This document shows positions 1-64,000 of a stretch of DNA of 64,000 bases, in pieces. Numbering within the stretch: the first letter of the stretch is position 1; each line of letters begins with the position of its first letter. Both the position numbers and the translations under genes were made by a program. This stretch comes from Callorhinchus milii (taxonomy: Eukaryota), in assembly GCF_018977255.1 (NCBI RefSeq), contig NW_024704742.1, forward strand, positions 10,046,001 through 10,110,000, read 5' to 3'. Below the pieces are notes generated by a model. It searched no databases. It was not told the origin of the DNA and was given only the letters and a program-made list of their open reading frames with translations.

Positions 1-316
1 TCCACAGATCACCACCTGGATCCATTCCATCTTACAATGTCCTCTTTCACTCAAGACACAAACAATCTCAATCTCTCTTTCTCTCTCTCTGTCTGTCTCT
101 CTCTGTCTCTGTCTGTCTGTACAGCCCCTGGTGGTGAGAACCAGATGTTAGAGAGGAGTGACACTCAGTGGCAAAACACACAAAGAGACAGCAGCAGTTC
201 CACCAACCACTCAGCAGTCAGTCACTTGCTGTTGCTGATCGGATGGGAGAAGAACAGAAGGAGAAACAAAGAAAAGAATGATAGTATGATTGCTGTGCAC
301 CAGCCCGTGCCCTTAC

Positions 317-337
317 CCCATCATTGTCCTGGTCCAT
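317..337 (-). CDS. Candidate short first coding exon (MDQDNDG) of an unidentified minus-strand gene continuing left of the window
   Basis: Minus strand reads ...GTGCGG ATG GAC CAG GAC AAT GAT GGG|GTAAGG, a phase-0 GT donor at 316-315. Possible acceptor tgcatag|G at 348/347. Upstream is unique, UTR-like sequence. No homology recognised. Confidence 0.35.
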
Positions 338-539
338 CCGCACTTTCCTATGCAGATAGCGTTGTGAGTGAGTGAGAGAGTGAGTGAGTGGTGATGCGCT
401 GATGTGCTTCTGAGCGCAATGGGTTTACTGCGCTTTGTGCTGTGTGTGTGTCTGTGAGACAGAGCTGCGCTACTCTCTGGCTCTGATCTCAGCTCTCCCA
501 CAGACTGCCCCTCACAGCCCCCAGCTCCATCACTCTCTC

Positions 540-945
540 ACACACACACACACCCTCCAGCTAATGTCACACAGAGTGAGAGAGACAGAACATGGGCAAG
601 GGGAAGGTGGGAGGAGAGAGAGAGAGCAAAGAGAGGGGTGGGAGGAGAGAGAGAGAGAGAGAGAGGAGGAGAGCTAGCATGGGAGTGGGAATGGGGTGGG
701 AGGAGAGACAGAGGGGAGGAGCGAGAGAGGGAGGGTGTGGAGAGAGAGAGAGAGAGAGGGGGGTGGAGAGTGAAAGCATGAGAGGGAAAAGGGAGAGTGG
801 GGCAAGAGAGAGGGGAGGAGAGAGCATGGGGGGGGGGGGGGGGGGAAGGGGAGGAAACAGGAGAAGGAGAGAGCGGTAGAGATGGAAAGGGTGTGGAGAG
901 AGAGAGCATAACAGAGGGAAAGGGGTAGGGGGAGATAGAGAGGAG
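540..945. repeat. (CA)n then GA/G-rich low-complexity purine tract
   Basis: Runs of gagaga, a poly-G at ~827-845, and ORFs composed of ER/SL repeats. Confidence 0.9.
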
Positions 946-1257
946 ACGAGAGTCTGCGGTGCGCTGCCCCTCCCTAGAAACTAGCATAGGGGGTGGTGGG
1001 GTCGAGGCTGTGTACGGCCCCGGCTCCGAATGTCACCAGATTGGGCTATCTCCACCCCCAGCTTGGATGGAAATCCCTAAATGTCCAGAGCCTTGAGACG
1101 TCCTCCCAACATGAAAGGCGCTTTACAGATGCAATTTGTTGCTGTTAGCTGTTGCTTATGTTGTCAATTCACTTTACAGTATATTCTGTGAAGCGATATA
1201 CTCTCGAAGGTGCGATAAGACGCTATATCAAATGCAAGGATTATTATTATTATAAAT

Positions 1258-1807
1258 CCAGCACAATGCTTGAGAGTATCCAAAACAGACAGAGTTCCAT
1301 AGTTCCATGTACGTGATGGTCTCGGTAGTCCAGTTCCTGAGCCAGATGGGTCTGCAGTATTCCAGGGCACTGCTGATGACGGCACAGTCTGGCTCATCAG
1401 CAGCACCTAGAAGGGCAGACCAGTCACTGGGGGCAGGGAGTCATCCCACTCAGCTCCTGTTAACCCTGCAAGCCAAAGCCTTAAAGGGTAGGTGGTCAAG
1501 CAGCAGGAAGTTTGCCAGAAAAACTTTCAACAACAACAACAACAAGATTCCATTTATAGAGCGCCTTTCACGTCGGGAGGACGTCCCAATCTAATGGTTT
1601 TAGCTGGTCCAACTCCAACACTACCACAAACCTTGGCTCTTGCTAAGAATTAAGTAAGCATGAAGTGTCCCTCTAGGGAGAGTGTGTGCATTCCATTGCA
1701 GACACAGGGGGCACGCATATGTGGATGTTATAGTCTAGTTTGGATATTCTTAAGCATAGTGATGGGTTTCCACACATGTCAGACACCTGGCTGTCCACAA
1801 GAATAAA
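1258..1807 (+). mobile_element. Unclassified interspersed repeat, copy 1, with a short inverted segment at its 5' end and an L2 tail inserted at ~1529-1589
   Basis: 1313-1807 is the reverse complement of ~34885-35370. 1258-1312 matches 34923-34985 in the forward orientation. Confidence 0.7.
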
Positions 1808-2371
1808 TTACTGCCTCCTGTTTGTCTCCCTGTCTCTTTCTGTCCCTCACTTCCTGTCTCTCCCTGTCTCACCTCTTTGTGAGTTTGTTCTCCCTGTGTC
1901 TCTCACTCTGTCTTTGATTCTGTCACTCTGCCTCTCTCTCTCTCTCTCTCTGGTCTGTCTTTTTCTGTGAGTCTTTCCTACTCCATACTCTATGGCTCTT
2001 GCACACTGATTCTCACACATTTAAAAACAGTTTGTTGCTACGACGATGACAACAACAACTTGCATTTATATAGCACCCCTCATGCAGGTCAGCGCTCCAG
2101 AGAGCTTGACAGTGAAGGAACACAACACCAGGGGGAGGGGGAGGTTGACCATAGACATGATCGAAGAGGAAGGTCTTCGACGAGTGTTCCAGAGTTTTGG
2201 GGCATCATGGCTGAAAGTGCGTCCACCAATGGTGGCAGCAACGGGAAATTTGCGTGAAACTTTTTTTAGAATTAGTTGTCAAATTGTACACTATGGTTCC
2301 ATAGTTTATACATTTTAATGCTATGTCGATGGTTGGGGGAGAAATCCACAAAACGTGGAGTTAGGGTCGAG

Positions 2372-2897
2372 TAACATAGGAACAGGAGGAGGCCATTCAG
2401 TCCCTTGAGCCTGTTCCTCCATTCTATTAGTTCATGGCTGATCTGTACCTCAAGTCCAAATATCCCTTCTTGCCCCATATCCATTTATACCCTGACCTAA
2501 CAAATATTTATCCACCTCAGTCTTGAAGATGTGAATGGATCCAACATCCACAACCTTTCGGAGGAGAGACAGATTTCCATTACCCTTTGGGTGAAAAACT
2601 GCCTCCTGATTTCATTCCTAAATGGCCGAGCTCTAATTTTAAGATTATTCCCCTTGTCCTGCATTCCCCTACCAGAGGAAATAGTTCCTCTGTATCTACC
2701 CAATCGAACACTTTTATCATTTTAAACACCTCAATCAGACTCACGGGAATAGAGAGCAAGTTTATGCAACCTGTCCTCATAATTTAACCCTTTAAGCCCT
2801 GGTATCATTCTGGTGAATCTGCGTTGCACCCCCTCAGGGCCAATATTTCTTTCCTGAGGTGCGGTGCCAAAACTGAACACAATACTCCAGATGGGGT
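2372..2897 (-). mobile_element. CR1 LINE 3' fragment
   Basis: Minus-strand peptides EGVQRRFTRMIPGLKGLNYEDRL, FFTQRV and TRG are typical CR1 ORF2 C-terminus, followed by the CR1 3' end. Confidence 0.9.
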
Positions 2898-3060
2898 TTC
2901 TACTGAAGTTGTCTGTTTTGAAAAGGTCACAAAGTCCTGAAACAAGTTGACAAACTTCTTTTGTTTCTTTGTGGAAACCCAGTCGAGAGCTAAGCCGAAT
3001 GTTGGTCATGCATAGGTGAGGTGGACTGTATTGGTCTTTGATACTCTACATTTCTACATT

Positions 3061-3412
3061 TAGCTCAGTGCTTAGAGCACTCACCTCGCAAGTGAGAGAC
3101 CTTGATTAGATTCCCAACAGGGCGAAACGTTGGGCAAGTTTCCTTACTCCACACGTCTCTGTTTACCTAGCAGCAAGTAGAAACACAGTTGTTAGTCGAA
3201 TGGCGGATCGCTTTTCTGGAGGTAATAATTCCTTCAAAAAAAATAATAATTTGGTCACTCATTCTACCACTGTTTGTGAGACACTGCTCTGTGTAATTGG
3301 CTGTGGTGTTTTGCCCACAAAATTCACTTTACAGTATATTCTGTGAAGCGCTTTGAGATGTCTCAAAGACGTGATAAGAGTTAGGTCAAAATGCAAGGAT
3401 TATTATTATTAT
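3061..3412 (+). mobile_element. tRNA-derived SINE (major family), near full length
   Basis: A-box TAGCTCAGTG, B-box-like region, shared family body, and tail ending gcaaggattattattatt. Confidence 0.9.
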
Positions 3413-4194
3413 TTCTACTATCCTATGATGTGCAGTCCGATGGAATTTGCACCATAGGCTGTGTGTGCTGGTGTTTATAAACAACTACACAAAATAAAAA
3501 GTTTGCTGAACTATTTTTGAGGAAAACCATGCTCTTGTAAATAGATCTGCTCTACATTCCATTCTGATGACTGCTTTCAAGTAACTCGCTGTTACTGAGA
3601 TCATTACATTATAGAAGCACCAGAAAATCGCACTGGTGACAACAGAGTACTGGGAGAATGCAAAGCATGTCCAGGTTCACAAAAAGAATTGGGGAACAGG
3701 TTTACGCCAAGCTCGTGTTTATCAAACATTCCTGACTAGAGATCATAACACACAATGTCCTCCAAGCCAATTTGAGAACAAGTAAATGCCCCTCTCTTGA
3801 TAGGATTCCTAGCTGCATAGTAACTCAATATCCCTATTTCCCGAAGAGTTACCTGCCAGGAAACATTTGCTAATAGGATTAAGTATCAGACGGTGAAATA
3901 TGCATCTCAATTAAAAAGAAAACATTGTTTTATATGAGGGTTTTGGAGGGTAAGTTTACTCTACGAGGTGCCTCAGTCATTACTTCTCAATTTTATCAAT
4001 GGAAATACCTGTACGTTAATCATTGCCTCTCTCTTGAACCCTTTACTGATGCTTGGATTTTATCATCTCAAATGTTGGGTGTCAGTTTGGCTCAAACCAC
4101 TGCCCATTACAGATCCACTCAGCCGGCAATCTCTGCTTCTAATTCACCATCGCCCATCTCTGTATCTGTATTGCTCTCTTGTCAAGCATTCCAC

Positions 4195-5450
4195 TATGTA
4201 CCTCTGCCTCCTCATCCTCCTCGACCTCTCTGCTGCCTTCAATACCGTGAACCACTCCATCCACCTCCACCGCCTTTTCTTTCACCTCAACCTTCAAGGT
4301 TCTGGGAGAAATAAGATCTGAATGGTTCAGGTCTTATCTCACACACCACCTCCAATTTGTCTCCATCAACAGTCTCTCTTCCAGCCCCCACACAGTCTTG
4401 TGAGGTGTTCCTCAGGGCTATGTCCTTGGTCCCCTCCTCTTTAAACTTTACATGTTCCCCCTTGGTGACATCATCCGCAGACATGGGGTCAACTTCAACA
4501 TGTATGGGGATGACAGCCTACTCTATCTCTCTGCCTCCACTCTCGATTCTAGGCAACTGATGTCCTGACAGACTGTCTGTCTGACATTAAGTCCTGCACG
4601 AGAGCCAACTTTGTACAGCTGAATGTCAGCAAAACTGAGGCCCTCCTGATTGGTTCGTGCCAGTGCCTCTGCACCTCAGGCACTGGCAGCATCAGCATCC
4701 ACGGTTGCAAACTCCACCTCACCAAGCCAGTCAGGAACCTAGGTGTCTTGTTCGACCCTTGACTGTCCTTTCTCCCCCATATCCCTGCCAGGACCCGCTC
4801 TACCTTCCCCACCTCTGCAACATTGCCCGATTCTGCCACTATCTCACCCCTCAGGCCACCAAAACCCTCATATTCGCATTCGTCACCTCAAGGCTCGACT
4901 ACAGAAACTCCCTCCTTGTCGGCCTCCCCAACCTTTCCCTCCACAAGCTGCAAATCATCCACTAATCTGCAACTCATGTCCTCTCCCGCACCAGGCTCCA
5001 TGACCCCATCACCCCCATCCTTGCCCGGCTCCACTTGCTCCCCATCCTTCAGAGGATAGAATTCAAAATTCTCATCCTCACTTTCAAGGCCCTCCATGGC
5101 CTTGCCCCCTTCTACATCTCTGACCTGCTGACCCTCCGCTCCCTCCGCTCAGCAGGCTCTAGCCTGCTCCAGGACTCCCGCTCAACCCACCCTATCATCG
5201 GTAGCCAGGCTTTCAGCATCTCTGTCCCCACCCTTTGGAACTCCATCTCACAATACCTTTGCCTTGCTCCCTCTCTTGTCTCCTTCAAGGCACGACTTAA
5301 CTTTCTCCTTTTTGACTGTGCCTTCTACCCTTCCTCATCCCAACCCAGCCCCCCCCCCACGCTCGGGTCCTGATCCCTGACTGTTCAGTGCCTTGGGACG
5401 TCCTCCCGACATGAAAGATGCTTTACAAATCTAATTTTGTTGTTGTTATT
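4195..5450 (+). mobile_element. L2 LINE, 5'-truncated and decayed (RT core to 3' tail)
   Basis: LLILLDLSAAFNTVNH, FVTSRLDY and RIEFKILILTFKALHGLAP motifs; ends in stem-loop plus (TTG)n. Confidence 0.92.
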
Positions 5451-5664
5451 GTATGTCAGGCTCCAGCTGGTGGCATTCTCACCTCTGGGTTGTAGGTTCA
5501 ATGCCCACTAACAGTGTAAGTTGATACTCCAGTTCAGTTCTGGGGGGAATTAGTGCCAGTACTGTGGAGTCTTGTTGCATAGTGGTTAGAGCATTCGTCT
5601 CGCAAGCTGGAGACCTGGGTTCAGTTCCCGGGCAGGGCGAAATGTTGGCTGTTTCCTTACTTAA

Positions 5665-6160
5665 ATGCAGCCCGGGTCCTCTCCCGCACCAAACTCCGTG
5701 ACCCCCATCTCCCCCACTCTTGCCCGACTCCATTGGCTCCCTATCTTTCAGAGGATTCAGTCCTCACATACAAAGCCCTTCATAGCCTTGCCCCACCCTA
5801 CCTCTTCGACCTCCTAACCCCCTACCAACCCGCCCATTCCCTCCACTCAGCCGGTTCTGGTCTGCTCCATGTCCCCCAACCCACCCGCCCCACCATTGGT
5901 GGGAGAGCCTTCAGCCACTCTGCCCCCAACCTCTGGAATTCCATCCCCCAGTCACTCCGCCTCGCCCCCTCCTTATCCTCCTTTAAGTCCTGCATCAAGA
6001 CCCTCCTCTTCAACCATGCCATTGGTCACCCCCCTTTCCCTCCCCTCCCTTCCCCCACACCCCGACCCCAGCTCGGGTCTGAAATGCTGTACTCTGTCCA
6101 GCGCCTTGAGATGTCCTCTCGACGTGAAAGGCACTGTACAAATGTAATCTTCTTGTTGTA
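5665..6160 (+). mobile_element. L2 LINE 3' fragment, preceded by a SINE head at ~5566-5660
   Basis: TYKALHSLAPPYL...GGRAFSHSAPNLWNSIP motif and L2 tail. Confidence 0.9.
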
Positions 6161-8101
6161 GTATATTCTTTGAAGTGCTTTGAGACCCATCAAAGACGTG
6201 ATAAGACGCTGTATCAACAACAACAACAACAAAATTACACTTGTATAGTGCCTTTCACATCGGGAGGACGTCCCAAGGCGCTGGAACATGCAAGGATTAT
6301 TATAAGTAAACAACACAACAACAACAAGATTTCATTTATAGAGCACCTTTCACGTCGGGAGGATGTCCCAAGGAGCTGGACAGTTGGGTCGGGACAGTCA
6401 CTGCATTTCACAGTAAATCCAGTGAAGTCCTCTGAGACAGCTCAATGACACTTTATCAAATACAAGGATTATTATTATTATTCACAAGGGATCTTTCTCA
6501 TTTGTATTGGGATTTTGCATGGCATATGGGGCGGCTGCATTCCTATTGCCAGAGCGATTGGCGGAAAGGGAAGGAATAAACTCTGAACTCGCTGGCTATG
6601 AGCTGGTCTGTCAGGTGTCTCTGTTATTGTGAAGTGTACTTGCAGTCGAGTTTTAAAAGCTAAATGCACAAGTCCCTCATAGATAACCCCTGTCCTCTTT
6701 CAAATCATAATGACAACAGCCTAAGGATGGGTGAGAATGGGATCCGGTTTCAATGATTGCTGCAATGCAAGGCAGTCTTTGAACTGTAGGGCATCAGTGT
6801 ATTATTAATCATTCAATCCCATCTGACTCTGGTAGGAAATACAAACTATGCACAGGAAGATACCATTCCCAGTCAAGTAAACTTCTTGATTATTCCACTT
6901 CACTCAACAGCCAAAGCAATGAGTGAAAGTAACTGGTGCATCCTATAGGAGATTAAAAGGTCCATCCAACCGAACACAGGTTCCACACTTCAGATCACAA
7001 CACATCACAGATCGCAAAATTTCTCCCAGTTATCTTTTCTTCTATTGATAATAATAATCATAATAATTCTTCCATTTGATATGACGCCTTATCATGTCTT
7101 CGAGACGTCTCAAAACGCTTCACATGATATATTGTAAAGTGAATTGACATTTTTTTGTGGGCGAAACTCAGCAGCCAATTGCACACAACAGTGTCCCACA
7201 AACAGTCATGGATTGAGTGACCAAATTATTATTATTTTTTGGAGCGATTATTCTGTTCTTTCAAATTCAGGGTTATGAAATCTTTACATCGCATTTATGA
7301 GTTATTATTCTGTGTACTTACCTCTGATCTGTTGTAAAACTTTTACTCCAGAAGCTATATTTTGTAAGAGATTGGAAGCTCAGTGAGTCAATGAACCAAG
7401 CAGTGTGACACTGAATTTAATAATATAACAATAATAATCCTTGCATTTGACATTGTGCCTTATCACATCTTCGAGATGTCTCACAGAGGCTTCTGGAGTA
7501 AGGAAACTTGCCCAACGTTTTGCCCTGCCGGGAACCAAATCCAAGTCCTCTCGTTTGCAAGGCGAGAGCTCTAACTACTGAGCTACAGGACTTGCACTGA
7601 TCAGGACGTGCCCCCTATTGAAAGATTGGCCAACACTGAGAATTTTAATCAAAATCAGCAGTTTACTTGATCTTGGTTGTGACAGATCTGCTATGACCTG
7701 GGCTAAAGGAGGGGAAAATAGACAACCTGGGTTCCTGCTTATGATTATCCACCTGTGCCGAAAAAAGCAACGTGTGTCCACGGAAGATGAGAACAGAAAC
7801 CAGCTCTGCTCTGATCCCAGACAGTGGATTTCAACTGCAGAGGAAGTCACAACTTAGTGCAAGCCTGCGCTCAGCAGGTGGGTGCTTTTCATGAGGAATC
7901 ACTGGCTGGTTATCTCCCTGCCAACCCGAGAACACTGAGGTCAATTTTGTATAGAATTTACCCCACCACCACCAACAACCTATTTGAGATGAGCTTACTC
8001 AGCACACACCCGGGATTTAGATTTAGGGCTACCTCATCTGGTTTAGTACTACTCTGAGCATCTGAGTCATTGGAGGAATCTCTTCAATATTTTTAATAAA
8101 A

Positions 8102-8742
8102 AATAATAATCCTTGTGTTTGATATCGCGCCTCATTATATTGTTGAAATGTCTCAAAGCGCTTTACAGGATATACTGTAAAGTGAATCGACTGTGTATTT
8201 TGTGTGCGAAATGTGGCAGCCAATTGCACACAACAGTGCCCCACAAACTGCCGTGGACTGAGTGACCAAATGTTTTTTTGAAAGGATTATTATTTGGTGT
8301 CCTGTAGCTCAGTGGTTAGAACATTTGCCTTGCAAGCGAGAGACCTGGGTTCTATTCCCGGCAGGGTGAAACCTTGGGCAAGCTTCCTTCCTCCACAAGA
8401 AAAAAAGCAATAATAAATTGGTCACTCAATCCACGACTGTTTGTGGGACACTGCTGTGTGCAATTGGCTGCCGCTTTCTCCCACAAATATACAGTCAATT
8501 CACTTTACAGTATATTCTGTGAAGCGCTTTGAGGCGTCTAGAAGACCTGAAAAGAGCTATATCAAAGGCAAGGATTATTATTATTATCCCCACGAAGCGA
8601 TCCACCAATCAATTAACAACCCGGTTCCTAATTACTGCTAGGTAAGCAGAGGCATGTGGAGTATTAAATTTGCCTAAGGTTTCGTCCTGACCGTGAATTG
8701 AACCTGAGTCCTCTCACTTGCGAGGTGAGTGCTCTAAACCAC
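8102..8742. mobile_element. Nested SINEs: plus-strand copy (~8297-8586) inserted in a minus-strand copy
   Basis: Minus tail and body at 8102-8295, plus head and tail, then remainder of the minus head at 8590-8742. Confidence 0.8.
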
Positions 8743-8975
8743 TTGTGAGTGTGGTCAATGCAACATACAGCAATGCCTAAACTTTCAACAAACATTATCC
8801 AAATGTGTTGCATTTGTAATGACGAAAATTAAATGTTCAGTTAGTGTTTTATGCTACAAACAAATCTTCATGGCGGAAACTGACTTTTGGAATTGAATGC
8901 TCCAGCTCTGTGCCCAGCTACTAAATGACTCAGTACTATTGTTTTTTTATATACAGGAAAGGCAAAGTTACTTAC

Positions 8976-9312
8976 AATAATAATCCTTGCGCTTGATACA
9001 GTGCCTTATCACGTCTTCAAGACGTCTCAAAGCGCTTCATATGATATACTGTAAATTGAATTGATTGTATATATTTTTATGTTCTATGGGCGAAACACAG
9101 CAGCCTATTGTGCACAGCAGTGTCCCACAAACAGCTGTGAATTAAGTGATCAATTTTTTTTGAAGGAATTATTAACCCCAGAAAAGTGATCCGCCGGGTT
9201 CCGACTTACTGCTAGGTAAACAGAGGCGTGTGGAGTAAGGATTCCCTGCGGATAATTGAACCCAGGTATCTTGCTTGTGAAGTGAGTGCTCTAACCACTG
9301 AGCTACAGGACT
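8976..9312 (-). mobile_element. tRNA-derived SINE, near full length
   Basis: Reverse complement of the family consensus, from aataataatccttgc to agctacaggact. Confidence 0.9.
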
Positions 9313-10269
9313 TTGCTGTACTTAACACATTATAGCATGGAAACAGCCCAACTATTTCACACCTGTGTTTATACTCTACATCAGCCTCCTAACCACGTCT
9401 CCCGTAACCCTCTTTAACTTCTTTAAGAGTAACCAAAGTCAGCGTTTTAGAAGTTGGTGTGAAGAGTGTTTTTTTTTCATCTGTTGTCACCAAATAATTT
9501 GTGTTCCTCTACACAAATAATTTTTTGAAGACTGATGAAAAAATCTCTTTGCACCAACTTCAAAATTACACTCACAGCCGACAGAAAATGGATCATTTTG
9601 CATCAAACTGCTCGAAGCCTTGGAAGGAGAGATTGCAAGAATCTGCCAAGTAGGTCAATTGCACAGAGCAGTTGAATGTATGACAGTCATTCGAATGCTG
9701 CCTTTTGAAAATTAAAATGGATTTTGGACCAACAGTGAGCTGCTCAAACAAGAGGATCTTAATGCAAACTGGAAGAGGCGTCAGTGCTGGCAGGACTCCA
9801 TGTGAAGTTGGTGAATCCCGAGTCGCCTTGTTAACTAGATTTTTATATGACAAAAAGACTGAGTGAGTGGGGTTTAAAGTGAGCATGAGACAGTGTAATG
9901 GTCGCACGTTGCAGCCTTTGAAACAGATGGATTGAGTTACTGAGACAGCACGCATTAATAACTAACATCGCTTAGCCCCAGTCATGGCCTGGTTGGCATC
10001 TTTTTAAGGTGGACATTGTCAGCTCTCTACATAACTTTCTACATATCAAGAAATCCTGGCCTCTCTCACACGTGATCGATGAACAAAAGCAGAAAACGTT
10101 AAATCATTTTTTTGTGGTGGGGCGGGGGGGGGAGCAGAGCAACAAATTAGTCATATCCCAGATGAGCGTTCCCAACAGCTCAACAGCACATTCTCCTGTT
10201 ATGTCGTGACAGACATTCATAGAATCCTTTCCTTCCTATGCACTGATAAAGTCCCAGCTAAAAGATTAT

Positions 10270-10650
10270 TTCCTTCCTTCTCTGTTCTTTCTCTCCCTCC
10301 CTCGCTTTTACTTCTCTCTCTCTCTCTCTCTCTCTGTCATCTTCTAACACTTTGTATGTCTCTTTCATTCTATGTCTTTTTCACTATCCCTCTGTCTCTC
10401 TCGTTTTCTCTCTCTTTCCATTGTTCTCTATCTTGCACATGCTCTCTCTTTCTTTTTGTCATCTGCAATATCTCTGAATCTCACTGTCATTCTCACTTTC
10501 TGTATCATTCTCTCTTCTACCCCACCAACCCCTTTTCTCTCTCTGTCTTGTTTCGCTGTCTGTTTCCTTCATTCTCTGTCTTTCTCTCTCTGTCTCTCTC
10601 ATTTTCTCTCTCTTTCTGTTGCTCTCCATCTCGCACATGTTTTCTCTTTC
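10270..10650. repeat. CT-rich low-complexity tract
   Basis: Degenerate (TC)n pyrimidine tract. Confidence 0.85.
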
Positions 10651-10654
10651 TGTA

Positions 10655-11072
10655 TCCCCATCCACTGGTTCCCCATCCCCCAACCGATAAAGTTCAAAAT
10701 CCTTGTTCTCGCCTTCAAAGCCCCTCCATGGCCTTGCTTCTCCCTAACTCTGTGACCTGCTAACCCCTTATCAACCTGTTCACTCCCTTCACTCAACAGG
10801 CTCTGGCCTGCTCTATTTTGCCTGCCTGGCCCGCCCCACCATCGGTGGTCGCACCTTCAGCCTCTCTGCCCGCACCCTTTGGAACTCCATCCCACAGTCT
10901 CTTCACCTCGCTCCCTCCCTTTCCTCCTTCAAGGCCTGTCTCAAGACCCTCCTGTTCGACTGCGCTTTCAACCAACCTCCTACCCCTATCCTCGCTGCCC
11001 TCCGCCCCTTGCTCGGGTCCAAATCTCTGACTGTCTAGCGCTTTGGGACGCAAGTTGTTGTTGTTGTTGTTA
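10655..11072 (+). mobile_element. L2 LINE 3' fragment
   Basis: HWFPIPQPIKFKILVLAFKA motif and (TTG)n tail. Confidence 0.88.
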
Positions 11073-11419
11073 TGTCTGGTATTCTGTCAGATTGCAGGGA
11101 GAAACTCCCTTATCTATATAAATAGTCTTATGGGATTTTTAATTAGATTTAGGCTCTCCTGAATCCACAAGTTCTGATCCCAAGCCTCAAAGTGCTATCA
11201 TCTGAGTCAAACTGACATCAGTGGCTAAACTATGCACAGGTGGTTAACGACAACAACTTGCATTTGTAGAGCGCCCTTCACCACAGACTGTGACTTGGTG
11301 ATTAATCCACTGCGAATGCACCAAAGCTGACAGCAAGTACCATATTTTGGGCAGTGACACAATCAATCTCTTCTTGAAATGAAGATCCAAATCTAATTTA
11401 GTGGTTTAGATATTCAATA

Positions 11420-11842
11420 GAATAATAATTTATGCATTTGATATAACACCATATTCACTTTGTTAAAATGTCTCAAAGTGCTTCACAGGACTTACTGTAG
11501 AGTTTCTGTATTTGTAGGCAAGCACAGGAGCCAATTTGCACACATCATTGTCCCTGAAAGAGCCAAAGAGTGAGTGACCAATTTTATTTGGGGAATTGTT
11601 AATCAGGACACCGGACAAAACTTCCTTCTGTTATCAAATAGTGCCATGAGATCCTTAGCTTCCACCTGAACAGGCAGATGGGGCCTCGGTTTTATGTCTC
11701 ATCCGAACCTCTGACAATGAAACACACCCACAGCACTGCATTGGAGGGTCAGCATATGAGGTTATAAGTAGCGACATGGAGCTTGACTCCAAAATCTTCT
11801 AACTCAGCGGCGAGAGTACTACCAGCTGAGCCAAGCTGACAT
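11420..11842 (-). mobile_element. Older Deu-domain-type SINE (SacSINE1/AmnSINE-like). Related relics at ~20860-21160, 29590-29890, 35500-35650, 40975-41100, 51900-52460
   Basis: Contains aatagtgccatg.gatc...ccacctgaacaggcagatggggcctcggttt.atgtctcatccgaa, which I recognise as the reverse-complemented Deu core, and a tRNA-like head ending ctgagccaagctgaca. Confidence 0.7.
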
Positions 11843-14111
11843 CTTCCCAGAGCCTCCAGCTAGATTATCTGCTTTGACTTGTTTCTTTTCCACTGTATTT
11901 CCATTTAAGAGCACGCAATTTCACTGTCATGGATTTGAGTCAGAATAACCAAGCATCATTTTTTTACACAAGATTTGGATTTCATTGAATATCTACAAAT
12001 AAAAAATAATAATAATTTGATGACTCAATCCACGACTGTTTGTGGGACGCTCCCACAATTGGCTGCTGCGTTTCATTCACAAAAAATACAGTCAATTCAC
12101 TTTACAGTATATTCTGTGAAGAGCTTTAAGACGTCTCGAAGACGTGATAAGGCGCTATATCAAATGCAAGGATTATTATTGTTGTAAATAATATGGAAAA
12201 ATTCTAACAACAACAGCAACTCGCATTTATATAGCGCCCCTCACATGGGGTACCATCCCGGTGCTTGACAGTGGTGGTGTCTGATGAGCCAAGCGGAGAG
12301 GGAGTTGGGAGGTGACCGTAAGCATAATCAAAAAGGAAGGTCTTTAGGTGGGATTTGAAGGTGGGGAGGGAGGGGTGATCTCCTGACTCCTGACTCTCAA
12401 ACTGTACCAAGGCACGCTGATGTTTTCTCAACAGCAATCTGTTCTGAGATACAACTTTCATGGCAGGCAAAGTTGCACGGAAATTGCAAAGAGAAGAGAG
12501 TTCCTCCCAGTGTCCTGGCCAAGATGGTGTGGAATAAGACCATGGCCCCTTTAAGTGTTACACAAACAATCCTCCAGTTTAACAGGTCATTTGCTTCTCC
12601 TGTGGGAATTTGCTGTGCTGTAAATGACTGCTGAGCTTGCTGACAGAAATAATCATTCCTCTTTACAGGAATTACTGCGGAGAATTTTCGAGATGTCTCA
12701 ACAAGATAAGGTCTTATAAAAAGGCACCTCTTTCTTTACACAGAGCAATGCTGCTGACTGGGTGAGTGGGAGCATCACATATTTGCACAAGGTTATCAAG
12801 CCCCTATTCCTCACAAACTGCACAGTTTGGCATTATCTCATTTGACTTGCCCTGCAACATATGTTGGACCTTGACCAAGAAGCAGGCCTGTCCTGATGCC
12901 ACAATAGGAAGTGTGCAGGAGTGGTGATAGAGGCCTGGCTTGTCCAGCAATACATCAGCATGTCAAGCTCCCAACCACTGCTAAAAGGGAAGGGATGATA
13001 AACACGCCATGTCAAATAATCCACAAACCCAAAGCACAGTGTGTACAACTGTATATGGCACAGACTAACCTTAACATTTGTGGGGTCATTAATTCCCATG
13101 GTGTAGTCAAAGTGGAATTTTCTTGAATGCCTAATAGAATTATTTAATTGCTTCATTGTGTTCCAGCGCCTTGGGACTTCCTCCTGACGTGAAAGGCACT
13201 ATACAAATGTAATCTTGTTGTTGTTGTTGTTGCAATGTTTGGTTGATGCAGTGAGTTAAGTGTGCAAGTCGCCAACCTGTTCTGACCAATTGTGCATAGC
13301 AGTATCCCACAAACAGTAATGATTTGAGTGACTTTTTTTTGAGGGACTATTACCCCACAAACCGATCCGCTAATCGATTGCACACCAATCACTTACTGCA
13401 AGGTGAACAGAGGTGTGTGGAATAAGGAAACTTGCCCAAGGTTTCACCCTGCCCGGGAATCGAACCCAGGTCCTCTAGCTTGCTGGGCGAGTGCTCTAAC
13501 CACTGAGCTTAACCTGCATTGGGACTTTGCTAGGGAGAGCTGTCTGAAGCTATAAATAGAATGATGGAGGAGTGCTGAGCTACCCCCAATGCAGCAGCTG
13601 AAGGTGAATAAGTCTCATAAACCACCGAGGGGCCTGACTGGTACATTGTGGGGCAGTGCCTACAGGAGGATAAGCTCCTAATGGCAAGAAGATAAAATGG
13701 AATAAGAAGTCCCTGCTGAGCTTGGAACTCTTGTGGTTCCTAGGAGCTTCAGGAAATGTGCAACGGGAAAAGGGAAAAAAAACAAGAGAAGAGGGTCAAC
13801 AATCTCTTAGGAGGATAACACACTCTTAAAAAAAATTTAATTATCGTATATGCACAAATAGCAGCTCGCTTCATGTCCCCCGATGCTCCACCTCACCATT
13901 TGTGAGTGATCCTTCAGCCATTTTGCCCGCACTTCACCCTAAGTCCCTCCACCTTGCCCCCTCCCCCCTCACTTAAAAAAAACACCTGAAGTCCTAGCTC
14001 TTCAAACACAATCTTGGCGTTTCTACCTCCTCCCCCCCCACTGACCCCGCAGCTCCACCGTCCCTAGTTGGGCTTCCAGTCAGTTATGTGAAGGTCTTTG
14101 ACACATCCTGT

Positions 14112-14490
14112 GGAGTCCTGTAGCTTAATGGTTGGAGCACTTGCCTCGCACATGAGATGACCAGGGTTCAATTCCTGGGCAGGATAGGGTGAAATGTTGG
14201 GCAAGTTTCCTTACTCCACACGCCTCTGTTTACCTCGTGGTAAGTAGGAATCTGGTTGTTAGTCGATTGGCAAATCGCTTTTCCCAGGTTAATAATTCCT
14301 TCAATATAAATAAAAATAATTTGGTCTCTCAATCCATGACTCCTTATGGGACACTGCTGTGTGCAATTGGCTGCCACATTTCGCCCACAAAATATGCAGT
14401 CAATTTAATTTAAAGTATATTCTGTGAAGTGCTTTGAAGTGTCTCGAAGAAGTAATAAGGCGCTATATGAAATGCAAAGATTATTATTAT
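14112..14490 (+). mobile_element. tRNA-derived SINE, full length
   Basis: GGAGTCCTGTAGCT head, GGTTCAATTCC B box, (ATT)n tail. Confidence 0.92.
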
Positions 14491-15685
14491 CCTCCTGATA
14501 TGAAAGGTGCTATACATATTTCATATAAATGTAAACAGAATGGAGCACATTGCTCTTTGGCCTCAAGTCAAAGTCACACTGCAGCAGGATTCACTTTGGT
14601 GATTCTTTTGTACCTTACTGGCAGGCATTCGGAAAATTTCTGCAAATGAGTGAATTACGTCTAAAAAGATTAACAGGGTTGTCAGGAAACTTGCACACAT
14701 CTGAAATGTGTTTGCCTGTAAGGCACAAACCTGCAGCTATTTTTAGGAACAAATGTGAAGGTGTTTTTTTTCTTTATTACCTGCACCTAGAATGGAAAGT
14801 CACTGCAGCTAATTCAGAAAGGAATAGCACACTGTGCATATCGATGTTGTGCACCTGACCTATATTTACATACACTGCAGTGAGGGTGATACTACACGCA
14901 ATTAATACAGACGTGCATTGCTCTTGTTATTTTTAAACAGATGTAGTCTTGTTTTGTAAAAACATATAAATTTAATCCTATATACCAGATCTGTTATTCT
15001 CTATATAGTATATACAAGGTCTGGGAATGGATAATGTGCTCACGGAACAGTACAAGGTGCCATCTTCCAAGACTAGGGCTGGAACTCTCTCTTTCAATCA
15101 CTCCAGCTTGCCCCTTCTTTCTCCTTTTTTAGATCACAACTGAAGACTTTCCTCTTCAACCGTGCTAATGGTCACTTCCTCCCTCTCCCCGGCTTGGCTC
15201 CACTACTGATAAGCGCTCCGGTACTCTAGTTGTTGTTGTTGTAGGTTGAAACACACTAAAAAATAAAGGGAGCTTCAATAACATGCTGTACCCTGTGACA
15301 CTGGGGTAGCTGAAATGGGAATATATCCTAATCCTTACTAGTGGCAGCTTGTCATTAGAGGTTAGGGAGGCTAAGACTTCCCCAACCTGTTTCTAGTGGT
15401 TATTGTGACGGAATCTCAACCCTCGCTCCCCACCCCACCCCACCCTCCCCCCACCACCCCAGCATGATATCCAATTGAGTTAGATAACCTGTTGTGCAAA
15501 TGTGCAAAATTATGTGGAGTCCTGTAGCTCAGTGGTTAGAGCACTCGCTTCACAAGAGGGAGACCTGGGTTCGATTGCCGGCAGGGTGAAAAGTTGGCCA
15601 AGTTTCCTTACTCCACACGCCTCTGTTTTCATAGCAGTAAGTTGGAACCTGTTTGTTAGTTGATTGGCGGATTTTTTTCCAGGGG

Positions 15686-16360
15686 TAAGAACATAAGAAC
15701 ATAAGAATTAGGAGCAGGGGTAGGCCATTCGGCCCCTCGAGCCTGCCCCGCCATTCGATAAGATCATGGCTGATCTTCTGAGCTAACTCTAATTACCTGC
15801 CCTATCCCCATATCCCCAACCCCTCTGAGTGAAGAAATGTTTCCTCAACTCTGTTCTAAAAGGCTGACCCTTAATTTTAAGACTGTGACCCCTGGTTATA
15901 GATTCTCCTACCAGGGGAAACAGTCCCTCAGTGTCTACTTTATCAGCCCTTTAAGAATCTTGTTTCGATAAGGTATCCCCTAATTCTTCTGTACTCTAGA
16001 GAATACAGCCCTAGTTTATTCAGCCTATCCTCATAAGTCATTCCCCTCATCCCAGGAACTAACCGAGTGAATCTCTCGGGCAAGTATGTCCTTTTTTAAA
16101 TAAGGAGACCAAAACTGCACACAATACTCTAGGTGCAGTCTCACCAAGGCCCTATACAGTTGCAGCAAGACTTCCCTACTCTTGTACTCTAAACCTTTTG
16201 CAATGAACGCTAACATGCCGTTCGCCTTCTTAGTTGCTTGCTGCACCTGCAAACTAACTTTTTGAGACTGGTGTACAAGGACACCCAAATCCCTCTGAAC
16301 ACTAACACTATCTAATCTCTCCCCCTCTAGAAAATAATCTGTTTTTCTATTTTTGCTACC
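15686..16360 (-). mobile_element. CR1 LINE 3' fragment inserted in a plus-strand SINE (15516-16532)
   Basis: KKANGMLAFIAKGLEYKSREVLLQLYRALVRLHLEYCVQFWSP; (AAGAACAT)n tail; flanked by ag(g)ggtaa on both sides. Confidence 0.93.
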
Positions 16361-16804
16361 TAGGGTAATAATCCCTAAAAAATGTTTTACTCAATCAACG
16401 ACTGTTTCTGAGACACTGCTGTGCGCATTTGGTTGCCGCATTTCACCAACAAAATATATAGCTTCTGTGAAGTGCTTTGAGGTGTCTCAACGACATGATA
16501 GGGCGCTATATCAAATATAAGGATTATTATTAAATAGAGCTGCATTAACTTCAAATGACTAAATTTTACTATTATTTTAACAACAGAGGGCTGGCTCGAT
16601 TCCCATTTTCCTCCCTGAAAGTGAGATGTGATATTCTTGCTATTTATTTGTGTTCTACCCACAAAATGCAGTCTCTACACTTTACAGTGAATCCTGTGAA
16701 GTGTTTTGAGATGTCTCAATGATGTGATAAGGCAAATGCAAGAATTATTATTATTATCAATTATTATTATTTCAAAGAGTAAACCAGTTGCTCGGCCCCC
16801 TATA

Positions 16805-17545
16805 TAGAATCACAGAATCATACAATTGTACAGCACAGAAGGAGGCCATTCGGGCCATCATGTCTGTGCCGGCTCTTTGCAAAGAGCTATCCAATTCAAT
16901 TCCACTTCCCCGCTCTCTCTTCATAGCTCTGCAAACTTGTCCTCCCAAAATAATTATCTACTTCTCTCTTAAAAGTTGTTATCGAATCGGTTTCCACCAC
17001 CCTTTCAGGTAATGCATTCCATATCTGAACAACTCGCTGTGTGAAAAAATGACTCCTCACCTCCCCTCTGTGTCTCTTATAACTATTTTAAATCAGTTTC
17101 CTTGGGTTATCGACCCACCAGTCAATGGAAATAGTTTCTCCTTATTCACCCTATCAAATCCCCTCATCGTTTTGAAAAATTCTATTAAGTCTCCTCTTAA
17201 CTTTCTCTGCTCCAAGGATAATAATCCCAGCTTCTCTAACCTCTCCTGATAACTGAAGTCCCTCTTCCTGGTAAATCTCCTTTGCATCCTCTCCAATACC
17301 TTGACAACCTTCCTAAAGTGTGTGGCCCAGAACTGAACACAGTCTCTCGCTGAGGCCTAACCGGTGTTTTATAAAGGTTTATCATAACTTCTTGCGTTTT
17401 GTATTCTATGCCCCTAGTTGTAAAGCCTAGTATCCTGTGTGCTTTTTTTTAACATCTTTATCTACCTGTCCTGCCACCTTCAAAGATTTACTTATATGAA
17501 CCCCCAGGTCTTCCTTCACCCCCTTTAAAATTGTACCATTTAGTG
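16805..17545 (-). mobile_element. CR1 LINE 3' fragment
   Basis: ERMQRRFTR...LEKLGLLSLEQRKLRGDLIE motif; tail with atagaatc repeats. Confidence 0.92.
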
Positions 17546-17549
17546 TATA

Positions 17550-17995
17550 CTGATTGGCTCGCGCCAGTGCCTCTGCATCTCAGGCTCTGGCAGCATCAAC
17601 CTCCATGGTTGCACATTCAACTCACCAAACCAGTCAGGAACCTGGGTGTCTTGTTTGACCCTCAACTGTCTTTTCTTCCCCACATCCAAGCCATGACCCG
17701 CTCTGCCTTCCCTCAACTCCTTAACATCGCCCAACTCCACCATGACCTCACCCCTCAGGCCGCTGAAACTCTTGTTCATGCCTTCATCACCTCCAGGCTC
17801 GACTATGCAAACGTCCTGCCTTCCCAACTCCTCCCTCCACAGACTGCAGATAATCCAGAACTCTACAGCCCGTGTCCTCTCCCGCACCAAACTCCGTGTC
17901 CCCATCTCCCCCATTCTCGCCCGACTCCATTGGCTCCCTATCCTTCAGAGGATCCAGTTCAAGATCCTGGTCCTCACATACAAAGCCCTCCCTTC
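17550..17995 (+). mobile_element. L2 LINE internal fragment
   Basis: KPVRNLGVLFDPQLSF...AAETLVHAFITSRLDY motif. Confidence 0.9.
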
Positions 17996-20900
17996 AGGCC
18001 GATGTCTGCCCATTTTACCAGTCTGTCTATGTCCATTTGCAGTCTGTTACTATTCTCCTCATTGTTTACTACTTTCCCTACATGGGTTGAGTAACTGGAT
18101 GATTATTCATATTTGAATCTGTGAAATGGATCAATGCTCATCCCTCCTCATCATGATCTATTTAATGCCTGACAAACTGTCAATGGAAGAAAGGCAGAAT
18201 AAATATCAGTCTTGCCCTACGTCACACTTGAACAGTTCACGATTAAACGTACAATTGCCTTTCAACAGTTGGCAGAGTTGCTTTCAAGCCAGCTTCTAAC
18301 ACTGACAGCTAATCACACAGTCTGCCTGGTCTGTCTAAATTTACATCAGGGAGTTAGCAGGACTGGAAAAATAACACTCAGCTTTGAGAGGTTGCAAAGC
18401 AAGGAGAATGCTTGCTTTGAGAATCCACAACTGTTTGTGGGACTCTGCTGTGTGCAATTGGCTTCCATGTTTCGCCCACAAAATATACAGTCAATTCATT
18501 TTACAATATATTCTGTGAAGCGCTTTGAGACGTCTAGAAGACATGAAAAGCGCTGTATCAAATGGAAGGATTAAAGTCTCTCACTAAACTATATAGGGTT
18601 AAAACATTCTCCATCTAAAGGGGAGAATAAAAAAAAGTAACCTTTTGAATACTGGATGTCTATTGCAGCTTTGATATCCCTACATTCTGTTTGGCAGAAC
18701 ACATTTCTGTCAAATGCTACATATCTTTAAAGCAGGCGACAGCTGCAGGGCAGCAATCTGATGTAGAGGAAGGTGTTAGCCAATAGGTGAGTGAAATGTT
18801 TCCATTCCATAATCAACAGAGCACGACCTTGCAGATCATCTTGGAAATACCGGTATTGAAATGTATAAATTCTAACCTTATTCTCTTGTGACAGAGGGTA
18901 TGCATACCGGGAGACTGGTTACCTTTGCAGAGATTCTGTGTTGTTTTGATACAGAAATATGTATTGCAAGCTTTGCCGAGCCAAAAGCAATCAAAACTGG
19001 CGTCATTTTTCAGATGGTTTCTATTTGATCCTTTCATGTGGCTTCACCTTTCTGTGCTCTACATTCATCAAGTTCAGTGATTTATCAAAAGGACAAGAAT
19101 TTCTAGTGAAATCGTAGCAGATGTGCAGTTGAAGTACAACTGATTTCAAGATCCTCTCACTCGTTTTCAAATCCCTAGCACCTCCCTGCTTACTGACCTG
19201 CTTACCACTCAACTCACAACCTGCTGCCTCCACTCGACTGGCTCTGTCCTCTTGTGGCCCTCGTGCTCTATGTTCCACCATTGGTGGCTGTGCTTTCAGC
19301 CACTATGTCCCAAAACTCTGGAACCGTCTTCGTCTATCCCTCCGCCTGGTCCATCTTCAGGTTGCACCTGAAGACCTTCCTATTTGAACATTCCTACGGT
19401 CACCACCCACCTCCCCCCCAGCTCGGCGTCACTGTCAAGCACTCTGGGATGCTGAGTGAGCGGTGCTGTGTAAATGCAAGTTGTTGTTCTTACAATGCAG
19501 GGGTTTAAAAGCAGAACCAAGATCAAAATCCAGCCCACACTCAACTTCTGGAACTGGTCAGTGTTTCTTGTTGCTAAGATCTGACTTAAGATGTGTTGAC
19601 TACACAGTTGCTTTCCTGGATGTATTTTGTTTAGGTGTGAAGATGAAATGAATCTTTGTTACATAATATCTATTTCACCCACTCCGCCCCCACATACTTC
19701 TGTCTAAGTCCACATTGGGTGGTTCACTTGGTGATGTGCAGTTGTGTAAGGAAAGAAACCCTTGATGGATCTTCCCTCTGTGCTACAGAGAAAGGCAAAA
19801 AACATGTCCTAGGTGATGTCTTAGTAGTAATGGTCATCTGGTCTAGCTTTCAGACTCATGTGTCCCTACACTTTTGGTGCTATACAACACAAACTAAATT
19901 GGTCATGGCTATTTGTGGGACATTGCTACGTGCAAATTGGCTGCCAAGTTTACCCACAAGGTATGCAGTCACTCCACTTTACGGATCTTTACTCCTGTCA
20001 AGCTCTTTAATGCATCCTCCTGACGTGAAAAGCGCAATATGAACTGTAAGGGGGATGGAGGCTGAAGGCTCGACTGACCTACCTGCTGAGCGGAGAGCGT
20101 GGACAGTTTGATATGGGGTTAGCAGGTCACAGAGGTAGGAAGGAGCAAGCCCGTGGAAGGGTTTGAAGGCGAGGACGAGGATTTTGAACTCTATCCTCTG
20201 GGGGATGGGGTGCCAGTGGGAGACATCTTGATTAACATTCCATAGTTAATCATAATGGGTGTCATAGGCCATGATGGAAAAGCTGTCAGGTTTTATTCAA
20301 CCAGAGGGTCTGTCTGCCAAACAGCATCTCAGGGAATTGGTGAAATAGGGGGATGAGGTTGAATATTGCCCCTTTCCTAGACTGACAATGGGTGAATTAA
20401 AAGTGTCATCACTAGGCACCAAATAAAAGAAAATCCAGTGGTATGTTTGCCTATTAAAGATTATAATTTACTTTGTTCATAAACAAAAAGGTACAACAAA
20501 GGTAGTTTCCATATTCAACGATTCTAAGCACATCCACTTGTTCACGAGAATTAATACGTTGATTTATTTTCTGTCGGTAGCATTTAGGCACGATCCGTCA
20601 CAGGTGGTAAATTGGGTTTCATGCGGTTATGCTGTTTTATTTGAATGCCTTACTTCGGACAGTAGTTGGGGCAAAATATTAGCTATTACTAACTAAATGG
20701 ATATTCAGAGGGGCAGCACACACATATCAAGGGCTAAATGGCCTTCTTTTGTGCTGTAAGGTTCTATGGGTATAGAATAGAAATGATGAATGTGCTCTCT
20801 CACACACACAGTTGAAATATGAATTAAAATAAAAAACAATAGTGACAAAACAAAATTGATACAGAGCATTATCACATCGTCTCAAAGCACTTCATTGGAT

Positions 20901-21959
20901 TTTTACCATGCAGTGTAGTGACTATGTATTTGTAGGTTGCCCATGTAGCAATGTCCTACAAACAGCCATGAAGCGAGTGACCAATTTTATCTGAAGATTT
21001 GTTGGCCAGGACACCAGACAAAACTCTATTCTCTATTTGAATAATGCCATGGGATTATTAACATCCACCTGTGCCAATACAGCATTCCCGCAGCACGTCA
21101 GCTACGAACTCAAAGGTCCAGATGTGGGACTTAAAACCACAATCAGATGCCTTAACTGATGTTAGAAACCAATCTAACTGATAAATCTATCCTTTTCCAC
21201 TGCCTCTAAAGTTTATAAAGCTGATGGAGGCTATGGAACAGGCCAAGTTCTGCCTCCTCGCTCTGCTGGAGAGAACATTAACGGGTTAAGTAATCTTTGG
21301 GATGAAGAGAAGTAAATTCTCATTTGTTGTTAGTCAATTGATGGATTGCTTTCCCGGGTTAATAATTCCTTCAAAAAATAATAATAATAATAAATCGGTC
21401 ATTTCAATCCATAACTGTTTGTGGGACACTTCTCTACACAATTGACTGCCACAAAAAATACAATCAATTCACTTACAGTATATTCTGTAAAATGCTATGA
21501 GACATCTCAAAGACGTGATAAGGTGCTATATCAAATGCAAGGATTATTATTATATTATTTGCAAGTTGTTGGAAGTCTCGGCATTTCTCCCCCTTACCCC
21601 TCTTACAACTGATGAGGGAGGTCCTGGAATTGGGGACCCTTTCCTGGCCAAACATCACTCACTCCACTGTAGAGCTTTGTTACAAAAACACTTCTGAATG
21701 CCAGTGTGATGCTATCTAACCCCAGACACTCAGCACTGTGCAATCAGAACTGCCAATTGCCAGAGTGAGACAAACAGCTCTTTGTGCTTTCTGAGTACAT
21801 CGATGATCGCACAGTCTGGCTGTGTCAAGTCAATATCAAACACAGCCACATTAACATACATTCTGGATAAACAAGTTGCAAACACACCACAGTAGGCTGT
21901 GTGTTAAAATACAGCAGATTATAAAGGATGAGAATGACTCGGGGAGGAAATAAGCAGGG

Positions 21960-22275
21960 GTATCCCGGGACTGAGCTGGCTCCAAGGTAACATGCTTGGC
22001 AAAGGAATGTCGGAATCAAGTCAATCCTCTCTGGCAGTCTTGCTCATCTGGTTTCTGACCCAGGGATATACCAGTAACTGGAAGCTGGGATTCTTCCCAT
22101 TTGGCTCCTGTTAACTCTGAAAGTAAAAGCTCTGATGGTGGTCCTAGCTCGCCAAGCAGTGGGAAGGTAGCCAGCAGTGCTCGCAATGGCAACTATTCTG
22201 TTGTAGCTGGTTAAACTCCAGGAGTCCCTCAATACACCCCCTGGGCGGCGGCTAAAGTTTGGCTCTTGCCAACCA
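21960..22275 (+). mobile_element. Unclassified interspersed repeat, copy 2
   Basis: ctggctccaaggtaacatgcttggcaaaggaatgtcggaatc is the reverse complement of ~35384-35426; similarity continues to ttggctcttgc. Confidence 0.65.
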
Positions 22276-24004
22276 TAGAAAGGTCAAAAATTAGCCAGAG
22301 TTCAGGATTCCACTGTCAAGTGCGCAGGGACACTGCCCTGCATGAGGGGTGCTATATAAATGCAAGTTGTTGTTGTTGAATTACAGAGCTGAAGTAAAGG
22401 GAGGACATGATCCATACATTCAAACGATGAGCAACACAGTGTATATGTAAGCAAATCGTTTGCTTTTAGACAGAGAGATCAGAAGTAAGAATATAGGTTT
22501 AAATTTAAAAAGACTCAAACAAGACTAGGGATTAGCAGATTTGTTTCCTCCAGAGTTGTGGGTATGTGGGACAGAGTCAATGAACTCCTCTGTGAAAGTA
22601 TTGCATATTTTAAAAAAATTATACATTTTGGACTCTCTGAATTGCTACTTTAATGGAGTACATCTAGTCTGAGGTCAAGTTTTATCCATTTGGGGATAGA
22701 TGCTAATGGAGATGAAAATATGCCATATGGTATACAATGCAACACAATGATTTCAGTTCTTCTGATAGGGAGGGGAGATGTTATAACAATAATCCTAGCA
22801 TTTGATATTGTCTCTTATCACATTGTTCAAATGTCTCAAGACACTTGGCATAGATTTAATGTTATGATAATAACATAATAATCCTTGCATTTGATATAGC
22901 ACTTTACTGTGTGATTGAGACGCCTCAAAGCGCTTCACAGAATAGATTGTAAACTGAATTGACTTGTATATTTTGTGGTTTCTGTGAATTTGTAGGGAAA
23001 CTCAATTTTATCTGGGGAATTGTTGGCCAGGGCAGCAGGAGAAACTCCATTCTCTTTTTTAATAGTGTCATGGGATCGTTAACAACCACTGCCCCGTCAA
23101 TACAATACAAATTTCACATCTGGGGGACATTCCAAGGCACTGGACAGTCAGGGAATTTGGATCCGAGTTGCGGGTTGAGATCAGTAGGGGTGGAGGGCAG
23201 GGAAGGTAGGGATAGGAGGATGGCCGAAGGTGTGGTTGAAGAGAAGGGTCTTGAGACAAGCCTTGAAGGAGGCAAGGGAGGCACTGAGGCAGAGGGAATG
23301 TGGGATGGATTACCAAAGGGTGGGGGCAGAAACGCTGAAGGCTTGACTGCCAATAGTGGGGCGGGCCAGGCGGAGGACGTGGAGCAGGCTGGAGCCTGCT
23401 GAGCAGAGGGAGCGGACAGGTTACATAAGAGGAGGAGGGTCGGGGTGGAAGGCCGGAGAGTTTGGGATAAACTAATATTATAAAAAATGTCCTTGATCAC
23501 CCATTGGTCCATGGTGTAGAAGGTTATATGTGAAAGATCCAAATAGCCTTTTATCATTTCGGGCCTCATGTTGTTATCTGCTGCCAGCATTTACTAAGAA
23601 TTTGAATTCAATTTGCATTCCATGGCTTGCATTGAATAAAAAATGAGCTGAATCCTTTTGATTTTGCACTGGGGAAAACAAGAAAATTGTGACTGATTAA
23701 AAGAACCGTGTTTCCCTCAGTTTTAATCTCATGGCTCAGTGAATGAAGGCTGTGTTACCAGAGAAGCAAGAAGTCGTGAAGGCCCAATATTGAGATCAAC
23801 ACATCACATCAAAGAGGATGAGGGGGGAAAGGTTATTTTTCTATTTTCATACATGATCTGCATAGCACTGCACAGTATGACATAAGGTTAAGACTGAATT
23901 ATGCTTCCAGCTGCTTGTCTGCTCTACAGATGGACATCAGACTTTGCCTTTTGCACAGGGGCAAAATTGATATAACAATAATAATAGTCCCCTGATGTTC
24001 TGTA

Positions 24005-25375
24005 AACCTGCCTCCAGGTCATCCAGAACTCTGCTGCCCGCATTCTTACCCATACCAAACTCCGCTGCACTGCAAACTTCCTTCAGCTGAACGTTAACAA
24101 GACGGAAGCCATACTCTTTGGCTTTTGTCAACGTCTAAAATCTCACAGTTCTCACCTCCTCCACCTACCCAACCTCCCCCTAAAACTCTCCGAATCCGTA
24201 CTCAACCTGGGCGCTAAATTCAACCCCCAATTATCCTTCCTCCCCCACATCTGGTCCCTCACCAGCACTGCCTTCTTCCACCTCCGATGCATTGCCCGAC
24301 TCCGCCAATACCTCTCTCCGAAAGCCACTGAAACCCTGGTCCATGGCTTTGTCACTTCTCGGCTGGACTATTCTAATGCCCTCCTCGCCAACCTCCCCTC
24401 CACTACCATCCATAAAATCCAGATTATTCAAAACTCTGCCGCCCGCATTCTCACCCGCACCAAACTCCGCTCCCCGATAACCCCAGTCCACCCCAGTCGA
24501 TCCCCCAGAGGATCGAATTCAAGATCCTCACCCTCACCTACAAAGCCATTCACGGCCTTGCTCCCTCCTACCTCTCCGACCTACTATCCCCCTACCTACC
24601 TGCCTGTACCCTTCGTTCCTCTGGCTCCGGTCTGCTCCACATCCCCCGCCCCAACCGCCCTACTATCGGTGGCCGGGCCTTCAGCCTCTCAGCCCCTAGG
24701 CTCTGGAACTCTATCCCCAGTGCCTTCGCCGCCTCCTCCCTTTCCTCCTTCAAGGCCGGTCTCAAGACCTTTCTCTTTGACCGTGCCTTCAGCTCCCCTT
24801 TCGACTTGCTACCCCCTCCTCGTTCCCTCCCTTCCCTCCCCTCACCCTGACCATTTCCCCCCTGCTCGGGTCCTGACCCAACTGTACAGCGCTTTGGGAC
24901 GTCCTCCCGACGTGAAAGGCGCTCAATAAATGGAATCTTGTTGTTGTTGTTGTTGTCCTTGCCAGACTGCATTGACTGCCTGTCCCAGAGAGGATCGACT
25001 TCAAGATCGTCACCCTTGTCTTCAAATCCCTCCACTCCTCTGCACCTCCCGACCTCTCTGACCTCCTCTCTCCTCAAAACAGTGCCCGTTGCCTTCGTTC
25101 CTCCGGGTCCGGCCTCCTCCTTGTCCCCCGAGTCCTCTGCTCCATCCTCGGCGGTGGTACCCCGAGGCTCAGGAACTCCCTTCCTCACTCCCTTCGCCTC
25201 GCTCCCTCTCTTCCTATTTTCAGGTCTCTGCTGAAGACCTTTGTTTTCGACAGCGCCTTTGGTCACCTTCCTCCCCCTCACCCTGGCTCAGTCCTGGGAT
25301 CCGTTACTGTGAAGCGCTCTGAGACGCCGTCCGGTGTGGAGGGCACTATATAAATCCAAGTTGTTGTTGTTATTG
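24005..25375 (+). mobile_element. Tandem L2 LINE fragments: an older piece, a young 3' copy ending 24955, and a second L2 family ending ~25375
   Basis: RT C-terminal motifs and two distinct 3' tails (aaatggaatcttgttg and aaatccaagttgttg). Confidence 0.9.
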
Positions 25376-25839
25376 TAATCCTTGCATTTGATTAGCGCCT
25401 TATCACGTCTTCGAGAGGTCACAAACCGCTTCACAGAATATACTGTAAAATGAATTGACGGTATATTTTGTGGGTGAAATGTGGCAGCCAATTGCGCACA
25501 GCATTACTCTACCTCTATGTAAAGGTCTAGCTTCCTCTTGAATGCATGTACATACTATCAAAATGAATTGAAAAAATAAATTTGGTCACATAATCCACGA
25601 CTGCTCGTGGGACACTGCTGTGTGCAATTGGCTGCCTTGTTTCTCCCACAAAACACAATCAATTCACTTTACAATGTATTTTGTGAAGTGCTTTGAAACA
25701 TCTCAACGATGTGTTAAGGTGCTATATCAACTGCAAGGATATTATTATTCCCTCCTGGCAGTGCGTCTCGTGGATGGACTGTCCCTCGGGCAAAGGCGGC
25801 TCAGCCAAGGGTTAACTTCACAATCGAGCAACAACTTTA

Positions 25840-26070
25840 ATACAGCCAAGCCCTGATCCTGCCCTCATCGGCCATCTACTGATGTTGCCAGGGGCCAGGG
25901 AGAAGTCACAATAACAACAACAAAATTACATTTGTATAGCGCCTTTCACGTTGGGAGGACATCCCAAGGTGCTGGACATTCAGTAACAATCACATTGCAA
26001 GGACACTGGTCAATTTTCCCTTCCGCGCCTGAGGACATGGATATTGAGACTAATTGTGGAGCCCAAACAC
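25840..26070 (-). mobile_element. LF-SINE-like relic, interrupted by an L2 tail at ~25910-25978
   Basis: agccaagccctgatcctgccctc...attttccc...gagactaattgt resembles the LF-SINE body as I recall it. Similar relics at ~32900-33000 and 54010-54120. Confidence 0.4.
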
Positions 26071-27952
26071 TATCCACAAGTTATTTAAGAGAGTAATGAT
26101 TTATTTGTTCCAATGCTGCCCTGATCTCATTTGAATGTGGTTTTAACAAGACAGCGATTTCATTCAGGTTGCTGAAAGGAGCTAAACAAATATAATCTGT
26201 TGTTGTTGATGATGATTCAGGTCGCCAGAATCTAAAGTCAAACTCTTTTCAAACTTGAAAAGAGAAGAGAGTTTCCCAGTGTTCTGGCTAACAATCCCCA
26301 GGATGAAATTGATCATTTATTTTATTTCTGTCTGTGGGACGTTGAGGTGAGTCAATCAATAGCCTAGAAACTCGTAGCCATTTTTAAATTGATAGGAGAC
26401 AAAGATGGGACCCAATTTTTTGAATATAAAAAAAATCCAATATTATCATGTTGAATGGATTACGAAACATTGCCAAAGCCACTCTCACAACAGACATTTG
26501 TGTCATGTGGCAATCAGCTCACCCGTGACAACAGATCACTACAGAACATCTTGTCACTTCCTTTGGGCAAATCCTGCCGTACACATCATTTGGAAAGAAC
26601 AGTGTGAGCACCCTGACATAGAAGAAGCATTGCAGTACACAGCATGTTCCATTGAACGATTTGAAAACTGGAACTTTTTGTTCTGTTCTCCAGCTAAAAG
26701 AGCTGATAAGCGTAACAGAAGTCATGTGGTTCATTATCGTGGTCCTTATGTGTGTGTGCACACTCCCCCCTCCCCTCCACCCCCCCCCCCTCCCACACAC
26801 ACACCCACACACGCACACACACACACGCACACACACCATGGTTTGCAATACTGTTGTTAAGAGCACGGCAAGAGCACAGATGGTGCTTGTCAATTTGAGA
26901 CTCGGAGGAAACAGCTTTGAGGTTTGTAAGAGTTACCCGAGCGTTGGCGTGCATCATGGCCGATTAATGACTAACACAAGGAATGGAGGGAGAGGAGAGT
27001 CTCCAGTCAAAAAGGGGGTGCAGCCGATGTATAGCAGAGGGACGGACAGCTGTGGGTGGGCCAACAAAGAAAGCCACTCACTGCTTGACCGATTTCTAAT
27101 TCCGTGAAATTGCCAAAGCAGGTTTGTCGGAGAGGAATATTGTTGGACTTATATTTCAGTTCATGATGCAGTGTGTGTGTACAGGCTGTGAAAGCAAACC
27201 GCGCCAACATCTGTTATGCTTAATAACTATTACAGCAATCAACTGAACAGAATATAAATAGTTATAGTTATTTTAGGAATATGAAGTGCTCCGGTACGCT
27301 AACCCGTGAGAAGGACGCTATATAAATGCAAGTTGTTGTTGTTGTACATCCACATATTGTAAGATCCAGAGCCTTTGCAACGATGGATACATAATAACAT
27401 CACTTGACTTAATGCACAGCATGCAATATTTAATAAGAAACTTGATCCATACATGAAGGGGAAGGGAAAGGGAGATAGGAATAGGACACTGACATGGACT
27501 GTTTGGGCCAAAAGCTTTATTTCTATGACATACCTCAATCCATGACTGTTTGTGGGACACTACTGTGCGCAATTATACAAATATACAAATATCACCCACA
27601 AATATACAGTCAATTGACTTTACAGTGTTTTCTGTGAAGCGCTTTGAGACATCTTGAAGATGTGATAAGGGCTATATCAAATACAAGTATTATTATTGTT
27701 ATTATATCACTCAATACAGTTACACAAGGTTTTACAGTGGATTCTCAGCAGCTTGCCACTACCTCACTGTTTGTCTTCAGGGTGGCTGTTTCTTGTGGTC
27801 CAATTCCAAAGTAAACAGAGGTACCTTTTGATGTTTCTTCAGATACTCTCAAACACAATGTGATTCATAACCAAGAGACCACACGTTGCACTGAATTTGC
27901 ACACAAAGTGAATATAATATATAATAATAATAATAATCCTTACATTTGATAT

Positions 27953-28315
27953 AAGAACATAAGATCATACATAAGAAATGCTAGACGAAAAAAGACCAAC
28001 GTTCAACTAGTTTGTCTTCTACTCTCCTGGCGGTTACATGCACGTGTGTCCCGAACTACCTATCTACTATATCCCATAATATTATTTCCTAAAAGATAAC
28101 TACCTAATCCATGTTTGAAAGAATCATCACTTCCTGCATCAACCATCTCCCTAAGGAGTCTGTTCCACAGGTTCACTATTTGCTCACTGACATAGTGTTT
28201 GCGTAGATTCGTTCTGAATTTCCCCCCCTTCAATCGCAGGCCGTGTCCTCTGGTTTTACTATTTTGGACAAGTTGAAACAGCCTATCATGATCTATATTG
28301 TCTTGCCCCTTTAGT
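27953..28315 (-). mobile_element. CR1 LINE 3' fragment inserted in a minus-strand SINE (27925-28618)
   Basis: KTRGHGLRLKGGKFRTNLRKHYVSEQIVNLWNRL motif. Confidence 0.9.
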
Positions 28316-30077
28316 AGTGTCCCATAAACAGTCATGGATTGAGTGACCAGATTACAATTTATTTTTAAGGAATTGTTACCCCCCAGAAAAGTGATCTGTC
28401 AATTGACCAACAACTGGGTTCCTACTTACTGCTAGATAAACAGAGGTGTGTGGAGTAAGGAAACTTATCCAGCATTTCACTCCCCCAGGAATCAAACTCA
28501 GGTTTCTCGCTTGTGATGCGAATGCTCTAACAACAACAACAAGATTACATTTGTATAGCGCCTTTCACATTGGGAGGACGTCCCAAGGCTCTGGAAACCG
28601 CTGAACTACAGGACTCCATGGACCTAATATTGTGCAGTAGTTAGTTTTACCAACTGATTCCCTCGTCTGAAAAAATTAATCCATTTGCAAGTTATGATCC
28701 CTTGTATTTCCATGTACAGTATCTGAGGAGCTCCAGTACTGTATGCTGAGAGGGTTTCACATGTTACACTGTGCAATTACACATGTGTATACAATAGGGA
28801 ACCTGACAATAACTTTAATACTAATGGTTCTCAAACCGCTTTCCGCAGCTGGCTGGGTACCCAAGCCATTGGGGGAGAAGGGGCAGGGGGTTGGGGGAAG
28901 GACCTGAAAAGCGGAAATGTGACTAAAAACATGGTCAAAGGGGGAAGTCTTGAGGCGAGCTTTGAAAGTCAGGGATGGGGAGGAGGGATGGAGTTGGAGG
29001 AACTCTGAGATGGGAGTTTTAGGAAGCAGGGACGGAATGCTGGAAAGCTTGTCTGTCAATAGTGTGCCAAATATATATGGCACTCTTTGAGATGTTTCAA
29101 AGGCATGAAAAGGCACTCTATCAAATTCAAGGATTATTATTATTATTTGATGGTGGACTTGAAGTAGATCAGTGTTCAACGAGCAAAGGGAGTGGGTTGT
29201 AGGATTGTAGGAAGTCGCAGAGATAGCGCAGGGCGACGCCATGGAGGGATTTGAAAGTTTAGAAAGTCACTTGTCTTATTGAGCCAAGGCTCCTGTCAGC
29301 TCCTCCAATCCTTCAGATTGTTCACTGCTGCCCCCTTGATAAACCAAAGCTGCAAACATTTCTCTTCATTTTCCAGCCATTTCTAAACATCAAAGGAATT
29401 AGCAATCAAATGCATTTTGTATTTCAAGCCTCAATCCCTCTGCTTTGTCCTCTCCTTGTCTACTTGGCTGCCGTGTTTCATCCATGAAATATACAGTCAA
29501 TTCACTTTACAGTATATTCTGTGAAGCGCTTTGAGACGTCCTGAAGGTGTATAATATCAAATGCAAGGATTATTATAATTATTATTATCTTCACCTCTCA
29601 GTCAGAAGGTTGCAGGTTGAAGCACCACATCAGACACTTTGAAGTCATAATTTAGACTCTAATACAGTACTGGGGAGTGTCGCATTATTCGACTTGACGG
29701 CCTACAGATAAACATTCAGTCGAAAGTTCCGTCTGTGCCTGTTGACAGTATCAGTATCCCATGATACTGTTCGAAAAGAGAAGGCAGTTTCCCAAAGTGT
29801 CCTAGCTAACAATCACCCAGTTAAAATTGGTAATTCAGTTCAGGGCTGTTTGTGGCTCATTGTTTTACACAGATTGGCTGCATCATTCAACAACAACAAC
29901 TTGCATTTAGAGAACATTCTTCATATGGGGTAGCATCTCAGAACCCTTAACAGTGGTGGAGCTTGGCGCTGAGCCAGGGAGATGAGCAGATGACGCGTAG
30001 GCACAGTTAAGAAGAGAGTATAATCGAGATGATGATCGAGATCTCCCTGTGAATATCAATAACTATGTTTACATTCA

Positions 30078-30572
30078 CTATAAGGAGTGACTAAGTAAAT
30101 TGGGCATGTTCACACTTGAAAAGAGAAGATTGAGAGGCGACATGATTGCTGTCTATAAGATTCCAAAGGGGCAAGCCAATATAGATCATGACAGGCTGTT
30201 TCAACTTGTCCAGAATGGTAAAACCAGAAGACACGGCCTGCGATTGAAGGGGGGGAAATTCAGAATGAATCTACCCAAACAACAACAACAACTTGGATTT
30301 ATATAGTGCTCTCCACGCCAGACGGCATCTCAGAGCGCTTAAACAATATTTCAGTGAGCGAATAGTGAATCTGTGAAACAGGCTCCCTAGGGAGATGGTT
30401 GAAGCAGGAAATGTCGATTCTTTCAAACACAGATTAGATAGTTTTCTTTTAGGAAATAACATTATGGGATATAGTACACAGGAAGTTTGGGACATTTGTG
30501 CATTTGACCGCCAAGAAAGTGGAAGGTGAACTAGATGGACCTTGATCTTTGTTCCTCTAGAGTTTCTTATGT
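30078..30572 (+). mobile_element. CR1 LINE 3' fragment containing a short minus-strand L2 tail (~30277-30340) flanked by aaacaa
   Basis: LGMFTLEKRRLRGDMIAVYKI motif; same subfamily as 27953-28315 and 46456-46730. Confidence 0.9.
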
Positions 30573-31374
30573 TTTACAGTAAACACAGTGAGTCTTTGGC
30601 AGCTACCCTCCTATTTTAGTCACATTGAAAAAGTAACATAATAATAATATTTGTACATTTGATAAAGTGCCTTTAACATCAGGAAGATGTCTCACAGCAC
30701 TTCACAGGATATACTGTGAAATGTAGTGACTCTATATTTGTAGGCAGATGTAGTGGCTTAGCTTGAAGTGCCCTCACAGCTAAACCATTCAGCTGGCCAA
30801 TCTCTCTTCTGCTTAAATGGAAGCGCTCGTGTGTTCTGTGGTCTCTACTTTCCGGGATCTGTTACTGTGAAGCGCTCTGAGAATCCGTGCAGCGTGGAGG
30901 GCGCTATATAAATCCAAGGTGTTGTTGCTGTTGTTTCCTTTCTATGACCACACAAAACCATTGGGATGGTTTTGTTCCTAATCCTCGCTGTCTGAAGAAC
31001 AGCAGTGAAAGTAGAAGAAAAACAGCAACCTTGACTGAAATAATAATTTGTGGGACAATGCTGTGTGCAATTGGCTGCCGCGTTTCGCCCACAAAATATG
31101 CAGTTAATTCACTTTACAGTGTATTACGTGAAGGGCTTTGAGATGTTTCGAACATGTGATAAAGCGCTGTATCAAATGCAAGGATTATTATTATTAATTG
31201 CAACGGTAAATGACAAGTGACACTCAGTCAGCACCACATGAGGATCACTCATAGTCCAGCTCGAGCCCTTACCAGAGAAATGTACTGCACAGTAGTAAGC
31301 CATTCCACCCATTATAGGACGTCAGTGTTTCCTTCTTCAAGAAATCACTACAATGGAGTCCTGTAGTGTAGTTA

Positions 31375-31852
31375 GTCCAAAACTCTGCCATCCCCATTCT
31401 TACCTGCACCAAACTCTGCTCTCCGATTACCCCAGTCCTTGCCAGACTGCACTGGCTGCCTGTCCCAGAGAGGATCGACTTCAAGATCTTCACTCTTGGT
31501 CTTTCAAATCCCTTCCACTCCCCTGCAGCCCCTACCTTTCTGACCTCCTCTCTCCTCTCCTCTCACAACAATGCCCATTGCCTTCGCCTCCAACCGGGTC
31601 TGGCCTCCTCCTTGTCCCCCGAATCCTCCGTGCTTTCAGCCACTATGCCCCAAGGCTCTGGAATTCCCTTCTTCACTCCATCGCCTCATCCCCTCTCTTC
31701 CTATTTTCAGGTCTCAGCTGAAGACCTTTCTTTTCGACCGCGCCTTAGGTCACCTTCCCCCCCCTCACCCTGGCTCAGCCCCTGGATCCGTTACTGTGAA
31801 GAGACGCTGTCTGGCATGGAGGGCGCTATATAAATCCAAGTTGTTGTTATTG
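31375..31852 (+). mobile_element. L2 3' fragment inserted in a SINE head
   Basis: SINE start ggagtcctgtag at ~31355; the SINE resumes as tagtggttagagc after the L2 tail. Confidence 0.85.
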
Positions 31853-31999
31853 TAGTGGTTAGAGCATTAGCCTCACAAGCAAGAGGACCTGGGTTTGATT
31901 TCCGGGTTTGGGTGGAAACCTTAGGCAAGATTCCTTACTCTACAAACATGCCTCTGTTTACCTAGTGGTAAGTAGCAAGCTGCTTGTTAGTCGATTTGC

Positions 32000-32029
32000 N
32001 NNNNNNNNNNNNNNNNNNNNNNNNNNNNN
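32000..32029. other. Assembly gap (30 N)
   Basis: Run of n characters. Confidence 1.
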
Positions 32030-32393
32030 CCCTAGAGTGTGACACAAACGGAGTAGAAGTCGCTCTGATAAAACGGACAGGGTGACAGGGATACTGAGAA
32101 GGTGGAACGGAGGGCACGAGGGACAGGCAGAAAGCTGGAGCCTTCTTAAACTTGTCTTTTTCCTGCTTAAACGTGGGTTGAACACAGGACCCCACCAGTC
32201 GAATCCTCCCTACACTCACTTCTCAGTCTCACATGTGAAGGGTCACTTGAAAGAGTTACAAGAGGGAAATCAGAATAAAAGGAGCCACAAAGCAGAGAGG
32301 AGGGGAAGGGTGAGAGAAAGTTCTTAGAAGGGAAATAAATGCAAATGTCTTATATATCAACAATCCCACTCTCCCCTGTGACACTGGGCAATA

Positions 32394-32566
32394 TAGTAAA
32401 ATTCACATAAGTCTGATCTGTATAAATCATATAATGACCAAAGTCGTATGTCTGCCCAGGTCCCTCGCAAGTTTATATTCTATGCAAGTTTGACATAACA
32501 CATACTTTACATAAGTCATATGAAATGTATGGCCCCAAACTGATAAGACTTATGTGAGGATTACTG
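32394..32566. mobile_element. Tc1/mariner-pogo (Tigger-type) MITE, 173 bp
   Basis: ~25-bp imperfect TIRs (tagtaaaattcacataagtctgatc / gataagacttatgtgaggattactg), flanked by TA on both sides. Confidence 0.75.
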
Positions 32567-33001
32567 TACCAACTCTCCATGTTTGAATGTATCAGGATGG
32601 GACAAAAAGCACCCTGAGGTGCACACAATATTTCTGCAGTTCACAAGCCATGAGTGAGATCAGGAGCCCTGTGGAGACAGCAGAGGAGCTTAATATCTGT
32701 CACACATGCTCAGCAGAAGACAGTGGGATCTGGACTCAACCACAGATTGGGGGGGGGCAGCGAAACTTTAAATAATAAACATGAGATCAGATTATGGCAC
32801 AGATCAGGGGTATTTAAGGACCAGGGAAGAATGACTGACTCTTCTTGGAGAAGCAAAGATTGATGCGAAAAAATACTTTTCTGTGGTTCTACGATTAGTT
32901 AATCAGTGTGTGGGCTTTGAGCAAAGACAAGACGAGGCTTGATCCTGATCTGCTATCTCACAATTGAATAGCCCATCAAACTCATCGGCTAAACAGCAAC
33001 T

Positions 33002-33376
33002 GGAGTCCTGTAGCTCAATGGTTGGAGCACTCGCGTCCGCGAGCGAGAGACCTGGGTTCGATTCCCGGCAGGGTGAAATATTGTGTAAGTTTCCTTACTC
33101 CACACACCCGTTTACCTAGCAGTAAATAGGAACTCGATTATTAGTCAATTGGCGGATCGCTTTTCCGGGGGTAATAATTCCTTAAAGAAATAATAATAAA
33201 TTGGTCACTCAATCCATGACTGTTTGTGGGACACTGCTGTGTGCAATTGGCTGCCGCGTTTCGCCCACAAAATATACAGTCAATTTACGTTACAGTATAT
33301 TTTATGAAGCGCTTTGAGAAGTCTCGAAGACATGATAACGCGCAATATCAAATGCAAGGATTATTATCATAATATT
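33002..33376 (+). mobile_element. tRNA-derived SINE, full length, flanked by a ~53-bp direct repeat
   Basis: Intact A and B boxes (TAGCTCAATGG, GGTTCGATTCC). Flanks 32948-33000 and 33377-33429 are ~90% identical. Confidence 0.95.
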
Positions 33377-34021
33377 ATCAGCTGTCTCACAATTGAATAG
33401 CCCAACAAACTCATCGGCTAAGCAGCCACCTATACTGGAAGGTGTGTTTGTGTGTGGGTGCGCAGAGGCATAATCATCTGCTTTCAGGGGCACCAAAGTC
33501 AAATGGCGTACTGCTGGGATTGAACTGGGATCTCTGTGGCCTATTTAGCTTAAAGCCAGATCAGACAGTATATTGTATTCACTGAACCGTGGGGAGCGGT
33601 GGGGGAAAGCCTCTATCAATTGCTTTATGAGGTGAATAAATCTTAAACACAATGCAAACGGCAAAACATTTTTTAAAAATAAAAAAATGACACGATATTA
33701 CAAAGCAGTGGCTTTTTTTGCAGAAAAAAGACAAGAGACCATCTGAACATTTCCAATCTACCCCACAAAACAGGGTTAGTTCGAAATCAAAATATGTCAC
33801 TCTAATGCTCAACCGGGTGACCGCAAAGTCATTCTCATCCAGTAATCCCAGAGCAAAGCATGTTACTGCCTTCGGCTCCCACTGACAGCAGAGGATTAGT
33901 TTAAAAATGCTGGGAGCTTGCCCAGAGCCAAAACCCAGTCACTGCATCCAAGCACCTGCACCTGCCTTGCAGCCAGCCTCCCCTTCTGTGTAACACAGGT
34001 CAGCAGCATCACTGAACTCAC

Positions 34022-34229
34022 CTCGTTGTCAATCTTCCCCTCCCTATTCAATTAGAGACTGCAAGCCAAGTACATTGAAGTCTCGACGCGCTAGCAGAGA
34101 CGTAGAGCAGCCCCACAGCTCCCATCGCAGCACCTTTCTGCATCTGCGTCAGAGCGAGTGAAAGTCATCTCTCTCCTCTGCACTCCCAGCAGCTCGTACA
34201 GTGCTCGCCACTCACTCAGCTATAAATAG
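34022..34229 (-). promoter_or_regulatory. Candidate promoter (TATTTATAG / MEF2 site CTATAAATAG at 34220-34229) and non-coding first exon ending in AG|GTGAGT
   Basis: Consensus donor with GT at 34021-34020; unique, CpG-retaining sequence; the three reading frames opened by ATGs all stop before the donor. Confidence 0.4.
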
Positions 34230-34884
34230 TATTCAGAGCATCTCTCACTGCCAGGCTGGAGCCGTTGGTGGATGGGTGTGCAATGTCACTTTATTCAAAT
34301 AATGCTGCTATTTAGAAGGAGGTGACTGCTTGCGAGCATTACGACACAACTCGATCAGCTGGCAAGTCATGTGCCCGAGGCCGAGCTCACAGCAACAAGC
34401 AGTGCTTGCAGACTGCTAGTGACCTTAACTAGATTCCGAATCCAACTCCGGCACCTGAACTAGTTTCCACCCCACTACGTTATCATGTTAGAGTTCAGCA
34501 TTTTAATATATAGTCATATTTTTGTGTTTCACCCATCAATTCACTTTACAGTATATTCTGTGAAGCGCTTTGAGACGTCTTGAAGAAATGATAAGGGCGC
34601 TATATCAAATGCAAGGATTATTATTATTAATGCAGCAGGGAAGAGCACTGCACATTTTGACTTGCACATCCTGCTTAGTCTGTAAATAACCCATAGCCAT
34701 AGGCAATGTGATCTACCAACGAGACTGACTGAGTTGTGTTAGCAGGATCAGGGGGAATTCAGTCTTTATTAATCTTTATCTTACCAACACACACATGCAC
34801 ACACACACATATACACAGAGTATACACAATGGGGTGAAAACTTTGATTTTGTTCATTCTGATCCAGAAATCCCAGGTGCTGGCA

Positions 34885-35490
34885 TTTATTTGGTCAGCCT
34901 GGTGTCTGACATGTATGGAAGCCCATCACCGTGCTTAAGAGTATCCAAAGAAAACTGAGAATTCCATGCATCCCACCTACACGTGGAATTCTTAGAGATA
35001 GATTGTTGGAATGGAATGTGCACTAATCTAATTCCAGAAAGTATTAGGCGCACGTTGCTAAGAGCCAAAGCTTAGGGACCGTACAGTGTGCACTGGGGTA
35101 ACTGCTGGAACGTACCCAGCTAAAGCCATATAGCTTGCCATTAAGAGCACTGCCTGATAAGCTTTCCCACTGCTTGTCCAGCAAGGACCACCGTACCCTT
35201 TAGGGCATTGGCTTGCAGGGTTAACAGGAGCAGAGTGGAATGACTCCCATATTCAACGACTGGTCTGCCCTTCCAAGTCCTGCAGATGAACCAGTCTGGC
35301 TGTGCTATCATCAGCAGTGCCCTGGAATACTGTGGACCCGCCTGGCTCAGGAACCGGACTACCGAGACCGCCAGAGGGCTGTCCGATTCCGACATTCCGT
35401 TGCCAAGCATGTCACCTTGGAGCCAGTTCAGCTCCAAGGAGGCCCCGCTTTGCACATGGCAACTTCCCACAAACAACCAGGAGGTGAAAG
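34885..35490 (-). mobile_element. Unclassified interspersed repeat, longest copy
   Basis: Homologous to 1258-1807, 21960-22275 and ~42385-42500. Ends in AATAAA on the minus strand and abuts a Deu-type SINE relic at 35500-35650. Confidence 0.7.
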
Positions 35491-37050
35491 ATCCATTTAA
35501 CTGGCCAGGACATAGAGAGAAACTCCTTACTCATTTCCCAGAGAGTAAAGGGGTCTTTAATATCCATCTGATCAGGCAGAGGATGCCTTGGTTTAATGTC
35601 AAATCTGAAGGATGACATCTCTGACAGTGCAGTGCACTGAGGTGTCAGTCAAGGATGTGACCTCAAAGTCTTCAATACAGGTAAAACTGATTAAAGTCCA
35701 CACATGCACAGTTACCTGAACCACTTAATTTTCTGGCTGAAATCAAATAATAATATAATAATCCTTCCATTTGATGTAGCACCTTATCACATCTTATAGA
35801 GGCCTCAGAGCGCTTCACAGAATATACTGTGAAGTGAATTGACTGTATGATTTGTGGGCGAATCGTGGCAGCTAATCATTTGTGGATTAAGTGACCAAAT
35901 TATTATTTTTTTTGAAGGGATTATTACCCCCGGAAAAGCGATCCGCCAATCGACTAACAGCCGTGTTCCTATTTACTACTAGGTAAACAGAGGCATATGG
36001 AGTAAGGAAACATGTCCAACACTCTGCCTGGGAATCAAACCCAGGTCCTCTAGCTTGCAAGGCAAGTGGTCAAGTGGTCAAATCAAAGGAATTAAGCCGG
36101 GAAAGCCAAGCTTTCTCTGTACACATCCAATATGTCAGCCTTGGACATGCCACAAGGAGACTAGTGAGCTTGGCTGAACTGCTATTTCCAAGCATCACAA
36201 AACAAGGTCAGAAATCCCAGGGCTGATCAATATCATTCAGGATTTTGACAACACCAGAAATTAACCGGAGTGAAAGGGACTGGATTGTAACCTCCTCAAA
36301 CTGTGGATCCATTTAGAATCAAGCCAACAGAACTGCCATGTTAGGTGTTCAGCAGAAATGTGCAGAATCCATTCGCACAATATGCAACAAACAAAAACAA
36401 ACCCTAATAATTTGGTCACTCAATCCACGGCTGTTTTTGGAACACTGCTGTGTGCATTTTGTCCACAAAATGTACAATCAATTTACTTTATAGCATATTC
36501 TGTGAAGTGATTTGAGATGCCTCGAAGACGTGATAAGGTGCTATATCAAATGCAAGGATTATTATTATTTTCAGATCGGAAAGCATTCATCGCTTGTTTC
36601 CCTAATGACCATTGATGTGAGTTATATATCTTACCAATTACAAACCTCGCTAAAAGCTAGATTTTGTAAATTAAGCGTTCCCCTTGAGCAATCATCTTTT
36701 AAAGCCCGCATTTAAAGGGTAGAGATCTTGTTAGTAAGAAGGGACAAACAGCGATTGAAGTCAGAAGAGATTTAGCCTGGAGTCAGTGTCTGTTCTTTCT
36801 GTGCTAGGTTGTACTTACTTCAGTGACAGAGAAGGAGAATGTGAAGTATCCATTAACTGTTTCTGACCTTCATTCCTTTCATTCCCAATTAGGCTGTGAC
36901 TTCATTGTTCCACACCCTGGAGTTATTCTCCAGCTTCAGTGAGGGAATGAAATTCATGTAGCCCACAGGCCAAGCATTTCAGCAACAGAAGCAAGGGAGG
37001 ATGGACACCATGGTTAGCAACAAGGTGCCTTTTTCACATCAGATACATGT

Positions 37051-37413
37051 GGAGTCCTGTAGCTCAGTGATTAGAGCACTCGCCTCACAAGCCAGAGGAC
37101 CTAGGTTCGATTCCCAAGCAGGCCGAAGCATTGGACAAGTTTCCTTACTCCACACGCCTCTGTTTATCTCGCAGGAAATAGGAACCCTGGTTGTTAGTCG
37201 ATTGGCGAATCGCTTTTCTGGGCGTTATAATTCCTTCCAAAAAATAATAATAATTTGGTCATTCAATCCATGACTGTTTGTGGGACACTGCTGTGTGCAA
37301 TTGGCTGCCGTGTTTCGCCCTCAGTCGGTTCACGTCACAATATATTCTGTAAAGCGCTTTGAGATGTCTCGAAGACGTGATAAGGCTCTATATCAAATGC
37401 AAGGATTATATTA
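37051..37413 (+). mobile_element. tRNA-derived SINE, full length
   Basis: Matches the family consensus from head to tail. Confidence 0.93.
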
Positions 37414-38036
37414 TGTGTGTCAGATGATGCCGGATTTCAAGTTCTAACCTTTACTATATGTACAGCACATACCTGTATATATTCCTGGTGGCACTTGCAT
37501 AACAAGAGGAACAGCATTAGACATACATATAGCGGACCCCTATTATAAGCTACCTCCTTATAAGGCCGATTTTGCTTTGGGGGTTGGTGGCATGTGGACC
37601 CATTGTGGGTTTAGATGCATGGACAACCTGGCTTCCTGTATTTTAAAAATATTACCCGGTCACCAGGTCACCGCCAGGTCATTTCCTGCAACATACTCAG
37701 GAAGTATTTGTGCACATGGTGCAGGACGTGATGTCAGCAGCAACCCGACACCCAGAATTTGACCATTTTCTGAAGCAGGAAGTTAGCCACATGACAGCGG
37801 GCAAGTGATGTTGGGGGCGAGAGATTTCAGGAAACGGCGTTACTGCTCTTCTTGTAAGGTTTCAAGTGCCTTGGGACATGCGCCTGACATGAAGGAAGCT
37901 ATGTCAACGTAGATTTGTTGTTGTAGACTGCACGGATACACAGCACACTTCTCTGTGGACATTCTGGCCTGCCAGGACTCAAAGATTGGGTTTATGGACC
38001 TGAACCAGTGAGTTATAAAGGGTTTCTTATGTATTT

Positions 38037-38257
38037 GGCCTCGAATTCCAATAACTCGTAGCCTGTCGCACCATCTTACTTTAATATTTAAGACTGTGCA
38101 GAATCATCTTAGTTTGCGAGCTGTTTCCTTTTTAAGAACCGTAATAAACTGTAGAACTGACTTGCAAATTAAGTCTGAATTTAAGAATTTTCCACAATTC
38201 TGCCCTAGCTTAAGATAAAATGCTCTTACAGGCTAAGACCAGGTGGAATTCCAGGGT
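38037..38257. mobile_element. Fold-back MITE-like element, possibly Harbinger-type. Relatives at ~38870-38998 and ~47533-47565
   Basis: Imperfect TIRs ggcctcgaattcca..tagcctgt / acaggcta..tggaattccaggg; inner inverted pair tcttagtttgcgag / cttgcaaattaag. Confidence 0.55.
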
Positions 38258-40167
38258 TTGTGTAAGGGATATTCGCCCACAAAACATACAGTCAATTCAC
38301 TTTACAGTAAATTCTGTGAAGCACGTTGAGACGACTAGAAGACATGATAAGGCGCTATATCAAATGCAAGGATTATTATTATTATGCCCTTCACTGTGTA
38401 TGCCTGTGTGGGGATTCATAGCCAGTGACGTAAGACCTGGGAGGCTACTAGATACTTAAAATGACCACTTGCTCCAAAAGCCTCAATCGATCAAAAGATA
38501 GGTAGTTACTCTCCCAAACTCTGCCTGTAAACTGAAAGGCCACTTCATGCTCAAAGGTCTACTGAAGGCCTCACAGGAAGCCACACATAGCCCTGTAAGT
38601 GCAAACATCTGTCTTCATAAAAGTCAAATAGTGCAGTCCTAGATCATCCGTAAGTGATTTAATAATGAATTACTCAAACATTCAGGGTTCTTCACCGCAC
38701 TCTACACTGAAGACGTTCCTCTTCTACTGTGCCTACGGTCACCTCCTCCATCCCCCCAGGCTTGGAGTCAGGCTCTGCCACTGTGAAGCGCCCGAGACGC
38801 TGCCCCGTGTGAAGGCCGCTGTGTAAATGCTTATTAAAGGTATTGTTGTTGTCATCTGTTCCGCTCCATTGCTAGATTTTTTCTGCCCAATATTGATCAA
38901 AATTGTCACTGTTAAGCAGATTGCACTCAAAGCTCCTGCAAATTAAGTCTGAATTGAAAATTTTTCTACAATGCTGTCCTCAGTGAAATTTCAGGGCTCA
39001 AATAAGGCTTTCCCATGAGGGAGTGAGCCCTGCCTGGTCTTGACCTGAAGCCACAAGTGCATCGAGAACTACAGGCCAAAGGGACAACTGGACCCACAGT
39101 GGCAATTGGTTTGTGTTAAAAGTACTATTTTGTGGACGAAAGATAGACCTGCGTTCTCTTTCGGACACTGACTGACCTTCACGGTGTTCCCAATGTGTTC
39201 TAATATTAACCACTTTAATTAGCATTAGAGTTTGTTTTAGAGAGAAGCCAATGGCCTACGTTGTGTATTGTCACAGGGGGCTTTACAGAAATGGTGTCGC
39301 ACACTAAATGAGTGGGGAGAGGGGGTGATTTTAGGCACAGGTTAGGAAGTCATTTTTGGGTGTTCTTTTGAAGACAACAGGGTGGGGGTGCGGGTGGAGA
39401 CTGAGGGGTATTAGAGGGAGGGTGCTCCAGAGAGGGGAAGGCAGAGTGGTTGAAGACTCAGCTACCAATTACAACAACAACTTGCATTTATATAGCGCCC
39501 TTCACGCCGGACTCCGTCAATTATAGCGTGCAGGGGGTGGGGCAAGCCTGAGTTTACCAGATTAGGTGTGGTGAGGGGGTGGGACTGGAGGGGGTGGGGG
39601 TGAAGAGAGTAACCAGGAGAGCAGGGCTAGAAAAGATCACAGAGTTAGGAAGGCGTGAAGGGATGTGTAAGGTAGGGGTGAGGATCTCAAAATCGATCCG
39701 ATTGGAAAACAGGAGGAATTTAACAAGTACTGGATTCCACACGCCTGCAATGGGATAAGTCCGATAATTTGTCCGCTGAGACCACTGTCTTGAGTTAACA
39801 TTTGTGGCACTGTACGCTTTTAATGAGGCTAAATAGATCCGCGGGTGTCCGGGCCACAGTGCGAGCTGCCAGCATAATCTGCTCCTGCTCCAGATTTCCC
39901 ACAAGTGACTATTGTGTCATTTAAGTTGCCAAGAAGCAGTAAATAAAGGGTAGATTATTAACGCGGTTCACTTTCTACAGCAGATAAATGGCATCGCTCC
40001 AGTTACAGACTCCTGGCCCGGTGGTTAGGACTCTGAGCAGACTTGGGAGGCATCTCAAAGTGTGTTTCTCAGGCACAGGTGGTCCTGACATCGGGCATTA
40101 CGTTCTCTCTGCAACTCTTGTCGTTAACTTTGAAAGAGCAGGGGTTGTTTTTCCGTGTGCGCGGAAC

Positions 40168-40221
40168 CAGTGACGTCACTGACGTTCGGTACGAGATGAA
40201 GCCGGATTTACGTAAACGTCA
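40168..40221. promoter_or_regulatory. CRE / bZIP motif cluster
   Basis: cagTGACGTCActg palindrome (40168-40181), TGACG at 40180, TTTACGTAAA at 40207-40216, CGTCA at 40217. Confidence 0.45.
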
Positions 40222-40248
40222 TTCCTTTCACTTCTTGGGTGCACGCGT

Positions 40249-40629
40249 GGAGTGCTGTAGTTCAGTGGTTAGAGCACTCACTTCGCAAGCGTGAGGACCT
40301 GGATTCAATTCCCGGGACGGGCGAAACGTTGGGCAAGTTTCCTTACTCCACATGCCTCTGTTTACCTAGCTGAAGTAGGACCCTGATTGTTAATCGGTTC
40401 TTGGAACGCTTTTCCAGGGGTTAATAATCCCTTCCAAAAAAAAAATTAATAATAATAATTCAGTCACTCAATCCACGACTGCTTGTGGGACACTGCTGTG
40501 CGCAATTGGTTGCGCATTTCGCCCACAAAATATACAGTCAATTCACTTTACAGTATATTCTGTGAAGCGCTTTGAGATGTCTCGAAGATGTGATAAGGTG
40601 CTATATCAAATGCAAGGATTAGTATTATC
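40249..40629 (+). mobile_element. tRNA-derived SINE, full length
   Basis: Family consensus; flanked by cacgcgt / cacgggt, a probable TSD. Confidence 0.93.
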
Positions 40630-43617
40630 ACGGGTCTGGCACCTGACATCACGGTGAGCTGCCTCCTCTCTGTAATGAGTGAGCCTGGACATCATTAATG
40701 CTGACCCTCATTGTAAGCCCGTCGTTGTTCTAAACAATAATAATCCTCACCAGGGACACAATTGCTGGGAAATGAAGAACTTTCCATTTCAGGCACCCCG
40801 TGCTGTGATCTTTGTGCTCCTGGTGTCGATGTAGGATAGAATTCCCAACCAACCCCCAATAATGTGCCTCTGCTCTCACGTCAACAGTCTACAACTTGCT
40901 CCAACAAGTTTTCCATTTGTTGCATATCTCTCAGTCCACGTGTTGGTAAGCTTGTGCACTGCAATGTCTCACATGAAGTGAATGGCCATTTTATTTGGGG
41001 GTGATTGTTGGCCAGGACATCGGGAGAGAGAAACTCCCTTCACTTTTATGAATATTGTCTAAGGATCTTTGGTTCCACCTGAACGGAGACCTCAGTTTAA
41101 TGTTTTGCCTGAAGTACTTTTGAGACCTGTCAGTCAGACCACAGTGGAACAAAAAAGACTTCAGAGCAAAGCTTTTAGAACAGACAAGCAATGATCAGAT
41201 CCCGTGTACGGTCTAGGCTGTGCAGAACCATGCTAATCTACAATTTTCAGGGGTATGAAGAAAAGAGCAGGTATCTGGGACTGAACATATTGCTCTTTCA
41301 AAGAGCCAGCACAGATATAAATGGGTCAAATGTTCTTCAGTGCCGTACATTTCTGCAATTCTACAGTGGACAATAGTTTTATTTATTATATCCGCAACGA
41401 GGCATCAATTGTGTAATGCATCACTGCAAGATTACAGGATTTAATATTAGTGGACTGCAGGGAAATAACATGGCTCCACATGTTAATTTTAAAAGAGGGC
41501 ATCTGGGAAATACTGTGAATTGAAAAATTGGAAAGGAGGGACTTAATGCAAAAACAACCATCTCTCCCTCTCTTTCACTGCTGAATTATGTAAATAATGT
41601 ATTTCCTGGTGTTAACATATCAATCCAAGATCAGGCAGTGAAGCTTGCTGTTCTCCTGGGAGAAGTGCTCCATCTTAGCTTTAGCAATCTGAAAATTCAG
41701 GAAAAGGTCAGGAACCATCAGCAGGGAACACTGTCACAGTCAAACCAAACAGAACAACATGAATACTCACTCTCAGACCTTGTGGAATAAGAATAACCAC
41801 ATCTAAACATATGCATCAAACCTCCAAATCACCCACTGGATACCTGTCAATAAAATCAAATTGACCGAACTGGGGATCAGTTTGGATTTTAGGTTAGACT
41901 CTTCCCACAATAATATACACAATAATACAACAATTTGCATTTATTTAGCGCCTTTCACACAGGTAGCGTTCCGGAGCACTAAATAAGAATGTTTTTAAAT
42001 AAGGCGTTTTGCCCACAAAATATACAGTCAATCCACGATTATTTGGTCACTCAATCCACAAACTGTTTGTGGGACACTGCTGTGCGCAATTGGCTGCCTC
42101 GTTTTGCCCACAAAATATACAATCAATTCACTTTACAATATATTCTGTGAAGCTCTTTGAGACGTCTCAACAATGTGTTACGGCGCTAATAATAATAATT
42201 ATTATTATGTGTACTAATCTAGATCACGGATGGCGAACTTGCTGCCCACGTAACTATTTTACACGTGCCTAATGCAGGTCTACTTAATCCAATAATTGTT
42301 TTTTGCTCTGAGACGCTACCCTGCGTGAGGGGCACTATATAATGCAAGTTGTTGTAATAGTTGTAATAGGTAACCTTACTACAAGATGTCAAGCATCGGG
42401 AAGCTCGCTACTGTTTGCATTGACAAGCTGTGTGCTTTTAGCCAGTTAAACTCCAGCAGCTTACCCCAGTGCATACCCAAGCCATGCTTCTTGCCAGCCT
42501 CTGTGCCAAACATCTCCAGGATTAAATAAGCAGAGTGTGTGCCTCTAGACAGAGTCTGCGCACTCCATACAATGACAACAACTTACAACAACTTGCATTC
42601 ATATAGCTCCCTTCACGTGGGGTAGCGTCCTACCATACCAATGTAAATCAAAAACCATACTTCCAAGAGAACCTTATTATTATGTGGTCAGCTCATGTCA
42701 CTTCTTGCAAATTACATTATGTGCTAATAGCTTTGAGCCAAACCATTATGGTGTCAGGGGCTGCTGACACCCAAACAAATGGCAAAGTTTTGGATCACAA
42801 TTTTCTGTGGATGTGAAAACTAACACAACAACAACAAACAATAAATGACATTTGTACAGCGCCTCTTCGACCATGTCTTTGGTCACCCTCCCGGCTCTCC
42901 ATCCCTCCTGATCCCAACAATAGCTCGGGTTCAGATCCCGACTGGCAGCGTCTTGGACATCTTCCTGATGTGAAAGGCACTATAAAATGTAATTTGTTAT
43001 TGATATGGGTGGGGAGTGACATGGCCAGTACCAATCATGTCCTCACCCAATATCTTCACGTGCACATTTTTCAGAAGAAATAGACATCAGGAGCAGGAAC
43101 CTAAGCCAGAAATCTGGAGCTGTGTTTCTTCTCCTCCTCCTCAGTCTATGTCCCCTCCCCCACCCCATCAACCCCAGGTGAGATCAGCTATTACAACAGA
43201 GTCAAGGACCCAAATGACGGACCTTGGTGGTTCCACCTGTCTGTGTCACACAATGAGTTAGGGTGGCAGCTGTTTTTGCCATCCATTCCTTTATAAGGCC
43301 CCCCAACAAAACATATTCAAACAGTACATGCTGTCATGTTAGTAGATTAATTTTATGAAGGAATCCAGCCTGAATATCAGGGGGAGAGTGCAAGACTTTC
43401 CAGTAATCAGTGTGGGTTTTCCATTGAGTTTAATCCAACCTCTATCTGGTAAACCCATCTCCGCTAGGGCCCCTCACTGAGATTTGATGGCTTAAAGTTG
43501 ATGTGTTCATGCGTCGATATGTATGTGTGAATCTCTGTGCATCTGTGTGTGTATGCGTGCTTGTCGTGTGTATGTGGTTGTGGGAGTACTGTAGCTCAGT
43601 GGTTAGAGCACTCGTCT

Positions 43618-44418
43618 TTCTTCCCCACATCCGCACCACAACTGGCACCGCCTTCCACCACCTCAGGAACATCGCCAGACTACGGCACTACCTCACCCCT
43701 CACGCTGCTGAAACTCTGGTCCACGCCTTTATCACCTCAAGGCTGGACTATGGGAACTCTCTCCTCGTCGGCCTTCCCGCCACCTCCCTCCACAAGCTGC
43801 AGGTCATCCAGAACTCTGCAGCTCGTGTACTGTCCCGCACCAGGGCTTCGGGACCACATCACTCCCACCCTCGCTCGCCTCCACTGGCTCCCCATCCCCC
43901 AGAGGATCGATTTCAAGATCCTCATCCTCACCTACAAGGCCATTCACGGCCTCGCTCCCTCCTACCTCTCCAACCTACTATCCCCCTACCTACCTGCCCG
44001 TACCCTCCGTTCCTCTGGCTCCGGTCTGCTCCACGTCCCCCGCCCCAATCGCCCTACCATTGGTGGTCGGGCCTTCAGCCTCTCAGCCCCGAGGCTCTGG
44101 AACTCTATCCCCCAGTGCCTTCGCCTTGCTTCCTCACCTTCCTCCTTCAAGGCCGGTCTCAAAACCTTTCTCTTTGACCGAGCCTTCAGCTCCCCTCTCG
44201 ACTCTCTTCCCCCTTCTCGCTCCCTCCCATCCCTCCCCTCACCCTGACCATTTCCCCCCTCCTCGCTCCCTCCCCTCCCCTGACCATTTCCCCCCTCCTC
44301 GCTCCCTCCCCTCCCCTGACCATTTCCCCCCTGCTCGGGTCCCAACCCAACTGTCCAGCGCCTTGGGACGTCCTCCCGACGTGAAAAGCGCTCTATAAAT
44401 GCAATCTTATTGTTGTTG
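43618..44418 (+). mobile_element. Young L2 LINE 3' portion inserted in a SINE head (SINE 43583-44600)
   Basis: Long open RT C-terminal frames (HHLRNIARLRHYLT...; ARLHWLPIPQRIDFKIL...), CpGs retained, SINE resumes tctcgcaagcgagagacc. Confidence 0.95.
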
Positions 44419-45401
44419 TCTCGCAAGCGAGAGACCTAATTTCGATTCCCGGGCAGGATGAAACATTGGGGCAAGTTTCCTTACTCCACACACTTAACAG
44501 TAAGCAGGAACCCGGTTGTTAGTCGATTGGCGGATCGCTCTACCGGGGGTGGTAAGTCCTTCAAAAAAATAATATATATGAAAAGGATTATTATTATTAT
44601 TATTATACAGGACCCGAGGTACACTCCCGATTTCTACCGTTGACTGGTCAACTTCTTGCACAATTGCTGCACATAGGAAATAACACCAGGGGTGCTTGGC
44701 ACCCCACTATCTCTCCAACTTGCTCTCTCCCTACACCACTACCTGTTGCCTCCGCTCGAGTGGCTCCAGCCTCCTCCTTGGCCCCTGGACCCTCCTCCCC
44801 AGCATCAGCAGCCATGCGTTCAGTCACTACCCGCCCTACCCCCCCTCCCACCTTGAAGCTGTGGAACTCTCTCCCTCAATCCCTTCGCCTGCCCCCTCTC
44901 TCCCCATTTTCAGGTCGCCCTTGAAGACTTTCTTCTTCGACCGTTCCTACGGTCACCTTTCCCCTCCCCCTGACTTGGAATCGGGCTCCACCACTGTTAA
45001 GCGCTCTGGGACGCCGCTCGGCATGAAAGTCGCTATATAAATGCGCAACATGCAGGAAGTGGTATCAGTGCTGACCTGACAACCTGGTAGTGCTAACTGT
45101 CAGCCATGTTTTTGCGACCTCTATTAAAAAACAGACTTGTGAGTTTATTGGCCCAAACAACTGCATTTTAATGTGACTTTTGAAAGGCTTTCAGACATTT
45201 CAGGAGCTAAGAAAATGCAAGTTTTGTTTACCTTGGAGATCAGAAGATAGAATGTGAAGGGCTGCACACAACCTCTTCTATCATCCGGTGGAACAGGTTT
45301 GCATAGATTCTCCCTGATCCTCGAGTCAATCAAGCAGAAACTGCACAATATGCAGAATGGCTCTAATGGCACAGAAACCATCGTGCCTCGTGGAGTATTA
45401 A

Positions 45402-45775
45402 CAAACATAGGAACACGAGTAGGCCATTCAGCACCTTGAGCCTGTTCTATTAGATCACGGCTAATCTGTACCTCAACTCCTTTGCCCAATATCTCTTGAT
45501 ACCCTCACCTAGCAAAACTATCCACCTCAGTCTCGAAAATTTGAATGGATTCAACATGCACAGCCTTTTGGGGGAGAGAGTTCCTGATTTCTGCTTCCCT
45601 TTGGGTGAAAAAATGCTTCCTGTTTCATTCCTAAATGGCCGAGCTCTAATTTTAAGATGATGTCCCCTTGTTCTGGATTCTCCCACCAGAGGAAGCAGTT
45701 TCTCTGTATCTACCGTAACTAATCCCTTTATCATTTGTAACACCTCAATTAGGTCCCCCTCAACCTTCTAAACTC
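45402..45775 (-). mobile_element. CR1 LINE 3' fragment
   Basis: VGESRTRGHHLKIRARPFRNE motif; same subfamily as 2372-2897. Confidence 0.9.
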
Positions 45776-46455
45776 ATTCATCCTCCAGATAACATCCGTC
45801 ATTTAGTTTGTGGGTCACTGCTGTACTCAAATTGGCTGATGTATTCAACTACAAAGCACACAGTAACTACATTTTACAGTATATCCTGTGAAGCATTTTG
45901 AAACGTCCTCCTGACATGAAGGTGCTACATCAAATGCAAGGATTATTATTAATTTTATTATTATTTGTTAATTTCAGTCCACCCATCCTTTATTCTGCAG
46001 TAATGCTGTAGGAAGATACTTATCTATTTCAATCAATACACCAACTGCTTTGGTCGTTTTTGTTAATTCTGCCGCGTATCGATTATCCTGTGAGTAAAAT
46101 ATTTCTTCCAGTCTCTCTCGTCTGCACTTTCTGTCCTTTTCTCTGATTGAATTACTGAGTGAATGACTAAATGTGCTCTGGGGCAAAGCACATTGCAAAC
46201 CAGACATTTCTCTTAACAGTTTCTAGAATTTCTGCTCCAAATGCAGTTTAACAAAGGTTATTAGACTACAGTGCCTCCAAGATGTCTAGTGGCTATTTAT
46301 AGACACTGCACATATACACAATACACCACAACATTTACATACTCTGAATATATATATATATATATATATATATTATACATTAGACACATTCCAAAAAATG
46401 CACACAAGATGTTTATCCTGGTCACAAAACGTCACCACCAAAAAAAAACTATTCA

Positions 46456-47170
46456 GAACATAAGAATTTTCTAGGTGGAAGAAGACCAAGGTCCATCTAG
46501 TTCGCCTTCCACCATGGCGATCGCTTGACATGTTGTGTCCCAAACTTTGTATTGTATCCCTAGATATTATTTTCTAGCAGAAATCTATCTATTTTGTTCT
46601 TGAAATAAACAACATTGTCTGCTTCCATCGTCACCCTAGGGAGTCTGTTGCCTAAGTTTACTAGTTGCTCACTGAAGTAGTGTTTCCATAGATTTGTTCT
46701 GAACTTCCCCCCCTTCAATCGCAGGTTCTACCGTTCAGTACAAGTAGAATCTTCCCTAAGTAATACAGTAACAATTGTCTATCCAGCGAACAACAACAAC
46801 TTGTATTTATATAGTGCTCTTCACATGAGGTAGTGTCCCAGAGTGCTTGACAATGGCGGATTCTGACCCTGAGCCAGGGGGAGGGGGCAAGAGGGAGGTG
46901 ACCATAAGCATGATCAAAAAGGAAGGTCTTTGGGAGGGATTCGAAAGTGGGGAGGGAGGGGGCAAGGCGGAAGGATTGAGGGAGGGAGTTCCAGGGTTTC
47001 GGGGCATAGTGGCTGAAAGCACGGCCGCCGATAGTGGAATGGAGGGGAAGAGGGATGAACAGGAGGCCGGAACCAGCCGAGAGAAGGCAGCGGGTAGTGG
47101 AGTGGGGAGGTAAGCAGGTCGGAGATGTAGGGAGGTGCGAGAGCATGAGGGGATTTGAAAACAAGTGAGA
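46456..47170 (-). mobile_element. CR1 3' fragment (46456-46730) followed by an L2 3' fragment (46790-47170)
   Basis: Similar to other CR1 copies; GGRAFSHYAPKPWNSLP L2 motif. Confidence 0.85.
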
Positions 47171-48084
47171 GCAAACCCATTCAACATCCACATGGAGATC
47201 TGAATTTACATGTCACCTGCGTCAGTGCTGTTACAAAAGGCACCTCGGACAAGCAGGATGTGCTCCAAGGATTCTCCTGGACAGCACATACCTGGGGTCC
47301 CATCGGAGCAACAACAACAAATTACATTTGTACAACGCCTTTTACGTCTGGAGAATATCCCAAGGCTCCGGAGTAGAAAGCACGCTTCATGTGGTGCGTA
47401 CTTGACTGACAGCAAACAATGTTGGAGTCACACACTGATGCATCAACTTTTTGACACTAATATTTCTCCAGAATACCAACAACCCTGATTCATTTGAGTT
47501 GACAGGAACTTGTTTGTTTGAAATCCTTTCTCAGGCCTGGAATTCCACCCAGTATTAGCCTGTACGACCACGAACATTTCAGCCCGTGCAGAAGTTAGGG
47601 AGAGTGGGGGGAAAGGGAGGAACAGTATTTCCACAGTCAATAAATAAACTGATTTGTTGTGCAGTTCAAAGACATTTATGTTGCATCTTACCGCTTTCTA
47701 ACAACTCCTCTTCCACAGGGGTACCGAATAGGAACTCGTATTTGGCCTTGGCGACACTCTGTGCGTGTGGTGATGCCTTGTTGACCCAAACAAACTTCTC
47801 AGTCTGGGGGGAGGAAACACAAGAGTTATTATTTTGTAACGGTTTGAAAAAAAGAAAATCTTCAAAACTGTCCCCTTTTTTTTCCCCTGCAGGCTTGCTG
47901 TTATTCTAGGTTGTTTTTAAAAGAGATCTCTTACACTGCCAAAACACACAGCAATTTCTCATTGTTAGTCAAGTGCTCATTCCAAGTCACTGAGATTTGC
48001 TTTTCCCTCAATTTTTCTAATGACTTTTTCAGAGGGAAAATGCATTGTTACAGATTTGCAGACTTGCGTGAATCAGGGCTGTTG

Positions 48085-48452
48085 TAATAATAATAATCCT
48101 TGCATTTTCATACAGTGCCTTATCATGTCTTTGAGACGTCTTAAAGCGCTTCACAGAATATACTGTAAAGTGGAGTGACTGTATATTTTGTGGGCGAAAC
48201 ACGGCAGCCAATGGCACACAGCAGTGTCCCACAAACAGTCATGGATTGAGTGACCAAATTTTTTTTCTTAAGGAATTATTATCCCCGGAAAAGTGATCCG
48301 TCAATCAACTAATAACCAAGTTCCTACTTACTGCTAAATAAACAGAGCCGTGTGGGTAAGAAAACTTGCCCAACGTTCCACCCTGGCGGGAATAAAACCC
48401 AAGTCCTCACGCTTGCAAGGCAAAAGCTCTAACCACTAAGCTACAGGACTCC
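48085..48452 (-). mobile_element. tRNA-derived SINE, full length
   Basis: Reverse complement of the family consensus. Confidence 0.93.
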
Positions 48453-49452
48453 AGTATCAAAAGAGCCAGTATGACATCTAATGATAATGATGTAAAAAAG
48501 ACAAACAGAAAAAGCCAAAGAGAAAGAGTGTGAAAAAAAGTTAGAGAGAGAAAGAGAGAGAGAGACAGGTATAGAGCAAAGAGAGTGAGAGGCTGAGAGA
48601 AATCGATAGAGACTATCCCAAAGGGTTGGAATTCTGTCTCTATCGAGACAGTGTAGTAGAAACAGACTCGATTGGTTTTCACACAAGAATCCCAATCTCT
48701 TTGGAGGCTAACCTCCATTACTGAGAAAGAGAGAAACAGGGAGAGATACAGAGACAAAGAGAAAAATAGCAGGAAAGGCTAAGAAAGGCCAGGGTGTGGG
48801 TCATTAGACATGATAACTAAAGACAGGAGTATTCTTTACAAGTATTTGAGGAATAATAGAAAGCCCAGTGTCAGGTAGATCTGATTTTACATTGTCCAAT
48901 GTGTATTTCCCATGTTCAGGACAGAATAAAAGACAAAACACTATTTCTGCAATTAAAGGGTTAACTCCACAGTACAAATCACTCTCTTACAACCCTACTC
49001 TCTGCTAAAATACAATCGCACATTTAGATCCACAAGACATCTGGGGTCTGACGCCCTGCCACTCACACACAGATGATGATGACTCCACACGCTGGTTCTG
49101 TTTCACAAGCGTGATTTACAGTAAGCACAGCTCTTTGCAGCATCAAGAGCTACTGTTGTGTAAATGAGGACAAGCTCATGCTCACAGTTGTGACCTAAAT
49201 GGGATGCATTTTTGTTGCCTAAATCACTGGTATCCTTAACAGTTGCCCTAATTTGGGGAATTAACAGGCATAAAGACATTTTCCACTGTTGCTACACAGA
49301 CATTTAGTTTTCTTTTCTTAAATATTCATATTCTCATATTCATACTTCATATTCTCCACACTTTGGTAACACGCAAATTCTTAACATCATCCATTTAGGA
49401 AATATCTTATTTAAACATACAGCAATAAATAACAAAGCCTTTACAAACTAAT

Positions 49453-49820
49453 GGTGTCCTGTAGCTCAGTGGTTAGAGCACTCGACTCGCAAGCAAGAGA
49501 CCTGGGTTCAGTTCCCAGCAGGGCAAAATGTTGGGCAAGTTTCCTTACTCCACACACTCACCTCTGTTTACCTAGCAATAAGTAGGAACCTCGTTGTTTG
49601 TCGATTGGCGGATCACTTTTTCAGGGGTAATATTCCCTTAAAAAAATATTTGGTCACTTAATCCACGATTGTTTGTGGGAAACTGCTGTGCGCAATTGGC
49701 TGCCGTGTTTCGCTCACAAAATATGTCAATTCACATTACGGTATATCGTGTGAAGCACTTTGAGATGTCTCGAAGTTGTGATAAGGTGCTATGTCAAATA
49801 AAAGGATTATAATCATTATA
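49453..49820 (+). mobile_element. tRNA-derived SINE, full length
   Basis: Family consensus from head to tail. Confidence 0.92.
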
Positions 49821-52800
49821 ATGTGGCCAGTGTTTATACATCTAAGATACTGGATCTATGATGCGGGATACCTTTGTGTCCAGCACTGTCTCATTGATAA
49901 GAGACAAGGACAAAGAGCTTTCCGAATTGCTCAATGTTGCGATTATGACCCACACGGTCCTCGGGAGGCCCAGGTTTCATAAACCTTCAATGCTCTGGTT
50001 CCTACCCTGCGTGAGGGGTGCGATATAAATGCAAGTTGTTGTTGTTTAGTGCTGCCTTACCAGTCCTCAACAGGCCAACAATTGGAGGGTGGTAAAATGT
50101 GGCCCCAATTCAATCAATTTCAGCTAACGTTTTTAACTCGATAAATTCAACTGGGGTCAAACACCAGTGTGAGCCATAGCATAAAGGAGAAAAAAGGCTT
50201 GATAGAGATTTAACACAAGGTGTCCTAACACATGTAAACCGTGAACACTATTCAAAAAGAGAAGGGGGTTTCCTCTTGTGCTCTGACCCTCAATTCGCCA
50301 CTGGATGAAATTGGTCATTCACTTCCTGACTGTTTGTGGAGCATTTCTGTGCACAAATCGGCTGCTATGTTGGCTTACAAATACACAGTCACTGTACTTT
50401 ACAATATATCCTTCAAGATATCCTCTCAATATGAAATATTTTATCAACAACAACTTACATTTATATAGCACCCTTCGGAGTGGGGTAGGGTCTCACAGCA
50501 CTATCAAATCCAAGGAAGATTTATTAATAATCCCTCAATAATCCCATGCTAACCCCGATAATGATGTCTCATAGCACAAGCATGACATGGTCAAGATAAA
50601 GCTAGACTGTTTAACTCAACTACTAGATACTGATACTCATGCACTAACATATTAATAAACCAGGGTATTGCGAAAAAATCTTTGTATACAGAATGCTCTA
50701 CCACAAACAGGTAATGGAAATCTGTCAATTCCCGGCAGGGCGAAACGATGGGCAAGTTTCCTTACTCCACACGCCTCTGTTTACCTAGCAGTTAGTAGGA
50801 ACCTAGTTGTTAGTTGATAGGCGGATTGTTTCCAGGGTAATAATCCCTTCAAAAATGTTAAAGATAAAAATAATTTGGTCCGTCGTTCCACTCTGTTTGT
50901 GGGTCACTGCTGTGCGCAATTGGCTTCCGCATTTCGCCCACAAAATATACAATCAATTCACTTTACACTATATTCTGTGAGATGTCTCAAAGACATGATA
51001 GACGGTTGAAAAGGAAGAATATTTAAAGATGTGTGGGGAGCGAGCAGGAGAGTGGGGAAAAAAAACCAGCAACCACGGATGTGTGCGATGGACTGAAAAT
51101 CATGTCTCTGTGCTGTACGTAACATGGTTTGATTCTTGGAATACAAGGCTGCTGGAGGAGAGGGTCAGCCTCTGGCATATCTCCAGAGTTGCCAGGAGTG
51201 AGACAGTGAATGCACCGTATACAGCAGCATTTACTCACTCAGCAGATAAGACAACTCAGTCAGTGGGACTGACGCACATTGCGCACCATAGCCCAGCACA
51301 GCTGCAAGAAAAGACTGATCCACAAGTGCAACAAGCAGCTCAGTCCCATGAAAAGGAGACCTGTTTAGGGAACCAGTGCATCGTTAGAAGCCATCAGCTC
51401 TTATCAGGATTGCTCTCTTAACATCCGCTTGGGTTTCAATTTCTGAACGCCAACTGTCTGCTGCTATATTACACAAGTAGCTCCGAATTATAAATATGTC
51501 ATAGCACACAGCAAAAATGGGTAGATTTTACCACAGCCCTCCTTATTCTTTGAATGACGTTAACAACACATACCCATGAGTAAGGTCACCTCAGCATCTC
51601 GTAGACACACCACAGATGCCGACTTTTCGTGGCTTTTCAGACAGAACTGTCAAATTATTCTGCCCCCAGACAGATAAAATAATAGTGCTGCTTTCCCTCA
51701 CCACACGCAAGCACACATACACATGGGCCAAACAGTCCCATCCACTACATTTGCAGCTCCAAGCTTCACTTGTCCTTCTTCCACTAGCATCAGTCTTACC
51801 CCAAATGACTCCTGGACCAAACAAATAAAGGCCTTCCCTTGCTTACAGTACTTACAACACCACATATATTTTAAACCGGTAAGGTCTGGCGATTTCTTTC
51901 AAATAATAATCCTTACATTTGATAGAACGCTCTTCATGTCGGGAAGTCGTCTCAAAGTGCTTCAGAGAAAATACTGTGACGTGCACTAAACTGTATATTT
52001 AGGCGAAAGCAACAGCCAATTTGCTGGCAGCACAAATGTCCCAAAATCACCATGGATTGAGTGACCAATTTTATTTGGGGGTTGTTGACAGCTTCTCAAT
52101 AGTGCCATGAGATCTTTAATAATAATAATAATCCTTGCATTTGATATAGCACCTTATCACATCTTCAAGGTGTCCTAGTTGTACGCAGCAATGTCCCACA
52201 AACACCCATGATCAATTTTTTTTTGAAGGAATTATTACCCCCGGAAAAGCAATTGACCAATCGACTAACCACCGGGTTCCTACTTACTGCAGAGGTGTGT
52301 GGAGTTAGGGAACTTGCCAGGAATCAAACCTAGGTCTCTTGCGTGCGAGGCGAGTGCTCGAACCACTGAGCTACAGGACTCCACAATGCCACCTGAACAT
52401 GTAGACAAGATCAAGTTGACGTGGACGCAAGAGTGCTACCACCCGAGCCAGGCTGACACAACCTTTTGAGAGCATTTAATCCTACTTAATATTTTATTCA
52501 GCACATTGTTCTGGATCAAATCCTGAGTTCAGAATCTGTGTCACTACCAGGAAGGCTTCTCCAGTAACTGGCAACTTGAAAGATGATCCTCTCCTGGTCG
52601 TAAGAGGAATGGGAGCCCCAGAGGCAAGCCGATTTTCTACGCACAGTGGACGCAGACTGAGTCGGCAAATTGAATAGTGAGTCAGATAGCTATGACGCCA
52701 AGAAATTGATTAAGGAATATGAGAAATATATGAACTAAATAAATTGGCGTAAAGATGGATTGACAACGTCTTTCTCTCGAGTCCTGTAGCCAGGAGTCCA

Positions 52801-53182
52801 CCAGAAGAGAAGCATGAAAGTGGAATATTACACCACCGCCATTCTTAAACATTTGAACAAGGGATTAAGTGAGATCTTCCTGTGGTTCACCAGGAAAACA
52901 GGAAGAGGCGACTATGGGAACATCAAGCCTGTTCTAACAGTTTATTAGATTTTGGACAATCTTTAATTCTAATGCCCCAAGCTTTCATTGTACCCTTTAT
53001 AATGATATTACGAACATCAGTTCTCAGGAGACACATCTGGCAAAGCCTGGAAGGTCCACAGTTGTCCACAGTAACACAGTGGATGGTTGACCCACCCAGT
53101 CTGTCTGGCTCGTCAATGAGACGTGGAGGTGTACACATGTAAGCCAAAATCCCGACAGGTAGGGGAATCCCAACATAAATAA

Positions 53183-53392
53183 AAGACAAAATACCGTAGA
53201 TGCTGGAGATTTGAAATAAAAACAGAAGTCGCTGGGAACACGCAGCAGGTCAGGCAGCATCTATGGAGAGAGGAAAATGAGTTAACGTTTCAGGTCTATG
53301 ACCTTTCATCAGAACTGAAACGTTAACTCATTTTCTTCTCTTCATAGATGCTGTCTGACCTGATGCGTGTTCCCAGCGACTTCTGTTTTTAT
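53183..53392. mobile_element. Penelope-like element remnant (inverted pLTR pair)
   Basis: ~78-bp inverted arms (53216-53293 / 53315-53392); direct repeat atccca(a/g)cataaataa at 53167-53182 and 53391-53406; hammerhead core between the arms. Confidence 0.8.
53279..53317 (-). ncRNA. Minimal type I hammerhead ribozyme motif
   Basis: Minus strand reads cAGUU CUGAUGA a AGGUC aua GACCU GAAAC GUU AACUc: both core boxes, a 5-bp stem II, a palindromic ACGU stem III and a 4-bp stem I. Confidence 0.75.
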
Positions 53393-55059
53393 CCCAGCAT
53401 AAATAAGGTTTGTGAAACATGACAGTACCAATCTAGACACTCCCTTCGTTCAGCAGGCACCAGTCTGCTTCACATCTCCCGCCCTATCAGCCAAACCATC
53501 AGCCAATCTTCCCCAGTTCAATGGAACTCCATCCCGGAGTACCTCTGACTTGCCCCTTCCTCACCTCTTTCAAGGTTCATCTCAAGACCTTCCTCTTCAA
53601 CCATGCCATTGGTCATCTTTGCCCTCCCCATTCCCCCCCTTGGCTCACCCCCTCCTCTCCCACAGGTGCCAAGAGGCTTGGGACAGCTTCCTGATATGAG
53701 AAGCACATTTGTATAAGTCTACATTTGTACTATAGTCATAGGTAGTTTGTGTGTCAGCCTGGCTCAGTGGTAGATTCTCGCCTCTGAGTCAGAAGGTTGT
53801 GGGTTCAAGCCTCAGGTCGGGACCTGGAATCACAAAATTACATTTAAAGAGCGCTTTTCCCATCGGGAGGACAAGCAAAAGCGCTGGAAGGTCAAGGGAG
53901 ATAATAATAATAATTCTTGCATTTGATATAGCGTTTTTCACGTCGGGAGGACGTCCCAAAGCGCTTCACAGAACACACTGTAAAGTGAATTGACTGTACA
54001 TTTGTGGGAGATCAGGACTGAGCTCGGCTGGGATGAACCCTGTGATTTAATAGTCTGCCTTCACTTTCCTTTCCTGCTCTGCACATGAACAATGAACACT
54101 TTGGTGATGTGCCAGAGGTCAGTCATGCTAATTAAAAGGTTAGGTGCTTCGGCAGAGGCAGAATCAATATTAGTTTCCAAAAGGATCCACCACTGTTTTG
54201 TGAACATTGTTGTTCACAAATAGCTGCCGTGTTTCGCCCACGATACATAGTTAATTCATTTCACAGTATATTCTGTGAAGCGCGTTGAGACGTCTCGAAG
54301 ACACGATCCGGCGCTATATCAAATGCAAGGATTATTATGATTATTATCGTTATTATTATTATGTCTAAGCAGGTGTAATTTGTACAGGTATGGGGAAAAC
54401 GTTGGCAAATGGGACTGAAAACATTGCTCTTTCAAACAGCCAGCACAGACATGACAGGCCACACGGCCTCCTCTCACACTGTAAAAGTCCAGGTTTTATG
54501 AAGAGCCCAATCTGCCCAGCTCGGCAGAACTCCACCCAAAGTCCCCCCAACTCACCCCTGCCTCACCTCTTTTAAGGTTCATCTCATGACCTTCCTTTTC
54601 GACCATGCCTTGAGTTATTACTGGCTCCATGAAGAGTCACTGTAATGTGTGGCTCTTACAGAAAATATTAGGAAGAGAGGGGAGGGAAAGAACTGAATCA
54701 CTCCAGAGCGAAAGACTGTTACTACTTAATAAAAGTGTCTGCCATAAGCACAGTGGTTTGAAACAGTTACAGGGACTGTTGCTTTTTGTAGGACTATTCG
54801 TTCTACACAGCCTGGTGATATCTGTGTATCAAGTCCATTAGCCTTTGGGGTATTATAGAGATACCGCTAAGATACAGGACTCTTTCTGGAGTCCTGTGAA
54901 ACGTTGGTCACGTTTCCTTACTCCACACGCTTGCGTTTACCTACCAGTAAGTAGAAACCCGGTTGTTAGGCAATTGGCAGATCTTTTTTCCGGGGGTAAT
55001 AATCCTTTCAAAATAAATAAAACAATTATAATTTGGTCACTCAATCCATGACCATCTTG

Positions 55060-55770
55060 TGTGGTGTTCCTCAGAGCTCTGTCCTCGGATGACACCCAAC
55101 TCTAACTCTCTGCTTCCACCCTGGACTCCAGGACTACTGGCATCCTAACCGACTGTCTGTCCGACATCAAGTCCTGGAAGAGGGACAACTTTCTCCCACT
55201 CAATGTCAGCAAGACCGAGGCCCTCCTGATTGGCTCGCGCCAGCGCCTCTGCACCTCGGGCACTGGCAGCATGAGCCTCCACGGCTGCACACTCAACCTC
55301 ACTAAGCCAGTCAGGAACCAGTCTTTGTTTGACCTTGAACTGTCCTTTCTCCCCCACATCCGCGCCGTGACCGGCACTGCCTACCACCACCTCCGCAATA
55401 TTGTCAGGTTCCGCCACTGCCTCACCCCTCAGGCTGCCGAAACCTCACCCACGCATTCGTCACATCAAGGCTCAATTACGGGAACTCCCTCCTCATCGGC
55501 CTTCCCAACTCTTCCCTTCACACGGTGCAGATCATCCAAAACTCTGCAACTTGTGTACTCTCACCACCAGGCTCCATGACCCCATTACTCCTACCCTCGC
55601 CCGACTCCACTGGCTCCCCATCCCCAGAGGATCGAATTCAAGATCCTCGTTCTCACTTTCAAGGCCATCCATGGCCTTGCCCCTCCTACCTCGCTGACCT
55701 GCTGACTCCCTACCAACCTGCCCGCTTTCTCCGTTCCGCGGGCTCCGGCCTGCTCCATGTCTCCATCCTG
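55060..55770 (+). mobile_element. L2 LINE RT fragment lacking its 3' tail
   Basis: GVPQ-like start, LNLTKPVRN, HHLRNI and ARLHWLPIP motifs. Confidence 0.9.
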
Positions 55771-56583
55771 AATAATCCAAGCGGTAAGTGACAAAGCATG
55801 CACAAGGGTTTCGGCTGCATTTGGGGTAAGGTTCGGTCAGAGGTGGGCAATGTGACGGAGGTGGAAGAAAGCAGTCCTGGTCAGGGACCAGATGTGGGGA
55901 AGGAAGGTCAGTTGGGAGTCGAACCAGATGCCTAGTTTGCACACTGGTTCGGTGAGTCTGAGGGAGAGCTCAGAGGGGTTGAGGAGTTTAGATCTGCAGG
56001 ATTGAAGACATTGACAGGAGCCAAGGAGTATGGTTTCCGTCTTGCCCATATCCAGCTGCAGTTTACACTAATCCAGGCCTTGATGTCTGCCAGACAAGCT
56101 GATAGAACATCGGCAAACCTGGAGTTGGTACTAGAGGAGGCAAAGTAGATTTTGTGTTATCCGCATTTGGAAGTATACTCCGTGTCCGTGGATGACATCG
56201 CTCTGAGGAGCTTATAGATAAGGAAAAGAAGAGGATCAAGGATGGAGCCCTGAGGTACTCCACATGTGACCGGGTGGGGGTGAGAGGAGGAACCATTTGC
56301 TGAGATGAAATGGAGGTGGTTGGTTAAGTAGGACTCAAACCAACTGAGTTAGATGAGGGAGAAGAGCTGATGGTGGAAGATGGTTCGAACACGGCAGAGA
56401 GATCCAGGAGGACGAGGAGGCAGAGGGAGCCCTGGTCACAGATAGAGAGAATGTCGTTTGTGACTTTGACAAGTGCTGTGTCTATGTTGTGGGCAGTCAG
56501 GGCGAAAACCAGACTGCAGGTACTCAAGGACGGAGTGGAAGGAGAGGTGTGACCAAAGTTGACCTGCAACAATGTGTTCCACG

Positions 56584-57473
56584 TGTGAGAAAATAAAATC
56601 AGCCATAATCCGTTTGCAACCGGATATTTGACTGTTTATTATTATTCGTTCGTTATTCCCCAATATCCCGATGGGTCAGACCAAAGGCCGGTACAATCAA
56701 CAGATCTTATAACAGAACAATACCACCGTAGATATCTCGAGTGGAACACTGTGTCTTTGCAGCACACAAGCTTGATTCTTCATGCTTTCAGTCTTCTTGC
56801 TTACAGCTTTCAATCTTCCATCTGATATCCTCAGTCTTAGTGTTTCTAGCTCTCAGTCTTCCATCTCCCGTACCCTTGTCTCCGCAGCCCGGGACGGCTC
56901 CATCTCCCGTATCCTTGTCTCCGCGACCCGGGATGGTCCCATCTCACGTACCCTTGTCTCCGCGACCCGGGATGGCCCCATCTCCCGTACCCTTGTCTCC
57001 GCGACCCGGGATGGCCCCATCTCACGTACCCTTGTCTCCGCGACGCGGGATGGCCCCGTACACAAAGTTATCGTAACTCTTATACTGATGTTCATCCAAT
57101 CATGGTGCGGACATTAGATCACCTGGCCGAAATCATGCTGGGTCATCATGGGGTGTACGTGCCTCAGCACATACACATACACATTGTCCTTAAGACCCCT
57201 GTTATCTGATGCTTGTTACTTTGTTAGGTGGGATCATTAGTACATTCCTTTTAAGTGACTGGTTATTTCTTATCAGTATCCCGGGATGGAACCAAGGTCC
57301 TCTAATTTAAGCAACTTGCTTGTTAGCTGCTATTCTTGAGGGTTGCCTTTTGTTGCTCTTGAGTGTTAATCATGAGTGTCAGTCCAGTTGCCCCCCACAC
57401 TTAACTTAAAAGTTAATCCGTTCGCAACATCTATTATGATTCTAACATTATACAAAAACTGTAAATTCTAACA
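56584..57473 (-). mobile_element. Solo LTR, 890 bp (ERV- or Gypsy-type)
   Basis: Termini TGTGAGAA...TTCTAACA (7/8 inverted); 4-bp TSD cacg/catg; cleanly splits the L2 RT; minus-strand TATAA (57080-57084) next to a CCAAT box (57096-57100), and AATAAA (56635-56640). Confidence 0.85.
56861..57055. repeat. Tandem array of 5 x 39 bp
   Basis: Unit ccatctcccgtacccttgtctccgcgacccgggatggcc starting at 56861, 56900, 56939, 56978 and 57017. Confidence 0.97.
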
Positions 57474-59721
57474 CATGAATGAACAAGGAAGGGAAGATTG
57501 GAGATGGGACGGTAGTGTGAGAGATTAGAGGGATCGAGGGTGGATTTTTGAGGAGGGGTGTAATGACAGCGGTTTTCAGGGGAAGTGGAACAGAGCCTGA
57601 GGCGAGAGACTGGTTGACCATGTTGGCCAGCAGGGAGGAGAGAAGGGGGAATTGAGTGACCAGCAGCTGGGTGGGGAGGGGGTCAAGGTAGCAGGTAGTG
57701 AACTTCATCCAGGTGATTGTGGTTGGGGGAGGAGGAAGAAATGGGAGCAAAGGAGTGTAAGGAGAGGGAGTAGCAGGAGCCGTGGCGGAAAAAGAAGGCG
57801 GTGTGTGGACTGGCTGGGTGGGGTGGAAGGGGACATGGAGGGGAGGAAGATGCAACCAAGCAGATGTTTTCAATTGTTGAGGCAAAGACGTCTAGGACAT
57901 CTTTGCACTTGGCGTTTGATGTGAGAATCGAGGGGGCTTGAGGAGGTGCACGGAGGAGGTGATGGACAGTGGAAAACAGTGTCTTTAGCTCCAGGATGAC
58001 TTTGGAGTAAAAGTCGGTTTGGGCCTGTGAAAGGGAGAGGTGGTAGGTGTGGAGGTACTCGAGCCACGAGTGAATCGTGAGAACGGATTTCTGACATCTG
58101 CGCTCAAGCATTTGGGTTTGTGTTTTGAGTGAGCGGAGATGTTGTACCAGGGGGAGAGGGTGGGTTTGGAAACAATGCTGTATTTCAGGGGCACCAGGGA
58201 ATTCAAGATTGGGGAGAGACGGTCATTCAGCAGCTTGACAACTGCATCAGGATCGCTGCGGAAAGGAGGTCCGAGGAAGAGAGGGCATTTGTGAAGTACT
58301 CAGGGGGAAGCTTTTTCCAGGGACGGAAAGAAATAGTGGAGGGTTTGGAAAAGGGGAGGAGGATGTGGGAGGAGAGGGAGATGAGGAAGTGGTCCGAAAT
58401 GGCCTTGTCTGTGATTGACAGGTCGGAAATGTCAAGGCCGTGTGTGATGACGAGGTTGAGGGAGTGGCCACGGTTGTGGGTCAACGAGTTGATGTGGAAG
58501 GTGAGGTTTAGGGAGGAGAAGAGGGCAGTGAAATCTGAGGAGATGGTGCAAGGGGAGTTTAGGTGGAGTTTGAAATCACCCATTATGAGCAGCTGTTCAG
58601 TGCAGAGGGACAGTGATGAGAGGAGAGAAAGATATTGGTGAGGAAGGAGTCAGAAGGTTTTTTTTGGGGGGGCAGTAAACTAGGAGGATTTTGAAGGAGA
58701 GAGAGGAGGGATGGTAGAGGGTGAAGTGCTCAAAGGAGGAGAAACAGCCAGAGGAATAGGGGGATACACCAAGGGAAGCTTGGGAGATGAGGGCCACCCT
58801 ACCGCCACGTTGGATTGTTGTTTGCCTCCAGGATGACTTTGGAGTAAAATTTGGGGGGTGTGGTGAAAGGTGCAGCCAGGAGGGGAGGCTTCAATGAGGG
58901 GGATGGGATCACTGGGCCAGAGCCAGGTTTCTGTAAGCCCAAGAATATCCATGTGCTCATCCAGGATGAGGTCGTGGATAGTAAGGGCTTTGTTGGAGAG
59001 GAGTGGACATTTTGGAGAGAAATGCGGATAGGTTTGCTGGTGGGGAACGGCGATAGGCTGAGTGGTATAGAGAGGATTTGAGGTCGTGGGGGAGAAGTGA
59101 CCATGGTTTTTGAGGAGCAGACACTGTTTGGGAGGGTAGGCAGTGCAGATGAGGAAGGGTTAAGGGGTGTTTGTTGCGGGACGAGACGAGTACTCTAACC
59201 ACTAAGCTGCAGGACTCCACCTCATCAATCACACTGACTGTGAGTGCCTGTTGTTGGCCCATGGATTCTGATCTACTTTGTATCAAGAAATCTGAGTCAC
59301 AAACTCAGACTTGGTAAGTCCCAGATTCTACACCGGCGCTGGAAAAAAGTTTTTCCATCACCCATATTTTGCACTGAAGCTATAACATCTGTCACTACAA
59401 ACATTTCAGTCTGGATGAAGGAAGTTATAAGTGTTACGAGGCAGTTCTAACCACATGGAGAGCAGAGCCCTGTCCCTTGATTGCATCACATGGTGCAGAG
59501 TAGCTGAGCTAACACTTGGCAGTCACTGTATGCACGTGGAGGGAATCTCTCAACAGGGTAACAAATCACCTTGTTAAACATTACTTCGGCTCAAGCAGAT
59601 GATTGGCAAATGCAGAGACAGGACAGTCAGGCAGGTTAAAGAGAAGCACAAAGCACTCAGTCCAACAGCCAACACTCACAAATTTTACTCTCATGGAGAC
59701 AGAAAGGATGCCAGAAGCCTC

Positions 59722-60497
59722 TCAAAGCCGGTCAGGAACCTCAGCGTTTTGTTCGACCCTGAGCTGTCCTTTCTCCCTCACATCCGCACAACTGGCACCT
59801 TCCATCACCTCCGGAACATCGCCAGACTACGGCACTACCTCACCCCTCACGCTGCTGAAACCCTGGTTCACGCCTTTGTCACCTCAAGGCTGGACTATGG
59901 GAACTCTCTCCTCGTCGGCCTTCCGCCACCTCCCTCCACAAGCTGCAGGTCATTCAGAACTCTGCAGCTCGTGTACTGTCCGCACCAGACACGCGACACA
60001 TCACTCCCACCTCGCTCGCCTCCAGGCTCCCATCCCCAGAGGATTGATTTCAAGATCCTCATCCTCACCTACAAGGCCATTCACGGCCTTGCTCTCCTAC
60101 CTCCAACCTACTATCCCCCGCTACTGCCCGTACTCCGTTCCTCTGGCTCCGGTCTGCTCCAGTCCCGCCCCAACGCTACCACATGGTGGTCGGGCCTTCA
60201 GCCTCTCAGCCCGAGGCTCTGGAACGCCATCCCCCAGTCCCTTCGCCGCTTCCTCCCTTTCCTCCTTCAAGGCCGGTCTCAAACTTTCTCTTTGACCGAG
60301 CCTTCAGCTCCCCTCTCGACTCTCTTCCTCCTCGCTCCCTCCTTCCCTCCCTCACCCTGACCATTTCCCCCTCCTCGCTCTCTCCCTCCTGACCATTTCC
60401 CCTGCTCGGGTCATGACCCAACTGTGCAGCGCCTTGGGACGTCCTCCTGACGTGAAGGCGCTTTATAAATGGAATCTTGCTGTTGTTGTTGTTGTTG
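59722..60497 (+). mobile_element. Young L2 3' portion, rich in short deletions
   Basis: Near-identical to 43618-44418 apart from many short deletions. Confidence 0.92.
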
Positions 60498-60600
60498 TAT
60501 ATAGAGCTCATTCTTGAGCATATTCGCCTACAAAATACACAGTCAATCCAGTTTCCTAGTTTCCACCCGCTACACTATCACATGTATGTTAGAGCTCAGA

Positions 60601-60662
60601 ATTTTAATATACAGTCATATTTTGTGTTTCACGAAACACAAAATATGACTGTATATTAAAAT
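60601..60662. repeat. Perfect inverted repeat, 30-bp arms, 2-nt spacer
   Basis: attttaatatacagtcatattttgtgtttc-ac-gaaacacaaaatatgactgtatattaaaat. Confidence 0.97.
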
Positions 60663-60966
60663 GTGAAGTGCTTTGAGACATCTCGAAGACGTAATAAGCT
60701 CTGTATGAAATGTAAGTATTATTATTATTTCTTAATCAAAAGCAGTCTAACCGGCCCTAAACCAGCCCCGCGCCCCCCAAACATCCTTCCTGTCTACTAA
60801 AAGTAATAGATTTCCAACCTTGTCTTTCCAATGCAGTTCCCTGTCAATACAGCACTGCATGTGAAATATATTAGCATTTTGTCCAACTGGTTGAACCACT
60901 GTATTTCAAAACACAGCCTGGATGTTTATCAATGCAGAGCCAAGATTCTGCAGTGACTCTAAGCTC

Positions 60967-61550
60967 TTTGATTTCAAGATCCTCATCCTCACCTACAAGG
61001 CCATTCACGGCCTTGCTCCTCCTACCTCTCCGACGTACTATCCCTAACCACCTGCCCGTACCCTCCGTTCCTCCGGCTCCCGGTCTGCTCCACGTCGCCC
61101 GCCCAATCGCCCTACCATCGGTGGTCGGGCCTTCAGCCTCTCAGCCCCGAGGCTCTGGAACTCTATCCCCCAGTGCCTTCGCCGCTTCCTCCCTTTCCTC
61201 CTTCAAGGCCGGTCTCAAGACCTTTCTCTTTGACCGAGCCTTCAGCTCCCCTCGACTCTCTTCCCCCTCCTCGCTCCCTCCCTTCCCTCCCCTCACCCTG
61301 ACCATTTCCCCCTCCTCGCTCCCCTTTCCCTCCCCTCACCCTGACCATTTCCCCCCTCCTCGCTCCCTCCCTTCCCTCCCCTCACCCTGACCATTTCCCC
61401 CCTCCTCGCTCCCCTCCCTCCCTTTTCTCCCCTCACCCTGACCATTTCCCCCCAATGCTCGGGTCATGACCCAACTGTGCAGCGCCTTGGGACGTCCTCC
61501 TGACGTGAAAGGCGCTTTATAAATGGAATCTTGTTGTTGTTGTTGTTGTT
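60967..61550 (+). mobile_element. Young L2 3' portion with an expanded 3'-UTR minisatellite
   Basis: DFKILILTYKAIHG motif; four tgaccatttcccc units; (TTG)n tail. Confidence 0.92.
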
Positions 61551-62359
61551 AAGTAAGTAATTCTGTGTGTTCTTCAGTAATGATCATGATGACCCGTGTA
61601 TATCAGTAGGAAGGTGGAGATCAATTAGTGGTTATTTTGTCATCAGGCTATCTATCACTACTAATTGACAAAGCAGCATAATTACCTACTTACATGTTAT
61701 AAGCGCCTTGGCGTGTCAGGACATCCCAGAGGACTTTGCAGGATATTAGGTAAAGTCAAGTGTCTAGTATTTTGTAGGCAAACACAGTATAAACAGTATT
61801 TACAGTACATTATACAATGGTTTTATATTTACCACAACTATAAACAAGTCCAATTGCTAGCATTCAAGGTCACAAGAGTGAAGATTCCAATTCCACACAC
61901 ATAATTGTGTGACTACACCAGCACTTTTTTTTATGGTGCCTCATCGCAGCTTGAGATTTGTTAGGTCAGGGTATTAAGGGATATGGGGCAAGGGCGGGTA
62001 ATTGGATTTGAGGTACATATCAGGATGATCTTATAGAATGGCGGAACAGGCTCGAGGGGCTGAATGGCCTACTCCTGTTTCTATGATTAAGCTCACAGTC
62101 CAGACTGAGTGAAATTAACATTCACCTCACAACTGTTTGCGGGTCCTTGCGTTGTATAAAATGAAGCGCGTTCACCTACAAAAAACATCACTAACTTTAC
62201 TATAAAGCCCTTTGAGATTTTTTGACATGAATAGTACAAGTTAAAATGGAAATTCTTTCTCCTTTCTATTAGTTTTTCATATTCAAATTATTCTGGGTGT
62301 CACGGTAATTTGGAATTAATGAGGTTGATTCTCACTTTCTTCAATGCAATCATTGTTCA

Positions 62360-62665
62360 AATCATAGAATCATAGAATTCATACAGCACAGAAGGAGGCC
62401 ATTCAGCCCCATCATGTCCATGCTGCCTCTTTGAAAGAGTTATCCAAATTAATCCCACTCCCCTGCTTTCTCCCCAAAGCCTGAAAATTTGTCCTCCCCA
62501 AATATCTATCCACTTCGCTCTTGAATGTTGTTATTGAATCTGCTTCCACCACTCTTTCATTCCAGACTGGAAAGACTTCTCTAAACTTCGCTGTGTGAAA
62601 AAATGTCTCCTCACCTCCCCCTGGTTCTTTTGGCAACTATCTTAATCTGTGTCCTCGGATTACCA
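62360..62665 (-). mobile_element. CR1 LINE 3' fragment
   Basis: VVEADSITTFKSEVDRYL motif; atcataga tail repeats. Confidence 0.85.
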
Positions 62666-63517
62666 CCACGTGCAAAATGGTCTTCACTTTTGACTGTCAG
62701 ACCAGCAAAGAATGTAAGTGGAGAGAGGAGGATCAGTGAGCCTGAAACACTGAGTATATTTGTGTGACTCTACCAGCACTTTTTATGGTGCTTCAACAAT
62801 CTCTGGCTGATATCTATATCTCCACAATCCACCACTATTTGTGGGACACTGCTGTGTGCAATTGGCTGCCACGTTTCACCCACAAAATATATGCCCAACT
62901 TTACAGTATATTCTGTGAAGCGCTTTGAGATGTCTGTCTCGAGGATGTGATATTGCGTTATATCAAGGATTATTATTATTATTGTGCAGATTAAATAGTA
63001 TAACCACATTCATTGTGGGTTGGTGTGACGTTCCAACTTCTCCTAAGCAAAGCTTTTCACACCACTACAACAAGACTTCCAAATTAATCCACTCTTGTCT
63101 TTTAATTGCTTCTTGAAAATCTGGAGACTAATTTTTTTGTGTAGGGAAAACCTCCTCTTTCTAAGCACAGGCATGACAAAGAGGCATAACCAGTTCTGAA
63201 TTTCACAACCTGTTTTAAGGCTATTTCCATTCTGAGAATGAAAGTAAAACTGATTTTGTTTCGAAAAAAACATTGCATTTGGCGACTTTTTTTTGTCAGG
63301 ACACACATTAAAGCAGAAAGAGCTGAATACAAGTGTGTGTTTGGCTTGTTTAAAGAAGTTGCTCATTACGGACTGCAGCACAATCAGAGCTAGAAGAGAT
63401 GCGCAATTCTAAATGTTGGCTGCTTTTAAAGAGGTTTCATCAGCCTTGCAAATATGCTGAATTACCTCCCTGCCGTCTCTGGACATATATCGAGGGATAC
63501 AGCTCTCTCAATGGCCT

Positions 63518-63860
63518 ACAACAACAACAACTCACACTTATATAGCGCCCTCCACTCAGGGTAGCATCTCAGAGTGCTTAACAGTGGCGTCCTGACTCCG
63601 AGCCAGGGTGGATAGGTTGCCATAAGCACAGTCGTGAAAAAGGGGAGGGGGCAAGGCAGCAGGAATGAGGGAGTGTTCCAGAGTTTCTAGGCATAGTAGC
63701 TGAAAGCGCGACCTCTGATGGTGGGTCGGAGAGTGCGAAGGACGAGCAGGAGGCCGGTGCCAGTCGAGCGAAGGCGACTGGTGGTGGATTGGGGAGTGAG
63801 GAGGTTGGAGTGGTACGGAGGTGCCAGAGAGCGAAGGGATTTGAAAACGAGTGTGAGACC
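63518..63860 (-). mobile_element. L2 3' fragment; a plus-strand SINE head follows at ~63951-64000
   Basis: LVFKSLRSLAPPY...IRGRAFSYYA motif and (CAA)n tail on the plus strand. Confidence 0.85.
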
Positions 63861-64000
63861 TAGTGAGTGAGCAGCACTCTTCATCCTCCCTTGCTCAGCA
63901 ACCAACCTTGTGCTCTAAGGCATGAAGTCATGTAGGATAATGACTTTGTAGAGTCCTGCAGCTTAATGGTTAGAGCACTTGCCTCACAAACGAGAGGACT

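Follow-up and report, generated by a model that had tools for sequence, protein, structure and literature searches.

A probable Penelope-like fold-back insertion with a minimal hammerhead motif at its apex in Callorhinchus milii

The window analysed here, a 64-kb stretch of Callorhinchus milii contig NW_024704742.1, carries at 53183-53392 an insert of about 208-210 bp, the range being set by a 2-nt overlap with the repeat that flanks it. The insert contains two inverted arms (53216-53297 and 53311-53392) of 82 nt that are 94% complementary and stand 13 nt apart, and it lies between the two copies of a 16-nt direct repeat (53167-53182 and 53391-53406) that are identical at 15 of 16 positions. 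A sequence-only reading of the same DNA had described an insert of about 210 bp within a 16-bp direct repeat with one mismatch, and both features are as it stated; the arms that it put at about 78 bp are present but somewhat longer. The element has no open reading frame, and the window contains no second copy of it; a lone inverted pair and one hammerhead make up the locus. Its parts, which we assign below to the 3' end of a Penelope-like element (PLE), are as follows.

53167..53182, no strand: target-site duplication (TSD), left copy; direct repeat family D1, 15/16 identical to 53391-53406
53183..53215, minus strand: 33-nt tail, extending the hammerhead-bearing copy at its 3' terminus; outside the inverted repeat and absent from the other arm
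53183..53316, minus strand (sense): PLE 3'-end copy 1, with the helix I 5' strand, hammerhead, 68-nt arm and tail
53280..53316, minus strand: minimal type-I hammerhead motif, by pattern match and positions derived from the sequence
53315..53390, plus strand (sense): PLE 3'-end copy 2, inverted and tail-less; second arm of inverted repeat I1
53391..53406, no strand: target-site duplication, right copy of the direct repeat

Copy 2 begins within the GAAAC box, so that its arm extends about 8 nt upstream of the cleavage position. Four sequencing runs covering 50500-56500 yield contigs that end at repeat boundaries (X2, 52974-53154; X1, 53394-53586), with very high word depth over the repeats and repeat-driven joints, and are uninformative on expression, strand, cleavage and editing; none of the base differences called from these runs, whose coverage is repeat-driven, lies inside the element.

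The hammerhead can be read directly from the minus strand. Helix I (AGUU/AACU, 53316-53313 and 53283-53280) has 4 bp, and is followed by the CUGAUGA box (53312-53306), a single unpaired A (53305), a helix II of 5 bp (53304-53300 and 53296-53292) with a 3-nt loop (53299-53297), the GAA (53291-53289), a palindromic ACGU (53288-53285) and U17 (53284), with the predicted cut between 53284 and 53283. The conserved core (C3 U4 G5 A6 N7 G8 A9, G12 A13 A14 and an H17 other than G) is complete at 53312-53284, and the locus also has the unpaired nucleotide between 9 and 10.1 and the palindromic 15.1-16.1 segment without a loop 3 that mark the class. A departure is seen at 10.1-11.1, where the G-C of the class is replaced by A-U in the window copy and its subfamily, so that pairing is kept and identity changed. 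The pattern CTGANGA...GAAACGT occurs once on the minus strand of the window (53312-53285), against 0.01 occurrences expected from 100 shuffles. Together, the pattern match and the direct reading confirm the earlier description of a minus-strand core with a palindromic ACGU stem III, and the motif fits the minimal type-I, putatively dimer-acting hammerheads of PLE pLTRs. Within 53100-53480 none of the hammerhead families of Rfam gives a match at a cut-off as loose as E <= 10 in the covariance-model search that the sequence-only reading had proposed, a negative result all the same, albeit one expected for a motif without helix III. At gathering thresholds, Rfam returns only nine tRNA-model matches in the whole window. 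The miRNA and snoRNA matches at the locus (E <= 10) are all sub-threshold, generic long-hairpin matches, and we reject a miRNA precursor, the best such match being MIR8643 with 54 bits against a gathering score of 135.

Across 33 aligned copies 89.7% of helix I and helix II cells are paired, compared with 12-51% when the partner strand is slid. The 10.1-11.1 pair is GC in 14 copies, AU in 11, GU in 4 and other in 3, and is the sole two-sided exchange; because it separates two subfamilies, the window's own and a sister subfamily that is linked to an endonuclease and has G-C, it counts effectively as one event. Both boxes are intact in 17 of the 33 copies and ACGU in 15, the remainder showing mostly CpG-type changes, and the complete motif survives in only three, the window copy among them.

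The window element belongs to a large dispersed family. A search of the ~1-Gb genome gave 3661 first-look candidates, and scoring 40 of these gave 80 matches on both strands, most of which cover both arms and which, leaving aside the window's own locus and its exact duplicate, are 81-91% identical to it. A duplicate at a distance of 67 kb, with 99.75% identity, may represent a true duplication or an artefact of the assembly. The copies analysed here are the best-scoring ones, as opposed to a random sample. Each of 26 aligned copies has flanks of its own. A TSD of at least 10 nt is present in 16 of 25 copies, compared with none of 25 in a control with mismatched flanks, and TSD length among copies is about 10-19 nt. 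A positional check places the tail at a single end in 23 of 25 copies, and none of the 25 has it at both. An inverted partner accompanies 13 of the 40 best 3'-end matches and was found at 5 of 12 further places; all 13 partners stop at or before position 73 of the 101-nt query and are accordingly tail-less, and a fold-back with its apex in the hammerhead region is the commonest form among these best matches. The window locus is not a unique device: the insertion process that made it has left near-identical products at many other places.

Within this common plan the two arms vary. Apex junctions differ between copies in their end points and filler bases, and of the two arms the one with the tail is longer in 17 of 25 copies and the one without it in 8, both sequence variants being represented. 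In essentially all miniature fold-backs examined, one arm spans the entire motif, ending in most copies within about 28-37 nt upstream of the cut site, and the other ends inside the motif (-3 to -21); summed arm extensions cluster around 40-48 nt. The tail-less arm is truncated at its outer end in at least six copies (L008, L020, L026, L071, L074 and L079), two of which, L008 and L020, retain their TSD. Read by eye, the sites that distinguish the subfamilies change together in both arms of a given copy. Arm-to-arm identity averages 0.910 within copies and 0.897 between copies, values so close that this comparison does not discriminate between a fold-back made anew and one inherited from a master.

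Linkage to coding sequence points to the parent. A genome search with PF01541 (GIY-YIG) gave five matches, including an open reading frame at locus L036 that scores 26.4 bits against a cut-off of 22.6. Using the endonuclease reading frame of one PF01541 match as query gave 2913 candidates, of which 150 were scored, giving 151 matches at E <= 1e-5. Of 30 fetched loci, 27 have arm sequence with 79-89% identity on the endonuclease strand, at a distance of 67-459 nt downstream, and the same identity range holds for copy 1 of the window (53183..53316) against the sequence downstream of the endonuclease region; of the other three loci, two have arm sequence only upstream and inverted and one has none. 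A reverse transcriptase domain (RVT_1, 2827-3483 on the minus strand, E 5.9e-30) lies upstream of the endonuclease match (1968-1669, minus strand) at L067, the one locus at which it was seen. These loci belong to the sister subfamily (helix II G-C, 79-89% identity), no copy of the window's own subfamily linked to a reverse transcriptase or endonuclease having been found among them. A further GIY-YIG locus (L035/L037) was rejected as parent: it represents a different PLE family and has no similarity to the window element. The tail is optional in the parent family, as about half of the endonuclease-linked copies, judged by eye, end before it, and these tail-less 3' ends fall at the same place (about +66 to +75) as the outer end of the arm without the tail. 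Four endonuclease-linked loci (L039, L054, L058 and L062) have longer inverted copies, which, with a longer natural reference as query, reach 95-144 nt or more upstream. At the level of sequence these data support the view that the arm represents the 3' terminus of a retroelement family that is abundant in the genome and encodes reverse transcriptase and GIY-YIG endonuclease. The Penelope-like origin proposed at the outset is supported by this linkage together with the one-sided tail, the inverted copy and the variable TSD.

These observations suggest an account of the locus. The arms are homologous to a PLE 3' end, belong to a family with TSDs and a tail on one side, and meet at junctions particular to each copy. 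We consider it quite probable that an endonuclease-positive PLE left the locus as an insertion that was dead on arrival, made of two extremely 5'-truncated copies of the 3' terminus placed head to head. Copy 1, on the minus strand, would start a little upstream of the minimal hammerhead and extend to the distal end, with the 33-nt tail; copy 2, on the plus strand, would start within the GAAAC box and extend to the proximal end, which has no tail. By the most likely route, the PLE protein would nick both target strands and prime reverse transcription from both. The distal start site would give rise to one cDNA and the proximal start site to the other, and these short products would be joined within the self-complementary hammerhead region. 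The variety of apex junctions among copies makes it probable that the fold-back formed during insertion. Two features weigh against this account: the outer-end truncations of the tail-less arm described above, which a pure two-start-site model does not predict, and the regular end of the long arm, which it leaves without a cause. The hammerhead itself would serve the element's own life cycle, through RNA processing in multimeric transcripts, and not the host, and the present function of the locus is most likely none.

Much of this account agrees with what is described for PLEs elsewhere. PLE insertions are reported to be 5'-truncated, to have an inverted truncated copy beside them and to carry on one side a tail of 30-40 bp (Craig et al. 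2021, PMC8557442), and a purified PLE protein, PAc, cleaves and extends both strands in vitro, with reverse transcription starting at two adjacent sites that delimit the tail (PMC11167929); the formation of PLE inverted structures is called mechanistically undefined in the portions of this literature we draw on. The window locus shares with the insertions described in these passages the 5' truncation, an inverted 5'-truncated copy abutting a direct one, a one-sided tail (33 nt here), a hammerhead about 70-100 nt upstream of the reverse transcription start sites, and a parent with reverse transcriptase and C-terminal GIY-YIG endonuclease. Unlike them, both of its copies are cut down to about 75-135 nt, with no open reading frame and no direct pLTR; miniature fold-backs predominate among the examined copies of its subfamily; and its apex falls inside the hammerhead, a position that those passages do not describe. 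Among the papers listed for hairpin or inverted PLE hammerheads and for PLEs of cartilaginous fish, none was found on a family of fold-backs with a hammerhead at the apex.

The inversion also invites comparison with another retroelement. In L1 twin priming, reverse transcription is primed from both strands of the target, and the single insertion that results, flanked by its TSD, contains an inverted segment. The fold-back resembles these products in the priming on both strands that we propose and in having its inversion within a single TSD-flanked insertion; it differs in that L1 inverts a different, upstream part of the RNA, whereas both arms here cover the same 3'-terminal region, which must therefore have been copied twice.

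The hammerhead shows a similar mix of likeness and difference. The sections of Cervera & de la Pena (2014, PMC4209133) that concern PLEs describe minimal dimer-type hammerheads in their pLTRs that cleave poorly in vitro. The window motif has the same type-I topology, CUGANGA and GAAA boxes and short 4-bp helix I, the same lack of loop 3 with a palindromic A15.1-C15.2-G16.2-U16.1 that implies action as a dimer, and the same position in the PLE terminal repeat region; many dispersed, decayed single copies, with some opposite-strand pairs 100-700 bp apart, are likewise described in those sections. Compared with the hammerheads presented there, the window's subfamily has A-U in place of a conserved G-C at 10.1-11.1, a helix II of 5 bp as against 6-8 bp in Schistosoma and Drosophila, and two copies that abut with one complete hammerhead at the hairpin apex, and its motif is known from sequence while theirs were assayed for cleavage. 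Cervera and de la Pena reportedly described, in 2020, animal non-LTR retrozymes as short non-coding hammerhead sequences derived from PLE pLTRs. Retrozymes consist of head-to-tail tandem repeats with a hammerhead in each and give circular RNAs (as outlined in a preprint, Li et al. 2026, 10.64898/2026.07.22.740005). The window element is like those outlined there in being a short, non-coding, hammerhead-bearing derivative of a PLE pLTR that is mobilised non-autonomously, and unlike them in being a single inverted pair with one hammerhead and no further copy in the 64-kb window; we therefore reject the retrozyme assignment.

Three other explanations of the locus have to be weighed. The first, which we think unlikely, holds that the 210-bp fold-back is a non-autonomous, SINE- or MITE-like unit, a few hairpin masters having been retrotransposed whole by PLE proteins so that the arms are inherited. 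The prevalence of hammerhead-apex fold-backs among the best 3'-end matches and the grouping of summed arm extensions fit such masters, and outer-end truncations of the tail-less arm resemble the ordinary 5' truncation of one long cDNA. Co-variation of subfamily-diagnostic sites between arms also fits, but is expected too when both arms are copied from one RNA pool. The variable apex junctions, together with the location of the hammerhead on the tail arm in some copies and on the tail-less arm in others, would call for many masters, and a perfect 82-bp hairpin RNA would presumably be a poor template for reverse transcription.

The second, which we regard as very improbable, is that the hairpin regulates a host pre-mRNA from within, either because the ribozyme cuts the transcript unless the opposite arm sequesters it or because the dsRNA stem serves as an ADAR substrate. 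The window motif is among the few complete ones, and RNA folding predicts sequestration: minus-strand RNA is predicted to form one long hairpin (-133.2 kcal/mol, z = -18.4 relative to shuffles), the hammerhead-competent fold is predicted to be 25.3 kcal/mol less stable, and core nucleotides are predicted to pair with the opposite arm at p >= 0.997. A transcript of the locus would thus be predicted to form a dsRNA stem of about 82 bp that buries the ribozyme core. Sequestration by the opposite arm, as first suggested, stands as a thermodynamic prediction, while its reading as an off switch is speculative. Against a host role, the structure is generic and repeated at many loci with unrelated flanks, its copies decay as neutral sequence does, and its loop-less helix III cannot form in a monomer at a locus with one hammerhead only. 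The host-gene exons that the sequence-only reading had placed on the same strand find no support either: neither a Pfam scan of 107 open frames of at least 95 aa in the whole window nor one of 141 frames of 45-94 aa at 46.0-60.5 kb gave evidence of a host exon, the two together returning a LINE endonuclease and two low-complexity matches and nothing else, in a coarse test that short exons would escape. The third, a relic of a cut-and-paste DNA transposon (MITE) with a hammerhead-like string by coincidence, would account for long terminal inverted repeats within a direct repeat but is exceedingly improbable and is rejected, as the termini are asymmetric (a 33-nt tail on one side), the TSD varies in length between copies instead of being fixed, two copies truncated at one end keep their TSD, the arm is the 3' end of an endonuclease-linked retroelement, and the hammerhead pattern is both rare by chance (0.01 per window) and subject to a compensatory helix II exchange between subfamilies.

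Returning to insertion by both-strand priming, we raise one further idea, on which we would place a rather small weight: the hammerhead region may itself be the place where the two cDNAs of such an insertion are joined. If so, the self-complementary helix II and the palindromic ACGU/GUUAAC segments would set the apex; alternatively, the apex might be set by a short pLTR RNA whose 5' end would lie about 35 nt upstream of the cut site.

For the host locus the insert is probably without importance, a neutral relic for which no gene context was found. For the PLE family, the G-C to A-U exchange in helix II provides modest sequence-level support for selection on the hammerhead fold in active lineages. 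The value of the locus lies in its being a compact example of the PLE insertion signature, with tail, inverted partner and dimer-type hammerhead within 210 bp. As there are many such copies, a genome-wide census could test how PLE inverted structures form and what fixes their junction, the hammerhead region or a short pLTR transcript. Should the hammerhead region prove to be the joining place, these thousands of relics would constitute a natural record of the still-undefined PLE integration mechanism.

The element is a fold-back insert whose two arms are 94% complementary across a 13-nt spacer, arranged as listed below.

Parts of the insert and its flanks (window coordinates)
53183-53392: insert, 210 bp
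53216-53297: left arm, 82 nt
53311-53392: right arm, 82 nt
53183-53215: tail, 33 nt, outside the inverted repeat
53167-53182 and 53391-53406: flanking direct repeat, 16 bp with 1 mismatch

The fold-back described in the sequence-only reading is thus present, although its arms, put there at about 78 bp, measure 82 nt; the 16-bp direct repeat with one mismatch is as that reading reported. A second copy of the surrounding 3.2 kb (window 51686-54891), L002, is found 67.4 kb upstream of the element on this contig at 99.75% identity; it reflects a recent segmental duplication or else a duplicate in the assembly. The window sequence includes 30 N.

A Penelope-like (PLE) origin had also been proposed, and it is supported. 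The Pfam GIY-YIG model matches five places in the genome. At one of them the endonuclease ORF is followed, about 100 nt further downstream, by the arm sequence in the same orientation. Searching with this ORF gave 2913 candidates, 150 of which were scored and yielded 151 matches at E <= 1e-5. In 27 of the 30 endonuclease loci retrieved, a same-strand copy of the hammerhead and arm lies 67-459 nt downstream of the endonuclease match; two loci have it solely as an inverted upstream copy, and one lacks it. At one of the retrieved loci, L067, the endonuclease is preceded on its own strand by an RVT_1 domain (E 5.9e-30). The same order, a reverse transcriptase with a GIY-YIG endonuclease C-terminal to it, is given for endonuclease-positive PLEs in PMC4209133 and PMC8557442. 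Judged from sequence, the fold-back genuinely derives from a PLE, and its minimal hammerhead motif is complete. Another contig of this genome carries a different GIY-YIG element (L035/L037), without similarity to the one in the window. On one of its strands lie two other minimal hammerhead-like motifs, separated by 1573 nt, and it apparently represents a second PLE family, one that has direct pLTRs.

Searching the ~991-Mb assembly with the element gave 3661 first-look candidates, and 40 of them, when scored, yielded 80 matches (both strands). Aside from the locus itself and its exact duplicate these are 81-91% identical, and the majority span both arms. We aligned 26 copies (25 distinct places plus the exact duplicate), which are top-scoring matches rather than a random sample. 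Flanks are unrelated in every one of them, a TSD of at least 10 matching nt is found in 16 of 25 copies (against 0 of 25 in a control that pairs flanks from different copies), and some copies truncated at one end retain the TSD. TSDs, unrelated flanks and one-end truncation are marks that point to target-primed reverse transcription and not to cut-and-paste transposition. L068, L072 and L076, which belong to the window's subfamily but are longer, have near-identical starts ~130-150 nt 5' of the cut site, and at least two appear by eye to be flanked by direct repeats; they may represent a non-autonomous element of ~250 nt that derives from a PLE and has a defined 5' end.

Craig et al. 2021 (PMC8557442) describe PLEs as showing heavy 5' truncation, an abutting inverted 5'-truncated copy, a tail of 30-40 bp confined to one end, and pLTR hammerheads; the window element shows all four in miniature. 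By script, the tail occurs at a single end in 23 of 25 copies and never at both; the two unscored copies, whose anchor was moved by indels, have a one-sided tail in the alignment. Inverted partners within 23-86 nt accompany 13 of the best 40 matches to the 3'-terminal 101 nt, and all 13 partners end at query position <= 73 and therefore lack the tail. By eye, about half of the endonuclease-linked copies also end before it.

At the tip of the hairpin sits a complete minimal type-I hammerhead motif, whose core and palindromic ACGU the sequence-only reading had recognized.

Hammerhead motif (all minus strand)
Helix I: AGUU/AACU
Core box: CUGAUGA, then one unpaired A
Helix II: 5 bp with a 3-nt loop
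Second core box: GAA
Helix III: replaced by loop-less palindromic ACGU
U17: predicted cut between 53284 and 53283

The pattern CTGANGA-N12-18-GAAACGT matches once in the window versus 0.01 expected from shuffles. The covariance-model search suggested in the sequence-only reading did not recover the motif: no Rfam hammerhead model matched the locus even at E <= 10, and the Rfam matches there are generic hairpin matches to miRNA models, far below threshold. The motif shares with the minimal PLE class described in PMC4209133 the short helix I, the unpaired nucleotide that follows A9 and the palindromic 15.1-16.1 without loop 3; it departs from that class in the identity of pair 10.1-11.1. According to the same source, minimal PLE hammerheads cleave weakly in vitro, and solely as dimers.

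Across 33 aligned hammerheads (12 fold-back, 21 endonuclease-linked), the proposed pairs form in 89.7% of cells, versus 12-51% with the partner slid. The sole two-sided change is at 10.1-11.1 (GC 14, AU 11, GU 4, other 3), where the endonuclease-linked subfamily has G-C and the window's has A-U; it amounts in effect to a single compensatory event. Identity between the subfamilies (6 versus 3 copies) is 63% in the upstream UTR, 81% in the hammerhead segment and 87% in the downstream arm. Decay is evident in individual copies: 17 of 33 retain both core boxes and 3 of 33, including the window copy, retain the full motif, and the motif's CpG sites hold many of the changes.

How the fold-back arose is best approached through its apex. 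The junction there differs in nearly every copy, with variable end points of both arms and, in several copies, a few filler bases. One arm usually reaches ~28-37 nt upstream of the cut site, spanning the whole motif, and the other ends 3-21 nt upstream of it; the tail belongs to the longer arm in 17 of 25 copies and to the shorter arm in 8. Such diversity would hardly come from a small set of hairpin-shaped masters and fits a fold-back that probably formed anew at each insertion; propagation as a unit seems improbable. Arm identity, at 0.910 within copies versus 0.897 between them, shows no real excess and is thus uninformative on this point. For PAc, PMC11167929 reports that RT starts at two adjacent internal sites, that the tail is the sequence between them, and that cleavage and extension by the purified protein take place on both target strands. 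In the simplest route consistent with these data, both target strands would be primed, one cDNA would begin at the distal start site and the other at the proximal one, and the two would be joined within the self-complementary hammerhead region. Two features fit this route poorly: the tail-less arm is truncated at its outer end in at least six copies (L008, L020, L026, L071, L074 and L079), and long-arm ends cluster.

The 210-nt minus-strand RNA is predicted to fold as one long hairpin (-133.2 kcal/mol), in which forcing helices I and II with an open core would cost 25.3 kcal/mol and G12 to U17 each pair with the other arm (p >= 0.997). The suggestion that the other arm sequesters the ribozyme is therefore right as a prediction, but sequestration follows from insertion geometry and is common to many loci, and so is no evidence of a regulatory device. 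The same-strand host-gene exons once proposed found no support in Pfam scans, which short exons would escape, of 107 frames of >= 95 aa across the window and 141 frames of 45-94 aa in 46.0-60.5 kb. These scans gave solely a LINE endonuclease and two low-complexity matches. The first of these is an open frame with an Exo_endo_phos domain (58683-59159, minus strand; E 2.5e-05), probably a LINE fragment; a tandem repeat (56730-57115) that is open in several frames on both strands produces spurious weak matches to Cytadhesin_P30 and LRRCT. None of the sequencing runs recorded as RNA contains the element's stretch. Nine tRNA-model matches of 34-57 bits lie on both strands (7520, 8298, 13453, 15518, 33004, 37053, 48378, 49455 and 52309) and resemble the head regions of tRNA-derived SINEs more than tRNA genes; two of these regions have very high word depth in all sequencing runs compared.

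The element is most likely inert at its present locus, and the regularities of the apex across the family are the sole part that might interest specialists.
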